This document shows, piece after piece, positions 1-64,000 of a stretch of DNA of 64,000 bases (position 1 is its first letter; each line of letters opens with the position of its first letter). The notes beneath the pieces were generated by a model. The model saw nothing but the letters and a program-made list of their open reading frames with translations, made no database searches and had not been told where the DNA came from. Made by a program: the position numbers and the translations under genes. Source of the DNA: Deltaproteobacteria bacterium CG11_big_fil_rev_8_21_14_0_20_42_23 (GTDB lineage Bacteria > UBA10199 > 2-02-FULL-44-16); contig PCXC01000081.1 in assembly GCA_002796345.1 (NCBI GenBank), positions 27,314 to 91,313 on the forward strand. Direction: 5' to 3'.

Positions 1-1359
1 TAAAACGTGGAGGACTTCTATAGTGTCATCTACATCTGGGAAAAAATCATTTTCAAATTCAAACGCCCAACCACCAGGCTCAACATCTTTTTTACACTTC
101 ACTGCCCAGTCACCTTTAATTTCTGTAATTTGTTTTTTGAGCAACCATCTTCCTGTTTTTAAAAGAGCCGGATGATCTGACGGCACACCTGCTTCTAACA
201 AAGCTACAATCATCCATGGAGTATCCCAAACGGGAGAAACACAACATTGTTGGTGCACGCGAAGCTTGTGATCGAGCTCTTTGTGTTCTTTCCAACTACT
301 TGTTGCACTTACGCTAATGTGCTCATTGCGTTGACGAAGTTCGGAAGGGCGTATTTCACCATCGTCTCTCACTTCATCTGGAAGCGAAGGAAGCTCTGAT
401 TCAATATAATGTTGCTGAAACATTTTAAGGGCATCGAGAGGCTTTTGAATTTCAGGCTCGCTCACTGCATATCCAAGGGTATGATAGGCTATTACTGCAT
501 TTGCCAGCGCTGGATAAATATCTTCTACTTTTTCTACGTGATCCCAGATCCAGGTTTTTGCTTTTTTGAGTGAGAGTTTTCGAAGCGGTTTCAGCGGTGT
601 TTTTTCAACAAACTTCAAAAATTTATCGATGTAGATGAAAAGATTTTCCGGAGAAAGTTTTCCCTTATCTGTTTTGTAACTAAAATCTCTGTTTTCACTT
701 GAGTTGACATAAAGTTCATCTACATGAAATTTTTCATCAAGCACCTTGAGTGGTCGCAACGATAAAATAATGAGAAGGGGAACGATAGAAGCTCTTGCCC
801 AACTAGAAAATTCGTAGATGTTAATGGGAAACCAGTCCGGCAGCAAAATTAACTCTACAGGCATAGAGGGGCAAGCCCACCACGGAACCTGGCCAAACCA
901 CGCCAAATGAATTTTGGTGAAGATTCTAGCTTTTTCAATGCCACCAGCCGAGAGAATATAAGCGCGAGCCTTTTGCAAAGCAGGATCATCGGGAGAAAAG
1001 CCTGCAAGCTTCAAGGCAAAATAGCATTCGATACTCGTGGAAAGATCTGCTTTCCCTTTATGCGACAATGACCAGGAGCCATCTTCACGCTGCACATCCA
1101 AAATTCTTCGCGCGATACCTGCCTGTGTGGTTTCATCAACACACTCAATAAAGTGCATGAGCATAATAAATTCAGCACCAATTTGCTCGTTGGCTTCAAG
1201 GCTAAACCACCAATAGCCGTCGCTGCGTTGAAGGCTAAGCATGTGGTTGATTGAGGTGTTAAGGTCTAAATTTTCTGCAAACTGTGCATATTCAGAAACA
1301 ATTTTGGACTCTAAGGGAAGTTTGCGATCAAGGTTGGAAGACGAAGAAATATCCTGCAT
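1..1359 (-). CDS. shc: squalene-hopene cyclase, N-terminal ~450 aa; gene continues past window start
   Basis: Manual minus-strand translation from ATG at 1357-1359 (MQDISSS...). It contains the GGWAFEFENDFFPDVDDT segment, i.e. the DxDDTA proton-donor motif of class II terpene cyclases, and QW-like repeats. It is absent from the ORF track because it is edge-truncated. Confidence 0.75.
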   Translation of the reverse strand, partial: MQDISSSSNLDRKLPLESKIVSEYAQFAENLDLNTSINHMLSLQRSDGYWWFSLEANEQIGAEFIMLMHFIECVDETTQAGIARRILDVQREDGSWSLSHKGKADLSTSIECYFALKLAGFSPDDPALQKARAYILSAGGIEKARIFTKIHLAWFGQVPWWACPSMPVELILLPDWFPINIYEFSSWARASIVPLLIILSLRPLKVLDEKFHVDELYVNSSENRDFSYKTDKGKLSPENLFIYIDKFLKFVEKTPLKPLRKLSLKKAKTWIWDHVEKVEDIYPALANAVIAYHTLGYAVSEPEIQKPLDALKMFQQHYIESELPSLPDEVRDDGEIRPSELRQRNEHISVSATSSWKEHKELDHKLRVHQQCCVSPVWDTPWMIVALLEAGVPSDHPALLKTGRWLLKKQITEIKGDWAVKCKKDVEPGGWAFEFENDFFPDVDDTIEVLHVL

Positions 1360-1679
1360 AAAAATCCTCACGAAAGGTTCAAGAAGTCAGGGTTTCTCGC
1401 ATGATTTTTTGAAAATGTCGAGAAAAGAAATGGCCGTAAAGACCTGCAGATACAAGTTTAAAGCACTGGAATAACACCCCTCATCTTAGTGAGAAGAAAA
1501 GGGTGCTGAGATCCACAAAAGGGAAAGACGAAGAAAAGTGAACAAGGAATGAGGGGTATAAGATCCAAAAATGAGCAAAGGACGTCAACCCTTGAATCCT
1601 AACTCTAACATATATTAAGTCGCATAATATATATTATGTTAAACAATATATCGGAACTCTTCATATCTCTGCTTATCAT

Positions 1680-2198
1680 TTAGAGTTTATACGTAAATTT
1701 AAGTTCTTCTAAAGTTTGAGAGCCTATCTCTATAACCCTTGTTCCACCCAGTTTTCCCGCCATACGGGTATAGAATCCGCGCCCGCTTTCATTGGCTTTA
1801 AGCACCCAGAGATAGCACGCATTATATCCAAGGCATTTTAGCTCGCTACAGGCCTTCAAAAATAAAGCCTTACCGAGGCCTTGACCTTGGAAGGTTTTGT
1901 CAATGTAGAGCGCGTAGATTTCACCACCTTCAAGATCTTCTCGAGGACTTCCATATCTTACGAAACCAATGATTTCATTTTTTTGCAGAGCAACAAAAGT
2001 ACCTTGATCATGTTTCTTTTTCTGAAAAAAACTTTTCCACAGTTGAAGATAATACTCTACACGTAAGTTATCCAAGTAATCCGCAGAGACAATGCCTACA
2101 TAGCTTTGCTGCCATACCTTCAAGTGAAGTTTTGCTAAATTGTTTAAGTGAGATGCGTCGGGTTTTTGGATGGTGAAGTTCAAAGTATCTTTCTGCAT
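1680..2198 (-). CDS. GNAT family N-acetyltransferase
   Basis: 172 aa with the acetyl-CoA binding motif QGQGLGKALF typical of GNAT motif A. Confidence 0.75.
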   Translation of the reverse strand: MQKDTLNFTIQKPDASHLNNLAKLHLKVWQQSYVGIVSADYLDNLRVEYYLQLWKSFFQKKKHDQGTFVALQKNEIIGFVRYGSPREDLEGGEIYALYIDKTFQGQGLGKALFLKACSELKCLGYNACYLWVLKANESGRGFYTRMAGKLGGTRVIEIGSQTLEELKFTYKL

Positions 2199-2213
2199 TT
2201 TTAAAAAAAAAAA

Positions 2214-3125
2214 TTACGGATGTGTTTGTCCGATGGTTTCTAAACTTAAACCTTTTTCTTCGAAATATTTTTTTAATTCTTTGATCATTTTACTTTCAAT
2301 TTGTCGCACACGTTCTTTGGTGATTCCATATTCGTCTGCAATATCTTGAAGTGTTTTTGGAAGTTCTGCTAATAAACGTTCTTGAAAAATATGTAGCTCT
2401 CGTTCGTTTAAATTTTTTGAAAATTCACTAAACATATTTTCAAGAATATTTTGCGACTGTTCATCTGCTAAAACTTCATCGGCAGGTTTTTCTTCAGCTG
2501 GAAGAAAATCTCTTAATTGCGCGGAGCTTTCATCACCTGATTTTGAACCAATGGGAGCCTCTAAGGCATACTCTGACTGCGTTAGCCGCTTTTCCATTTC
2601 GATGATATCTTTTTCACCTACACCAAGCTGCTTTGAAAGCACCGCTGGCGTTGCAGCAAACCCCATGGCTTCGATTTTTTCTTTTTCACGAATGAGATTG
2701 TAAAATAATTTCTTTTGCGTTTTGGTGGTTCCGATTTTTACAAGACGAAAATTGTCAACGATGTATTTGAGAATATAAGATTTAATCCACCACTGAGCAT
2801 AATAACCAAGCCTAGCACCTTTATCTGGATCGTAGGTTTTTACAGCCTTGAGAAGACCAAGATTTCCTTCTTGAAGTAAGTCCAAAACATTTTGATAAGC
2901 TGAGCGATACTCAAGAGCAATTTTTGCTACAAGCCGCAAATGTGACATGACCAATTTTTTTGCAGCCTCAACATCGGCAGTTTCACGATAGCGTTTGAAG
3001 AGATCTTTTTCTTCCTGCTCGGTAAGCATGAGATAGGCATGAACTTCACGAAGATACTTTGACAATTCACTTTGTTTTGCCAACGTACCAAAAGATGTGG
3101 GAAGATTTTTCTTTTTGTCTTTCAT
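2214..3125 (-). CDS. rpoH: RNA polymerase sigma-70 family factor, RpoH-like
   Basis: Region 2 (LRLVAKIALEYRS...GNLGLLKAVKTYDPDKGARLGYYAQWWIKSYI), an RpoH-box-like TQKKLFYNLIREK, and region 4 (LQDIADEYGITKERVRQIE). The start was chosen at MKDKKK to avoid overlap with the upstream gene; an alternative start is at 3173. Confidence 0.6.
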   Translation of the reverse strand: MKDKKKNLPTSFGTLAKQSELSKYLREVHAYLMLTEQEEKDLFKRYRETADVEAAKKLVMSHLRLVAKIALEYRSAYQNVLDLLQEGNLGLLKAVKTYDPDKGARLGYYAQWWIKSYILKYIVDNFRLVKIGTTKTQKKLFYNLIREKEKIEAMGFAATPAVLSKQLGVGEKDIIEMEKRLTQSEYALEAPIGSKSGDESSAQLRDFLPAEEKPADEVLADEQSQNILENMFSEFSKNLNERELHIFQERLLAELPKTLQDIADEYGITKERVRQIESKMIKELKKYFEEKGLSLETIGQTHP

Positions 3126-3135
3126 GATCGCAAAA

Positions 3136-4416
3136 TTACTGTTCGCACACGTGATGTCCAGCTTTAAAAACACCCTTCACCTTTCCCTGTAATCTCCACT
3201 CTTTCTGTGGAGCGTTTCTGGAACGAGATGCAAAATGTGTACTTTGAAGGGTGTACTCCTCATCCAGATCAATGAGACAGATGTCAGCATTGGCACCAAC
3301 TTGCAGGCTGCCCTTCCCTTTCAAACCATAGATTCGAGCAGGCGATGCAGTGAGGGCATCGAGGGCACGTTTTAGGCTTAGTTTTTTCTCTTTCACAAGG
3401 GTGAACACAATAAGACTTGCTACATCTATACTTGAAGCTCCAAAGGGAGAAAAATCAAAACCATGTTCTTTATCAGTAACAGCATGAGGCTCGTGATTGC
3501 TCACTACAATATCGAGCGTTCCATCATTTAAGGCCGCCAGCAAAGCCTCTTGATCTCGTTGTGTGCGAAGAGGTGGATATATTTTTGAGTTAGGATTGTA
3601 ATCACACAAGGCTTCATCTGTAAGAAAAAGATGGTAAGCCGAAACACCTGCAGTTACTTGTACACCTTGCTTTTTTGCTTTTCGAATCAGATCAACACCT
3701 GCGGCAGAACTTACGTGTGCAACATGCAGCTTTGATCCGGTGAGAGCAGCAAGCATTAAATCTCGAGAAAGCAAAATTTCTTCACTTAAGGCCGGCATTC
3801 CTTTTAGGCCAAGTCGCGTAGAAACATTTCCTTCGTGCATCACACCATCAACGCAAAGCGTTTTATCGTAACCCGTAGAAAGAATGGGAAGATTAAAGCT
3901 TAAGGCATATTCCATTGCTCTTCTTAGCATTCCACTTGAAAGTGTCTCGGCAGTATACAGGTGAGAAAGCGCTACAGCACCGCTTTGAGAAAGATCACCA
4001 ATATCTGCCATCTGTTTTGCTTCATGATTTTTGGTAAGAGCTGCAATGGGAAAAACATCAACAAGCCCAATCTCCTTTGCTCTTGAAATAATGTAAGCAT
4101 TTGTTGAAGCGTTGTCGTTTACAGGAGAAGTTTTTGGCGTACAGCAAACTGAAGTATATCCAGCTTTGTTGGCAGCTTGAGAAAAACTTCGAAGATCTTC
4201 TTTATATTCAAAACCAGGTTCGCCGCAATGAGCGTATCCATCTATGAATCCGGGGAATACATGCAAACCGTTTGCATCAAAAATTTTTTCTGATTTTTGT
4301 GGAGTATATTTTTCTTCAAGCGCAAGAATTTTTCCTTTTTCGATCACAAGATTTAGTTTTTTCTCTGATTGTTGTGAAGGATCAAATACTTTTCCGTTTA
4401 TAATCACGCACTTCAT
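3136..4416 (-). CDS. pyrC: dihydroorotase-like amidohydrolase, probably non-catalytic PyrC'
   Basis: Amidohydrolase fold homologous to type I DHOase. The metal-binding D-x-H-x-H-L-R-E-P-G signature reads DGYAHCGEPG, so the first His and the Arg are replaced. It lies directly downstream of pyrB. Confidence 0.7.
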   Translation of the reverse strand: MKCVIINGKVFDPSQQSEKKLNLVIEKGKILALEEKYTPQKSEKIFDANGLHVFPGFIDGYAHCGEPGFEYKEDLRSFSQAANKAGYTSVCCTPKTSPVNDNASTNAYIISRAKEIGLVDVFPIAALTKNHEAKQMADIGDLSQSGAVALSHLYTAETLSSGMLRRAMEYALSFNLPILSTGYDKTLCVDGVMHEGNVSTRLGLKGMPALSEEILLSRDLMLAALTGSKLHVAHVSSAAGVDLIRKAKKQGVQVTAGVSAYHLFLTDEALCDYNPNSKIYPPLRTQRDQEALLAALNDGTLDIVVSNHEPHAVTDKEHGFDFSPFGASSIDVASLIVFTLVKEKKLSLKRALDALTASPARIYGLKGKGSLQVGANADICLIDLDEEYTLQSTHFASRSRNAPQKEWRLQGKVKGVFKAGHHVCEQ

Positions 4417-4451
4417 TTTTTTTTCACTTTCTAAGCTTTCGCCTGAAAATA

Positions 4452-5393
4452 TTATTGTGCAGTCTCGTCATGGGTTCCCATGAGTAAGTAAAGAAGCGCC
4501 ATTCTAATCGCAACTCCATTTGTTACCTGGGGAAGGATAACAGAACGAGGACCATCAATGACAGACTGGGCAAGTTCTACACCTCTGTTTACGGGACCTG
4601 GATGCATAATGATTAAATCATTTTTTGCGCCTTTTAATTTTTCATCATCAATTCCAAAATATTTTGCGTATTCGAGATCGTTTGGAAAATATTGCTCTCC
4701 CATTCTTTCGCGTTGAATACGAAGCGCCATCAACACATCAAGTTCGGGAATTATTTCTTCTGTATTTGTTACCACAGTTACATTGTATTGCTCTAACCCT
4801 GGAGGCATCAATGTTGGCGGGCCAGAAACAAACACTTCCATTCCCATGCGCGAAAATAAAATCATATTACTTCGTGCAACACGCGAATGAGCGATGTCGC
4901 CCACAATAGCAACTTTTAAGCCTTTTACTTTTTTCTTCTTTTCTTTGATCGTAAACAAATCGAGCAACGCCTGAGTTGGGTGTTCGTGAGCACCATCTCC
5001 TGCATTAATAACATGGCCGGAAACAAGCTCTGATGCTAGCTTTGCTGCCCCAGACTGACCATGACGAATAATCCACACATCAGGATTCATCGCTTCAATA
5101 TTCAGCAGAGTATCGTTGAGGCTTTCCCCTTTTTTGGACATGGCACTTCCTGAAGCTGAGAAATTTAAGATATCTGCCGAGAGTCGTTTTTCCGCAACCT
5201 CAAAAGACATGCGGGTTCGTGTAGAGGTTTCGAAGAAACAATTAACTACTGTTTTTCCACGAAGCGTTGGAACTTTTTTAATTTCACGTTCAGAAATATC
5301 TTTAAAACTTTCTGCAGTGCTTAGAATAAGCTCTACATCTGCGTTTGAAAGATTATTAATAGAGAGAAGATGGCGGCAAGATAAGTTGCTCAT
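4452..5393 (-). CDS. pyrB: aspartate carbamoyltransferase catalytic subunit
   Basis: STRTR carbamoyl-phosphate motif (FFETSTRTRMSFE), HPTQALLD, and HPGP(V)NRG. Confidence 0.9.
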   Translation of the reverse strand: MSNLSCRHLLSINNLSNADVELILSTAESFKDISEREIKKVPTLRGKTVVNCFFETSTRTRMSFEVAEKRLSADILNFSASGSAMSKKGESLNDTLLNIEAMNPDVWIIRHGQSGAAKLASELVSGHVINAGDGAHEHPTQALLDLFTIKEKKKKVKGLKVAIVGDIAHSRVARSNMILFSRMGMEVFVSGPPTLMPPGLEQYNVTVVTNTEEIIPELDVLMALRIQRERMGEQYFPNDLEYAKYFGIDDEKLKGAKNDLIIMHPGPVNRGVELAQSVIDGPRSVILPQVTNGVAIRMALLYLLMGTHDETAQ

Positions 5394-5401
5394 GAAATAT
5401 C

Positions 5402-5929
5402 CTATGTGGTTTTGATGCTCACCTGGTTAATATTGTCCGTTTCTTGAAACATGACTTTTACATTTTCGTTTGAAGTGGTTTCAATTTTTTTGGCAACATA
5501 CTCTGCTTGAATGGGAAGTTCTCGCCAGCCACGGTCAACCATCACCATCAGTTTTACAAAACGTGGACGACCATAATCAAGCAAGGCATCCAACGCCGAG
5601 CACACGGTTCTGCCAGTGTACAGCACATCATCAACCAAAATAATTCCGCGACCGTTAATGGAAAATGGAAGCTCAGTCTTTTTTACGCAGGGTTGTTCGC
5701 CCACTTCTGAAAGATCATCACGATAAAGATTGATGTCGAGCATTCCCACTTCAATAGGTTTACCTTGCACAGCTTCAATTTTTTTTGCTAACCATGTGGC
5801 AAGAGGAACGCCTCTTGTTCGAATCCCAACAAGAGAAACATTGTCTGTTCCATCTTCAACAATTTTACGGGCTATCATATCGATAGCTTGATCCATCTGG
5901 CTTTCGCTCATCAAGAGGCGCGCGGTCAT
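5402..5929 (-). CDS. pyrR: PyrR bifunctional pyrimidine operon regulator / uracil phosphoribosyltransferase
   Basis: PRTase PRPP-binding motif ILVDDVLYTGRTV. The start at MTARLL is preceded by GAAGGAG 7 nt upstream; the ORF-track start at 5968 lacks an RBS. Confidence 0.8.
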   Translation of the reverse strand: MTARLLMSESQMDQAIDMIARKIVEDGTDNVSLVGIRTRGVPLATWLAKKIEAVQGKPIEVGMLDINLYRDDLSEVGEQPCVKKTELPFSINGRGIILVDDVLYTGRTVCSALDALLDYGRPRFVKLMVMVDRGWRELPIQAEYVAKKIETTSNENVKVMFQETDNINQVSIKTT

Positions 5930-5992
5930 AAGAACTCCTTCGTGATGCTCATCTTTGGCTTTTTGCAAAAGCCAAAAAACATGAACGTAGTT

Positions 5993-6025
5993 AAAAAAAA
6001 GCCTCCCTCGTCAAGCCAGGGAGGC
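5993..6025 (-). terminator. rho-independent terminator after lepB; may double as the pyr leader attenuator hairpin
   Basis: On the minus-strand transcript: GCCUCCCU-GGCUUGACG-AGGGAGGC stem-loop followed by U8. A second small hairpin (GGCUUUUUGCAAAAGCC, 5946-5962) lies between it and the pyrR RBS. Confidence 0.6.
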
Positions 6026-6130
6026 AAAACTTACAGCTGCTGATTTTTCCATCGTATTCGTACATTTTCGGGTGCTGATCTTGTCGATCTGAAGCTGAAT
6101 GTCAACGGCTAATTGGCAAAAGGCTGCTTT

Positions 6131-6856
6131 TTATCTAATCATCCGCCCAAACTCGTGCCAGCGAATGCCACCTTGATCGCGATCGAGAGAAAGCCAAACA
6201 AACAACGCCTTTCCCTTCAAGTTTTCGATGGGCACAAAGCCCCATTCTCGGCTATCTCTGGAGTTATCCCTGTTATCGCCCATCACAAAGAGATGGCCCT
6301 CGGGGACAGTGATTTCGCGCTCTTCCCGGCCAACATACTTTTCGTATTGCACAACGTATTTCTTGCCATCGAAGTACTCTTCGTAAAAATCAAAATCATT
6401 CCATCCGGAAACATAGGGAATGCGTCTGATATCACCATTTTTGAGTTCGAGGACACGCTTACTGCTTAAAGCCTGGCTCACCTCAAGCTTCTTTCTTTGA
6501 AGCTGTTGCCCATTCAGATATACTTCACTGCCACGAAGTGTAATCTTGTCACCCGGAAGACCAATAACGCGCTTAATATAGTCGAGGCTTTCATCTTCTG
6601 GATAAATGAACACGATCACGTCTCCATGATGAGGAACTCCGTGATCGATGAGACGATATTTTGTAAAAGGAACACGAACACCATAAGCAAACTTATTCAC
6701 AAAAATATGATCTCCAATTGAAAGCGTTGGAATCATCGAGCCGCTTGGAATTTTGAAGGCTTCAACCACAAACGCACGCACCACAAAGGCTACAAGGCCG
6801 GCAATGATAAGCGCCTCAGCATATTCACGAAATTTGCTTTTCTTTTTCATGTTCAT
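6131..6856 (-). CDS. lepB: signal peptidase I
   Basis: SGSMIPTL serine box and GDNRDNSRDSR box E. The start at MNMKKKSK is preceded by AAGGA; the longer ORF-track N-terminus overlaps lepA. Confidence 0.85.
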   Translation of the reverse strand: MNMKKKSKFREYAEALIIAGLVAFVVRAFVVEAFKIPSGSMIPTLSIGDHIFVNKFAYGVRVPFTKYRLIDHGVPHHGDVIVFIYPEDESLDYIKRVIGLPGDKITLRGSEVYLNGQQLQRKKLEVSQALSSKRVLELKNGDIRRIPYVSGWNDFDFYEEYFDGKKYVVQYEKYVGREEREITVPEGHLFVMGDNRDNSRDSREWGFVPIENLKGKALFVWLSLDRDQGGIRWHEFGRMIR

Positions 6857-6858
6857 CC

Positions 6859-8658
6859 TTACTTTTTGGTTGAGAGTACACTTCGAAAAGCTTCTTGTGG
6901 AATTTCTACACTTCCCACTTGTTTCATTCTTTTCTTTCCAGCTTTTTGTTTTTCGAGGAGCTTTCTTTTTCGAGTTATATCTCCGCCGTAGCATTTTGCA
7001 GTTACATCTTTTCTCATTGCCTTCACGGTTTCTCGCGCAATAATTTTTGCACCGACAGCGGCTTGTATCGCAACATCATACATTTGCCGCGGGATGATGT
7101 CTTTCATTCTTGCAACAAGGTCTCTTCCTCTCCGTTGGGCTTCGTCTCTGTGGACAATAATGGACAAGGCATCGACGTTATCTCCGTTGATAAGAACACT
7201 CAATTTTACAAGTGGAGCAGCTCTGTATTCTCTTAATTCATAATCCAGTGAAGCATATCCGCGTGATGCAGATTTGAGTTGATCGTAAAAATCTACCATC
7301 AGCTCACTAAAGGGCAAAAGATACTGAACCATCACTCGGTCGCGACCAAAATATTCCATGTGCTGCTGCTCGCCACGCTTGGTTTGACACAACCCAAGAA
7401 TACCTCCCAAATATTCTGAGGGAGTATGAACGGTGACCAACACATATGGTTCTAAAATTTGGCTAATTTCTGAAGGATCGGGAAGTTTGGCAGGACTATG
7501 AACTTCAAGTTCTTTTCCGCTATGGGTTTCCACCTTGTAGACAACCGTTGGTGCAGTGGAAATAAGATTGATGTTGTATTCGCGCTCGAGACGTTCTTGA
7601 ACAATTTCGATGTGAAGTGAACCTAAGAAGCCGCAACGAAATCCAAAACCAAGTGCTAAAGAAGTTTCGGGCTCGAAGGTAAACGCCGCATCATTGAGTT
7701 TTAATTTTTCAAGTGCCTCGCGCAAATCTTCGTACTGCGCGGAATCTACGGGATACAAACCTGCAAACACCATCGACTTTACTTCTTGAAAACCTTTCAA
7801 AGGATTTGCAGCGGGACGATCTAGAGAAGTAATGGTATCTCCAATTTGCGCATCAACCACGTCTTTAATATTAGCAACAACAAAACCTACTTCACCAGCT
7901 GTGAGTTCATTAATCTCCTTCGGAAGCGGCGTAAATTGGCCAAGCTTTAACACTTCAAAACTTTTTCCCAAATGCATGAAGTGCACTTTCATGCCTTTGG
8001 CAATTTTTCCTTCCACTACTCTGGCCAGTACCACCACACCTTGGTAGACATCGAACCAGCTGTCGAAAATGAGAGCACGAAGCGGTTCTTCTTCACTTCC
8101 TTTTGGAGGTGGAAGAAAATTCACAATGCCTTCAAGCAAATCTTTTACTCCAGCTCCAGTTTTTGCAGAAACAGGAATGGCAAGAGATGCATCAATACCA
8201 AGGGTTTCCTCAATTTCTTCTTTTACTCGTTCAACATCGGCACTTGGCAAATCGATTTTATTTATGACGGGGATGATCTCTAAATTTCCCGCCATGGCAA
8301 TGAGAGCATTGGCAATAGTTTGCGCTTGCACACCTTGCGTAGCATCAACAATGAGAAGAGCGCCTTCACATGCTTGAAGTGAACGTGAAACTTCGTAGTG
8401 AAAGTCAACATGGCCCGGAGTATCAATAAGATTGAGCACATACTTTTCACCAGCAAGTGAAGTGTAAGGCAAAGTTACCGTTTGCGCTTTAATGGTTATC
8501 CCTCGCTCGCGTTCAATATCCATCTGGTCTAAGAACTGTTCTCGCTTTTCACGATCGCTCACAGCGCCTGTTATGTCCAAAATTCGATCGGCAAGTGTAG
8601 ACTTTCCATGATCAATATGAGCAATAATTGAAAAATTTCGTATATGATTTTTATCCAT
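6859..8658 (-). CDS. lepA: elongation factor 4
   Basis: 599 aa with the G-domain [10 protein letters not shown] and a LepA-specific C-terminal domain. Conserved lepA-lepB order. Confidence 0.95.
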
Positions 8659-8744
8659 AGAGAAAATACTTGATTACGGAAATTCGTAACTGATGTGAAG
8701 AGAGTTAACCCAATTATTTTAAATGTTCACAAGAGGTCTATTCC

Positions 8745-9509
8745 TTACTGCTCATTTAAAACAACCAATGCTTCAACGCCTTCTCGTTTATTTAAATCTG
8801 AAAGATAACCACTTGCCTCGTCTTTTGAATTGAAACCACCAATTCTCACACGATACCAACGGCCCCTGTCAGGAATGTCAGCAATCATCATATATGCAGG
8901 GTAGCCAAGCTTTTTCCATTTTTCTACGATACCGTTTGCTTCTGGAAGCTCTGGGTATGAACCCACTTGAATTGAATATCGCGCAGAGTCGGAAGATTTT
9001 ACACGCACAACTCCCGATGGTGTTGCATCAGGGCTATCAGCAACTTCTTCACTTGGGCTTGCTTCAATTTTTTCTGCAACCATATTTTCTGTTGCTGCTT
9101 CTTGTTTCACTTCCACTCCATTTTTTACAATTTGCACAGCTTCTTGCTTCATCGCATCAACTTTATCTTGCGTGGGCCTTGCCTGCAACATCGCTGCTAT
9201 GCGTTCTTTAAGCTCTGGTGTTTTTGCTTTATCCATTAACTCTTGAGCCAACTTTAAAACTTCAGGATCATCGGTGGTTTGAACGGTAAGCTTTGGTGAA
9301 TAATCCGAAGGTGAATCGGCAACAGTTTGTGAAGCTTCAAGAGAAACGGGAAGACCTAAAAAATCGGCGCCATATTTCGCTCCCAGATAAAAAACAAAAA
9401 AGAGCGTAAACACTTCAAGCAAAAGAATGGAAAAAAATTGCCCAAAGGTAAATCTGCAAAAAAAGCTATCGTCTTGTTGCTGTTTTTTATGGCGTTGGTA
9501 CTCGCTCAC
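8745..9509 (-). CDS. SPOR-domain membrane protein (DedD/FtsN-like)
   Basis: N-terminal TM segment, a Pro/Glu/Ala-rich linker, and a C-terminal SPOR fold (YSIQVGSY...WYRVRIGGF). Confidence 0.65.
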   Translation of the reverse strand: MSEYQRHKKQQQDDSFFCRFTFGQFFSILLLEVFTLFFVFYLGAKYGADFLGLPVSLEASQTVADSPSDYSPKLTVQTTDDPEVLKLAQELMDKAKTPELKERIAAMLQARPTQDKVDAMKQEAVQIVKNGVEVKQEAATENMVAEKIEASPSEEVADSPDATPSGVVRVKSSDSARYSIQVGSYPELPEANGIVEKWKKLGYPAYMMIADIPDRGRWYRVRIGGFNSKDEASGYLSDLNKREGVEALVVLNEQ

Positions 9510-11218
9510 ACATCCTCCCGGCTTTCTTCGCTTTGCTCACGCGACATTTCTTCAGGAGCTGATATCCCCAAGGTTGTAAGACCACTTCGTAGCACAATCT
9601 GAATATTTTTCAAGAGATAGAGCTTGGCCTCACTTATTGCCTTATCGTCAGAGAGAACACGGTAGCGATCATCTGATTTTGCGAGACTATAAAACGTTTG
9701 AAATTTACGGGCAAGGTCTAACAAATAAAAGGCAACTCGATGTGGCTCCAAGTACGTAGCTGACGCAAGCAGAACTTTTGGATACTCCAGCAAAAAGCGA
9801 ACCAGCTCTAATTCCGCCGGCAACGAAAGGTGCTGCAGGTTTGGAGACGAAGACAACTTGATACCAAGAGAATCTGCCTTTCGGAAAATGCTGGCAATTC
9901 TAGCGTGCGCATATTGGATATAAAACACGGGATTATCGGGAGATGCAGTCCTGGCCAGTTCAAGATCGAAATCTAACTGCGCCTGATGCGAACGCATTAA
10001 AAAGAAATAGCGACAAACATCTTTTCCTATCATTTTGGTAACATCTGCCAGGGTTTCGTAGGTAGCACGTCTGGTAGACATGGAAACCAACTCACCCTTC
10101 CGCAGCAAATTGACCAACTGAATTAACACCGCTTGAAAGTGATCCGCAGAATACCCCATGGCCTGAACGGCAGCTTCCATGCGCTTTACATAGCCGCCAT
10201 GATCGGCTCCCCAAATATCGATAACGCGGTCAAAACCTTGCTGGTATTTGTGATAATGATAGGCAATATCGGCAGCAAAATAGGTGAGACTCCCATCACT
10301 TTTGCGCAGCACTCTGTCCTTATCGTCTCCAAACTCCTGACTTTTAAACCAAAGCGCGCCATCTTGTTCGAAGAGAAAACCTTTGGTCTGCAAATAATCT
10401 AATGCCTCTTGAATTTTGTTTGCTTTGTGAAGTTCTGTTTCGAAAAAATAAACATCGTGCTCAACGCCAACATCTTTCAAGTCTTGCTTGATCTCGGCTA
10501 AAATAAGATCACCTGCGTAGCTACCACAAAAGGCAATGGCTTCTTCTTTCTTTTCATCGCAAAATAAATTTGCTTGTTGCTTCAACACATCAGCAGCAAG
10601 AGAGATGATATAATCACCTTGATAGCAATCTTCGGGAAAAGATATCTTCTGTCCTTTTAGTTCTAAAGCGCGAAGAAAAACGGAAAGTCCAAGCGTACGC
10701 ATTTGAACACCGGCATCATTCACATAATACTCTTTTGTAACGTCATACCCTGCCTTTTTCAAAATGCTTGCAAGCGCATCTCCATATATAGCGCCTCTTC
10801 CATGTCCGATGTGTAGCGGACCCGTTGGATTGGCACTTACAAATTCAATTTGAATTTTTTTTCCTTTTCCAAACTCTGAAGACCCAAAGCAATCGCCTTG
10901 TTCTGAAATGATACTTAAAAACTTGAGATATGCATCGCGATGAAGTGAAAAGTTGATGAAGCCAGGTCCGGCAACATCCACATTGGCGAACAAACTGTTG
11001 TTCACAAGATACGTGCGAAGAATTTCTGCAATTTCTCGCGGCTTTTTTTGTTCTGCCTTTGCTTGAGCAAGTGCGATGTTGCTTGCATAATCTCCGTGAT
11101 CACTTTGCTTTGGACGGGAAACATCGATCATGTCTGGACAAGCGCACTGCAAATCTTTTGCCAATCTCGCTTCATGATAAGCTTGAATAATAGCTTCTCT
11201 TACTTTTTGTTCTATCAT
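9506..11218 (-). CDS. argS: arginine--tRNA ligase
   Basis: Class I HIGH motif (PTGPLHIGHGRGAIYGD) and an ArgRS-type DALR anticodon-binding C-terminus. Confidence 0.9.
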   Translation of the reverse strand: MIEQKVREAIIQAYHEARLAKDLQCACPDMIDVSRPKQSDHGDYASNIALAQAKAEQKKPREIAEILRTYLVNNSLFANVDVAGPGFINFSLHRDAYLKFLSIISEQGDCFGSSEFGKGKKIQIEFVSANPTGPLHIGHGRGAIYGDALASILKKAGYDVTKEYYVNDAGVQMRTLGLSVFLRALELKGQKISFPEDCYQGDYIISLAADVLKQQANLFCDEKKEEAIAFCGSYAGDLILAEIKQDLKDVGVEHDVYFFETELHKANKIQEALDYLQTKGFLFEQDGALWFKSQEFGDDKDRVLRKSDGSLTYFAADIAYHYHKYQQGFDRVIDIWGADHGGYVKRMEAAVQAMGYSADHFQAVLIQLVNLLRKGELVSMSTRRATYETLADVTKMIGKDVCRYFFLMRSHQAQLDFDLELARTASPDNPVFYIQYAHARIASIFRKADSLGIKLSSSPNLQHLSLPAELELVRFLLEYPKVLLASATYLEPHRVAFYLLDLARKFQTFYSLAKSDDRYRVLSDDKAISEAKLYLLKNIQIVLRSGLTTLGISAPEEMSREQSEESREDV

Positions 11219-12585
11219 TGTTCACTCATTTTTGGTCCAAGGATCAAAATCTTTAAAGCTTCAGGATGAAGATATTTTTCTGCAACCTTTTTTATTTTTT
11301 CCGTAGTTACTTTCCCAATTTCGTCTTTATATATTTCTAAATAATTTTTGGGATAGCCATAAAAAGCATAAATCACTTCGTGCTTCACAATTTTTTCTGG
11401 TGCATCAAAAGCAAAAATGAGCTGATTCAAAAGGGCATCTTTTGCGAGCGCAAGCTCATGTTCAGTAACTCCCTCTTCAACAATTACCTCCAAATGCTGC
11501 TTCACTCTCTCAATCACTTCATTGGTGGACGAACTCTTGGTTGCAACGCTAATCGTAAAATCTCCATAATCCGTTTGTGGAGAAAACTCTGAAGAGATCC
11601 CATAGGCTAATCCTCTCTTCACCCTAATATCCGCCATAAGCCGGCTGCTAAAACCCCCACCCCCTAAGATATAGTTGAGCAGCAGTAAAGCATATTTATC
11701 AGGGTTACTTCGCTTTATTCCCAAATGCCCCATACGAATAAAGGATTGGGTAAGTGGGCGCGCAAGGTGCTTGGTTTCCGCCTGAAAGGCAAGTTCAAGT
11801 GGAGCCGGTTGAGGGAGTGCTTCTGCCTCTGAAAAAGCTGGCAAACGATCAAAGTAGCGCTGTAACATGTCTACCACTTCCTCCTCATGAAAATCTCCTG
11901 AAACAGCAAGCATCATCTGCGAAGGAACAAAAGCTTTTTGATGAAAGGCACGAACATCTTTTTGTGAAATAGTTGCAACACTTTTTGCATTCGCTTGACG
12001 AACCCACGGATTATCCCTTCCAAAAAGCAAAGCCGAAAACTCACGTTCCACAAAGGTTTGCGGGTTATCCTTTTCTCGTTTCAGTTCCTCGAGCAAATTT
12101 TTCTTAATGGTTTGCAAACGTTTTGCATTGAGTTGAGGCTGAAAAAGGGTGTCGAGAAAAAGTTCCAAAGCAGGATGAAGATCTTCGCTTAAGGCATGAA
12201 GGCTCACACTCGAAAATTCTTTTCCCGCACTTGAATTCAGTTCAATTCCTAAGGTGTCTTTTCGTTTATCAACTTCACTCGGACCTAAATTTCCTGCTCC
12301 ACCATAATCAAGCAAGGCGCTGGTAATCTCACTCAATCCCACTTTATCCTGCGGATCTTGAAGTGTTCCAGCCTTCACTAAAGCATAGGCACGAACAACC
12401 GGTAATGTATGATCTTCCAAAAAGAAGCACTGCAAACCATTTTTTAATGTCACCACATGTGCTTGCGGTGGAGCATAACTTTTTAACTTTTTACTCTGAA
12501 GCTCTTCAAGATTGTACTTCTTGCTTGCGCAGGAAAAGAGAACGAAAATGAAACATGCTGCAAGAATATACTTTCCGTATTTCAT
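11215..12585 (-). CDS. M16 family peptidase-like protein, non-catalytic subunit (no HxxEH)
   Basis: Pitrilysin fold by similarity to the downstream paralogue but lacks the inverted zinc motif. It has a lipoprotein-like signal peptide (LFSCASKK). Confidence 0.7.
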   Translation of the reverse strand: MKYGKYILAACFIFVLFSCASKKYNLEELQSKKLKSYAPPQAHVVTLKNGLQCFFLEDHTLPVVRAYALVKAGTLQDPQDKVGLSEITSALLDYGGAGNLGPSEVDKRKDTLGIELNSSAGKEFSSVSLHALSEDLHPALELFLDTLFQPQLNAKRLQTIKKNLLEELKREKDNPQTFVEREFSALLFGRDNPWVRQANAKSVATISQKDVRAFHQKAFVPSQMMLAVSGDFHEEEVVDMLQRYFDRLPAFSEAEALPQPAPLELAFQAETKHLARPLTQSFIRMGHLGIKRSNPDKYALLLLNYILGGGGFSSRLMADIRVKRGLAYGISSEFSPQTDYGDFTISVATKSSSTNEVIERVKQHLEVIVEEGVTEHELALAKDALLNQLIFAFDAPEKIVKHEVIYAFYGYPKNYLEIYKDEIGKVTTEKIKKVAEKYLHPEALKILILGPKMSEQ

Positions 12586-14051
12586 AACCCGTGCACCCTT
12601 TCTACCTTCACCATATTTTCAGGAACAAAATACGTTTTTAAAACACGGCTCATGTCTTCTGCTGTTACAGCAAATAGCTTGTCTGGGTAATCATTTAGAA
12701 GTTCCCAACTGTGAAAATTAACTTCAAAACGTGCGAGTGCCAGAGCTAAATTCATATTTTTTTCAAGCGCGAAGACAAATGAAGACTTCACTCTCTTTTT
12801 GAGAAGAAGCAACTCTTCAGAACTGAGAGGATTTTTTTTTAGCTTTTCAATCTCATCTAAAATACTTGCTTCCACTCGAGCCAGTGAAGCTTTTCCAACC
12901 GGCTCTGCCCAAATAAGGAAAAGATTCTCCATGCGAGAACCTGGAAAGTCGCCACTACAACTTACGCTGGATGCAATTTCTTCATCGAAGATAAGTCGTT
13001 TTTCAAGCCGCGAAGATTTTCCATCGCACAGAAGTGTGAGCAACATATCAAAAACAAACTCATCTTCGTGAGGAAGTGTTAGCTTGTGAAACGCCAGCAC
13101 AAGAGCGTTTGAAGCTTCAGATTTGAAACTTGTGCTCACATTTCCATTTTTAAACTGAAGAGCTGGATCAGTTGAAAGTTTTCCAGAAGGTAAAAAAGAA
13201 AAATACCGAGAGATAAGTTTTTTCGTTTCGGAAAGATCTAGACTGCCCACTAAAACTCCGGTCATATTCTTTGCGCCGTAAGAGCGCTTGTGAAATTTTT
13301 TGGCATCAAGATCAGTCAGTCTTGCAATGTCTTCTTCGGAGCCAATAGCAGACCAATGATATGGCCCCTTGGAAAAGGCATTGTTTAAGACAAGTTCCAC
13401 GAGTAATCCATCAGGATTATTTTCTAAGCTTGTTCTTCGCTCTTCAATCACCACATTTCGTTCAATGTAAAAATCTCTGTAGACGGGCCTTCCCACCATT
13501 TCGGACATCGCATACATCCAAAGCCCCAAACGATTGGAAGATAAACTTGCATGGAAGGTTGTAACATCCTTTGAAGTAAAGGCGTTAAAGTCTGCAACCC
13601 CATTTTTTTCCATGAGATCCCATACTTGTTTGGCGTCTTGGTATTGGGCAATTTTTTTATACAAGAGCGCAAGCTCTGTAGTGAGTTCTGTATAACGTTC
13701 TGAAGTTTTGTCGGGATAGAGTTCTGTGCGTTCACGTTCAAGTTGATTTATTTTTTCAAGAAGAGGAGCTTCTTTCCGAAAATCTTTTGTACCAAGCCTT
13801 TCCGAACCCTTAAAGGCCATATGTTCAAACATATGGGCAAGCCCAGTTTTTCCTTCCGACTCATCTACGCTTCCAGCACGAACCATAATGACACCAGAAA
13901 AAACTGGAGCTTGAGGACGTTGAATAATCAACCAACGCATACCATTCGGAAGCGTAAATGCTTCAACTTGTTCTTTGAGGTGTAAATCTGCTGAAAAAAC
14001 TTGGGATGAAAAAAAGAAAAGAAAAATAAAAGGAATAAAAATTTTCTTCAT
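12582..14051 (-). CDS. M16 family zinc peptidase (pitrilysin-like), catalytic subunit
   Basis: Signal peptide, HxxEH inverted zinc-binding motif (GLAHMFEHMAFKG), and the downstream Glu region. Confidence 0.8.
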   Translation of the reverse strand: MKKIFIPFIFLFFFSSQVFSADLHLKEQVEAFTLPNGMRWLIIQRPQAPVFSGVIMVRAGSVDESEGKTGLAHMFEHMAFKGSERLGTKDFRKEAPLLEKINQLERERTELYPDKTSERYTELTTELALLYKKIAQYQDAKQVWDLMEKNGVADFNAFTSKDVTTFHASLSSNRLGLWMYAMSEMVGRPVYRDFYIERNVVIEERRTSLENNPDGLLVELVLNNAFSKGPYHWSAIGSEEDIARLTDLDAKKFHKRSYGAKNMTGVLVGSLDLSETKKLISRYFSFLPSGKLSTDPALQFKNGNVSTSFKSEASNALVLAFHKLTLPHEDEFVFDMLLTLLCDGKSSRLEKRLIFDEEIASSVSCSGDFPGSRMENLFLIWAEPVGKASLARVEASILDEIEKLKKNPLSSEELLLLKKRVKSSFVFALEKNMNLALALARFEVNFHSWELLNDYPDKLFAVTAEDMSRVLKTYFVPENMVKVERVHGL

Positions 14052-14145
14052 TCAAGGTCCTTGGCAAGGAATTCGCGATCACGTTTCCCTAATGGACTCA
14101 AAAAAAAATGCAACGTTTAATCAAATACTTCCGCAGCATTCTCTC

Positions 14146-15048
14146 TTAGAAATGTTTTCCTTTTTTCCAGTAACCAATGCACTTCGAGGCAAGCCTTGCA
14201 GCAATAAAATTTGAACCATGACTGCCCTCTTTTGGCATCAGCTCTACGAGGTCCATTCCAACAACTTCTTTTTCTTGCATAAGACGTCGCAAAAATGAGC
14301 TTGTGTGCAACCAGCTAAGGCCGCCTGGCTCTGGAGTTCCGGTATCTGGAACAAGGGAAGGATCTAAACCATCGATATCGATGGTAAGATAGACTTTTTC
14401 GGTTTTGATTGCCGCCAGCGCTTGGTCAATCCATTCTGGATTGCGGTGAATGTGATGAGCAAAAAAGACTGGCAATTTATCTTTTTTAATCCAAAGAGCT
14501 TCTTCCTTAGAAAGAGCACGAATTCCAATTTGAACGGCAGGAAATTTTTCCAAAATTCTTGCCATCACCGAAGCATGGGAAAGCGGAGTTCCCTCATACT
14601 CTTGACGTAAGTCTGCATGGGCATCGATTTGCACCACGGTGAGGTCTGGATGAAACTTGCCAACCGCACGCACAACAGGAGCGGATATGGTGTGCTCTCC
14701 TCCAAAAACGAAGGGAAGTTTTTTATCTTTTACAATGGCTTCAACTTCTTTTTCAATCAGTGCTACAGATTCTTCTAAGGTAAGATCTTCAAACTGAAGC
14801 GAAGCTTTTGTGTGAAGCCCAAGAAGAAAAGGCTCATCATCAATTTCTTCATCATAAAACTCTACTTGAGTAGACGCCTGCAAAATAGCTTCTGGCCCAT
14901 TAGCTGTACCTTTTGCATAAGAAGTTGTCTTCTCAAGTGGTACCGGCAAAAAAACAACTTTCGCTTTTTCGTAAGTTGCTTCCGATTCGCTGAGACCTAA
15001 AAATTGAATTGAATGTCCACTCATGCTTACCTCAAGGAACAAAAACAA
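14146..15048 (-). CDS. speB: agmatinase (ureohydrolase family)
   Basis: Arginase-family Mn-binding motifs GGEHTIS, DAHADL and DIDGLDPSLVPDTGTPEPGGLS. Confidence 0.8.
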   Translation of the reverse strand: MFLFLEVSMSGHSIQFLGLSESEATYEKAKVVFLPVPLEKTTSYAKGTANGPEAILQASTQVEFYDEEIDDEPFLLGLHTKASLQFEDLTLEESVALIEKEVEAIVKDKKLPFVFGGEHTISAPVVRAVGKFHPDLTVVQIDAHADLRQEYEGTPLSHASVMARILEKFPAVQIGIRALSKEEALWIKKDKLPVFFAHHIHRNPEWIDQALAAIKTEKVYLTIDIDGLDPSLVPDTGTPEPGGLSWLHTSSFLRRLMQEKEVVGMDLVELMPKEGSHGSNFIAARLASKCIGYWKKGKHF

Positions 15049-15583
15049 CGCCAGCTACAACAGTTGTCCATAAACCTGATTTATCACCAACGGCTGATTG
15101 AGTAACGGCGGTTGTTTTCACGATTTCACCAGAAATAGTCCAAGTACCTTTTCGTTCGTTCCAATCTTTTTCTGCGTCAAACTGCACGCCCAAAGTTGTG
15201 GCTAACATTTCGGCAGCGAGATCTTCGGCATAATCTCCAGCCTGCTTTTCAGTTTGTCCAGAGCTGTGATGCTCCGAGATATAACCGTGATGATCTTCGT
15301 TCTTGGGAAGCGAAATACCAACGGAGGCAGCAATAAGACGATGAGGTTCATTGGTTGCAACGTCAGACAAGACGCAGTGTACGATTTGCCCAGGATTGAG
15401 GTGGAGCACACCTTTATTCCGCTGAACAATTTTACAATGTGGTGGGAGGATACTTGAAACCCTCACAAGATTAAATGGCGCAATCCCGGCGTCTCTTAGA
15501 GCATGCTCAAAACTTTGAAGCTTTTCACGATGTCTTCCAACACCCTTTGTGAAAAAGAACCTTTTTGGAACGTATCCTGGCAT
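15032..15583 (-). CDS. pdaD: pyruvoyl-dependent arginine decarboxylase
   Basis: PdaD/AaxB family (MPGYVPKRFFFTKGVGRH...VRVSSILPP with the Ser-Ser self-cleavage site). The start at MPGYV is preceded by AGAGGGAGG; the longer ORF-track start is unlikely. Confidence 0.8.
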   Translation of the reverse strand: MPGYVPKRFFFTKGVGRHREKLQSFEHALRDAGIAPFNLVRVSSILPPHCKIVQRNKGVLHLNPGQIVHCVLSDVATNEPHRLIAASVGISLPKNEDHHGYISEHHSSGQTEKQAGDYAEDLAAEMLATTLGVQFDAEKDWNERKGTWTISGEIVKTTAVTQSAVGDKSGLWTTVVAGVVFVP

Positions 15584-15650
15584 AGAACCTCCCTCTGTTT
15601 TTTTAATTTGGGGCCGCTCACTAACACAGCACCAAAAGCACGACAAGCAT

Positions 15651-15681
15651 AAAAAAAGGCGGCCCTCATTTTTAGGCCGCC
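15651..15681 (-). terminator. rho-independent terminator downstream of the lysine-rich micro-gene
   Basis: Perfect 7 bp stem GGCGGCC/GGCCGCC with a 10 nt loop, followed on the minus strand by U7. Confidence 0.6.
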
Positions 15682-15701
15682 CTTTCCTAGAACATCTCTA
15701 A

Positions 15702-15860
15702 TTACTTCTTCTTTTTACGAGCTGGTTTTCTTTTTGCTGCTTTTTTAGCTGCTTTTTTCTTTGTAGCTTTTTTTCTTTTTGTAGCTTTTTTCTTCGCTAC
15801 TTTTTTCTTTGTTGCTTTTTTTGCTGTTGATTTTTTCTTTACTGTTTTTCTTTTTTTCAT
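15702..15860 (-). CDS. 52 aa lysine/alanine-rich histone H1-like (Hc1/AlgP-tail-like) nucleoid protein
   Basis: MKKRKTVKKKSTAKKATKKKVAKKKATKRKKATKKKAAKKAAKRKPARKKKK. It has a perfect SD (AAGGAGGGG) 6 nt upstream of the ATG and a terminator 20 nt after the stop. It falls below the 60 aa ORF-track cutoff. Confidence 0.6.
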   Translation of the reverse strand: MKKRKTVKKKSTAKKATKKKVAKKKATKRKKATKKKAAKKAAKRKPARKKKK

Positions 15861-16475
15861 ACGAGCTCCCCTCCTTTGGGAAAAAATGTTAGTTGTGCTT
15901 TAAGACATAAAGAATTCTATTGAATTATATAAATATAGTCAAACTATTTTTATAATCTACATATAAATTATATATAATTATAGGTCTTCTTTTTGTGGGA
16001 TATTTTTGCAGCGGACAGCGGAATATGATGAGGAGTGAATTTGAGAAGTGCGTTAAAAAATGAGCTTGCTACTTCTTTCGATTTTTTTGTGATAATTTTT
16101 TTTTATTTTTTTTTGAAGCGAAAGAAAAAAAACGAACTTCTGTAGCCAATAGTTACTTTTTTTCTTCTGCTTTTGTTCGTTGCGTTTCGTTTCTTCTCAG
16201 TAGTTTTTTCTAAAAAAATGGAAACGTTTCCTTAGCAATGATCAACGCTAAAAGTGATTTCGCGTTTAAATATTTTTTGAAAAAAATGAAGTGAACGGCA
16301 ACGGTTGATATAGCTTCATTACATGCCTTCTCAACTTTTCAATCTCAATTTCAAAATATTTTTCAAATAGTTTAAAGTTGAACTTCAATATTTTCACTTC
16401 CGTTTTTGAAAGTGAAACCGAAAAAAAATGTTGTTCTAGAGAAAAAAGATGAGTGAAGGAAAACTTTAAAGCAGC

Positions 16476-16501
16476 AAAAAAAAATGACCCAAATTGGGCC
16501 A
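16476..16501 (-). terminator. putative terminator of the HAD hydrolase gene
   Basis: Imperfect palindrome TGACCCAAATTGGGCCA followed on the minus strand by U9. Confidence 0.45.
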
Positions 16502-16531
16502 TTTTTGAATGCATGAAAAGTATACAGTTTA

Positions 16532-17185
16532 TTAAGGATTGGTGAGCAAACACTGTCTTAACTCACCTACTGTTTCGGCTAGTCTATCTGCTCCGGCATT
16601 TCGGAGTTCTTCTCTGGTGCCATAGCCGTAAGAAACTCCAATAGAGGTGCATTGGCACTTTTTGGCGGCATCTATGTCTGAGGCTCTGTCTCCAATAAAG
16701 ACAGGTTCCATAATTTTTTCATCTTTAATCACTTGCTGAAGCACTTCCTGTTTCAAGAGTGGCTTTTTGAGCGCTGAGCCATAAATTTTGGTAAACAGGC
16801 CCCGGATACCCAAATGATCTAAAACCATCTCACATGAAGCTGTAGGCTTGTTGCTGGCCACATACAGCTTCGCCTCTTTAGAGACGGCGTCGAGCAAACC
16901 CACAATGCCGGGATAGAGCCTGTGCTCGGCAATACCTTCTTTGTGAAAGCGCTCGCGGTAGGAATCGATACACTTCTTTACGAAGCGCTTATCTTTGCGG
17001 CCTGTGACCGTAATGAAGATTTCCTCGAGAGAGTACCCAATGTAACGTTTAAGACGCTCAATAGGAACAGTCTTCTCACCCTGCTGCTTAAGGGCATAGT
17101 TGATACAACGTGGGATGGCCGTGCCAGGATTCACAACGGTTCCATCAAGATCAAAGATATAGGCTTTACTTTTTTGGTTGTTCAT
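16532..17185 (-). CDS. HAD-IA family hydrolase (phosphoglycolate phosphatase-like)
   Basis: Motif I FDLDGTVVN, motif III K, and motif IV GDRASDIDAA. Confidence 0.75.
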   Translation of the reverse strand: MNNQKSKAYIFDLDGTVVNPGTAIPRCINYALKQQGEKTVPIERLKRYIGYSLEEIFITVTGRKDKRFVKKCIDSYRERFHKEGIAEHRLYPGIVGLLDAVSKEAKLYVASNKPTASCEMVLDHLGIRGLFTKIYGSALKKPLLKQEVLQQVIKDEKIMEPVFIGDRASDIDAAKKCQCTSIGVSYGYGTREELRNAGADRLAETVGELRQCLLTNP

Positions 17186-17263
17186 GAGCGGGGGCTTGTA
17201 GATGAAATACTTTATTTTTTCAAGAAAAAAAACTCAAACCATTGTAAATACTTGGGTTTTTGA

Positions 17264-18586
17264 TCATCCACGTTTCTGCTCTAGTTGCGCTAAATGCCTT
17301 TTTAGGCGCATTTGGGCCGTCTCACCAGCGTATTCCAAAAGAAATTTTAGACAGGCCGGCCCTATAATTTCGTTGACGGCAATAGCCGCAATACAAATAG
17401 TTTTAAAGGTACCACCCCATTCTTGGAATGCTTGAGAAACTAAAAGAACCATTCCAATGCTCACCCCCGCCTGTCCAATAAACCCAAGCCAAGAAAAACG
17501 GCGGATAAAGACATCTTCACCAGACAATTTTGTGCCGACAAAAGTTCCAAAAAACGTAACGAGAAGACGAATCAAAACAAGGAAAAGGGCAATATGCCAA
17601 TACTCCTGCATGGCAACAAGATTGATACTTGCACCAGCAAGAGAAAAGAACATGATGTAAACCCACAGCGATCCCCGCTCAACTGCAGTTATGAAGTCTT
17701 CCCCCCATGGCGTAAAGTTTTCCACCAAAAATCCTGCAGAAAGGCACGTCAGTAAAAAGTGAAGATGTAAAAGTTCTGTAAAATAAACAATGAAAACGGA
17801 AAGCCCCAGCACGAACAACACCAACTCTCTGCGAATAAAACGAAGGTAAAGTGAAACAAGTATTGCAATAACTCCACCTGCAAAAAGTGATGCGATCATA
17901 TTGAGCAACTCATGAGAGAGTTCTCCCAATTCAATTGCCTGTCCACTGTTCAAACTTTTCGCAAGTGCCATACAAAAAACAAAAAGGAGAAGGACCAACA
18001 CATCTTTAATGACGGTAACACCCAGAACGATGTCGGTAAGTCGCCCTTTCGATTTCGTTTCAACAATAACTGCAACCGTAGCAGCTGGAGAATTTGCTGT
18101 AGCAATAACTCCAAAAAGAATTGCGATGGAAAGTGATGTGAACAGTGGTAACTGGCCAAGAGGATGAAAAAAATGCAAGCCCAGTAAAGTAAGAAGAGAA
18201 GCTCCAAAAAAATGAATTATAATTTGTGACGTCGTAAGGGTTAAAATTGTTCTCAGTGATTTTTTTACATTTTTAAGTCTCAACGCACCACCAGCTGTAA
18301 ATGCTATGAGCGCAAGAGCAAGATGGTCAATAGGCTGAAGCAAAAGCATAGAATCGAAAGAAATAAAACCAAGAAGGTATGGTCCACAAACAATTCCACT
18401 CAGAATATATCCCGTGATGTGAGAAAGATGAATTTTTTCAGCGATGCGACCAAAAAGAAATCCAATCACTATCAGCAAACCAAGTGAAAATGCAGCTTTC
18501 CCGCTTTGAGCATCACTGGCGTAACTCAGGTGATAAATAAAATAAGTAAGAAGAGCGAGGGAAAGAATAAGAAAGATCTTTTTCAT
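17264..18586 (-). CDS. cation:proton antiporter (CPA/Na+-H+ exchanger family) membrane protein
   Basis: About 12 predicted TM helices. The ATANSPAATVAVI segment resembles the CPA ATDP(V/A)AV motif. Confidence 0.55.
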   Translation of the reverse strand: MKKIFLILSLALLTYFIYHLSYASDAQSGKAAFSLGLLIVIGFLFGRIAEKIHLSHITGYILSGIVCGPYLLGFISFDSMLLLQPIDHLALALIAFTAGGALRLKNVKKSLRTILTLTTSQIIIHFFGASLLTLLGLHFFHPLGQLPLFTSLSIAILFGVIATANSPAATVAVIVETKSKGRLTDIVLGVTVIKDVLVLLLFVFCMALAKSLNSGQAIELGELSHELLNMIASLFAGGVIAILVSLYLRFIRRELVLFVLGLSVFIVYFTELLHLHFLLTCLSAGFLVENFTPWGEDFITAVERGSLWVYIMFFSLAGASINLVAMQEYWHIALFLVLIRLLVTFFGTFVGTKLSGEDVFIRRFSWLGFIGQAGVSIGMVLLVSQAFQEWGGTFKTICIAAIAVNEIIGPACLKFLLEYAGETAQMRLKRHLAQLEQKRG

Positions 18587-19785
18587 CCTTCCCCCAAAGT
18601 TTTTATAAAACTCCTTACCGTAAAAATACTGGCAAGCCCATTGAAAAGAAATGTAGTTAAAACAATCGTCACCAAAACCGAACCCAATTCACTTGGATAG
18701 AGAGAATAAAAATCTAGTGCAATGGCAATAGCCACTCCTCCTTGTGTAATCAGCGCAGCTCCAAAACGAGCGGGATAATCTAAACGCACATTGGCTAATG
18801 AAAGTGCGGATTTTCCTCCCACTACTTTTCCCAAATACCTGCTGAAAAAAACAAGAAGCGAAAAGAGAACTAAAGGAAGTTGCGGAATCCAAATGGAGCC
18901 ACTGATGATAAGCAGTAAACCATAAAGAGGTTTTTCAGAAAGAGCTAAACTTCTGTATATTTTGTCACTTTGGAGATTGAGATTTGTAAGTGTCAATCCA
19001 GCAACAGTTCCACAAAAAAGTGCCGACAGCTTAAGTAAAGTGGATATGCCTGCAAGCAAAACAACCAGCGCTACCATCATGGCGAGTCTTTCGTTTTCAG
19101 AAAGCCGCAATGCGAAAAGCACATGAAACAAAAAACCTAAGACCGCACCCAAAAACAAAGAAGTAAGAAACCATTGCCATCCAGAAATATAAGCATCACC
19201 TACAAATTGATTAAAGTGCAAAAGAGAAACAACAAGCCCAAACAAAAGCACTGCAGGAATAGAATCAATTGTAGAAACATATCGAAGCATGCGCGAAACA
19301 CGACCATGAGCTTTAAACTTTCGCGAAATAGAATCTACCACTTTTGGTGTGGAACATGAAGAAGCCACGCCAATGGAAAGCGACAGCAGCAAGCATTGCA
19401 TAAGCGAAAGTTTTGGTGTCATGAACGAATAGCTTGAAAAGAAAAAGAACACAGACACTACCAAAAAAGTAATAATGTTTTGGGTGATGGCAATGACGTA
19501 ATTGCTAGGAGCTAAAATTTTAATATCAGAAAATCTTAGTTGCAATCCTAGTAAAAGCCCAACGCAACTGAGAAGAATGTGAATCAAAACATCAAAATCA
19601 TTTAATACGCTGATGGAAAGAATATTCGCCACTTGTGGCCCAAAGAAAAAACCCAAGAGAACAAATTCGAGACCATAAATGAAAAAAAGATAAGATTCAA
19701 TTTTGAATCGGCGAATGCGAAATGCCCTCTCGGAAAGAAGGTAAGAAAGAAGAACAAGACTAAGGCAGAAGACAATAAATTTCAT
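18583..19785 (-). CDS. cation:proton antiporter family membrane protein (paralogue)
   Basis: Polytopic membrane protein with similar topology to the downstream gene; the two overlap by 4 nt (operon). Confidence 0.5.
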   Translation of the reverse strand: MKFIVFCLSLVLLSYLLSERAFRIRRFKIESYLFFIYGLEFVLLGFFFGPQVANILSISVLNDFDVLIHILLSCVGLLLGLQLRFSDIKILAPSNYVIAITQNIITFLVVSVFFFFSSYSFMTPKLSLMQCLLLSLSIGVASSCSTPKVVDSISRKFKAHGRVSRMLRYVSTIDSIPAVLLFGLVVSLLHFNQFVGDAYISGWQWFLTSLFLGAVLGFLFHVLFALRLSENERLAMMVALVVLLAGISTLLKLSALFCGTVAGLTLTNLNLQSDKIYRSLALSEKPLYGLLLIISGSIWIPQLPLVLFSLLVFFSRYLGKVVGGKSALSLANVRLDYPARFGAALITQGGVAIAIALDFYSLYPSELGSVLVTIVLTTFLFNGLASIFTVRSFIKTLGEG

Positions 19786-19803
19786 AAGGGAGAAACAATA
19801 TGT

Positions 19804-20160
19804 TTACTGCGTCTTCAGAAATGCGCCTGAAACCGTATTGACGGGAACGGTAAAAAGGAAACCATTCCCCTTTTCACTGAGTCCACCGCACGTTTCTTCA
19901 ATAAGCTTCACTGCTTCTGGGACCTGTTCTTCGGTGACCACAGAAAGAACAACATTACTTCCAATATTTCCACCGGGCAAAAGGCCTTTGAGTCCTGCAA
20001 AAATGGGAACATCCGCAGAGAGAATTTGCCCCATTCCCCTACTGTCAATAACAGTCGCACCCTTGATGCCAAGTTCCATAAAGCCAGCTAAGATATCATC
20101 GAGGTAACGCGATTGTTTGATGATAACAACGAGGAGCTCTAACTTTTGCACACCGCTCAT
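19804..20160 (-). CDS. P-II-like signal transduction protein
   Basis: 118 aa. It alignes to GlnB-type PII on the beta-alpha-beta core (GIKGATVIDSRGMGQ vs GITGMTVTEVKGFGRQ) and on the B-loop-like GNGFLFTVPV vs GDGKIFV. Confidence 0.5.
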   Translation of the reverse strand: MSGVQKLELLVVIIKQSRYLDDILAGFMELGIKGATVIDSRGMGQILSADVPIFAGLKGLLPGGNIGSNVVLSVVTEEQVPEAVKLIEETCGGLSEKGNGFLFTVPVNTVSGAFLKTQ

Positions 20161-20245
20161 AATCTTCTCCGCTTAAATAAGGAAGTGCATACAAAGCAGA
20201 AAAAAACTTAAGAATCAAGCGGCATGTTGCCAGAGAAAAAGAGGA

Positions 20246-22470
<2,225 letters not shown>

Positions 22471-22506
22471 CCTTTACGGTAAAAGTGGATTACAAAAGGC
22501 AATCAG

Positions 22507-23418
22507 CTATGCTTTTGGGTGCGTACGATCATAAACTTCGGCCAGTTTTTCAACACTTACATGAGTATACTTCTGAGTGGTTGAGAGGCTCGAGTGACCT
22601 AACATTTCCTGAATTCCTCGCATATCAGCACCAGCACCGAGCAAGTGAGTAGCAAAAGTGTGGCGTAACACGTGCGGCGTGACCACTTTTTGTATTCCTG
22701 TAACCTTAATATATTTTTGTACCATCCGCTCTACACTGCGCGCGGTAATTCTCCCGCCTCTTCTATTGATAAAAAGCGGAGCTTTTTCGCTGAGGTGAGG
22801 ATAGTAAAAAATTCGTTTTTCTTTGTAGTCATGTAAAACTAAACAGGCCTTTTCGCCCACAGGAACAATACGTTCTTTTCCGCCTTTACCTTTAATTTTG
22901 GCTTCCATGAGGGAGAGATCTAAATCGTCTGCATTTAACGATACCAACTCACTCACGCGCAAACCAGATGAATACATCAGCTCAAGCATCGCCTGGTCGC
23001 GAAGGCCTAGAAAGTCTTTTGGGTTGGGGGCTTTAAGCAATGAAAACATTTCATCGACGGTGAGAAATTTTGGTACTTTTTTTGGAATTTTTGGACTCAC
23101 CACATCTTGAGCTGGATTTACACTCATCCATTTCGACCTTACACAATAGTGAAAAAAAGTACGGAGTGAGGCAAGTTTTCTGGCAACAGAGCTAGCAGAT
23201 TTGCTGTCAAAAAGAGTGCGAATATATTCACGAACTTCTTTGCTTTCGATGGAAGCAAAAACTTTCAAACAATCATTCTTCACATCAGGATTTTTTGCAA
23301 AAAGGAAATCAAGAAATTGCCGAATATCGCCCAGATAATTTTTATGCGTATGCACCGACATGCGCCTCTCGTCACGAAGATACGAAGAAAACGCGTTGTA
23401 AACTTCTTCTGCCGTCAT
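22507..23418 (-). CDS. xerD: tyrosine site-specific recombinase, XerC/XerD type
   Basis: Box I/II catalytic region HVLRHTFATHLL...GAGADMRGIQEMLGHSSLSTTQKYTH. The start is trimmed to MTAEEV because the longer ORF overlaps the upstream gene. Confidence 0.8.
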   Translation of the reverse strand: MTAEEVYNAFSSYLRDERRMSVHTHKNYLGDIRQFLDFLFAKNPDVKNDCLKVFASIESKEVREYIRTLFDSKSASSVARKLASLRTFFHYCVRSKWMSVNPAQDVVSPKIPKKVPKFLTVDEMFSLLKAPNPKDFLGLRDQAMLELMYSSGLRVSELVSLNADDLDLSLMEAKIKGKGGKERIVPVGEKACLVLHDYKEKRIFYYPHLSEKAPLFINRRGGRITARSVERMVQKYIKVTGIQKVVTPHVLRHTFATHLLGAGADMRGIQEMLGHSSLSTTQKYTHVSVEKLAEVYDRTHPKA

Positions 23419-23539
23419 ATGCTCCCCTTTATAAAGACTGTGCTCCAAACAAGTGGCCCTCACATATTTGAGCTCACCAGACAAAGCAACCGATTTTTTC
23501 AAGGTATAGTTTTTGTTTAGATATTCTGAAAAGGTATTT

Positions 23540-26500
23540 CTATTTACGGCACACAAATCTGATGAGACCAAGCGGAAGAAAAGCAAAAAGGAGGAAAAAA
23601 GTTACAACATTGAATCGTTGTGATGCATCATCAGAAACAACAAGTGAACAGGTACCTCCCGATGACTGAGGAATGTAGAACGAATTTAATTTTGATGAAG
23701 CTTCATTTGTTTTATCAGCACTACTTCCTTGAGCTGGCTTGCTTATTACACTTCCAATTGAAGCACTGGCAGAACTTGAACTTCCCGAAGATGCTCCACA
23801 CTGCTTTATTTGGGCATCATACACATCTGGAATGTCATTATTGTTTATGTCGCTCAGTTGTTCATCTTTGTCTGGGCAGCCATCATTATCTGAATCTGCA
23901 TCAAGATAATTCGGAATAGTATCGCAATCTATGTCAGCTGCAGATTCGGGAGTACAAGCACCTTCAGTAACAAGGGAATCCAATTCAAAATCTGGATATT
24001 CATCGTGGTTAAAATCTAACCTGAGTTCCACACCATCTTCAATGCCATCATTATCGGTATCTTCACTGCTTGGATCAGAATCATCATCTTCAATCCAACC
24101 ATTTCCATTTTTATCTTCTTCCCCATCTCTAATGCCATCGCCGTCGCTGTCGGGATTCAGCGGATCCAAACGTTGTGGAAAAGCATAATTGGTGCCGCCA
24201 TCACTCAAACCATGGCAGGTGCTAGAAAAATCTCCGGAACTTTTGTAGCCCATCTCAACTCCATCCGAAAGTCCATCACCATCACTATCGCAATCATTCA
24301 ACTTCGTTCCCGCAATTTCTTCAATACCATCTGGAACGCCGTCGCCATCACTATCGGCTTCCAAACTATTTGATTCTCGTTCATCCAGTTCGTTGTTACG
24401 ATTTCTATCACCTTCATCACCATCTAAAATGTCATCGCCATCACTATCAGCTTTTAACGGATCTGTTTCACGATTTTTTTCTGTTTCGGGATGCAAAGAA
24501 ACAGCTCCATTTAAATCCCAGTCTTCCTCTCCATCGGAAAGACCGTCTCTATCTGTATCTGCAAGTGTTGGATCGGTAAGCGTTGTTGGATTTTCGTCAT
24601 ACAAAAAAGCAATATTTTCACTTTGCACAACCGTTTCACCGTCTGCATTCACATTGAATGGAATCACATTACTCATTTCAACATTCATCTTTTGAAGCTG
24701 CACAAAACATGCAGGAGAAAGGACGAGCATTTTTTTCACAGGAGCACGGCGAGCAAGAAATTCAACTTCCTCTTTCGTCACACCCAGCTCAAGCCCGTCA
24801 GGAAGGCAATCGCCGTCGCTGTCTGGATTATTAGGATCAAGCATTCTTGGATGTTGAAGCCCTCTTCCCTCTTCACTTTGAACATAAGCTTGAACATGGC
24901 CAAGCATTTTTACTTCTTCAGCATCCGTTAATCCATCACCATCTGTATCCGGATTGAGGGGATCCGTTTCTCCTTCGCCTACATCAATTTTTCCATTTCC
25001 ATTTTTATCTTCCTCATCATTGTTCAGCCCATCACCATCCGTATCAATGCTCATCCCCAGTAAAGAAACTTGGCTTAGTTCAGAGGAATGTTGATAGTAA
25101 GTACTGCTTACAATGGCACGAAGAGATTCAGGAATTTCATCACTGGAAACAGAAAGAACAAATCTTCCATTCTCAGGTGAAACCGAAACATGACCGAGAC
25201 TTTTTATCTTTTTTCCAGCATTGGAAGAGGAGAAGACTTCAACCTTTAACTCATCGGCCGAAAGGTGTCTGGATGAAAAAGGTTCAAGCGGATCAGAAGG
25301 CAACAGCACATATCCAGAAATCACCAAGGTATTGTCATTACGCTCTGCGCTCCCCACTAAACTTTTCACACCAGGAAATGGAAAATGTGAAATAATGAGA
25401 TCGTCACTTTTCTGTTGAATATCACCATTAGCTGAGAAGCCTGTCCCTGCTATCTCTACGGTTCGTATGTTTTTTATCGAAGGAGAAATATCAGCGTTGC
25501 AAAATAAACTTGGCTTTGCATTTGCCACGTATATTCCAGCTTTTTTATTGTTCGCCACATGATTCAGCACCAACTCACCTTGAATTTTTTCGGCAGAAAA
25601 TTGAACTCCATCGGCATGAACCAATACTCCACTTCCAGAATACGCTTGTGGATTTTGCTCAAAAAGAACTTGTGTTGCTTCATGCTGTGAAAGATCACCA
25701 TTTGGCTGAGCTAAGTTTTGTCTACACAGATCTTGCCGAAAGCGAAGTTGTTTACAGCTTTCATCATTTTCATCATCACAGTTCCGCGCAAAAATTTGGG
25801 CGCAATATTTTCCTTCAGCTGCAAGCATTGCGCATGCTGCAGAAGTGTGCACGCGTGAAGTCGTACACGTTTCTTCTCTCGTGCCATTATCGTGAATAGT
25901 GTTTCCACGAAGACTAATATTCTGTTTTCTTTTTTCCGCTGCACCCGCGCAATCGTACTGTTCGTCACTTTCAATCACGACGCCATTCAGTGCATTTGAA
26001 GAGATCTCATTTTGCGAAAGAAGGTGATCATTTCCCTTTACGACTATTCCATTTTTTCCATTTCGCTTTATGCTTGTACGAATCACAAGATGCTCTGCGC
26101 CAGAGAGTTCAATGGCATTAGCACGAAAAGATTGAAGACGTATTCCATCCAAAATAATCTTTTCCCCTTGAAGGAGAAAAGCCGACTGCAGTTTTTCATC
26201 TCCATCAAAAAGAATATTTTTATCGCCGGTAAAAAGAAGAAGGGGCTCGCCCAGTGTATTCTGAATGGCAGCAAGTTCATGATCTGCGGTTAATTGCATA
26301 TCGGTTTGAAACGTAATGACATGAAAACGAGTTTCACCAGGATAGTATTTATTATAGCGCTCTCGATAGATGGAGTCAGAAGAAGCACAGTCACCATCCA
26401 AGGCCTTCTCCACTTGCTCTTGCAGCCCACCACGTGTAAACACGTTAGCATTTTTCACCACGCACACGGCCGCAAAACTTTTGGCAGAAGTGCAAAAGCA

Positions 26501-26551
26501 CAAAGAGGCCACGAAGAAGATAAAAATGCTTTTCACTGAAAATGCTCTCAT
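23540..26551 (-). CDS. secreted right-handed beta-helix / thrombospondin type-3 repeat protein with MYXO-CTERM-like C-terminal sorting tail
   Basis: Signal peptide (MRAFSVKSIFIFFVASLCFC). N-terminal parallel beta-helix repeats. At least 10 Ca-binding TSP3-like DxDxDGxxDxxE repeats. The C-terminus is ..GGTCSLVVSD..VVTFFLLFAFLPLGLIRFVCRK (Cys, TM helix, basic tail). Confidence 0.7.
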   Translation of the reverse strand: MRAFSVKSIFIFFVASLCFCTSAKSFAAVCVVKNANVFTRGGLQEQVEKALDGDCASSDSIYRERYNKYYPGETRFHVITFQTDMQLTADHELAAIQNTLGEPLLLFTGDKNILFDGDEKLQSAFLLQGEKIILDGIRLQSFRANAIELSGAEHLVIRTSIKRNGKNGIVVKGNDHLLSQNEISSNALNGVVIESDEQYDCAGAAEKRKQNISLRGNTIHDNGTREETCTTSRVHTSAACAMLAAEGKYCAQIFARNCDDENDESCKQLRFRQDLCRQNLAQPNGDLSQHEATQVLFEQNPQAYSGSGVLVHADGVQFSAEKIQGELVLNHVANNKKAGIYVANAKPSLFCNADISPSIKNIRTVEIAGTGFSANGDIQQKSDDLIISHFPFPGVKSLVGSAERNDNTLVISGYVLLPSDPLEPFSSRHLSADELKVEVFSSSNAGKKIKSLGHVSVSPENGRFVLSVSSDEIPESLRAIVSSTYYQHSSELSQVSLLGMSIDTDGDGLNNDEEDKNGNGKIDVGEGETDPLNPDTDGDGLTDAEEVKMLGHVQAYVQSEEGRGLQHPRMLDPNNPDSDGDCLPDGLELGVTKEEVEFLARRAPVKKMLVLSPACFVQLQKMNVEMSNVIPFNVNADGETVVQSENIAFLYDENPTTLTDPTLADTDRDGLSDGEEDWDLNGAVSLHPETEKNRETDPLKADSDGDDILDGDEGDRNRNNELDERESNSLEADSDGDGVPDGIEEIAGTKLNDCDSDGDGLSDGVEMGYKSSGDFSSTCHGLSDGGTNYAFPQRLDPLNPDSDGDGIRDGEEDKNGNGWIEDDDSDPSSEDTDNDGIEDGVELRLDFNHDEYPDFELDSLVTEGACTPESAADIDCDTIPNYLDADSDNDGCPDKDEQLSDINNNDIPDVYDAQIKQCGASSGSSSSASASIGSVISKPAQGSSADKTNEASSKLNSFYIPQSSGGTCSLVVSDDASQRFNVVTFFLLFAFLPLGLIRFVCRK

Positions 26552-26713
26552 CCTAGTAATGTTCGTCACCTTCAGGAAAAAGTTTCGTCCTTTTTTAAGT
26601 CTTTTTCCAAGAAAAGGCACTTTTTAAACCGCTGAAATAACTCACTTTTTTTAGGCCAAAAAGGAAGCAACTTTTCGCAAGCTTGGCCGATACTGAAAAG
26701 AGAAGGAGCAAAC

Positions 26714-27334
26714 ATGCTTTCAGCAGGTGAAATTTCGATATGTGGACAACGTTATGGCGACACAAGTCTTGCCAAAGACTGTGAAGAGTACGTCAAACAA
26801 TGCCGCAAGTTTGCCAAAGATAAAGCCAAAAGCTTCGTGCTTGTGGTAAAAAATGGGCCTAAGCTTTTTTCAGCTACCGAAACATTGTGCCTTCAGCACG
26901 CACTTCTTGCACCAAGCCTGCAAAAAAAGGAAAAGCCTTTCAAAGCTGCTCCAGATGAAAAAACAAAACCAAGCCCTAAAGCTCCGGCTCCTAAAGCTAA
27001 AGACGGAAAACCCACGGCAAAGTCTTCGTCTGCAGGAAAGAAAGACGTTTTCACGTTTGATGATCTTGGCTTTACGTTCCCCGCACGTTCGCCACAAGAG
27101 TTAACCCTCGTCACAAAGAAAGATGATAAATATTTTATTTCCAAGATTACGGTTGCGATAATGCGCTCCTCTAAAGGGGAAACGAGCTACACCATTTCCT
27201 CTGAAAAGGGAGTGAAGATTGGGGAAGGACCCTTCACTCTTTCGAGAAAAAGTGAATCTTCTTTTCGCTTTGTGGTGACGAGCTCTCCAAAAAATCCTTC
27301 CGACATCCTTCATGTTGAAATCATCTCTAAGTAA
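26714..27334 (+). CDS. hypothetical protein
   Basis: 206 aa ORF with a Lys/Pro/Ala-rich linker; no recognisable motif. Confidence 0.4.
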   Translation: MLSAGEISICGQRYGDTSLAKDCEEYVKQCRKFAKDKAKSFVLVVKNGPKLFSATETLCLQHALLAPSLQKKEKPFKAAPDEKTKPSPKAPAPKAKDGKPTAKSSSAGKKDVFTFDDLGFTFPARSPQELTLVTKKDDKYFISKITVAIMRSSKGETSYTISSEKGVKIGEGPFTLSRKSESSFRFVVTSSPKNPSDILHVEIISK

Positions 27335-27461
27335 GCTTTTATCTTCTTCTTTCTTCTTTCCTTCTGGCACAAAGCACAAATTCTCACCTTGAAGTCTTTA
27401 CAAAAGTGAAATAGCGGCTATATCAAGCCTGCTTTTCTTAACTTTTGCGAAGGGTATATAC

Positions 27462-29825
27462 ATGAGCACCAAATGTCTTGTGATTGTGGAATCTCCCACA
27501 AAAGCCAAAACGATACGAAAATTTCTCCCAAAAAACTATGTCGTCGAAGCCAGCATGGGCCACATTCGCGACCTTCCCCAATCTTCAGCGGCCATTCCCG
27601 CAAAATACAAAGATGAGGCTTGGGCAAAACTTGGGGTAAATGTAGAAAATAACTTCGAGCCTTTATATGTAGTGCCCAAAGGAAAATCGAAAATCATTAC
27701 CGACCTCAAAAAGAAAATGAAAGATGCAGATGAATTGTATCTGGCAACGGACGAAGATCGCGAAGGAGAAAGCATTTCCTGGCATCTCACCGAATTGCTC
27801 AAACCAAAAATTCCAACCAAGCGCATGATTTTTCACGAGATTACAAAATCGGCTATTCAAGATGCCCTTTCACACACCCGCGCCTTGGATGAAAAATTGG
27901 TTCAAGCACAAGAGACACGCAGAATTTTGGATCGCCTTTATGGCTACACCCTTTCTCCACTTCTCTGGAAAAAAATTGCTTACGGTCTTTCGGCTGGAAG
28001 AGTGCAATCGGTAGGTCTTCGTCTTTTGGTTGAACGCGAGCGAGAACGCCGACGTTTCAAGAAAGCCATTTACTCAAGCCTAAAAGCTTTATTGCAAAAA
28101 GATAAAAAAGAATTTGAAGCAAGACTTTTAGAGTTTCAAAAAAAGAAACTTGCCATCGGAAAAGATTTCGATGCTCACACAGGCCAACTTAAAAGTGATG
28201 GAAATGTTTTTATCCTCACTGAAGAAGAAGCAAAAAAATTAAAGGACGATCTTTTCACAAAAGATTGGATTGTAAAAAGTGTAGAAGAAAAAGACGCCAC
28301 ACAAAAACCTTCTCCACCTTTTATCACTTCTACGCTTCAGCAAGAAGCAAACCGTAAACTGGGATTGTCAGCGCGCGACACCATGCGCGTAGCGCAAAAA
28401 CTCTACGAGCAAGGTCTCATTACCTATATGAGAACTGATTCTCCTCACCTTTCGGCGCAGGCTATCAACGCTGCCAGGGGGTTCGTAGAAAAACTTTATG
28501 GAAAAGAATATCTTTCGGACGAAGTAAGGCAGTTTTCAGCAAAAGCCAAAGGCGCGCAAGAAGCCCACGAAGCTATTCGCCCGGCGGGTGATAGCTTTAC
28601 GCATCCAGACGAAGCAGGCCTTACAGGAAAAGAACTTGCGCTCTACAACTTAATTTGGATGAGGACTGTTGCCAGTCAAATGGCCGAAGCAAAAAAGCGT
28701 TACATGACGGTAAAAATTGAAGTTGGTGACGCCTTGTTTTCAGCATCCGGAACACGCATCACCTTTCCAGGTTTTCTTCGCGCTTATGTAGAAGGAAGTG
28801 ACAATCCAGACGCAGCGCTTGTGGATAAAGAAGTCATTCTTCCCGAAATGAAAACTGGCGACAAGGTAAACATCAAAACCCTTGAAGTGCTCAATCACGA
28901 AACAAAACCAATTGCACGTTACACCGAAGCATCACTGGTGCAACAACTTGAAAAAGATGGCATCGGTCGCCCTTCCACCTATGCAAGTATTATCGGCACC
29001 ATTTTGGAACGTAACTACGCTCGCAAACAAGCAAACGCTCTCATTCCTACGTTCATTGGTTTTTCTGTTGTTCAAATTCTTGAAGAACATTTTGCACATC
29101 TTATTGATTATCATTTTACTTCGCACATGGAAGAAGCTCTGGATGAAATTGCAGAAGGAAAACGTGAACATCTTCCCTATCTCAAAGATTTTTATCTTGG
29201 CAGCTCAGGTTTAGAATCGGCTGTTGCAAAAAAAGAAGAAAAAATTGATGCCCAAAAAAGCAAAGAAATCTTTCTGGAAGGGTTAAAGAATGCGCAAGTG
29301 TTCGTGGGCAAATATGGCCCTTACCTTGTTTCAAAACAAGGCAAAGACGAAGTGAAAGCAACTATTCCAGAAGATGTCGCTCCAGCAGATCTTACCGATG
29401 AAATCCTTCATGAAATTATTGAAACCAGTAAACAAGGTCCGCAGTCGATTGGAAAAGATCCTCAAACTGGCGAAGCTATTTACTGCCTCATTGGGCGCTT
29501 TGGCCCTTATGTTCAACTGGGCGAAGTAAGTGATGACAATCCTAAACCGCGACGTGCAAGCATTCCAAAAGAAGTAAAAATTTCTGATGTTACGCAAGAG
29601 CAAGCGCTGAAATGGCTAAGCTTGCCCAGAACACTTGGCACACATCCCGAAACAGGTGAAACCATCATGGCCAACAACGGCCGCTTTGGACCATATGTGG
29701 TGCATCAGAAAGACTTCAGATCAATTAAAGCGCCAGACGATGTTTACACCATCACCTTAAAACGTGCGCTCGAAATTTTTTCTGAACCAAAGCAATATCG
29801 AAGACGCAAAAAAGCTGATGCATAA
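27462..29825 (+). CDS. topA: DNA topoisomerase I
   Basis: TOPRIM N-terminus (LVIVESPTKAKTI), an active-site Tyr region, and a C-terminal tail with three GK/RYGPY(V/L) repeats instead of zinc ribbons. Confidence 0.95.
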   Translation: MSTKCLVIVESPTKAKTIRKFLPKNYVVEASMGHIRDLPQSSAAIPAKYKDEAWAKLGVNVENNFEPLYVVPKGKSKIITDLKKKMKDADELYLATDEDREGESISWHLTELLKPKIPTKRMIFHEITKSAIQDALSHTRALDEKLVQAQETRRILDRLYGYTLSPLLWKKIAYGLSAGRVQSVGLRLLVERERERRRFKKAIYSSLKALLQKDKKEFEARLLEFQKKKLAIGKDFDAHTGQLKSDGNVFILTEEEAKKLKDDLFTKDWIVKSVEEKDATQKPSPPFITSTLQQEANRKLGLSARDTMRVAQKLYEQGLITYMRTDSPHLSAQAINAARGFVEKLYGKEYLSDEVRQFSAKAKGAQEAHEAIRPAGDSFTHPDEAGLTGKELALYNLIWMRTVASQMAEAKKRYMTVKIEVGDALFSASGTRITFPGFLRAYVEGSDNPDAALVDKEVILPEMKTGDKVNIKTLEVLNHETKPIARYTEASLVQQLEKDGIGRPSTYASIIGTILERNYARKQANALIPTFIGFSVVQILEEHFAHLIDYHFTSHMEEALDEIAEGKREHLPYLKDFYLGSSGLESAVAKKEEKIDAQKSKEIFLEGLKNAQVFVGKYGPYLVSKQGKDEVKATIPEDVAPADLTDEILHEIIETSKQGPQSIGKDPQTGEAIYCLIGRFGPYVQLGEVSDDNPKPRRASIPKEVKISDVTQEQALKWLSLPRTLGTHPETGETIMANNGRFGPYVVHQKDFRSIKAPDDVYTITLKRALEIFSEPKQYRRRKKADA

Positions 29826-29842
29826 TTCTCAAAACTTTTGTC

Positions 29843-29867
29843 ATTCCCGCATGATTGAAGCGGGAAT
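29843..29867. terminator. possible bidirectional terminator between convergent topA and dprA
   Basis: 8 bp stem ATTCCCGC/GCGGGAAT with a 9 nt loop; weak T-tracts on both sides. Confidence 0.4.
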
Positions 29868-29884
29868 CTCATCTGACAATTTTG

Positions 29885-30946
29885 TTATCTGCATTTAAAT
29901 AATCCGCCGGTGCATTCTTCAATTTCACCTGCGATTATTTTTTCCATCAACACTAAACTGGCCTGATGCAAGGCCAGTTTTTCTTTGACTGCAAAATCTT
30001 CCACGGTAAACAAAGACTCTAATTTGTACTTTTGTTTTTTTTCTACTTTCTGCACATCTAACTCACTTTGCCACGACAAAGCTTCGAAGACATCGTCAGC
30101 AGATTCAATAAGGACAGCACCTTCCCGAAGCAAAGCATTACTTCCTGCGCACTCTTTTTCGCCAGCCCTTCCAGGAGCAACCATCATTTCTTTGCCTTGC
30201 TGAAGTGCAAAGTCTGCAGTGATGAGGCTTCCACTTTTTTGTGCCGCCTCAATCACAATAACACCATCGGCTAAGGCACTCACAATGCGATTTCGCTGCG
30301 GGAACTGCCACGGATTGGCATCCATCTCGAGTGGAAATTCTGAAATCACAGCACCTTTGTGCGCGATCTCTTCGGCTAATTTTGCATGAGAATGCGGATA
30401 CATTTTCTTGAGGCCACTTCCCAAGACAGCAACGGTTGAAGCATCAGCAAACAAAGCTCCCTTGTGCGCCGCAATGTCAATGCCATAAGCAAGTCCACTG
30501 ATCACACATACACCACGCTCTGAAAGTTCTACAGAAAGCCGATATGTAAAATCCAAAGCCCACTTGCTGGCTCGTCTGCTGCCCACAATAGCCACACACT
30601 TCTGAGCTTGAAGAGGGAGTTTATGCTGCATCCACAAAAAAGCAGGAGGATCAAAAATATTTCGAAGCACGTGCGGATACGTTTCATCTGCATATGAAAT
30701 CAACTTAAAATCTTGTGAAATCGAATCTGCTTTGAATCGCATTTCTCTTTTTTCGATTTCAGATTTTAAAATGTTGAGTTTTTCTGTTTCCATTCGCAGT
30801 TCTTGCGCAAGTGTAGCAAGTGGAAGATTCCAGATAAGCTTGGCGTCGCCATAACGCTGAAACAAACGTTTGGTCTGCCTTGGTCTAGAATATAAGAGTG
30901 CGTGGAGACAAAGATGAGAGATACAGAAATGCCGGTGCTGATTCAT
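29885..30946 (-). CDS. dprA: DNA processing protein DprA (Smf)
   Basis: Rossmann-like DprA core (VAIVGSRRAS...GLAYGIDIAAHKGAL) with a C-terminal winged-helix-like extension. Confidence 0.85.
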   Translation of the reverse strand: MNQHRHFCISHLCLHALLYSRPRQTKRLFQRYGDAKLIWNLPLATLAQELRMETEKLNILKSEIEKREMRFKADSISQDFKLISYADETYPHVLRNIFDPPAFLWMQHKLPLQAQKCVAIVGSRRASKWALDFTYRLSVELSERGVCVISGLAYGIDIAAHKGALFADASTVAVLGSGLKKMYPHSHAKLAEEIAHKGAVISEFPLEMDANPWQFPQRNRIVSALADGVIVIEAAQKSGSLITADFALQQGKEMMVAPGRAGEKECAGSNALLREGAVLIESADDVFEALSWQSELDVQKVEKKQKYKLESLFTVEDFAVKEKLALHQASLVLMEKIIAGEIEECTGGLFKCR

Positions 30947-31000
30947 ACTACCCCTTTCAGTACCGGCACTAAAAAAGTGAATAAGAAAATGAAAAACTAC

Positions 31001-31342
31001 TTATTTATGTCCAAATGATCCTGAAAAAGAACCCGAAGACGACTCAGAAGACGGCTTGTCCGAACCTAAAGAATCCACGCGCTCCTTCAGCTCTTTGCCC
31101 ACCTTAAAAAAGGGCAAGCGCTTTGGCTTCACATGAATAGACTCGCCAGTTCGAGGGTTTCTTCCCTTGTACCCGCCGTACTCTTTCACCATGAAACTGC
31201 CCAGGCCTCTTATCTCGATTCTCCCTCCACGAGCCATCACTTTGGTCATGGAATCAAAAATAAGGTTTATGGCATCTTCCGCTCTTTTTTTGGTGATTCT
31301 GGCCTTTTCAGAAATCAGCAAAACTAACTCAGACTTGGTCAT
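31001..31342 (-). CDS. HU/IHF family DNA-binding protein with acidic/Ser-rich tail
   Basis: MTKSELV...RGLGSFMVKEYGGYKGRNPRTGESIHVKPKRLPFFKVGKEL is the canonical HU/IHF arm. The start is trimmed from the ORF-track start. Confidence 0.8.
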   Translation of the reverse strand: MTKSELVLLISEKARITKKRAEDAINLIFDSMTKVMARGGRIEIRGLGSFMVKEYGGYKGRNPRTGESIHVKPKRLPFFKVGKELKERVDSLGSDKPSSESSSGSFSGSFGHK

Positions 31343-31612
31343 AACGACCTCCTCACGTAATGTTTTGAAATTACTTAAGAATTTTACCACCTGCCCACCG
31401 CGACTGTCAACGTGCTTTTCAAAAAGAAATTGGAGAAAGGAAGAATTGCGCCAAACTGCCTTTTAAAGGCATTATAGCGAACGATTCCAGATGACTGTGG
31501 ATTCATTTTTTATTCACCTTCATAAACAGGTGCTTACAGGAACTTCCTTGATTTCACATGAAGGGAAGAAGAAAAACAGCTCCTAAAACCAGGGCTTTTC
31601 CCAGAACTCCCC

Positions 31613-32254
31613 TCAACCCTTTTTAAGGGCCAAAACGTTTTTTTCTCGTTCGCTCGGAAAGGCCCATGCCTTTTCAAAGACTTCACGTTTTATCTTCACT
31701 GAGGCTTGTGGTGGCAAACCAGGATCGTGGAGGGTTACATGCGTTTCGCCAACATCGCACACCAAAACAAAGTGCGCAGAATAACCAGGCTGCTGATACA
31801 AAAGTGAAGCATTCACATTACAAATGGAAAGATATCCTTCGCTTTTCAACTGTTTCAAGTCTTCAAGGGCAGGAAGCCTGACTTCAAGTGGATTTGGTGA
31901 CAACTGAGAAAATTCGCGCGCAAAGGCAAGCTCTTGTAGAATATTGCTTTGCTCAATTTGAATCTTGCCCACCTCTTCCCCACAACGATCAATCACGTAA
32001 GCTTCGCCTCTTTGCGCAAAATCTGCAAAATCAAAATCTTCAATCAGCTTTAAATTGTATCCTCTTTTGTGAAGCCAGAGCATTGAAGCCGTTGGCCATG
32101 TCCACTTTCCATCTTGCTTTGCTGAAATACGATCGAGCTCCTCATAGGAAAAATGTTGCTCTGGCTCAAAATAAGAAAGCACCATCATCAGCACAGCTTG
32201 CCAGCAATGCGTTCCATCACCAGTATTTGGGAAAAAGGGAATTTCTCTCACCAT
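31613..32254 (-). CDS. peptidase C39-like (papain-fold Cys/His) domain protein
   Basis: N-terminal GTHCWQAVLMMVLSYF (catalytic Cys context of PF13529-type proteins) and a later SAHFVLVCD (His). Confidence 0.45.
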   Translation of the reverse strand: MVREIPFFPNTGDGTHCWQAVLMMVLSYFEPEQHFSYEELDRISAKQDGKWTWPTASMLWLHKRGYNLKLIEDFDFADFAQRGEAYVIDRCGEEVGKIQIEQSNILQELAFAREFSQLSPNPLEVRLPALEDLKQLKSEGYLSICNVNASLLYQQPGYSAHFVLVCDVGETHVTLHDPGLPPQASVKIKREVFEKAWAFPSEREKNVLALKKG

Positions 32255-33042
32255 TACGACAACTCCTTCGCTCGTTTGTATGCTGATTGTGTTGCAGCTG
32301 TAAGCATGTCTTCAAATTGTGTTTCGTGCAAAGTGTTGAGAGCGGCTTCGGTTGTTCCTCCCTTTGAAGTCACTTGATTGCGTAATGTTTCAATACTTTC
32401 TTCTGCCTCTTGCATAAGCGCACTGCTGCCAACGAAAAGTTGTTTTACCATGTCTTCTGCTTTTTCTGCCGCGATGCCCATCTGAGAAAAAGCTTTTGAA
32501 AGCACGCGCGCAAACTCAAAAACATAGGCCGGACCTGAACCTGTAATGGCAGTAACTTTATCGATTTCATCATCGGAAGAAAAGGCGTAGGTTTTTGAAA
32601 TGGGAGAAAAAAGTGCGTGCACTTCTTTTTCTTCGCTTTCACTTAAGCCCAAAGCATAAATACCACACACTCCTTTTCCAATTAAACACGGAGTGTTTGG
32701 CATGACGCGAACAAGTTTTTTTGCTGGCAAAGCTGCTGAAAGTGTTTTTGTAGAGACGCCAGCCATGATAGACAGCACAAGACTTTCCGAAGAGAGGTGT
32801 TTTTTTAACTGTGTTGCCAGTTCTTTAAATTGCTGAGGTTTACACGCAAGAAGAAAAGCATCACACTCTTTAAGTTCTTCGTATGATTTTACAGCCGTTC
32901 CCGAAATGCGATCTGCAAGTTCAAGGGATTTTTTGTGGTCGGGATCATAAGTGAAAACGTGAATTCCATGTTGATGCTTTGAAACACCAAGCGCAATAGC
33001 GGTTCCCATATTTCCACATCCTAAAAGTGCAAGCTTCTTCAT
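32254..33042 (-). CDS. proC: pyrroline-5-carboxylate reductase
   Basis: NADP-binding LALLGCGNMGTAIA and the P5CR C-terminal dimerisation domain (TSKGGTTEAAL). Confidence 0.85.
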   Translation of the reverse strand: MKKLALLGCGNMGTAIALGVSKHQHGIHVFTYDPDHKKSLELADRISGTAVKSYEELKECDAFLLACKPQQFKELATQLKKHLSSESLVLSIMAGVSTKTLSAALPAKKLVRVMPNTPCLIGKGVCGIYALGLSESEEKEVHALFSPISKTYAFSSDDEIDKVTAITGSGPAYVFEFARVLSKAFSQMGIAAEKAEDMVKQLFVGSSALMQEAEESIETLRNQVTSKGGTTEAALNTLHETQFEDMLTAATQSAYKRAKELS

Positions 33043-36000
33043 TCTCTTTTCCTTTCAACACCAAGTTCAAGTGGTGCTCCATATCGCATCGTGTTCACGG
33101 CAAATGATCTTGTTTGAACAAATGGCGCAAAGTAAGTTTCGAAATCATAAGATGGAAAATCAAGTTCAGTCAAAACCGTTTTTACATATTTTTCTTCTTC
33201 TGAAATCGAATAAATCTCTTTAAGATAGAGGGCAATATCTCTATTGGAACCTTCTAGCATTACAACGGGAAGATGAACATTACATGCTGCAGCCTTTACC
33301 TGTACTGGAGAAGCTTTGAAAAGGGCTATCTGTTCAGACGTGAATCCAACTTTGTACAAAACATTTACAATGTAATTCCAACTTTCGTACGAAGCCAACG
33401 TTTGAGATAAAAGCGTAACAGGACAAGCTGCTGCAAGTGATGAAAACAAAAAAGGAACAAAACTCATATGTGGTTTTTTATTCACCGCAACATATAAACT
33501 TTTTTCCTTCGACATTTTTACGTTATTCACATTGTGCTGGCCAGGAATAGAAAGATTGTTTTCCCCTTCTTCAAAATATTCTAAAAATTGTTTTTCTAAC
33601 CAAGTTTTCCAAGCCTTTAAAATATAGTGATGATCTTCAGGAAAACTAAACAGAATATTTTTTTCGTATTCAAAAATATTCAATGCTTCCGAAAGCAAAA
33701 CAATTCGCTTTTTTACGTCTGGGATTGATGAAGAAGCAAAGTGAATTTTTTGTCTTTCAGTTTCGGATTCAGAAAAATAAACATCTTCTGTTTGCTTTGG
33801 ACCAAGGTATTTTTCTTCGAGGTGAAAAGCTTCTATGTAGGTTTTCCCACCAGCTTTTGGACCCGTTCCAGAAAGCTTAAAGCCACCAAATGGTTCTATA
33901 GCAACTCTTGCGCCAGTACATGCGCGGTTCACATAAATATTTCCTGCTTCCAGATGCTGTAAGAAATCATCAATTTCATCTTGGGATTGGCTATAGACTC
34001 CTCCCGTTAACGCATATTCCGTTGCATTAAACAGCGCCACCGCTTCAGCGGCGCTACGATAAGAAATAAGATGAATCACTGGACCAAATAATTCTTTTTG
34101 TGACCAGCTTTCTTTGGTAAGCGCTCTTTTGTAAGGAATTTCGAATACAACTGGAGCAAGATAAGCAGGCGGAAGTTTTTCTTGTGATCTGTCTATCAAA
34201 ACTGATCCACCAAACTGTTTGCACTCATTCTTGCATTCAGCAATTTGTGAAAGCAATCGTTCTTTTTCGCGAGCGGAAACAAGCGGATTCATATAGGTAG
34301 CATGATCAACCGCGCTTCCCACTTGCATATCCATACAAGCAGCTTTCAAACGCTGGGCAAATTTATCTTTAATGGATTCGTGTACAATCAATCGTGAAGC
34401 AGCAGAACATTTTTGGCCAGCATGTCCAAAACAAGAATAAAGGACACCAGAAAGCGCTTCATCTAACTCTGCATTGCTCGTGATGATAATGGCATTTTTC
34501 CCACCCATTTCGGTAATGACCTTTACCGGAAGTTCTTCTTGTAACTCTGGATGAAAATACAATCTGCTTGCAGCTTTTCGTGAGATATCCAAGCCAACTT
34601 GTTTTGAACCTGTAAACACTATGCCTGAAACCGCTTTGTGTTCTGTCAGCAAATTCCCTATTTCTGAGCCTTTGCCGGGAACATGCGAAAATACTTCTCG
34701 AGGAATTCCTGCCTTATAGAGCAAATCTGTAAAAGCTTCGATGACAAGAGGTGTTCTTTCTGCAGATTTCAGCAAAACCACATTTCCACTCACAAGTGCT
34801 GCTATCGACATTCCACATGGAATTGCTAACGGAAAATTCCAAGGTGCAATAACAGAAAAAATACCGCGGGCATAAATGGCCTTTGTACCATGTGAAACTC
34901 GCATTTCTTCTTGAGCATAAAAGTTGAGAAAATCGATAGCTTCGTCTACATCGGCAACGGCTTCTCGGAATTGCTTTCCAGATTCAAGTGCAATGAGGTA
35001 CGAAAATTCTCTCCGCGCCAGAAGCAAATGTTCTGCGGCTCTTTTGATGAGGCTTGTTCTCACAATTGACGGCAAACGAGGCCATGCATGAACTTGAAAA
35101 TTCCTCTCGGCTTTTTCAAGCAAAACATTCACGTCATCTTGAGTTGAAAATTGCACTGAACCTACTCTCAAGTTTTCATGTGACGGAGAAAAGACATCAA
35201 TCATTTTTCCATTTCTATTTCCGGTTGCGTGGATGTTTCCAAGCTGATGCTGGAGGTAATGTTGAAAACCTGCATCAAAACATTCTCTTTCCTCTTTTTT
35301 ATAAAATTGAATGGGAGCTATATTTGAAAAAGTATCGCTTATGTGAGTAACAGAGTGATCAAAAGAGAGGGTTCCTTTTTTTCTTTTTTCTTGAATGAGT
35401 TGATGAGCAAATTCTTGAGAGACGTTTTTCTCTTTTCGCATTTGAGTCAACACGCCCACTTGTGAAGAATTTTCCATAATTCTTCTTACCAAATATCCCA
35501 TTCCTTCGATCAATTTTCCAAGGGGAATATAATTCCTCACCGGCCAGCCCAATTCAACCATGGCACACGACAAAGCTTCGAAAGTACCATGAAGACATTG
35601 ATGCTCAATCACGGGAGATTCAGGAAAACAAAGCTCACGCACCGTTTCGGAAAAACAATGATCAAAAATATTGTGAGAAGCAAGACAGAGTTGAAAGTAA
35701 TTTGATTCTGTTAAAAGAAGGAAAACAAGTTGTCTGAAACAAATATCAGTTTCTTCTTTGTTTAAAAACTGTGGTGCATCGTAATTGTGCGCGTTGGCTT
35801 CAACTGTTTCTGCATCCCAATAAGCACCTTTTACTAAACGAATTGGCATTCGCACTTTTCGTTCTTGGGCAAACTGGAGCAAATCTTGAAAATGAGTGAT
35901 GCTATCCCGAAGGTATGCTTGCAAGACAATGCCCACTTGATCATATTGCTTCAAGTCTTCGTTGTCGTACAAAGTTTTTTTCAGCATTTCAAACGATAAA

Positions 36001-37271
36001 TCGCGATAATGGTAATGCTCGGCATCGACATTAATGAAAACTTCTTTATCTTTTGCCTTTCGAAGTATGCGCGCTAATCTTGGACCCACTTTTTTGTAAG
36101 TGTTGTCTATCGCTGCAAAATTATAATCTGAACACAAAGCCGAAAGCTTGACCGAAACATGGGCTTTGTAAATGCCAGCTGAATTTTTTTCGCCGCGATG
36201 TATATGTTTTTCTAAACCTTCAATAATGGAAAGAACATTTTTTTCGTAGCGATCAGCTTCTTCTTCAGACAAAACCAACTCACCCAACTGATCTAGAGTT
36301 GCATCTCTCTTAGTCTTTCGCAGGGTAGCGTATGCCTTGTGTGAAGTCTCAATATTTTCACCAGCGATAAAACGCTTGGCCACTTGGCGCACACTAAATC
36401 GAATACCTTGTGAAATGAAAAAAGCTGGAAGAAAAAACAGGTTTTTATAAGCAAGTGAAAATATATTTTCTAGGAAACGCGGCAAGGGGATTTCTTTTGC
36501 TGATGCTGTTTTCCTAATGGCTGAAGAATCCGCAACAAGACGTCGCAAACTTTCTTTGAGCATTTTTTTAATTTCACGGCCATAGGTATCATGCTCTAAA
36601 GAAGGAAGAACGGCTAAAAATTTAAGGAGATGTACGCGAATAAGGCTAAAATCTGCAGAAAGCTTCAAACCGTAATCTGTTAGTTTTTCAAAAATACTTT
36701 TTCGATATTTTTTAATCTTGTGAGATAAATCATGTTCAAGTTTTGCTGCCACTTCAAACAAATGGTTTGCAGCATCTTCTTTTAAAAAATCTGGAGCCCC
36801 ATAAAAAGCTGTGTTTTGCTCTATGATAGTGGGAGCAAGGTGGAGATCGATAGTAAGGAGTTTTTCGAGGTGTTGCGAAAGATCGGTATACAAAGACAGT
36901 TGATGATCAGAGAGTGAAACTTGTTTTAAATGTTTGCACAAAAAAGATTCCCACTGAGCACGCCTAGAATAAAAACGAATTTTCTTTTCTTCAGGATGAA
37001 TGGCCAAGAGAAATGGAATGGTTTCGAGTGTAATTTCTTTTTTGTAATCATGAGAAAATGCGGATGAAACAACTTCTGAAAGTTTAGCTAAATGGTGAAC
37101 GTTGAGTTCTGTTTTCCCTTCAAACAAAAAAACTTGATAATCTTCGGGAAAAAACAGTGTCCAGATATCGTGTTCAAGCACAACATGATGTTTCAAGATT
37201 TTTGGAAGATATAAAAAAGTATGCATAATCATTTTCCCCGGATTAAGTGAGCGCTGGCCATTTGAGAGCAA
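33039..37271 (-). CDS. putA: bifunctional proline dehydrogenase / L-glutamate-gamma-semialdehyde dehydrogenase PutA (long form, 1410 aa)
   Basis: PRODH barrel motifs (RFIAGE, VDAEHY, LQAYL, RLVKGAYWD). ALDH domain motifs (TGSKQVG, EMGGKNAIII, FGHAGQKCSAAS). An extra roughly 330 aa N-terminal region and a roughly 260 aa C-terminal domain. Confidence 0.85.
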   Translation of the reverse strand: MLSNGQRSLNPGKMIMHTFLYLPKILKHHVVLEHDIWTLFFPEDYQVFLFEGKTELNVHHLAKLSEVVSSAFSHDYKKEITLETIPFLLAIHPEEKKIRFYSRRAQWESFLCKHLKQVSLSDHQLSLYTDLSQHLEKLLTIDLHLAPTIIEQNTAFYGAPDFLKEDAANHLFEVAAKLEHDLSHKIKKYRKSIFEKLTDYGLKLSADFSLIRVHLLKFLAVLPSLEHDTYGREIKKMLKESLRRLVADSSAIRKTASAKEIPLPRFLENIFSLAYKNLFFLPAFFISQGIRFSVRQVAKRFIAGENIETSHKAYATLRKTKRDATLDQLGELVLSEEEADRYEKNVLSIIEGLEKHIHRGEKNSAGIYKAHVSVKLSALCSDYNFAAIDNTYKKVGPRLARILRKAKDKEVFINVDAEHYHYRDLSFEMLKKTLYDNEDLKQYDQVGIVLQAYLRDSITHFQDLLQFAQERKVRMPIRLVKGAYWDAETVEANAHNYDAPQFLNKEETDICFRQLVFLLLTESNYFQLCLASHNIFDHCFSETVRELCFPESPVIEHQCLHGTFEALSCAMVELGWPVRNYIPLGKLIEGMGYLVRRIMENSSQVGVLTQMRKEKNVSQEFAHQLIQEKRKKGTLSFDHSVTHISDTFSNIAPIQFYKKEERECFDAGFQHYLQHQLGNIHATGNRNGKMIDVFSPSHENLRVGSVQFSTQDDVNVLLEKAERNFQVHAWPRLPSIVRTSLIKRAAEHLLLARREFSYLIALESGKQFREAVADVDEAIDFLNFYAQEEMRVSHGTKAIYARGIFSVIAPWNFPLAIPCGMSIAALVSGNVVLLKSAERTPLVIEAFTDLLYKAGIPREVFSHVPGKGSEIGNLLTEHKAVSGIVFTGSKQVGLDISRKAASRLYFHPELQEELPVKVITEMGGKNAIIITSNAELDEALSGVLYSCFGHAGQKCSAASRLIVHESIKDKFAQRLKAACMDMQVGSAVDHATYMNPLVSAREKERLLSQIAECKNECKQFGGSVLIDRSQEKLPPAYLAPVVFEIPYKRALTKESWSQKELFGPVIHLISYRSAAEAVALFNATEYALTGGVYSQSQDEIDDFLQHLEAGNIYVNRACTGARVAIEPFGGFKLSGTGPKAGGKTYIEAFHLEEKYLGPKQTEDVYFSESETERQKIHFASSSIPDVKKRIVLLSEALNIFEYEKNILFSFPEDHHYILKAWKTWLEKQFLEYFEEGENNLSIPGQHNVNNVKMSKEKSLYVAVNKKPHMSFVPFLFSSLAAACPVTLLSQTLASYESWNYIVNVLYKVGFTSEQIALFKASPVQVKAAACNVHLPVVMLEGSNRDIALYLKEIYSISEEEKYVKTVLTELDFPSYDFETYFAPFVQTRSFAVNTMRYGAPLELGVERKRE

Positions 37272-37402
37272 AAACGCAGCGAAACGTTTACCATTTTTAA
37301 GAAAAAGATCATCCTAATTTTTAAAACAAATCCCCCAATTCAAAACAATTGAGGCCAAGCTTCAAAAAGCTCCAGATGCGAGGCGTTCAATTCAAAAACA
37401 AT

Positions 37403-37527
37403 GGCCGATGCTCAAAAATGCCAAAACCCGAGGCGCAGATGCATTCGCACCCGGAGCGTACATAAACGTACGTGAGGAGTGCGAATGCATCTGGAACGAA
37501 GGAGATTGGCGTTTTTCAGCATCGGCC
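37403..37527. repeat. nested inverted-repeat (three-level hairpin) element immediately 3' of tRNA-Arg and upstream of putA
   Basis: Outer 20 bp IR at 37403-37422 / 37508-37527 (18 of 20 complementary). Inner perfect 14 bp IR AGATGCATTCGCAC / GTGCGAATGCATCT at 37437-37450 / 37479-37492. Apical CGTAC-ATAAA-CGTACG hairpin at 37457-37472. U-rich tract on the minus strand after the outer stem. Confidence 0.6.
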
Positions 37528-37529
37528 TG

Positions 37530-37602
37530 TGAGCCCGACAGGAGTTGAACCTGTGACCTAGCGCTTAGGAGGCGCTCGCTCTATCCACTGAGCTACGGGC
37601 CC
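37530..37602 (-). tRNA. tRNA-Arg (anticodon CCU)
   Basis: Manual cloverleaf. Acceptor GGGCCCG/CGGGCUC with one G-U pair. D-arm GCUC-AGUGGAUA-GAGC. Anticodon stem AGCGC/GCGCU with loop CUCCUAA. T-arm ACAGG-UUCAACU-CCUGU. Discriminator A. 73 nt, no encoded CCA. Confidence 0.9.
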
Positions 37603-37635
37603 AAGAGTTGATTCCGAAAAGAATCAACACAAGAA

Positions 37636-38184
37636 CTAACTATAGGAAGCAATAGCGAAGCTAGCGGCATCAAGAATATTTTTTCTGCCGTCTAAGAAAG
37701 CAAGTTCTATCACAAATGCGCATTCGTGAATGTGGCCACCAGATTTTTTCACCAATTTGCACGCAGCCTCGGCAGTGCCACCGGTTGCCAGCAAGTCATC
37801 GATGATCACCACCCTATCACCTTTGCAAAGAGCATCGGTGTGCATCTCTACTACAGCACTACCGTATTCGAGATCATAAGAAACTTCGATGGTTTCGTAG
37901 GGAAGTTTTCCCTTTTTACGAATGGGCACAAACGCAATTCCCAAACTGTGCGCCAACGCAGCGCCAAAAAGAAATCCACGAGATTCAATGCCAACAATGG
38001 CCGAAAGTTTTTCACCTTTGTAACGCGACGCAAACACTTCAATGATAGATCGAAATACATTTGGATCACTCAATAATGGAGTAATATCTTTAAAGACAAT
38101 TCCAGGTTTTGGAAAATCAGGGATATCACGCACATGTTGTTTTACCAGTTGTTCCACGCGTTGCTCCTTTTGGTTTTGTTTCAT
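37636..38184 (-). CDS. apt: adenine phosphoribosyltransferase
   Basis: PRPP motif VVIIDDLLATGGTAEA; 182 aa, typical length. Confidence 0.9.
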   Translation of the reverse strand: MKQNQKEQRVEQLVKQHVRDIPDFPKPGIVFKDITPLLSDPNVFRSIIEVFASRYKGEKLSAIVGIESRGFLFGAALAHSLGIAFVPIRKKGKLPYETIEVSYDLEYGSAVVEMHTDALCKGDRVVIIDDLLATGGTAEAACKLVKKSGGHIHECAFVIELAFLDGRKNILDAASFAIASYS

Positions 38185-38235
38185 CTTGTTCTCATCTTCT
38201 CATTTTATTTTCTGCTCTTTTGCAAAAAGTGGGGC

Positions 38236-39000
38236 TCACTTATCCCGCTTGGGCAAGAAAAACAAGGGATTCCTCGCCACAGTTCCCTTTCGCACTTCAA
38301 AATGAAGATGTGGGCCAGTAGTACGACCCGTTCTTCCTACATAGGCAATGACTTGGCCTGATTTAATTTTTTGATCTTTTTTCACCACATTATTTTTATT
38401 GTGCGCATATGCCGTAAAATAATCATCAGTATGTCGTATTAAAATGAGATTTCCGTATCCTCTCATTTTTCCGGAAAAGGCAACTCTTCCCTCACCTGCT
38501 GCTTTTATCGGCGTGCCAATACTGGCTTTGAGGTCAACGCCATCATGTCGTCTGCCTCCACGAAGGCCAAATCCTGAAACCACCACTCCTCCGATGGGCC
38601 AGGAAAAACGATTGTGATCGACATGAATTTTTTTTGGTTCTTCAGCAGAAGCAGTACTTCCTCTTGCTTGAGTTGAAGGCTTGTGTCTGGATGATGAAGA
38701 AGCGGTGCGCAATTTTTTGTAACCAGCTTTTTTTTCACGCTCTGGAATGGCAATATCCATTCCCACCAGCATGTCATCGGGATTTTGAATGTTATTGTAT
38801 TCGGCCAAATCTTGCACTTCAACGCGATAAGCTTTTGCTATGCTCCAAATATTTTCACCACGCCTAACCGTGTGAACTTTTCCTTGTTTATTATAAGAGG
38901 TGGCACAACTGAGGCTTAAGAAAAGACAGAAAAAACAAAAAAAGTGAAGAAGGCTTTGAAGAGAAAATATTTTTTCAATTCGTTTTTGCGGCATTACCAT
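38236..39000 (-). CDS. nlpD: LysM-domain M23 family metallopeptidase lipoprotein (NlpD-like)
   Basis: Lipobox LSLSC, a LysM (HTVRRGENIWSIAKAY...), and M23 motifs HDGVDL and GPHLHFEV. Confidence 0.8.
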   Translation of the reverse strand: MVMPQKRIEKIFSLQSLLHFFCFFCLFLSLSCATSYNKQGKVHTVRRGENIWSIAKAYRVEVQDLAEYNNIQNPDDMLVGMDIAIPEREKKAGYKKLRTASSSSRHKPSTQARGSTASAEEPKKIHVDHNRFSWPIGGVVVSGFGLRGGRRHDGVDLKASIGTPIKAAGEGRVAFSGKMRGYGNLILIRHTDDYFTAYAHNKNNVVKKDQKIKSGQVIAYVGRTGRTTGPHLHFEVRKGTVARNPLFFLPKRDK

Positions 39001-39716
39001 CCCTCTTCACCAATGAGCTTTACAAAACGACACTTGCTTATTTTTCGCTCAGTATACTCATTTCCATTTTTTTGGATACAAAGAAGTTCTTGTGTTTCTT
39101 CTCCTCCAACGGGAATAATAAGACGTCCGCCATCGCAAAGTTGCTCACGCAATTGTTCGGGAACAACGGGCGCACCAGCGGTAACGATAATACCATCAAA
39201 AGGTGCTTTTTCTTTCCAACCCAAAGTACCGTCACCAACTCTGAAAAAAATATTTTTGTACTTGAGCTTGTATAAAACTTTTCGCGCTCCCACCGACAAA
39301 CTTTGAATGCGCTCTATGGTATAGACTTCGCCCGCAAGTTCAGCAAGGACAGCAGTTTGATAGCCAGAGCCAGTTCCAATTTCCAAAATTCTTTTTTGAT
39401 TATTCAGCTCAAGCAACTCCGTCATGATAGCAACCATGATAGGTTGTGAAATCGTTTGCCGCTCACCAATATGAAGAGAGCGATCAAAGTAAGCTTGTTC
39501 TTCCATTCCCGCAGACACAAAAAGATGCCGAGGAACTTTTTCCATCGCGGAAAGAACTTGTTTGTCTTTGATTCCTCCGACAATAAGTTGCTCTTGCACC
39601 ATTTTTTTTCTGGCTATTTTATAATAATCGTAACCATCTGCATGTCTTTTACTTTTGTTCATCGTTTGACTCTCATAAGGCAAATAAGGCTTCAGCATAT
39701 TTCCAAAACTCCTCAC
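38994..39716 (-). CDS. pcm: protein-L-isoaspartate O-methyltransferase
   Basis: SAM-binding VLEIGTGSGYQTAVLAEL and the PCMT C-terminus; the start may be an internal Met (MNKSKR). Confidence 0.85.
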   Translation of the reverse strand: MRSFGNMLKPYLPYESQTMNKSKRHADGYDYYKIARKKMVQEQLIVGGIKDKQVLSAMEKVPRHLFVSAGMEEQAYFDRSLHIGERQTISQPIMVAIMTELLELNNQKRILEIGTGSGYQTAVLAELAGEVYTIERIQSLSVGARKVLYKLKYKNIFFRVGDGTLGWKEKAPFDGIIVTAGAPVVPEQLREQLCDGGRLIIPVGGEETQELLCIQKNGNEYTERKISKCRFVKLIGEEGW

Positions 39717-40462
39717 AATTTCCAGGTTCTCAAACGGCTCAACATATCAAAATCAGTTTGATTAATTTTAAGTGGTGTCACGGCAATTTTTTTCTCCTGA
39801 AGAGCGTCACAGTCTGAACCGGGAATACTTTGAAAGCCAAGCTCCCCTCCACCTAGCCAGTAGTAAGGTTTTCCGCGCGGATCACTTTTTTTGATAATGT
39901 GATCTCCATATGTTCGTTTGCCTTGCGACGTGATGACGCACTCGAAGTCTTCGTCTGTTTTTCCATTAGGCACATTCACATTCAGCATAATATCGGCAGG
40001 AAGAGAATGTTCAAAAATTTGCTCTGCAAGCTTTACAGCAAAGCGCGCCGCAGGTTGAAACTGAAAATGATCGAAGGTAGCGAGCGAAATAGCAAACGAA
40101 GGAATACCAAGCAAACCCGCTTCTCTTGCTGCAGCCACAGTTCCTGAGTAGTGAATATCATCACCAATATTTGGACCATGGTTGATGCCAGAAACAACAA
40201 GGTCTGGCTTCTGCTTGAGAATTTCCATCACCCCTAACATCACGCAATCAGTTGGAGTTCCTGTTGTGGTATAGACATTATCCGCTCGCTCTACAATGCG
40301 AAGCGGACGGTGCAAGGTAAGCGAATGGCTTGAAGCACTTCGCTCGTAATCTGGCGCCACCACCACAACGTTTGCAATATTTTTCAACGCGGCCACAAGG
40401 CATTGAAGGCCTTCGGCATGAATTCCATCATCATTTGAAACTAGAATAAGGGGTTTACTCAT
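39713..40462 (-). CDS. surE: 5'/3'-nucleotidase SurE
   Basis: N-terminal ILVSNDDGIHAEG signature. Conserved surE-pcm-nlpD order. The start is trimmed to MSKPLILV. Confidence 0.85.
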   Translation of the reverse strand: MSKPLILVSNDDGIHAEGLQCLVAALKNIANVVVVAPDYERSASSHSLTLHRPLRIVERADNVYTTTGTPTDCVMLGVMEILKQKPDLVVSGINHGPNIGDDIHYSGTVAAAREAGLLGIPSFAISLATFDHFQFQPAARFAVKLAEQIFEHSLPADIMLNVNVPNGKTDEDFECVITSQGKRTYGDHIIKKSDPRGKPYYWLGGGELGFQSIPGSDCDALQEKKIAVTPLKINQTDFDMLSRLRTWKL

Positions 40463-40618
40463 AACGTTAACTTTCTCAAAAAGAAGGGAGCTTTCTGTAA
40501 GATTTACACACACATGTGTCAAGATTTGAAATAGCAAAAACCCCCGCATTTTTGCCGCATTCCAAGAAGTTTTTCACCTAGACTTCTTTTTCAATGAATG
40601 CTAACGGGTCGCCCCACT

Positions 40619-41656
40619 ATGAGTGAATCGTACAAAAAAGCTGGTGTAAATATTGATGCGGGAAATGCATTTGTTGAACGCATTAAACCCTTTGTGCAAG
40701 CAACAAAGCGCCACGGCGTTCTCACTGAACTTGGTGGCTTTGCAGGTTTTTTTCAACCTGATCTTGCTGACATGAAGGAACCTGTTTTGGTTTCTGGCAC
40801 GGATGGCGTTGGCACAAAACTGATGCTCGCAAAAGAGCTTGGCGATGTTTCACGCATTGGCATCGACCTTGTTGCCATGTGCATCAATGACATAGCTTGT
40901 TCTGGAGCAACTCCCCTTTTCTTTCTCGACTATCTTGCAACAGGCCAACTTGATGTTGAACTGCACGCTCGCGTCGTAGAAGGTATTGCCGAAGGATGCA
41001 AGCAAGCAAAGTGTGCGCTCATCGGAGGAGAGACTGCCGAAATGCCAGGATGCTATCAAGGCACAGACTTCGACCTGGCTGGTTTTGCGGTGGGCATTGT
41101 GGACAGATCAAAAATAATCGACGGCACCGAAATACGTGTTGGGCAAAAAATCATTGGCGTTGCTTCCAGCGGGTTTCATAGCAACGGTTACTCTCTTGTT
41201 CGAAGTATTATCAAAGATCACAATCTCAATCTTTCAGCAGCACTTCCAAACAGCACATCAAGCATTGGCGAAGCTTTGCTGGAACCCACTTTTATTTACA
41301 GCTCTCTCATCACTCAACTCTTAAAACAATTTTGCATCACCGGCATTGCGCACATTACTGGCGGCGGATTTTGGGATAACATTCCACGCATTCTACCACC
41401 GCGTGTGATGGCAACTATAAACAGCAGCGCTTGGCAACGTCCTCCAGTGGTTTCGTTTCTTCAAGAAACAGCAAAAATTGACGAAAGCGAAATGCTGAGG
41501 GTCTTCAACGCTGGCATTGGTTTAGTGCTTATTGTTCCTGAAGAACAAAGTCAGAGCGTTTGCGATTTTATTCAGAGTGCACAACACCACGCTTGGATTA
41601 TTGGCGACATCAAAGCAAGTGATGCTGATGCCACCATTCAATTTACAAACTTATGA
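40619..41656 (+). CDS. purM: phosphoribosylformylglycinamidine cyclo-ligase (AIR synthetase)
   Basis: PurM N- and C-domains (YKKAGVNIDAGN, GGFAGFF, DGVGTKL). Confidence 0.9.
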   Translation: MSESYKKAGVNIDAGNAFVERIKPFVQATKRHGVLTELGGFAGFFQPDLADMKEPVLVSGTDGVGTKLMLAKELGDVSRIGIDLVAMCINDIACSGATPLFFLDYLATGQLDVELHARVVEGIAEGCKQAKCALIGGETAEMPGCYQGTDFDLAGFAVGIVDRSKIIDGTEIRVGQKIIGVASSGFHSNGYSLVRSIIKDHNLNLSAALPNSTSSIGEALLEPTFIYSSLITQLLKQFCITGIAHITGGGFWDNIPRILPPRVMATINSSAWQRPPVVSFLQETAKIDESEMLRVFNAGIGLVLIVPEEQSQSVCDFIQSAQHHAWIIGDIKASDADATIQFTNL

Positions 41657-42252
41657 GTTCTTCACCTCTCATTCTCGGCGTTCTTATTTCTGGAAATGGA
41701 AGTAATTTACAAGCCATCATCGATGCCTGCCAGGAAAAGCGCATCAATGCTAAACTTGCTGTGGTTGTAAGCGACAACAAAAATGCCTACGGATTACAAC
41801 GTGCAGAGGAAGCTGGCATTCCGCATTTTGTCGTTAAGAGAACTGCCTTCGCTTCTCAAAAGGAATTTGAAGAAGAAATTGTAAGCTGCTTAAAAAGACA
41901 TAGCGTACAGCTCGTTTGCCTTGCGGGTTTCATGCGCATCATTGGAAAAAACTTACTCGCCGCATTTCCAAATCATATTCTCAACATTCATCCCTCTCTC
42001 TTGCCTGCGTTTCCCGGACTTGATGCTGTAAAGCAAGCCTATGATGCCAAGGCAAAACTTGCCGGCTGCACTGTTCATGTTGTGGATGAACTTATGGATC
42101 ATGGCCCCATTTTGCTTCAGGCATCTGTGGAAGTTACTGCCAGTGATACCTATGAAAGCCTAAAAGCGAAAATTCTTGAACAAGAACACAAGATCTATCC
42201 AAAAGTAATTCAACTCATTGCTGAAAAGAAAATCTCTCTCAGCACATTTTAA
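41653..42252 (+). CDS. purN: phosphoribosylglycinamide formyltransferase
   Basis: Formyl-transferase fold (ISGNGSNLQAII, NIHPSLLPAFPG, HxxD region); overlaps purM by 4 nt. Confidence 0.85.
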   Translation: MSSSPLILGVLISGNGSNLQAIIDACQEKRINAKLAVVVSDNKNAYGLQRAEEAGIPHFVVKRTAFASQKEFEEEIVSCLKRHSVQLVCLAGFMRIIGKNLLAAFPNHILNIHPSLLPAFPGLDAVKQAYDAKAKLAGCTVHVVDELMDHGPILLQASVEVTASDTYESLKAKILEQEHKIYPKVIQLIAEKKISLSTF

Positions 42253-42319
42253 AAAAATTTGTGCGGCAGGGATTTACAAAAAGAAAAAAACATTCTAGAG
42301 AATTTTGCCAGGGGGAATT

Positions 42320-42904
42320 ATGCATTCATATCGATCAACTCTTTTTGTCTTCGTTTTCTTTCTTTCACTTTTTCTTTCCGCGCCGCAATCTGCAAAAGCA
42401 GTGGGCAATTTTTCAATGGGAATTGGACCGGTGGGAAATATTTTTATTGTTGATGCTAAAACACCGCTGGATCCAGGGCCTGGTGGCTATCTCTATTTCG
42501 ACTATCGCTGGTCACCTCAATTTTCAACCCAGGTGAGCGTGATGGTCTCCACACAAGATGGTGCCGGATCTAGCAACGGTGACAATGGCATTGAATTTTT
42601 GGGCATTCCTACATTCGACCTCAAGTTTTTCTTTCTCGCCAACGATTCTCGTTGGGACCCCTACGCCCTCTTGGGTGCCGGTGTTTACGCCATTAGTGAA
42701 GGAACAAGAAATAACGGTACGGTTGCAGTGGGCTTAGGTACAAACCTGGGATTTGGGCTTGATTACTACGTTAGCGAGCAACTCTCAGTTGGTGGAGCTG
42801 CCATCTTTCGCTCCATTGGCCTCATTGACAGCACCAGCGGCTCCAACAATGGAACAGCACTTTTTCCCTTTAGCATGATGGCAAACGTTGCGTGGCATTG
42901 GTAG
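42320..42904 (+). CDS. small outer-membrane beta-barrel protein
   Basis: Signal peptide ending AKA, alternating amphipathic beta-strands, and an aromatic C-terminus (..NVAWHW). Confidence 0.5.
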   Translation: MHSYRSTLFVFVFFLSLFLSAPQSAKAVGNFSMGIGPVGNIFIVDAKTPLDPGPGGYLYFDYRWSPQFSTQVSVMVSTQDGAGSSNGDNGIEFLGIPTFDLKFFFLANDSRWDPYALLGAGVYAISEGTRNNGTVAVGLGTNLGFGLDYYVSEQLSVGGAAIFRSIGLIDSTSGSNNGTALFPFSMMANVAWHW

Positions 42905-42907
42905 ACT

Positions 42908-43741
42908 TCAGAGTTCTTTTTTTAAGAGTCCGCTCTTCACCCACCCTGCCAGCATTTGCGTAAGGTGCAAAAGTTCTTCTTGGCTACTTCCAATCAGATC
43001 TTCTGCTTCTTCACACAATGTAGAAAACTTTTTCCCTGCTTTCAGAAGCTGTAAGAGCTTCTCTTCCTTTTCTTCAAGGCTTTGATACATCACTTCATAT
43101 TCATTTCGCCACAAAACTATTGAAGACGTTTCATCTTTCAAGCGTTCAAATGCAAAAACCGTTTCTGGAGAGCCCAGGTAATGCTTACGTATTTCCCACA
43201 CCGGAAACTGCGCCGTGAGAAATCGCACAGATGGCACAAGCTGCAAATGGAGATTTGGCCATGCTTCTGGAGCACATGCTTCCAAATCTGAAAGTTCAAG
43301 TGCAACAGCATCTGCCGCATCAAAGGCCTCAAGCAATTCCCATTCAAAAGCCGCAAGATCTGCCAGAAAAGGATATTGCTCTTGCAGCGAATGTCTTTTT
43401 AAAAAAGGGGGAAGATGCTTTCCTGCGTAACGCAGTGAGAAATGACGTGGAACATGAACGTTTAAATATTCACGAATGAGTTCAAGAAAAAGTTCATCAC
43501 CTAATACTGCATGCACAGTAGCATAGTCTTCCTTTAAGCTATTGTGGATGCGAATAAAATAAGCAGTGGCATAAATTTCTAATCGTCGAACGGCATCAAG
43601 TTTTTCAGTTGAACACACAGGCAAATCATGGAGTTGGTAATGTTCAATCGCAGCTTCAATTCCGCCGGAGTAACTCACAAGTTTTTTGATGAGATCTTGC
43701 GTCTCTTTAAGCGTTAGCTGACTGCTTGGATTTGAAGGCAT
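42908..43741 (-). CDS. DUF2063-family protein (MbnC/BufC-like partner of DUF692 enzymes)
   Basis: N-terminal LDAVRRLEIYATAYFIRIHNSLKEDY...LGDELFLELIREYL matches the DUF2063 RLxIYRNxY / LGxxxFxxL pattern. It overlaps the upstream DUF692 gene by 35 nt. Confidence 0.65.
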   Translation of the reverse strand: MPSNPSSQLTLKETQDLIKKLVSYSGGIEAAIEHYQLHDLPVCSTEKLDAVRRLEIYATAYFIRIHNSLKEDYATVHAVLGDELFLELIREYLNVHVPRHFSLRYAGKHLPPFLKRHSLQEQYPFLADLAAFEWELLEAFDAADAVALELSDLEACAPEAWPNLHLQLVPSVRFLTAQFPVWEIRKHYLGSPETVFAFERLKDETSSIVLWRNEYEVMYQSLEEKEEKLLQLLKAGKKFSTLCEEAEDLIGSSQEELLHLTQMLAGWVKSGLLKKEL

Positions 43742-44567
43742 GATATCTTTCCTTTGCTCGGGTGAGTTCTAAGAGGAGCTCATCAAAGGGAGGAATGTGA
43801 TCGTCCCATTCAATAAGGGTTGAAACATCTCCAAAACGTTCGAGCGCTTTATCGTACAACTTCCACACTTCATCTCGAATGTGGTGATCATGCGTATCCA
43901 GCAAGTGCGTGCCCATGTCACTATGACCAGCAAGATGAAACTGGCCAACGCGCTTGGGATCGATCGCGTTTAAATAAACATGCGGATCAAATTCGTGATT
44001 CACAGCACTTACAAAAATATTGTTGATGTCGAGCAAGATATTGCAATCGGCTTCTTCCGCAATGCAGCTGACAAATTCCCATTCAGTCATCGACGAAGAA
44101 TGATACTCCATATAACTGGAAACATTTTCGAGTAAAATTTTTCGTTCAAGAAAATCTTGCACCTGTCTAACCCTTGCTATCACATGCTTTGCCGCCTCTT
44201 CTGTTTGTGGAATGGGCATCAAATCATGCAAGCTATGTTTTCCAGTGCTGCTCCAACACGTGTGATCAGAAATCCACTTTGGATTACAACGATCTGCAAG
44301 TTGCTTGAGTTTTTTAAGGTAGTCAAAATCGAGGGGATCTGTAGAACCAATGGACATCGAAACGCCATGCATCACAATGGGATAATGTTCTGCAATTTGA
44401 TCTAAAACTGAAAGCGGCCTTCCACCAGGAATCATGAAGTTTTCAGAAATCACTTCAAACCAGTCAACTTCTTTGGGCCACTTTTCTAGAATATCGGGGT
44501 AGTGCTTTGTTCGCAACCCTACCCCGAAACTTAGAAACGGACATGCTTTTGAATCAGCAGTCTTCAT
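43707..44567 (-). CDS. DUF692 family non-heme di/tri-iron enzyme (MbnB/BufB-like)
   Basis: Hallmark motifs GVGLR, WFEVISENFM, HGVSMSIGS, ISDHTCW, LENVSSY, LLDINNIFVSAVNH, FHLAGH, DTHDHHI and IEWDD. Confidence 0.8.
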   Translation of the reverse strand: MKTADSKACPFLSFGVGLRTKHYPDILEKWPKEVDWFEVISENFMIPGGRPLSVLDQIAEHYPIVMHGVSMSIGSTDPLDFDYLKKLKQLADRCNPKWISDHTCWSSTGKHSLHDLMPIPQTEEAAKHVIARVRQVQDFLERKILLENVSSYMEYHSSSMTEWEFVSCIAEEADCNILLDINNIFVSAVNHEFDPHVYLNAIDPKRVGQFHLAGHSDMGTHLLDTHDHHIRDEVWKLYDKALERFGDVSTLIEWDDHIPPFDELLLELTRAKERYHAFKSKQSANA

Positions 44568-44833
44568 TATTTTTCAACTTTTCCGCCTTTTTCAACGCAC
44601 TCTGCTTCAGTTGCAGTTTTGATGAAGCCTTTTCCGCCACAACCATTTTGTCCTGCACAAGCATTGCCTGCAGTTTTGCATGCACTGTGACCTTTGCACG
44701 CATTTGCGCCCATACATTTTACCATGTCAGCTTTTTCAGCTTTTGGCGCGCTGTCGGCATTTGCAGCACCAGCAATGAAAAGACCAGCAACCGCAGCAGC
44801 TACCATAGCACCTTTTAATGTTCTTTTGTTCAT
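44567..44833 (-). CDS. DUF2282-type Cys-rich secreted precursor peptide (bufferin BufA-like)
   Basis: Sec signal MNKRTLKGAMVAAAVAGLFIAGAANA, then KCMGANACKGHSACKTAGNACAGQNGCGGKG with 6 Cys (C-x-G-x-N-x-C-K-G repeats). Start at 44833 with AAGGGG upstream. The TGA overlaps the ATG of the DUF692 gene (ATGA). Confidence 0.75.
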   Translation of the reverse strand: MNKRTLKGAMVAAAVAGLFIAGAANADSAPKAEKADMVKCMGANACKGHSACKTAGNACAGQNGCGGKGFIKTATEAECVEKGGKVEK

Positions 44834-44906
44834 GTGTTCCCCTTGTGATTCAACAAACTGCTTTTTTTCACTATGAGAAAAAACGGTTTGTTCTGAGTTT
44901 CTGCAG

Positions 44907-44935
44907 ATTCTAGAAAAAGCAAAATCTCTCGTCAA
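44907..44935 (-). promoter_or_regulatory. near-consensus sigma-70 promoter for the DUF2282-DUF692-DUF2063 operon
   Basis: Minus strand: TTGACG (44935-44930), a 17 nt spacer, then TAGAAT (44912-44907); about 65 nt 5'UTR to the bufA-like ATG. Confidence 0.45.
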
Positions 44936-44968
44936 TAAGAAAAATGAGGGAGGAAAAGGAAGGAAGTA

Positions 44969-46078
44969 TTAAAATTCTAACTGCCCTTTCATAAAGGCAA
45001 TAATTTTTGCATTTCCCAAAAACTGGTCGAAGAGATCGTTCCCAGAGGGAGCTGCTGGAAGTGTGGTTTCCAGTCGTAAGGTAATGTTTCCGCCCGATAA
45101 TGGCTCAAGCGTTTCAAGCATTAAGTTTGGAATATCAAAATCAACAATCCCTGCTAAGCCAGGTGTTACCTGCTCTGGATCAAGTTCACCAAGCACAACG
45201 CGAATGCGGAAAGAAACTCCATCCAAATCTAAACGCGTTCCATCAAAACTTCCCTCGGCGACTATTTTTTTGCTTCCAGTAATAATCATTGTGGCGGTTA
45301 CGCCTGAAGGAAGATCAGGAATTTCTGTACTGCGCAGATACATAATAACTGGCGGAAATTCATCCATGCTTAAGGTTGCGCCTTCATCAGAAATGGTGAT
45401 GGGAATTTTTCCCGTGATGATCAGATCTGTAGGTCCACCTGGAAGTAAACTTGGGATATCAAGCGCAAACCCGCCGCTGTAGCATGCGCGCTGGTCACCC
45501 GGCGTACATTCGCCAAGCGTTGCACCAATGGCAAGCTCACCATTTGGCCCAGGTGCTGCTTCACCAATCAACTGAACATACACAAGTCCTTCACGCGGAG
45601 AATCAAACATAAACTGTAAAAGCCCGCGATGAAGAGCAGAATATTCTTTTACCTGACTTTGCTGATATTCACCTACTTGGTCTTCGGTAACTGGCGTCCA
45701 GCGTTCTGTTTCACCAGTAACCCAACCACCAAAACTTGCTTTCGTCGTTTCCAAATTCAGTGGCGAGTAAGTGACTTTTACCTTCAAGACATCGCCGGGA
45801 GGAATCACAATATCTTTCTGCTGCGACTCTTGCCCACCCACAAGAACTTGTGTCACTTGAAAATGACCTTCTGCATTTGAATAAGGCTCAAAGCCTGCAA
45901 AACGAAGATGCTGCTCTTCATCTTTACTGGGATTGGCAATGGTAATGCTGCGCGTTGACTCCAGCGTAATTTGCGTTTTCGGAAACACTTCATCCTGCCA
46001 CGCCGTAAACTGATCCGGCGCTTGGCTGCACGCAGCAAGCAAAAGCACAGCACAAGTTGTAATCAATCGTTTCGTCAT
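44969..46078 (-). CDS. hypothetical lipoprotein
   Basis: Lipobox LLLAAC|S; 369 aa, Gly/Thr-rich, likely beta-rich; no recognisable motif. Confidence 0.5.
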   Translation of the reverse strand: MTKRLITTCAVLLLAACSQAPDQFTAWQDEVFPKTQITLESTRSITIANPSKDEEQHLRFAGFEPYSNAEGHFQVTQVLVGGQESQQKDIVIPPGDVLKVKVTYSPLNLETTKASFGGWVTGETERWTPVTEDQVGEYQQSQVKEYSALHRGLLQFMFDSPREGLVYVQLIGEAAPGPNGELAIGATLGECTPGDQRACYSGGFALDIPSLLPGGPTDLIITGKIPITISDEGATLSMDEFPPVIMYLRSTEIPDLPSGVTATMIITGSKKIVAEGSFDGTRLDLDGVSFRIRVVLGELDPEQVTPGLAGIVDFDIPNLMLETLEPLSGGNITLRLETTLPAAPSGNDLFDQFLGNAKIIAFMKGQLEF

Positions 46079-46267
46079 ACGTAAAGTTTTGTTCCCATAC
46101 CTTCAAAGAGCCACATTGCCTAGTGCCAGCGTGTCAAACCGGAGACGCATAGCAGCATAATGTCTCAACCTCTTATCGGTGGCTCATCAGAAAAGTTGCG
46201 TGAATAGTTTGCTCACGCATTTTGGTGTATTTTACTTTAAATATTAAGGGGTTAGAAAACTAGCTCT

Positions 46268-47623
46268 TCAACGCACTTTAGGCATGATGGGATAATTTTC
46301 GGTGAAGCAGGCGTCGCAGTATTCGTCTTTGTTTTTTTCGTCCTCGAACCAATATAAATCATCGCGGGAAAGGTAGGAAAGGCTGTCAGCGTCGATGAAC
46401 TTTCTGATTTCTTCGATGGAGTGATTTGCTGCGGTGAGTTCTTTTTTATCTGGCGTATCAATGCCGTAATAGCATGGCCCAATTGTAGGTGGCGAGGAAA
46501 CACGCATGTGCACTTCTTTTGCGCCAGCCTTTCGCAACATTTTTACAATTTTCATTGAGGTTGTTCCACGCACAATGGAATCATCTACAACGATCACACG
46601 TTTTCCCTCAAGCACTTCGCGAACGGGATTGAGTTTGAGCTTTACGCCAAAATGTCTAATTTCACTTACGGGTTCAATGAACGTACGCCCTACATAATGG
46701 TTGCGAATCAAGCCAAGCTCATACGGAATCCCTGATTCCTCGGCATAACCAATCGCCGCCGGCACACCTGAATCGGGGATGGGAATAACCACATCGGCAT
46801 CAACCGGAAACTCATTTGCCAACTGCTTTCCAAAGCCTTTACGAATGGGATACACATCGCGGCCAAACAAATGGCTGTCGGGACGAGCGAAATAAATATA
46901 TTCAAAAATACACTTTTTTGCCCTCTTCTTTGCTTTTTCAAATGGCTTGAACGAATGTATACCCTCTTGATTGAACAACACAATTTCACCAGGTTCGATG
47001 TCGCGCACATATTCTGCATCTATCAAATCGAGCGCGCAGGTTTCGGAAACCACAATGTAACCGTCTCCAATTTTTCCAATTGAAAGCGGACGAAAACCGT
47101 AAGGGTCACGCGCTGCTACCAAGCCTTCTTTGCACAAAAAAGTAAGGGAATAAGCACCTTCAACTTTTTTGAGTGCTGCTGTAATGCGATCAACAATATT
47201 TCCTTTTTTTTCACGTGCAATTAAATGCATCACCACTTCGGTATCCATGGTAGATCTAAAAATAGCACCATCTTCCTCAAGCTGCGTTTTCAAAAACTTC
47301 GAGTTGGTAATGTCTCCATTGTGCGCAATGCCATACGATTCACCTCTCGCATTCACCACAAATGGCTGAGCATTGGCTAAGACTGAAGTACCGGTTGTTG
47401 AATAGCGAACATGACCAATGCAAGCATCGCCAGCAAGTTTTTCCAAAAGAGGTTGATCAAACAAATCAGCAACAAGCCCCATACCACAATGCTGATGAAA
47501 GCTCTTGCCGTCTAATGAGAAAATACCAGCGCTTTCCTGTCCGCGATGTTGTTCTGCATACAAGCAGAGATAGGCAAGCTTGCTTGCTTCTTTATGATTA
47601 AATACTCCAACAACACCACACAT
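46268..47623 (-). CDS. purF: amidophosphoribosyltransferase
   Basis: N-terminal nucleophile MCGVVGVF and the PRTase domain DDSIVRGTT. Confidence 0.95.
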   Translation of the reverse strand: MCGVVGVFNHKEASKLAYLCLYAEQHRGQESAGIFSLDGKSFHQHCGMGLVADLFDQPLLEKLAGDACIGHVRYSTTGTSVLANAQPFVVNARGESYGIAHNGDITNSKFLKTQLEEDGAIFRSTMDTEVVMHLIAREKKGNIVDRITAALKKVEGAYSLTFLCKEGLVAARDPYGFRPLSIGKIGDGYIVVSETCALDLIDAEYVRDIEPGEIVLFNQEGIHSFKPFEKAKKRAKKCIFEYIYFARPDSHLFGRDVYPIRKGFGKQLANEFPVDADVVIPIPDSGVPAAIGYAEESGIPYELGLIRNHYVGRTFIEPVSEIRHFGVKLKLNPVREVLEGKRVIVVDDSIVRGTTSMKIVKMLRKAGAKEVHMRVSSPPTIGPCYYGIDTPDKKELTAANHSIEEIRKFIDADSLSYLSRDDLYWFEDEKNKDEYCDACFTENYPIMPKVR

Positions 47624-47654
47624 AAAAACTCCTTAAGCCTTCTTCGCAGAAAAC

Positions 47655-49880
47655 TTATGCATCATTTGAAAATCTTTTTGCAAACGCGTTTCGCCAACGA
47701 TCATTTAACTCAGCAACATTAATGTTAATCACACCCTCGTTTATGGAGAAACAGGATCCACCTACTTCGCCAATAACACTGCTGTTCACGCCACACTCTT
47801 TTGCAATGTTTTGGAGGTTTTCAAGATCTTGCGGCGCAACAGAAACCACAATGCGTGAAGCGGTTTCGCCAAACAAAAGCGCATCCATTCGAATGTTTTC
47901 TTGGAGGTTCACTCTGACACCTAACAGACTGCCAGACCTTGTCAAGCATGACTCTGCCAAGCATATGGCCAAGCCACCATCAGAAACATCGTGTGCAGAC
48001 TTGATCATTTTGCGTTCGATAAGCGTTCGGCATAAAGCCTGAAGTGCTTTCTCATATTCAAAGTTTAAAGATGGTGGAAACCCTGCTACTTTTTGGTGAA
48101 TCACACTCAGGTATTCACTTGCCCCAAGATCAAGCTCTGTTTTTCCAAGCAAGACAATCATGTCGCCGCTGTCTTTCCACCACGGCGTCATTACTTTTTC
48201 GGCATCTTCCAAAAGCCCAACCATGGCCACTGCCGGCGTGGGATAAATACCTTCACCTGAAGTCTCGTTGTAGAAGCTTACGTTTCCACTTACGATGGGA
48301 GTTGAAAAAGCTTCGCACGCAGCAGCCATACCGCGAAGCGATTGTGTAAACTGCCACATAATTTCTTTACGCTCAGGATTTCCAAAGTTGAGGCAATCGG
48401 TAATGGCAAGTGGCTTTGCCCCCACGCAACTTAAGTTCCGCGCAGATTCAGCAACAGCAAGGGCTGCACCAGTGTAAGGGGCGAGGTAGCAATATCGGCT
48501 GTTGCAATCGGCACTCAGCGCAATGGCTTTCTTGGTGTCTTTAATCCGCACCACTGCTGCATCAGCGCCAGGGAGCACAAGCGAATTTGTCATCACCATA
48601 TGATCATACTGCTGCCAAATCCAAGCCTTGTTGTATAAGTTTGGAGACTCAATCAAGGTAAGAAAAGCTTCTTGATATGATTTTGGTTCTGGAATTTCAT
48701 CAAGGTTTAATTCTTGCTTTGCAGCAAGATCACTTGGTTTTTCAGCTGGTCTGTCATACAGAGGCGCTTCATCCACCAGCGGCCGGATAGGCATATCCAC
48801 CACAACTTCGCCGCGATGTTCGATGTGCATTTTTCCGCTGTCGGTCACTTCACCAATCACCGCTACATCAAGATCCCATTTTTCAAAAATATTTTTTACA
48901 ATATCTTCTTTTCCACGCTGCGCTACAATCAACATGCGTTCCTGCGACTCTGACAACATCATCTCATACGCCGTCATGTTTTCTTCGCGCTGCGGAACGA
49001 AGTCTAGGTTAAGCTTCATGCCACTGCCCGCACGGTCTGCCATTTCAAACGAAGAACTCGTGAGCCCCGCTGCACCCATATCTTGAATACCAACGATGGC
49101 ATCTTCTTTCATCAACTCAAGGCAAGCTTCTAGCAACAGTTTTTCTGTGAAAGGATCGCCCACTTGAACCGTTGGACGTTTTTCTTCGGAGCTTTCGTCA
49201 AATTCATCCGAAGCCATGGTGGCACCGTGAATACCATCGCGCCCAGTTTTAGAACCTACATAAATAACAGGATTGCCAACACCAGAACCAAATCCACGGA
49301 AAATTTTGTCGCTATCCAAAAGGCCGATGCAAAATGCATTCACCAAAATGTTGCCGTTGTAACACGCATCGAAACTACATTCGCCGCCAACCGTTGGAAT
49401 ACCCATCGTATTTCCATAGCCGCCAATGCCTGATACCACACCATTTACCAAGTATTTGGTTTTGGGATGATCTACACTTCCAAAACGAAGTGAATTCAAA
49501 AGCGCAATAGGCCTTGCTCCCATCGTGAAAACATCGCGTAAAATTCCGCCCACTCCCGTTGCTGCGCCTTGATATGGTTCGATGTAGGAGGGGTGGTTGT
49601 GACTTTCCATTTTGAAGCAAACAGCTTTGCCATCGCCAATGTCCACCACGCCAGCATTTTCGCCCGGGCCTTGTAAAACCTGTGGGCCTTTTGTGGGAAG
49701 TTTTTTCAAGTGAATACGCGAGCTTTTGTACGAGCAGTGCTCAGACCACATCACAGAGCAAATACCAAGCTCGGTAATGCTGGGCTCTCTTTCCAAAAAC
49801 TTGAGGATTTTTTTATATTCCTCTTGAGAGAGACCATGTTCAGCAATTAATTCTGGAGTTATTTTTGTTGGTGTCGTCAT
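47655..49880 (-). CDS. purL: phosphoribosylformylglycinamidine synthase subunit PurL
   Basis: 741 aa small-PurL architecture with duplicated AIRS-like domains. Confidence 0.95.
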
Positions 49881-49905
49881 ATTTTTATGAGGGTCATGCC
49901 AAACA

Positions 49906-50595
49906 TCACATGACAGAACGAATGAGTGATTGGAAAATTTTCAGTCCATCTTCATTGTGTAAAATACTTTCAGAACAACGTTCAGGATGCGGCATCATGC
50001 CCATTACATTTCCGGCTTCATTGCTAATACCTGCAACAGCAGACACAGACCCATTAAGGTTATCGGTTTCCGTCAGCTCACCTTCAGAGTTGCAATAGCG
50101 GAAAATAATTTGTTTCTTTCTTTCGTATTGCTTTATCACGTTGTCTTGCTCAAAAAAGTTTCCATCCATATGCGCCACTGGAATACGCAACACTTCTGCT
50201 GCTGCACATTGCTTGGTAAATGGTGTGTTGTTATTTTCAACTCGAACGTAAAGGTCTTTGCAGATGAACTTGAGATTTTTATTTCGCATCAAAACGCCCG
50301 GCAAAAGTCGCGCTTCTTGCAAAATTTGAAAACCGTTGCAGATACCAAACACCAAACCAGCATTGCTAGCAAATGCTTGCACACTCTGCATTACCGGAGA
50401 CTTTGCTGCCACAGCGCCAGAGCGCAAGTAGTCACCGTAGGAAAAACCACCTGGCACTACAATGAGGTCTGCATCTTTCAAATCTGTTTCTTTGTGCCAG
50501 ATAAAAAAAGCTTCTTGGCCCAAAACATTTTTAAGCACATGCAAACAATCGTGATCGCAATTGCTTCCAGGAAAAACAAGAATTCCACATTTCAT
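49906..50595 (-). CDS. purQ: phosphoribosylformylglycinamidine synthase glutaminase subunit PurQ
   Basis: Class I glutamine amidotransferase with the catalytic Cys in GICNGFQ and the His/Glu in MPHPER. Confidence 0.9.
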
Positions 50596-50621
50596 AAAGG
50601 TTCACCGGCTCGCATCTTTTA

Positions 50622-50864
50622 TTACGGCTCTAATTCAAAGTGATAGGATTCGATAATGGTATTGCTTAAAAGCTTTTCACACATTTGGGTGACACTCTCT
50701 TTTGCTTTTTCTGCATCTTCTTCATTGAGCTTGAGTTCAATAAACTTTCCCACTCTTACTTCTTGCACACCTCTGTGGCCAAGGCCTGTTAGCGCATGTT
50801 TTACAGCTTCACCTTGAGGATCGTGAACACTTTTTTTCAAACTGATGTAAATTTTTGCTCGCAT
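50622..50864 (-). CDS. purS: phosphoribosylformylglycinamidine synthase subunit PurS
   Basis: An 80 aa ferredoxin-like protein starting MRAKIYISLKKSVHDPQGEAV. The start is trimmed so that it abuts purB rather than overlapping it. Confidence 0.8.
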   Translation of the reverse strand: MRAKIYISLKKSVHDPQGEAVKHALTGLGHRGVQEVRVGKFIELKLNEEDAEKAKESVTQMCEKLLSNTIIESYHFELEP

Positions 50865-50865
50865 A

Positions 50866-52161
50866 TTATTTAAACACCCTTTCAAAGATAGTGTCGACAT
50901 GTCGAAAATGTTTTTCCAAATCAAAAAGTGCATCCACTTGTTTTGGTGTGAGCAGATCTTTTACTTCTGAACTTGCAGCAAGCAAAGTTCTAAAATCTTT
51001 TCCTTCGTTCCACGCTTCTAATGCACAAGACTGCACTACACGATATGCCGTTTCACGTGTCATGCCGTGATCGATCAGTGCCAGCAAAACGCTTTGTGAA
51101 GCATATAGGCCGCGAGTGAGCTCTAAGTTTTTCATCATGTTTTCAGGAAACACGTCTAAGTTTTTCATCACCGAATGCATACGCGCCAACATAAAGTCTA
51201 AAACAATGCAGGCATCCGGGCCAATAACCCGTTCAACAGACGAATGTGAAATATCGCGTTCGTGCCACAAGGCCACATTTTCCATGGCAGAAAGCGCATA
51301 GCCGCGAAGCAATCGCGCAAGACCCGTAACGTTCTCGGTAAGAATGGGGTTGCGTTTATGCGGCATAGCACTTGAACCTTTTTGCCCTTTGCCAAACGCT
51401 TCGGCCACTTCAGAAACTTCTGTGCGCTGAAGGTGACGAATTTCAACTGCAATTTTTTCGAGCGATGCACCAATGTTTGCAAGTGTGGTGAAAAAGAAAG
51501 CATGGCGATCACGTTGAATCACCTGACTTGAAACGGGCGCCGCTTCCAAGTGCAATTGCTTACACACATGGGCTTCGATGTTTGGAGAAATGTGCGCAAA
51601 GGTTCCAACCGCTCCAGAAATTTGCCCAACGGAAATCTGCTTTTGCGCCAAAGCAAAACGTTCTTGATGCCGCTTAAACTCGGCATACCAAATAGCACAC
51701 TTCAAGCCAAAGGTAGTTGGTTCAGCATGAATACCATGCGACCTGCCAATAGTAGGAGTTTTTTTGTACTGAAAAGCTTTTTCTTTCAAGACATCAAGAA
51801 ATGCCTGAAGTGAACTTGAAATAAGAGCTGAAGATTTTTGAAGCTGAGCCGCAAACGCAGTATCAACAAGGTCTGACGACGTCATACCCATGTGAATAAA
51901 ACGAGAATTTGGACCAACTTTTTCGGCAACGGCGGTAAGGAAAGCAATCACATCATGCTTCACTTCGGCCTCGATTTCGGGAATGCGATTTACGTCATAC
52001 TGTGGAGATTTTTGCTTAATTTCAGCAAGGGCATCGGCGGGAATTTTTCCTTCTTGCGCCCAGGCTTCGCAGGCCGCTACTTCAACCGCGAGCCAAGTAT
52101 CGTATTTTGCTTTCTCTGACCAAAGTCTCCCCATCTCTTCACGGGTATATCGTTCTATCAT
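50866..52161 (-). CDS. purB: adenylosuccinate lyase
   Basis: Fumarate-lyase signature GSSAMPHKRNP; 431 aa. Confidence 0.95.
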   Translation of the reverse strand: MIERYTREEMGRLWSEKAKYDTWLAVEVAACEAWAQEGKIPADALAEIKQKSPQYDVNRIPEIEAEVKHDVIAFLTAVAEKVGPNSRFIHMGMTSSDLVDTAFAAQLQKSSALISSSLQAFLDVLKEKAFQYKKTPTIGRSHGIHAEPTTFGLKCAIWYAEFKRHQERFALAQKQISVGQISGAVGTFAHISPNIEAHVCKQLHLEAAPVSSQVIQRDRHAFFFTTLANIGASLEKIAVEIRHLQRTEVSEVAEAFGKGQKGSSAMPHKRNPILTENVTGLARLLRGYALSAMENVALWHERDISHSSVERVIGPDACIVLDFMLARMHSVMKNLDVFPENMMKNLELTRGLYASQSVLLALIDHGMTRETAYRVVQSCALEAWNEGKDFRTLLAASSEVKDLLTPKQVDALFDLEKHFRHVDTIFERVFK

Positions 52162-52297
52162 AAAGTAACCCTTTTAAAATACTGTACAAAAACGTTGTGG
52201 TATATTACAAAATGTCGCTTTCAGGGCCGGGCCTATAACGTATGGGCTGCCCATATGCAAGGTAAACTTAAAGCCTTTTTGGAGCTTTGTACCACCC

Positions 52298-53134
52298 ATG
52301 AAAAAAATAACCCCATTCTTTTTGTTCGCTTCTTTTTCCTTCTTTTTTCTGGCCCCCGCCTTCTCTTTTTCGTCACTTGCGCAGGATGACGAAGAAGTGC
52401 AGCAAGAAAGCCTCGATCAAGAAAACCAAGAACAAGAACCAACTGACGATGATGAAGCAAGCAACACCGATGAAGAAACCTCTTCAAATGAAGACGATCA
52501 GCAAGACGAAGAAGAAACTGACGAAGAAACAGCAGAAGCTAAACCTGAGGCCGATAAAGAAGCCACCGAAGAAAGCGCCAGAAGAAGAAATGTTGTTATC
52601 GATAGTGTGGTCACGCTAAATTATGTTTTCGAAAATTCTGCCAATAGCTTCTTGAACAAATATCACATCCACCTGGAAGGCATTGCCACAGGCTCAACAG
52701 CCGTCATCAAGGGTGAAGCCACCATCACCTGCGAAGCCGAAGGCTTTTTGGCCAAGTGGCCTGGCGGAGAGTGCAAGCTCACGTGCAGCATTCCCAAAGT
52801 TCCGTACGAAATGGCATTTCGTCAAACTGGCGAAGACAAAGGCAGCATAGCCCTTAGATGGAAAACGAATATTTTCGAAACATGGAAATCTGAATGCACC
52901 TTTAAAGAAGCCAACTCAAAACCTTTCGTCACCACCGGCTCTCCAGAACTGTGGCTTGCCAAAGCGCTGAAGCAAGCACGGCCGCCACTTGGCGCCATCG
53001 CCCTCAAACTTGAAAATGATCAAGAAACCACCAGCACCTTTGTGATCAACAAAACAGAACTCGCCGATCCCCCCATCGGAAATGCCGAACTCGAAGGCAC
53101 CGGCGTCATCACCATCAAACCGCCAGAAGAATAA
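52298..53134 (+). CDS. hypothetical secreted protein with highly acidic N-terminal region
   Basis: Signal peptide, then about 90 aa that are over 50% Asp/Glu/Gln (QDDEEVQQESLDQENQEQEPTDDDE...), then a Cys-containing globular C-terminal half. Confidence 0.45.
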   Translation: MKKITPFFLFASFSFFFLAPAFSFSSLAQDDEEVQQESLDQENQEQEPTDDDEASNTDEETSSNEDDQQDEEETDEETAEAKPEADKEATEESARRRNVVIDSVVTLNYVFENSANSFLNKYHIHLEGIATGSTAVIKGEATITCEAEGFLAKWPGGECKLTCSIPKVPYEMAFRQTGEDKGSIALRWKTNIFETWKSECTFKEANSKPFVTTGSPELWLAKALKQARPPLGAIALKLENDQETTSTFVINKTELADPPIGNAELEGTGVITIKPPEE

Positions 53135-53144
53135 GTTCTTAAAA

Positions 53145-53858
53145 TTAATTTTTGAGAAGATGTGCGAAAGGAGTTTGTTGCAGCGCTTCTTTTGTTGTTT
53201 CGCCTAAGGTGAAAAATTGGATGTGATGTTCATTCCAAGCTTGGCCTTTTACTACTGCACAAAAATGATTTACTGCTGATGGGCTGGAAAAGTGGATGTA
53301 GTCTACATCGTCGCCTTGCAGCAATTTTAAAAAAGCCTCTTTATTAAAATCTTTTGGAAACTCGGTTTGATACGCTTCTACAAAAATAATGTTTCCACCT
53401 TTTCGTTTTACGCCATCAATCAAAACATCGCTGCCATCTTTTGCGCGCGGAAAGAGAATTCGTTTTCCTTCAAGGTCAAATTGCTTGAGATGCTGGAGTA
53501 AGCCTTCGCTACTTGAAACAGTTCCCATTTCAATATCTTGCACTCCAAGCTTTTCTAAAAACGCTTTTGTTTGAGGCCCAACCGCAAACACTCTACACGA
53601 AAGCTCTTCCGCCGATGGAGCACTTGGCCTGGTGAAAAAAGCTTCCACTGCAGTTTGGCTGGTGAAGAGCAAGCAATCGTAATCGTGAAGATGCTTTAAC
53701 GCACTATCAAGAGAAGCAAAGTGATCACTTGGTGCTTTTGTTTCCACCAAAGGGATATGAATTATTTTTGCACCTTGAGAAGTGTAATGGTGAAGAAGAT
53801 GCTCCGCCCTTTTTTTTGAGCGTGTAATAAGAATTGTTTTTCCTTGAAGTGATTGCAT
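53145..53858 (-). CDS. hemD: uroporphyrinogen-III synthase
   Basis: HEM4 fold (KTILITRSKKRAEHL...); 237 aa, immediately downstream of hemC. Confidence 0.7.
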   Translation of the reverse strand: MQSLQGKTILITRSKKRAEHLLHHYTSQGAKIIHIPLVETKAPSDHFASLDSALKHLHDYDCLLFTSQTAVEAFFTRPSAPSAEELSCRVFAVGPQTKAFLEKLGVQDIEMGTVSSSEGLLQHLKQFDLEGKRILFPRAKDGSDVLIDGVKRKGGNIIFVEAYQTEFPKDFNKEAFLKLLQGDDVDYIHFSSPSAVNHFCAVVKGQAWNEHHIQFFTLGETTKEALQQTPFAHLLKN

Positions 53859-53864
53859 GTGAGA

Positions 53865-54740
53865 TTAACCTGCAAGTAATTGCTTTCCAATTTTTTCGCC
53901 AAGCTGCAAAGCCTCTTGCAGAGGAGCTTTGGCGCTTTTTTTCACGATGCCTTTTTCCGTGCCCAAAAAAGCATGCAGTGTAATGGCTTCGGCATCGCAC
54001 TCACTAAAAACTCCAAGCGGCGTGTGGCAATCTCCGCTCACTGTTCTCAGCACGGCTCGTTCCGATTCAACCGCAAGCGCTGTGTGCTCATCGTGCAAAC
54101 AAGTGTGCACAAATGAAATAAGTTCGAGATCATCTTGCCGTGCTTCAAGCGCAAGTGCGCCTTGGCCTACTGCGGGAATCATTTCAAACGGATCGAGATA
54201 TGCCGTGATTTTTTCTGTAAGATTCAAACGATGTAAACCTGCTGCTGCTAAAACTAAAGCATCAACTTCGCCCGCTTCAAGTTTTTTAAGACGAGTATCC
54301 ACATTTCCACGCATAGCTACAATCTTGAGATGAGGATAATATTCACGAAGCAAACATTCACGACGTGGACTGGAAGTGCCTACCACAGCTCCTTTTGCAA
54401 GCGATGCAAAAGAATGTGCGTGTGTGCAGACCAAAACATCTCGCACATCTTCGCGCTGCGGAATAGCAATAATTTGAAGCCCATCTGGAAAACCTGCTGG
54501 CACATCTTTCATACTATGAACAGCCAAATCAATTTCTCCCGCAAGCATAGCTTCTTCAATTTCTTTTACAAAAAGACCTTTGCCACCAATGTCTGCAAGT
54601 TTTGTCTCAAGCTTTACATCACCCGTTGTTACAATTTCTTTCAAGCGAACATGTGCACCAGCAGCTCTAAGCAAACCTGCAACCCAGTTACTTTGAGAAA
54701 GAGCAAGTTTTGATTTTCTTGTGCCCAAAACAATGTTCAT
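53865..54740 (-). CDS. hemC: hydroxymethylbilane synthase (porphobilinogen deaminase)
   Basis: N-terminus IVLGTRKSKLALSQS and the dipyrromethane cofactor Cys region. Confidence 0.9.
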   Translation of the reverse strand: MNIVLGTRKSKLALSQSNWVAGLLRAAGAHVRLKEIVTTGDVKLETKLADIGGKGLFVKEIEEAMLAGEIDLAVHSMKDVPAGFPDGLQIIAIPQREDVRDVLVCTHAHSFASLAKGAVVGTSSPRRECLLREYYPHLKIVAMRGNVDTRLKKLEAGEVDALVLAAAGLHRLNLTEKITAYLDPFEMIPAVGQGALALEARQDDLELISFVHTCLHDEHTALAVESERAVLRTVSGDCHTPLGVFSECDAEAITLHAFLGTEKGIVKKSAKAPLQEALQLGEKIGKQLLAG

Positions 54741-54755
54741 CGTTTCCTCAAACTC

Positions 54756-55592
54756 TTATTTGATTTCTTCAACAACACCTTGCAACAACTTCACAACTTT
54801 TGGTGAAGCACTGTTCATGGCGCTCAACACTTCTTCGTGCGTCATCACACCGTCGTGTCTATCGGCAGCAGGATTTGCAACCACATTCAACACCAAAACC
54901 TTCATGCCTAAATAATTTGCAGCAATCACTTCAGGCACAGTTGACATGCCAATGGTATCAGCACCCATAATGCGGTAGGCCTTTATTTCAGCTTTCGTTT
55001 CATAGTTAGGTCCACTCACCGCGATGAACACACCTTCTTTAAGGGGAACGCCTTGTTTTTCTGCAACCGCAGCAGTTACTGCCCGCAAAGCAACATCATA
55101 CGCTTGCGTCATGTTGGGAAATTGATTCTCTTCATGCTGCACCGAAATACCAACAAGTGGATTTACCCCCATCATATTAATATGATCGGTGGTCACCACA
55201 ATATCACCGGGACAAAGATCGTAACGAATACCACCAACGGCATTAGTGCTGATCATCGTTTTGCAACCAAGAGCGGAAAAAACAAAGTAGGGAAACACTA
55301 CTTCTTGCGGAGCGTATCCTGAATACACATGCTGCCGGCCTTGCCGAACCAGCACAGGAACACCTTTCCATTTTCCAAGAATAATTTTTCCACTGTGTCC
55401 TTTTGCACGTGAAACAGGAAAGTGAGGTATATCAACACTTTCCACTACTTGCTTCTCATCTAGCTGCTCTGCAAAGGCATCAAGACCCGCCGACAAAACC
55501 ACCAACAGTTTTGGCTTCAACGTAAAGTGCTTTTCGCACCACGCTGCCGACTCTTTTACATGCTGAAAATAATCTTTATAAAATCCCGCCAC
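54756..55592 (-). CDS. punA: purine nucleoside phosphorylase (PNP/MTAP family)
   Basis: PNP-UDP fold with the phosphate-binding loop and STNAVGGIRYD. Divergent from deoC. Confidence 0.7.
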   Translation of the reverse strand: MAGFYKDYFQHVKESAAWCEKHFTLKPKLLVVLSAGLDAFAEQLDEKQVVESVDIPHFPVSRAKGHSGKIILGKWKGVPVLVRQGRQHVYSGYAPQEVVFPYFVFSALGCKTMISTNAVGGIRYDLCPGDIVVTTDHINMMGVNPLVGISVQHEENQFPNMTQAYDVALRAVTAAVAEKQGVPLKEGVFIAVSGPNYETKAEIKAYRIMGADTIGMSTVPEVIAANYLGMKVLVLNVVANPAADRHDGVMTHEEVLSAMNSASPKVVKLLQGVVEEIK

Positions 55593-55715
55593 AATTCCCC
55601 TCCAACCTTTTAAAACTCCCTTTAATTTTGGCTACCTTTGCTGAAAAAAAATGGAAAACGCAAGACATTTGAAACTACTTGCTTCCAGCACAAAAAAGCA
55701 CTAGGGACGGTGGGC

Positions 55716-56597
55716 ATGAAAATGACCCACGTTGACCAAGTTGGAGTAGAGGCACGCGCGGAACGCCTCTCCACCCGCAGTATCAAAAAAACTGCAAAAC
55801 AAGAAGGCCTCCGTCTTGCGCTCAGCATGATTGACCTCACCACACTAGAAGGCAAAGACAGCGCTGGAAAAGTACGGGCTCTTTGCCACAAGGCCATTCA
55901 TCCACACGAAGGTGTTGCAGGTCTTCCGCATGTTGCCGCTGTGTGTGTGTATCCAAACATGATTCCCGTCGCAAAACGTTGCGTAGCTGGATCTGGCGTT
56001 CACATTGCTTCTGTTGCAACGGGGTTTCCTTCTGGACTTTTTCCTCTTCCCCTTAAACTTCAAGATGTACGCAGCGCGGTTGAAATGGGAGCTGATGAAA
56101 TTGACATGGTGATTGATCGCGGCGCTTTTCTTTCTGGCCAGTACAAAAAAGTTGCTGACGAAATTGGAAAAGTAAAAGAAGCTTGTGGCGATGCACACCT
56201 GAAAGTTATTTTAGAAACCGGCGAACTTGAAACGTATGACAATGTAAGAACCGCAAGCTTCATCGCCATGGAAAATGGTGCAGACTTCATCAAAACTTCC
56301 ACCGGTAAAGTTGGCGTCAATGCTACACTTCCCGTCACCTTGGTCATGCTAGAAGCTATTCGCGACTACTGGTACGAAACCGGAAAAATGATCGGCATGA
56401 AACCAGCCGGTGGTATTCGCACTGCAAAAGATGCGCTAAAATATTTAGTCATGATTAAAGAAACTTTAGGCGATGTATGGCTCACTCCAGACTATTTCCG
56501 TTTTGGAGCATCAACGCTTGCCAATGATCTTCTGATGCAAATTGTAAAAGAAGTTACAGGCCAGTATCAATCTTTAGATTACTTTAGTGTTGCGTAA
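55716..56597 (+). CDS. deoC: deoxyribose-phosphate aldolase (long form)
   Basis: DeoC TIM barrel with the Schiff-base Lys in FIKTSTGK and ALSMIDLTTLEG near the N-terminus. Confidence 0.8.
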   Translation: MKMTHVDQVGVEARAERLSTRSIKKTAKQEGLRLALSMIDLTTLEGKDSAGKVRALCHKAIHPHEGVAGLPHVAAVCVYPNMIPVAKRCVAGSGVHIASVATGFPSGLFPLPLKLQDVRSAVEMGADEIDMVIDRGAFLSGQYKKVADEIGKVKEACGDAHLKVILETGELETYDNVRTASFIAMENGADFIKTSTGKVGVNATLPVTLVMLEAIRDYWYETGKMIGMKPAGGIRTAKDALKYLVMIKETLGDVWLTPDYFRFGASTLANDLLMQIVKEVTGQYQSLDYFSVA

Positions 56598-56638
56598 GCA
56601 TTTTCTCTCAGACGAACAAAAACAACAAAGGTGCTGCA

Positions 56639-58150
56639 ATGAAAAAACAATCCTCAGCAAGAGATCAACACACCACACTCGAAGTCGTTGAACCACGCAA
56701 ACTTTTTTTTGGTGACAAGTGGGATTATGCACCTGCACCTGAATCTACCGATTCGGTTAAGATAAAAAAAGAATACCAACTTTTCATTAATGGAAAATTT
56801 GTAAACGCAAAATCAGGAAAAACATTCAAGAGCATTAATCCCGCCACAGAAAAACTTTTGGCCACTGTAGCTAAAGCTGAAAAAGCTGATGTTGATTTCG
56901 CAGTGAAGTCTGCAAAAAAAGCCTACGACAGCGTGTGGTCAAAAATGAAAGGCAGTGAACGCGCAAAATATATTTTCCGTATCACGCGCATCATTCAAGA
57001 ACGCTCACGTGAGCTTGCTGTTTTGGAAACTTTGGACGGCGGAAAACCTATTCGCGAATCTCGCGACATCGACATTCCTTTAGCTGCTGCACATTTCTTT
57101 TATTATGCCGGTTGGGCTGACAAACTTGATTATGCTTTTCCGGGAAGAAAAACGCATTCGCTTGGAGTGGTTGGACAAATTATTCCGTGGAACTTTCCAC
57201 TTCTTATGGCTGCCTGGAAAATAGCTCCAGCTCTAGCTTGCGGGAACACGGTAGTTTTAAAGCCTGCTGAAACAACTCCCCTTACAGCACTTCACTTGGC
57301 CGAAATCATTCAAGAAGCAGATCTTCCTGCGGGAGTAGTAAATATTCTTCCGGGTTACGGTGATGCCGGCGCTTGTCTTGTAGAACACAACGATATTTCA
57401 AAAATTGCATTCACGGGTTCAACTTCAGTGGGTAAAGCCATCCAACGCTCTATTGCTGGCACAAAGAAAAGACTCACCTTGGAGCTTGGTGGAAAAGCAG
57501 CCAACATTATTTTTGAAGACGCGCCAATCGATCAAGCTATTGAAGGCATCATCAACGGCATTTACTTCAACCAAGGCCACGTCTGCTGCGCTGGTTCGCG
57601 GCTGTTTGTGCAAGAAGGTATTTACGAAACCGTAAAGCGAAAACTTTGGGACAGAATGCAAACACTTCGCGTGGGTGATCCTCTGGATAAAAACACCGAC
57701 GTGGGCGCCATCAACTCACACATGCAACTTGAAAAAATTAAAGAACTGGTTGCAAGTGGAAAAGCTGAAGGCGCAAAACTTCAGCAAATAAACTGCACGC
57801 TTCCTGAAAAAGGGTTTTGGTATCCGCCCAGTTTCTTCACGGATGTGTCACCTGCTCATCGCGTGGCGCAGGAAGAAATTTTTGGCCCAGTGCTTTCTAT
57901 TTTAACATTTAGAACTCCCGAGGAAGTCATCGAACGGGCAAATGCCACCCCATACGGTTTATCGGCCGGCATCTGGACTGACAAAGGCTCAAAAGTTTTC
58001 CATATTGCAAACCAAATGCGCGCTGGCGTTGTGTGGGCAAATACCTACAACCAATTTGACCCTACCTCACCTTTTGGCGGTTACAAAGAAAGTGGTTTTG
58101 GACGCGAAGGTGGTTTGCATGGATTGCTTCCCTACTTGGAGCTTACATAA
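56639..58150 (+). CDS. NAD(P)-dependent aldehyde dehydrogenase
   Basis: Complete ALDH: IPWNFPL, GSTSVGKAI, LELGGKAANII (catalytic Glu), and FNQGHVCCAGSR (catalytic Cys). Confidence 0.85.
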   Translation: MKKQSSARDQHTTLEVVEPRKLFFGDKWDYAPAPESTDSVKIKKEYQLFINGKFVNAKSGKTFKSINPATEKLLATVAKAEKADVDFAVKSAKKAYDSVWSKMKGSERAKYIFRITRIIQERSRELAVLETLDGGKPIRESRDIDIPLAAAHFFYYAGWADKLDYAFPGRKTHSLGVVGQIIPWNFPLLMAAWKIAPALACGNTVVLKPAETTPLTALHLAEIIQEADLPAGVVNILPGYGDAGACLVEHNDISKIAFTGSTSVGKAIQRSIAGTKKRLTLELGGKAANIIFEDAPIDQAIEGIINGIYFNQGHVCCAGSRLFVQEGIYETVKRKLWDRMQTLRVGDPLDKNTDVGAINSHMQLEKIKELVASGKAEGAKLQQINCTLPEKGFWYPPSFFTDVSPAHRVAQEEIFGPVLSILTFRTPEEVIERANATPYGLSAGIWTDKGSKVFHIANQMRAGVVWANTYNQFDPTSPFGGYKESGFGREGGLHGLLPYLELT

Positions 58151-58179
58151 CTTTTTTGCTGAAAAAAAATGGAGTAACT

Positions 58180-59055
58180 ATGAGCAGAATTCCCGTGAAC
58201 AAAACGTATAAACTTTACATTGGAGGAAAATTTCCTCGCACCGAAAGTGCGCGCTCTTTAAAAGTATGCGCCGCCGATGGAAGCTTTTTAGCCAATGCAT
58301 GTCACGGTTCCAAAAAAGATATTCGTGACGCTGTAGTAGCTGCTAGAAAGGCGTTTCCTGACTGGTCTAAAAAATCTGCTTATAATCGCGGCCAAATTTT
58401 GTACCGCATTGCCGAAATTCTTGAGAGTCGAAAAGAAACTTTTTTGCATGAACTCATGGCACAAACTGGCGCCACAAAAGCTGCAGCCAATCAAGAAATT
58501 TCAAAGTCAATTGATCGCCTCATTTGGTATGCAGGTTGGTCTGATAAATTCATGCAGATTTTTTCTTCCATCAATCCCGTTGCCGGAAATTACTGGAACT
58601 TCACTTATCCCGATGCCACAGGTGTAGTGGGAATTGTTGCGCCAAACGAAGCTCCTTTACTTGCTTTGGTTTCAAAAATTGCACCTTGCATTGTAAGCGG
58701 AAATACTTGCGTTGTTATCGCTTCAGAAAAGTTTCCCCTTTCATCCATCAGCCTTGCGGAAGTGCTTGTAGCATCTGATGTTCCTGGCGGCGTTGTCAAT
58801 ATCATCACCGGAATCACAAGTGAACTTGCACCACATCTTGCTTCGCATATGGATGTAAATGCAGTTGATTACTCTGGCCAAGATGAAAAACTGATTGCCT
58901 CACTTCAAAATCTTGGAGCTGAAAATGTAAAACGCGTGCACATTAAACGTACACCATGCAAACAAGAATGGCTTGATGATCAAAAAGCACAAAGCCCCTA
59001 CTTCATTCAAGACTTGGTAGAATACAAAACTGCATGGCATCCAGTTGGGGTTTAA
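58180..59055 (+). CDS. truncated aldehyde-dehydrogenase-like protein (N-terminal/NAD-binding half only)
   Basis: It aligns with the upstream ALDH over about 230 aa (YKLYIGGKF.., WYAGWSDKF, VAPNEAPLL, NAVDYSG) and then diverges into an unrelated 60 aa tail. It lacks the catalytic Glu/Cys domain. GGAG RBS before the ATG. Confidence 0.55.
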   Translation: MSRIPVNKTYKLYIGGKFPRTESARSLKVCAADGSFLANACHGSKKDIRDAVVAARKAFPDWSKKSAYNRGQILYRIAEILESRKETFLHELMAQTGATKAAANQEISKSIDRLIWYAGWSDKFMQIFSSINPVAGNYWNFTYPDATGVVGIVAPNEAPLLALVSKIAPCIVSGNTCVVIASEKFPLSSISLAEVLVASDVPGGVVNIITGITSELAPHLASHMDVNAVDYSGQDEKLIASLQNLGAENVKRVHIKRTPCKQEWLDDQKAQSPYFIQDLVEYKTAWHPVGV

Positions 59056-59171
59056 GTTTGTGGAGGTATTGTTTCTCACCTGCCAATACTCTAACTCCCC
59101 CTGACCCCCTCTTAACCTAAGAGGGGAAAAACCATTGAACCATTGTGCTATCGCACTATACAGGAGGAAAA

Positions 59172-61148
59172 ATGAACAATATCATTGAATCTCTTCTCGC
59201 TGAAAAGCGCACCTTTCCTCCTTCCCAACACGTAAAAGATAAAACGTGGATCAACTCTCTTCAGGCATACGAAACGCAATATCAACAATCCATTCAAAAT
59301 CCCGAAAACTTTTGGGCAGACATTGCCAAAAATTTTTCTTGGTTTCAAACCTGGAACAAAGTCTGTGAATACGATTACGGCAATCACATTGACATCAAAT
59401 GGTTTGTGGATGGAAAAACAAACATCACTGTAAACTGTTTAGACCGTCACGTTGAAGCTGGCGCAGGAGATCGCATTGCTTTTTATTGGGAAGGCAATCA
59501 TCCCGGCGAAGAAAAAACCATAAGCTACAAAAAACTTTTGAGTGAAACGTGCAAGATGGCAAACGCCCTCAAAAAAATGGGCGTGAAAAAAGGTGACATT
59601 GTTACCATTTATATGCCGATGATCATTGAACTTCCGGTCGCCCTTCTGGCTTGCGCACGTATTGGCGCCGTCCATTCCGTGGTCTTTGGCGGATTTTCTG
59701 CCGACTCCATTGCAGATAGAATGCTTGATGCAAAATCACAGTATCTCCTTACGGCAGATGGCGTGATGCGAGGAACAAAACAAATCGACTTGAAAAGTGT
59801 TGCAGATGAAGCGCTCGAAAAACTTGCTGCACAAGGCTGCACCGCACAACACCTGTTGGTGGTAAAGCGACTTGGAAATGAAATAAACTGGAACAAAGAT
59901 AGCGACATCTGGTGGCACGAAATAAAAACTGAATGCGAAGAACACTGCGCTCCAGAAATTATGGATGCTGAAGATCCCCTTTTTATTTTGTACACTTCAG
60001 GATCGACGGGAAAACCAAAAGGCGTGCTGCATTCCACAGCAGGCTACATGGTTTACGCCGCTACCACACACAAGTACGTATTCGATTATCACCCTGATGA
60101 TATTTATTTCTGCACAGCTGATATTGGCTGGATCACCGGCCACAGCTACATCGTCTACGGACCACTGTGTAACCAAGCGAGCTCGGTCATCTTTGAAGGC
60201 ATTCCCACCTTTCCAGACAGCGGCCGTTTTTGGCAAATGGTAGAAAAATATAAAGTGAATAGTTTTTATACTGCACCAACGGCATTGCGCTCGCTTATGC
60301 GCGATGGTGCTGAACTTCCGAAGCAATACAATCTTTCCAATCTTCGAGTTTTGGGCACCGTGGGCGAACCCATCAACCCGGAAGCATGGATGTGGTACTA
60401 CAATGCAGTGGGCAACAAGCACTGCGCAATTGTAGACACATGGTGGCAAACCGAAACGGGTGGTGTGCTCATCACAAGCCTTCCCGGCGCAATCACCGCA
60501 AAACCAGGCTCGGCGAGCTTACCCTTCTTTGGAATTGAACCTGTGATTTTGCGTGAAGATGGAAGTGAAGCTCACGTCAACGAAGGTGGTTATCTCTGCC
60601 TCAAAAAACCTTGGCCTGGCCAAATGCGCACGGTGTATGGCGAGCACAGCAGATTTAAAGAGACTTATTTCTCACGTTTTCCAGGTTATTACTTTACTGG
60701 TGATGGCGCCAGAAAAGATGAAGACGGATATTTTTGGCTTATGGGCAGAGTTGATGATGTCATCAACGTTTCCGGCCATCGTATGGGAACAGCCGAAGTA
60801 GAAAGCGCACTCGTTTCGCATCCGCTTGTTACCGAAGCCGCCGTGGTTGGATTTCCACACGCGATTAAAGGCGAAGGCATTTATGCTTACGTCACCTTGC
60901 GCAGCGGCACCAAAGTTTCAAAAGACTTACAAAAAGAATTGGTAGCGCACGTGAGAAAAGAAATAGGCCCCATCGCAAGCCCAGACGCCATCCACTTTAC
61001 CGACGCTCTGCCAAAAACCAGATCCGGAAAAATCATGCGCCGCATTTTGCGTAAAATCGCAGCCGGCGATACAGAAAACTTAGGGGACATCACAACCCTT
61101 GCCGACCCCAATGTGGTCAATCAGCTGGTTGAATCGAGGCCTACTTAA
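59172..61148 (+). CDS. acs: acetyl-CoA synthetase (acetate--CoA ligase)
   Basis: AMP-binding motif YTSGSTGKPKG, the hinge Asp region, and the C-terminal catalytic Lys (SGKIMRR). GGAGG RBS. Confidence 0.95.
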   Translation: MNNIIESLLAEKRTFPPSQHVKDKTWINSLQAYETQYQQSIQNPENFWADIAKNFSWFQTWNKVCEYDYGNHIDIKWFVDGKTNITVNCLDRHVEAGAGDRIAFYWEGNHPGEEKTISYKKLLSETCKMANALKKMGVKKGDIVTIYMPMIIELPVALLACARIGAVHSVVFGGFSADSIADRMLDAKSQYLLTADGVMRGTKQIDLKSVADEALEKLAAQGCTAQHLLVVKRLGNEINWNKDSDIWWHEIKTECEEHCAPEIMDAEDPLFILYTSGSTGKPKGVLHSTAGYMVYAATTHKYVFDYHPDDIYFCTADIGWITGHSYIVYGPLCNQASSVIFEGIPTFPDSGRFWQMVEKYKVNSFYTAPTALRSLMRDGAELPKQYNLSNLRVLGTVGEPINPEAWMWYYNAVGNKHCAIVDTWWQTETGGVLITSLPGAITAKPGSASLPFFGIEPVILREDGSEAHVNEGGYLCLKKPWPGQMRTVYGEHSRFKETYFSRFPGYYFTGDGARKDEDGYFWLMGRVDDVINVSGHRMGTAEVESALVSHPLVTEAAVVGFPHAIKGEGIYAYVTLRSGTKVSKDLQKELVAHVRKEIGPIASPDAIHFTDALPKTRSGKIMRRILRKIAAGDTENLGDITTLADPNVVNQLVESRPT

Positions 61149-61332
61149 TTTCACCCTCACCTTCCTCCACTAAGGCGTTGGCGGACAAGCAGGGAGAGGA
61201 AAAAAGAACATTTAAAACCTTAAATATCAACAACTTACAAAAATATCGTCTTTTTTTTCATTCCCACGCAACTTCTTACTGCCTTTCGCTCGATAATGGT
61301 AGTGAAAGCAACTGAGTTTGACCCCCCTTTTG

Positions 61333-61373
61333 GGCCCATAGAGCAATAGTGCACTACGGGCCTTTGTTTTTTT
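61333..61373 (+). terminator. putative rho-independent terminator in acs-FHA intergenic region
   Basis: GGCCC-(20 nt loop containing palindrome TAGTGCACTA)-GGGCC followed by TTTGTTTTTTT. Confidence 0.35.
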
Positions 61374-61508
61374 GGGGCCTGTTTTTGCTGCTTTCCGGGG
61401 ATTCCTCCGCAAATCCTTGGCCTTAAAGGATATGAGCTATTGACCAAAGGGGACAGCTCTTTTATCATAGGAACTTCAATGATTTAAATGCTGAGGAGCT
61501 TGAACATC

Positions 61509-62516
61509 ATGTCTCAAGAACTAGAATCTACTTTTGCCGATCTTCCCGAATTTTCCGTAAATGAGGAGCTTTTGGCCAAAGCGAGTGAATTAAAGCAAAG
61601 CTGGTACTCCTTAAAAGAGCGCCTCGAGAAAATTAAGACCAGCAAAGACAGCCTAAGCCCCATTGTGTACGAGCGCGTCCTTGCCGATTATGAGCATCGA
61701 TACGGCGAAGCTCGCGACAGGCTTTTAATCGTCAAATCTGATGTTGACCAAGAGCTTTCTACCCTTTCAGCCACGCACGATAAACTCCAAGAGCAAATGG
61801 TAGAGCTCCAAAATAACTTGGAAGAATTGGAATTTCGACATTCACTTGGCGAATTTCAAGAACAGCAATTTGAAAAAGAATCTGGCCTCGTAAGAAAAAA
61901 AATCTCTACCCTTGGCACCATGATTAAGGGCATCAAAGACAATATCAATCAGTACGAGGAAATTTTTTCGAGCGAAAGTGAACTCATGCTCGAGGATGAA
62001 GAAAGCGATATTACCGGCATCGATCTTCTTGCCGATCAAGATGAACCTGCAAAGAAAATTGCTGAAAACAGAGTTGATAGCATCGAACCCAAAACAGACG
62101 CTTCGGGCTATGTGCTTGAAGAAGATGCTCCCAATTATTTCGCCGACACTTCAAGTACGCAAACAGGAAATGCAAGTGGTGAAACACTTGTAGAAGACCA
62201 CAGTGCAAAGGCAACCAAAATCACCAATGTACGTCCAGCAAAATTAGTCCATGTAAATGGAAGCAACGCTGGCGAGGCTATCACGCTCTTGCAAAAAACC
62301 TCTCTTGGAAGAGCCGAGTCAAACACCATTCCTTTGAACGATCCTAAGTCAAGCCGTCAACATGCTCAAATTCTAAAAAAAGGCGCCGAATTTATTTTGG
62401 TAGACTTGAACAGTTCAAACGGAACTTACGTCAATGGACAACGAATTGATGAGTATGTTTTAAGTGATGGCGACGAAGTCAAAATCGGCGATTCTCTTAT
62501 GCAGTTTGAGCAGTAG
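61509..62516 (+). CDS. FHA-domain protein with N-terminal coiled-coil
   Basis: C-terminal FHA fold (GRAESNTIPLNDPKSSRQHAQI...LVDLNSSNGTYVNGQRI...DGDEVKIGD) and a heptad-rich N-terminal 200 aa. Confidence 0.6.
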   Translation: MSQELESTFADLPEFSVNEELLAKASELKQSWYSLKERLEKIKTSKDSLSPIVYERVLADYEHRYGEARDRLLIVKSDVDQELSTLSATHDKLQEQMVELQNNLEELEFRHSLGEFQEQQFEKESGLVRKKISTLGTMIKGIKDNINQYEEIFSSESELMLEDEESDITGIDLLADQDEPAKKIAENRVDSIEPKTDASGYVLEEDAPNYFADTSSTQTGNASGETLVEDHSAKATKITNVRPAKLVHVNGSNAGEAITLLQKTSLGRAESNTIPLNDPKSSRQHAQILKKGAEFILVDLNSSNGTYVNGQRIDEYVLSDGDEVKIGDSLMQFEQ

Positions 62517-62522
62517 CAAAAA

Positions 62523-64000
62523 CTAATGCGCATCATCCCAATTTATTCCACACTTTGCTTCTACAAGCAGCGGCACATCTAGCTTTACGGCCTGCTCCAT
62601 TTTTTCTTTTACAAACCTCATCACATTTTGTGCATCAGCTTCGGGAGCTTCGAAAATGAGTTCGTCATGAACTTGTAAAATCATTTTGGCATCTTTGCAG
62701 ATTGAAGAAAGTTTTTCTTCAATCTCAACCATACCTTTTTTAATAATGTCCGCAGCAGTTCCTTGAAACACACTGTTAAAAGCCATGCGTTCTGAAGCTT
62801 GTTTCACCATTTGATTGGGAGATGCAATATCTGGAAAATACCTTCGTCGTCCAAAGAGTGTTGTAGTGTAGCCTTCTTTTTTCACACCATCTAAAACCTT
62901 TTCACGATATTCCAACACTTTTGGAAATTGCTTGAAGTAGAGATCGATAAAAGTTTTTGCTTTCGCGGGTTCAATCGCAAGCTGCTTTGAAAGGCTAAAT
63001 GCTGACTGACCATAAATAACTCCAAAGTTTACCGTTTTTCCTACCGACCTTTGTTCTGAAGTGACTTCGTGGACATTGCAGTCAAAAAGCTTTGAAGCTG
63101 TAAGTGCATGAATATCTTCATTGGCAGCAAATGCAGTAAGTAAAGCATTATCCTGGCTAAGCTGTGCTAAAATGCGAAGCTCAATTTGAGAGTAGTCGCA
63201 ATCAATCAGCACATAGCCTTCTGGCGCTACAAACGCCTTTCGAATTTTTCTTCCCTCTTCACTGCGGATGGGAATATTTTGCAGATTTGGATCGGAAGAA
63301 GAAAGCCGCCCAGTTGCAGCAACAGTTTGGTTAAACGAAGTATGCACGCGCTTTGTTTTTTGATTGAGCAATTTTGGTAACGCATCCACATAAGTGGATT
63401 TGAGTTTTGAAAATGAACGATATTCCAAAACATGTCGTGGAAGTTCATGCTGTAAGGCAAGGTCTTCTAAAATATCTTGCTTGGTAGAATAACCTGTTTT
63501 TGTTTTTTTCCCGCCAGACAATTGCAGTTTTCCAAACAATATTTCACCCAACTGTTTTGGACTGTTAATGTTAAACTCATCACCCGCTAAAGCATAAATA
63601 TTTTTTTCCAAATGCGTTAAACGTTTTTCAAAGTCGTGTGAGAGTTTTTGAAGAAATTCCACATCAATTTTAAATCCTTGCAATTCCATGTGCATCAAGA
63701 CTTTAAGCAAGGGCATTTCTAAAGTGTAGAAAAGGTCTTCGGCGTTATCAGTTTTGAGATTTTGTGAAAAAAGCTCATAGAGCCTAAGGGTAAGATCGGC
63801 ATCTTCCGCTGCATACTCAAGCGCTTTTTGCAAAGGCACATCATCGAAGGTGATTTGTTTTTTTCCTTTTCCGCACACTTCTTCAAAGCTGATCATGGTA
63901 TGGCTGAAATACTTATGCGCAAGTTCATCAAGCCCGTGACGCTCACTTGGGTTCAAAACATACGAAGCCACCATAGTGTCAAAAAGTTTGTTTTCACATT
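62523..64000 (-). CDS. polA: DNA polymerase I, C-terminal polymerase domain (gene continues past window end)
   Basis: Family A motifs: motif A DYSQIELR, motif B RRxAKxxNFGxxYG-like (RSVGKTVNFGVIYGQS), and motif C QVHDELIFE. Confidence 0.9.
   Translation of the reverse strand, partial: CENKLFDTMVASYVLNPSERHGLDELAHKYFSHTMISFEEVCGKGKKQITFDDVPLQKALEYAAEDADLTLRLYELFSQNLKTDNAEDLFYTLEMPLLKVLMHMELQGFKIDVEFLQKLSHDFEKRLTHLEKNIYALAGDEFNINSPKQLGEILFGKLQLSGGKKTKTGYSTKQDILEDLALQHELPRHVLEYRSFSKLKSTYVDALPKLLNQKTKRVHTSFNQTVAATGRLSSSDPNLQNIPIRSEEGRKIRKAFVAPEGYVLIDCDYSQIELRILAQLSQDNALLTAFAANEDIHALTASKLFDCNVHEVTSEQRSVGKTVNFGVIYGQSAFSLSKQLAIEPAKAKTFIDLYFKQFPKVLEYREKVLDGVKKEGYTTTLFGRRRYFPDIASPNQMVKQASERMAFNSVFQGTAADIIKKGMVEIEEKLSSICKDAKMILQVHDELIFEAPEADAQNVMRFVKEKMEQAVKLDVPLLVEAKCGINWDDAH

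What the first reader, a model, noticed from the sequence alone, without database searches (positions are those of the whole stretch)
44567..44833. Precursor peptide with six cysteines in C-x-G-x-N-x-C-K-G-type repeats and ATGA coupling to the modifying enzyme
The 89 aa product has a clean signal peptide (cleavage predicted after AANA). Its core is KCMGANACKGHSACKTAGNACAGQNGCGGKG...ECVEKGGKVEK. The periodic Cys/Gly/Asn pattern is what DUF2282 models encode. It has six Cys, against the four in the characterised Caulobacter Buf1, suggesting a multi-site modified variant. The stop overlaps the DUF692 start (ATGA), indicating stoichiometric co-translation.
Basis: seen in the sequence. Interest (0 to 1): 0.7.

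Follow-up and report, generated by a model that had tools for sequence, protein, structure and literature searches.

The report
BufA2-type bufferin precursor, known family
This small gene encodes an ordinary member of the already described six-cysteine BufA2 (Buf2) bufferin family, a secreted copper-binding peptide made by the two enzymes encoded next to it, and not a new variant of the four-cysteine DUF2282 (Buf1) family.

Summary
The ORF is real. It lies at 44567-44833 on the minus strand and encodes 88 aa, not 89. It has a Sec-type signal peptide, a 62-aa core and six Cys.

The family assignment is wrong. Pfam DUF2282 gives no hit even at E<=10, while true DUF2282 controls score 73-85 bits. 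The protein passes the curated cut-off of NCBIfam NF050166, "BufA2 family periplasmic bufferin-type metallophore" (77.5 bits against 60).

All six Cys and both C-x-G-x-N-x-C-x-G motifs are invariant in 45 homologues. Six Cys is the norm for the family.

The downstream genes are a BufB-type MNIO (377 bits against 310) and a DUF2063 partner. There is no DoxX gene. This is the layout of the published Caulobacter buf2ABC operon.

For Caulobacter Buf2, the published work reports that the four central Cys are oxidised and that CysI and CysVI are left unmodified and likely form a disulfide. In the better-studied Buf1 the same modification was identified as 5-thiooxazole.

The gene junction reads TAATGA. 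The TAA stop shares one base with the ATG, so this is not an ATGA overlap. Related loci usually have a gap of about 58 nt, so "stoichiometric co-translation" is not supported.

Verdict: a new, uncharacterised member of a known kind, of low interest.

The parts
44907..44935 (-). Sigma-70-like promoter candidate (TTGACG, 17-nt spacer, TAGAAT; 10 of 12 matches), about 74 nt upstream of the bufA start codon.
   Evidence: Consensus scan. The region held fewer such sites (4) than shuffled sequence (mean 6.0), so this is only a candidate. No terminator-like site lies between the upstream lipoprotein gene and bufA, so read-through transcription is also possible.
44838..44844 (-). Shine-Dalgarno-like AAGGGGA, ending 4 nt before the bufA ATG.
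   Evidence: Read directly from the sequence. It supports the ATG at 44833 over the upstream TTG at 44935. In the 95%-identical homologue P0002, the stretch upstream of this Met has diverged strongly while the part from MNKRTL onward has only 4 substitutions.
44756..44833 (-). bufA codons 1-26: predicted Sec signal peptide MNKRTLKGAMVAAAVAGLFIAGAANA, with cleavage predicted after A-N-A.
   Evidence: Rule-based check. Homologues have small residues in the equivalent -3/-1 positions, such as ALA|D, ARA|E and AHA|E. The family is described as carrying Sec signal peptides (PMC11626156 and PMC12452194). SignalP was not run.
44570..44755 (-). bufA core peptide of 62 aa with six Cys. Core positions are 14, 20, 26, 33, 39 and 53, which are full-length positions 40, 46, 52, 59, 65 and 79. 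It contains two C-x-G-x-N-x-C-x-G motifs.
   Evidence: invariant columns C40 G42 N44 C46 G48 C52 C59 G61 N63 C65 G67 C79. NCBIfam NF050166 BufA2 covers residues 8-86, which are profile positions 1-78 of 79.
44567..44569 (-). bufA stop codon TAA, sharing its last base (44567) with the bufB ATG. The junction reads TAATGA.
   Evidence: Upstream of the bufB ATG the only SD-like stretch (AAAGGCGGA) lies roughly 15-25 nt away, so reinitiation after bufA termination is plausible. This is an inference.
43707..44567 (-). bufB: MNIO (formerly DUF692) bufferin maturase, 286 aa.
   Evidence: Pfam PF05114 MbnB_TglH_ChrH, 368.9 bits. NCBIfam NF050167 MNIO_BufB equivalog, 377.2 bits against a cut-off of 310. 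PDB 3BWW (DUF692), E = 5e-54. It carries D255-D256 where 3BWW has D-F. The second Asp is the published 'Cys-Lys MNIO' signature (PMC13097082). It is D-D in 44 of the 56 MNIOs next to BufA2-like genes in related loci.
42908..43741 (-). bufC: DUF2063-domain partner protein (published partner class PME-type 1; family members have an RRE-like C-terminal domain), 277 aa. It overlaps bufB by 35 nt and has its own SD-like AAAGGAAAG.
   Evidence: Pfam PF09836 DUF2063, 52.6 bits against 27.2. NCBIfam HvfC, 55.9 bits, below its cut-off of 142. A homologue follows the MNIO gene in most related loci. No solved structure was found by sequence.

Best explanation
The ORF is bufA2, the precursor of a Buf2-type bufferin (also called a 'Cys-Lys' captophorin). 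It is the first gene of a compact bufA-bufB-bufC operon.

Proposed mechanism, by analogy with Caulobacter buf2:
1. The 88-aa precursor is made in the cytoplasm.
2. The MNIO enzyme BufB, together with its DUF2063 partner BufC, carries out a four-electron oxidation on each of the four central Cys (C46, C52, C59, C65). Each becomes a 5-thiooxazole.
3. The Sec machinery then exports the peptide, and signal peptidase I cleaves after Ala26.
4. The outer Cys pair (C40 and C79) forms a disulfide that ties the first beta-strand to the C-terminal helix.
5. The mature 62-residue periplasmic peptide sequesters excess copper through its thiooxazole groups.

Shown here: family membership of all three genes, the gene order, the invariant Cys pattern and the features of a signal peptide.

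Inferred from the literature: which Cys are modified, the chemistry, the export order and copper binding.
For: Precursor:
- NCBIfam equivalog NF050166 BufA2 scores 77.5 bits against a cut-off of 60, with an end-to-end profile match.
- All 45 database homologues also match BufA2 and none matches DUF2282.
- The six Cys and both CxGxNxCxG motifs are invariant.
- 71 of 82 relatives in genome loci have exactly six Cys.
- One homologue, P0043, is already named 'BufA2 family periplasmic bufferin-type metallophore' by NCBI.

Enzymes:
- BufB passes the MNIO_BufB equivalog cut-off (377 against 310). It fails the HvfB, ApyH, MbnB and ChrH cut-offs.
- Motifs that include the family's known metal-binding positions (HG, SDH, EN, DxNN, HxAGH, DTH, ExD) align identically with PDB 3BWW.
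- BufB has the Asp (D256) reported as specific to Cys-Lys-type MNIOs.
- BufC carries DUF2063.

Operon layout:
- The A-B-C order recurs in most of the roughly 58 related loci that carry an MNIO. These come from Myxococcota, Binataceae, Gammaproteobacteria, Legionella and other groups.
- There is no DoxX gene, as in Caulobacter buf2.

Literature:
- Caulobacter Buf2 shows a -18 Da shift, which becomes -16 Da after reduction. Its central Cys each carry -4.03 Da. CysI and CysVI are unmodified and likely disulfide-bonded. Both buf operons are copper-induced and protect against copper (PMC11626156).
- 90% of Buf2 precursors have six Cys (PMC12452194).
- 5-thiooxazole chemistry has been confirmed for bufferins (bioRxiv 10.64898/2025.12.15.693703; PMC13097082).

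Structure model: the AF2 model is weak, but it places C40 in a strand (residues 38-41) and C79 in a helix (76-81). This matches the published description of a disulfide between the first strand and the short helix.
Against: - Nothing about modification, export or metal binding was or could be tested here. These steps rest on analogy with one characterised homologue, whose sequence I could not retrieve for a direct alignment.
- The paper numbers CysI and CysVI of Caulobacter Buf2 as Cys24 and Cys50. That span of 26 residues does not fit the 38-39-residue span seen here and in all homologues. I could not resolve this discrepancy. It may be a matter of numbering.
- The AF2 model is of low confidence (mean pLDDT 64).
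- CysIV and CysV are followed by Ala and Gly here rather than the consensus Lys. Other family members share this, but it could affect how fully the peptide is processed.
- No copper-related regulator or copper-handling gene was identified next to the operon. Its neighbours are purine-biosynthesis genes.
- About a quarter of related precursors have no MNIO nearby, so the family is not always modified in cis.
Confidence: 0.85

Rival explanations
1. One reading: a DUF2282 (BufA1-type) precursor that has gained two extra Cys, making it a new multi-site variant of Buf1.
For: The two families are probably distantly related. The literature says their predicted folds are very similar. Three homologues carry a weak precomputed PF10048 hit from a different Pfam version. 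The insignificant hhalign alignment does line up C40, C52, C59 and C79 with the four DUF2282 Cys.
Against: PF10048 gives no hit at E<=10 for the window protein and no hit for any of the 45 homologues. Two true DUF2282 controls score 85 and 73 bits. The hhalign probability is 0.6%. The Cys spacing differs. A curated BufA2 model is passed instead. There are no DoxX, sigma-factor or NrsF genes.
Confidence: 0.03
2. The peptide is modified by BufBC, but its physiological role is not copper buffering. It might bind another metal, act as a redox or sulphur-stress buffer, or take part in metal acquisition.
For: No copper genes or SigF/NrsF regulators lie next to the operon. Its neighbours are housekeeping purine genes. 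The literature notes MerC-Buf2 fusions in mercury clusters and suggests that some bufferins answer other stresses.
Against: Every characterised member of the thiooxazole peptide class binds copper or protects against it. Lack of synteny with copper genes is also usual for Buf2 clusters.
Confidence: 0.1
3. The small protein is an unmodified, disulfide-rich periplasmic protein, and its position next to the MNIO gene is incidental.
For: About 24 of 82 related precursor genes have no MNIO within 4 kb. The literature also reports stand-alone precursors.
Against: Here the three genes overlap (by 1 nt and 35 nt) on one strand. The same A-B-C order recurs across phyla. The enzyme carries the residue signature matched to Cys-Lys substrates.
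Confidence: 0.02

Closest known systems
Bufferin 2 (BufA2, CCNA_03001) and the buf2ABC operon of Caulobacter vibrioides. This is the Buf2 / Buf_6/12Cys family (NCBIfam NF050166), also called the 'Cys-Lys' group of captophorins.
   Same: It has a Sec-type signal peptide and a core of about 61-62 residues. It has six conserved Cys. The operon consists of precursor, MNIO and DUF2063 partner, with no DoxX gene. The curated HMM cut-offs are passed for both the precursor and the maturase. The enzyme has the Asp signature of Cys-Lys MNIOs.
   Different: It comes from a different host, an uncultured low-GC (42%) 'Deltaproteobacteria' groundwater MAG. There is no evidence of SigF-type regulation. The bufA stop overlaps the bufB start, which is uncommon in the family. 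CysIV and CysV are followed by Ala and Gly rather than Lys. The last loop is one residue longer than in most members. None of this falls outside the variation seen within the family.
Bufferin 1 (BufA1, DUF2282, PF10048) and the buf1ABCD operon.
   Same: It works on the same logic: a Sec signal peptide, an MNIO plus a DUF2063 partner, thiooxazole formation on the central Cys, an outer disulfide and copper sequestration.
   Different: It has four Cys with different spacing and a different sequence family, and the Pfam model does not match the window protein. The buf1 operons often include DoxX, and Buf1 clusters can carry sigma/NrsF genes, both absent here.
EGKCG-repeat peptides (oxazolin, fontiphorin, gonophorin, bulbicupramide), the 'Lys-Cys' captophorins made by HvfB-type MNIOs.
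   Same: They are made by an MNIO from the same large subfamily, with a DUF2063 partner, and are 5-thiooxazole copper-binding peptides.
   Different: Their substrate motif is Lys-Cys-Gly in EGKCG repeats, not Cys-Lys. The window's maturase scores 275.5 bits against the HvfB model, below its cut-off of 360. It has Asp where PDB 3BWW, which does not carry the Cys-Lys Asp signature, has Phe.
Methanobactin (MbnA/MbnB/MbnC).
   Same: It is an MNIO-modified, Cys-derived, copper-binding RiPP.
   Different: It has a leader peptide rather than a Sec signal, uses oxazolone-thioamide chemistry and has MbnC as the partner. The window's maturase scores 58.8 bits against MbnB, far below the cut-off of 325.

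Membership tests
BufA2 / Buf2 (Buf_6/12Cys) bufferin precursors | Match to the curated family HMM (NCBIfam NF050166, equivalog) above its cut-off. | tested here: met
   77.5 bits against a cut-off of 60. Residues 8-86 cover profile positions 1-78 of 79. All 45 homologues also match.
BufA2 / Buf2 (Buf_6/12Cys) bufferin precursors | Six (or twelve) conserved Cys in the core. | tested here: met
   Six Cys, all in invariant alignment columns. 71 of 82 relatives have exactly six. The literature reports six Cys in 90% of Buf2 precursors.
BufA2 / Buf2 (Buf_6/12Cys) bufferin precursors | N-terminal Sec-dependent signal peptide instead of a RiPP leader. | tested here: inconclusive
   The rule-based features are all present: n-region charge +3, a 16-residue uncharged h-region, and A-N-A before the predicted cut. 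No lipobox is visible. No trained predictor such as SignalP was available, and there was no experiment.
BufA2 / Buf2 (Buf_6/12Cys) bufferin precursors | Genetic association with a BufB-type MNIO and a DUF2063 partner protein. | tested here: met
   MNIO_BufB scores 377.2 bits against 310, and DUF2063 scores 52.6 against 27.2. The genes overlap by 1 nt and 35 nt on the same strand.
BufA2 / Buf2 (Buf_6/12Cys) bufferin precursors | The cognate MNIO carries the Cys-Lys-type specificity residue (Asp at the position equivalent to FonB-Phe250 / BufB2-Asp251). | tested here: met
   D256 aligns with the Phe of PDB 3BWW. The published signature is in PMC13097082. The pair is D-D in 44 of 56 MNIOs next to BufA2-like genes, against D-N or D-G in three Buf1-type copies. 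The equivalence of positions was inferred through the 3BWW alignment, not through a direct alignment with FonB or BufB2.
BufA2 / Buf2 (Buf_6/12Cys) bufferin precursors | Four central Cys converted to 5-thiooxazoles, an outer Cys pair forming a disulfide, and copper binding. | not testable with these tools
   This needs mass spectrometry, NMR and metal-binding assays. The predicted masses are given.
BufA1 / DUF2282 (PF10048) | Match to Pfam PF10048. | tested here: not met
   No hit at E<=0.1 or at E<=10, and 0 of 45 homologues hit. Positive controls score 85 and 73 bits.
BufA1 / DUF2282 (PF10048) | Four conserved Cys with the DUF2282 spacing (C-x10-C-x7-C-x20-C in the two controls). | tested here: not met
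   The window protein has six Cys with spacing 6, 6, 7, 6, 14. Profile-profile comparison with DUF2282 gives a probability of 0.6%.
EGKCG / oxazolin-type (HvfA/HvfB/HvfC) | EGKCG (Lys-Cys-Gly) repeats in the precursor, and HvfB and HvfC models passed. | tested here: not met
   There is no EGKCG motif in the sequence. HvfB scores 275.5 bits against 360, and HvfC scores 55.9 against 142.
Methanobactin (MbnA/MbnB) | MbnB equivalog model passed, and a short leader-core precursor without a signal peptide. | tested here: not met
   TIGR04159 scores 58.8 bits against 325. The precursor has a signal-peptide-like N-terminus.

The most novel reading that the evidence does not exclude
The unusually tight coupling of the three genes (a TAATG overlap between bufA and bufB, no well-placed SD for bufB, and a 35-nt bufB/bufC overlap) could be functional in this lineage. 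It would ensure that BufB and BufC are made on the same mRNA just after the precursor. They could then capture the signal-peptide-bearing precursor before the Sec machinery exports it unmodified. How premature export is avoided is an open question raised in the bufferin literature. A second, weaker reading is that the operon's position among purine-biosynthesis genes reflects a role unrelated to copper.
Probability: 0.05. Interest if true: 0.35.

Novelty: new member of a known kind. Interest (0 to 1): 0.15.

Why it matters
It matters little beyond annotation. The identical protein is deposited as a "hypothetical protein" (COX62_00085) in a Crystal Geyser-type groundwater MAG, and it can be renamed BufA2-family bufferin precursor. 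It adds one more lineage to a family already known to have thousands of members. The peptide could serve as another substrate for studying how Cys-Lys-type MNIOs choose their sites, because two of its four predicted target Cys are followed by Ala or Gly rather than Lys. It opens no new question.

Tried and rejected
- **Pfam scan of the precursor:** run at E<=0.1 and E<=10, it found nothing relevant.
- **Pfam scan of the homologues:** 13 of 45 weakly match DUF7640 (best E = 5e-4). I did not follow this up, and the window protein itself does not match.
- **PDB sequence search with the family profile:** it returned only chance hits with E around 0.8. No bufferin structure was found by sequence.
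- **AlphaFold2 model built on the 45-sequence alignment:** mean pLDDT was only 64. I therefore ran no fold search, because the matches would be meaningless.
- **Profile-profile comparison of BufA2 with two DUF2282 sequences:** the result was insignificant, so homology between the two families could not be shown here.
- **Retrieving the Caulobacter BufA2 sequence:** the paper's supplements are not held, and Caulobacter was not among the 80 loci returned. I made no direct alignment with the characterised peptide. The paper's Cys24/Cys50 numbering remains unreconciled.
- **Flanking genes as part of the system:** the flanking 369-aa lipoprotein gene and the convergent OMP beta-barrel gene have no homologues near bufA2 in any unrelated locus. 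I rejected them as parts of the system.
- **Rfam scan of 42000-47000:** it found no regulatory RNA, only one chance hit.
- **Second copy in the window:** a tblastn search of the window found no second buf locus.
- **The longer 122-aa ORF starting at TTG 44935:** I rejected it. The ATG at 44833 has an SD. Family alignments start at that Met. The upstream stretch is not conserved in the 95%-identical relative.
Full report
**Observation**

The region 44567-44833 holds an ORF on the minus strand of 88 codons plus a TAA stop. Its product is MNKRTLKGAMVAAAVAGLFIAGAANADSAPKAEKADMVKCMGANACKGHSACKTAGNACAGQNGCGGKGFIKTATEAECVEKGGKVEK.

The ATG at 44833 is preceded by AAGGGGA, which ends 4 nt upstream. 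ORF listing also gives a longer 122-aa reading from a TTG at 44935. I reject that start for two reasons. Family alignments begin at the Met of MNKRTL. In a 95%-identical relative (P0002) the upstream stretch has diverged heavily, while the part from MNKRTL onward has four substitutions.

The N-terminus has the three regions of a Sec/SPase I signal peptide. The n-region has charge +3. The h-region is 16 uncharged residues. The c-region is A-N-A, followed by Asp. No trained signal-peptide predictor was available.

The predicted core is 62 aa with six Cys at full-length positions 40, 46, 52, 59, 65 and 79. Two C-x-G-x-N-x-C-x-G motifs (CMGANACKG and CAGQNGCGG) contain four of the six Cys. That pattern occurs nowhere else in the six-frame translation of the 64-kb window.

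The junction with the next gene reads TAATGA. The TAA stop shares one base with the ATG of the DUF692 gene.

**What it is**

Pfam PF10048 gives no hit for it at E<=0.1 or at E<=10, and none for its 45 homologues.

As positive controls I took two genes that lie upstream of a second, Buf1-type MNIO in related loci (L052 1231-1608 and L074 2645-3013). They score 85 and 73 bits against PF10048. Their four Cys have the spacing C-x10-C-x7-C-x20-C, unlike the 6, 6, 7, 6, 14 spacing here. A profile-profile comparison of the two sets is insignificant, with probability 0.6%.

The window protein does pass the curated cut-off of NCBIfam NF050166, "BufA2 family periplasmic bufferin-type metallophore". It scores 77.5 bits against 60, covering profile positions 1-78 of 79. 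All 45 homologues match the same model.

In the alignment of these homologues the invariant columns are C40 G42 N44 C46 G48 C52 C59 G61 N63 C65 G67 C79. These are all six Cys and both repeats. Among 82 relatives recovered from species-representative genomes, 71 have exactly six Cys. The extra Cys in the others lie in over-extended N-termini or in lipoboxes.

**Neighbours**

The next gene (43707-44567) is an MNIO. It scores 368.9 bits against PF05114 and 377.2 bits against NCBIfam MNIO_BufB, whose cut-off is 310. It falls below the cut-offs for HvfB, ApyH, MbnB and ChrH.

It aligns with the DUF692 structure 3BWW at E = 5e-54, and the conserved HG, SDH, EN, DxNN, HxAGH, DTH and ExD motifs are retained. 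At the position where 3BWW has D-F, the window enzyme has D255-D256.

The Mitchell laboratory reported that "Cys-Lys" MNIOs, including BufB2, carry Asp at this site (BufB2-Asp251). They proposed that it contacts the substrate Lys (PMC13097082). In related loci 44 of 56 MNIOs next to BufA2-like genes have D-D, while three Buf1-type copies have D-N or D-G.

The third gene (42908-43741) overlaps bufB by 35 nt. It carries DUF2063, scoring 52.6 bits against 27.2. DUF2063 is the partner-protein domain of bufferin maturases.

There is no DoxX gene, and no sigma or NrsF pair adjacent. The flanking genes are surE, purM, purN, purF, purL and purQ, together with an unknown lipoprotein and a convergent OMP beta-barrel gene. 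Neither of the last two accompanies bufA2 in any other locus.

**Comparison with the literature**

Leprevost et al. (PNAS 2024, PMC11626156) described two bufferin operons in Caulobacter vibrioides.
- buf1ABCD has a DUF2282 precursor with four Cys.
- buf2ABC has a precursor with a Sec signal peptide, a 61-residue core and six Cys, and it lacks doxX.
- Buf2 shows a -18 Da shift, which becomes -16 Da after reduction.
- Its central Cys each carry -4.03 Da, while CysI and CysVI are unmodified and probably disulfide-bonded.
- Both operons are copper-induced and protect against copper.

The follow-up survey (PMC12452194) renames Buf_6/12Cys as Buf2. It reports thousands of members, with six Cys in 90% of them. 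It gives precursor, MNIO and DUF2063 genes, with or without DoxX, as the core of the cluster.

5-thiooxazole chemistry has since been confirmed for bufferins and the sister EGKCG peptides.

The window locus matches buf2ABC in every feature that I could test.

**Mechanism**

Shown here: the gene identities, gene order and overlaps, the invariant Cys pattern and the signal-peptide features.

Inferred by analogy:
1. BufB and BufC oxidise C46, C52, C59 and C65 to 5-thiooxazoles in the cytoplasm.
2. The Sec machinery exports the peptide, and signal peptidase I cuts after Ala26.
3. C40 and C79 form a disulfide.
4. The 62-residue periplasmic peptide sequesters copper.

The AF2 model is weak (pLDDT 64). 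It does place C40 in a strand and C79 in a helix, which agrees with the published description of the disulfide.

The predicted monoisotopic masses are 6144.85 Da unmodified, 6128.73 Da with four modifications, and 6126.71 Da with the disulfide as well.

**Translational coupling**

The 1-nt overlap, together with the lack of a well-placed SD for bufB, makes termination-reinitiation coupling plausible in this organism.

In 58 related loci the estimated distance from the bufA stop to the bufB start has a median of about 58 nt, and only a handful are at or below 3 nt. The start sites were assigned automatically, so individual values are approximate. The overlap is thus not a family trait. Coupling does not imply stoichiometric production either.

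**Distribution and origin**

The identical protein is deposited as a hypothetical protein (COX62_00085) of a "Deltaproteobacteria bacterium CG_4_10_14_0_2_um_filter" MAG. It recurs with the same neighbours on contigs from several samples.

They include Myxococcota, Binataceae, Legionella, Dyella and Cellvibrio.

**Caveats**

I could not retrieve the Caulobacter BufA2 sequence for a direct alignment. The paper's residue numbers for CysI and CysVI (Cys24 and Cys50) imply a shorter span than the 38-39 residues seen in every sequence here. I leave this unresolved.

No experiment on modification, export or metal binding is possible with these tools.

**Verdict**

It is wrong about the family and about the novelty. 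This is a new, uncharacterised member of a known and well-populated kind, and its interest is low.

Noticed in passing
L005 2649-5406 (GCA_974003855.1, contig CDAPSS010000012.1): A BufA2-like precursor gene is preceded by ECF sigma factor and NrsF anti-sigma genes. It is followed by DoxX and a short protein with only an HvfC_C domain. No MNIO lies within 4 kb. The published survey states that sigma/NrsF genes were found in Buf1 clusters but not in Buf2 clusters, so this locus looks like an exception.
   Followed up: partly
L076 4001-4745 and L086 2635-3152: Two BufA2-like precursor genes lie in tandem upstream of a single MNIO gene. The literature mentions tandem precursors in general terms.
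   Followed up: no
L052 1231-3171 and 4001-5748; L074 334-2448 and 2645-4497: Buf1-type operons (true DUF2282 precursor, MNIO, DUF2063) and Buf2-type operons sit side by side on the same contig. L051 and L067 also carry a second MNIO/DUF2063 pair.
   Followed up: partly
about 24 of the 82 related loci, for example L008 and L018-L026: These are stand-alone BufA2-like genes with no MNIO within 4 kb. Many come from Binataceae or 'delta proteobacterium' MAGs and share a distinctive C-terminal tail, GGHVGKKAPMAM.
   Followed up: no
window 39713-50595: The buf operon is embedded in a purine-biosynthesis neighbourhood: surE, purM and purN on one side, and purF, purL and purQ on the other. The stop codons of bufC (42908-42910) and the convergent OMP beta-barrel gene (42902-42904) are only 3 nt apart, which leaves no room for a terminator between them.
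   Followed up: partly
window 44969-46078 (-): This 369-aa ORF has a lipoprotein-type N-terminus (LLAAC) and no Pfam or NCBIfam family. It lies directly upstream of bufA on the same strand, with no terminator-like site between them. It is not found near bufA2 in other genomes.
   Followed up: partly
homologues in alignment A1: 13 of the 45 BufA2 homologues, but not the window protein, give weak hits to Pfam DUF7640 (PF24646), with a best E-value of 5e-4. I did not examine what that family is.
   Followed up: no
PMC11626156 text, compared with alignment A1: The paper labels CysI and CysVI of Caulobacter Buf2 as Cys24 and Cys50, a span of 26 residues. Every BufA2-family sequence seen here has a CysI-CysVI span of 38-39 residues. 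With the usual family spacing and CysVI at position 50, position 24 would be CysIII. This may be a numbering slip in the paper or a real difference.
   Followed up: partly
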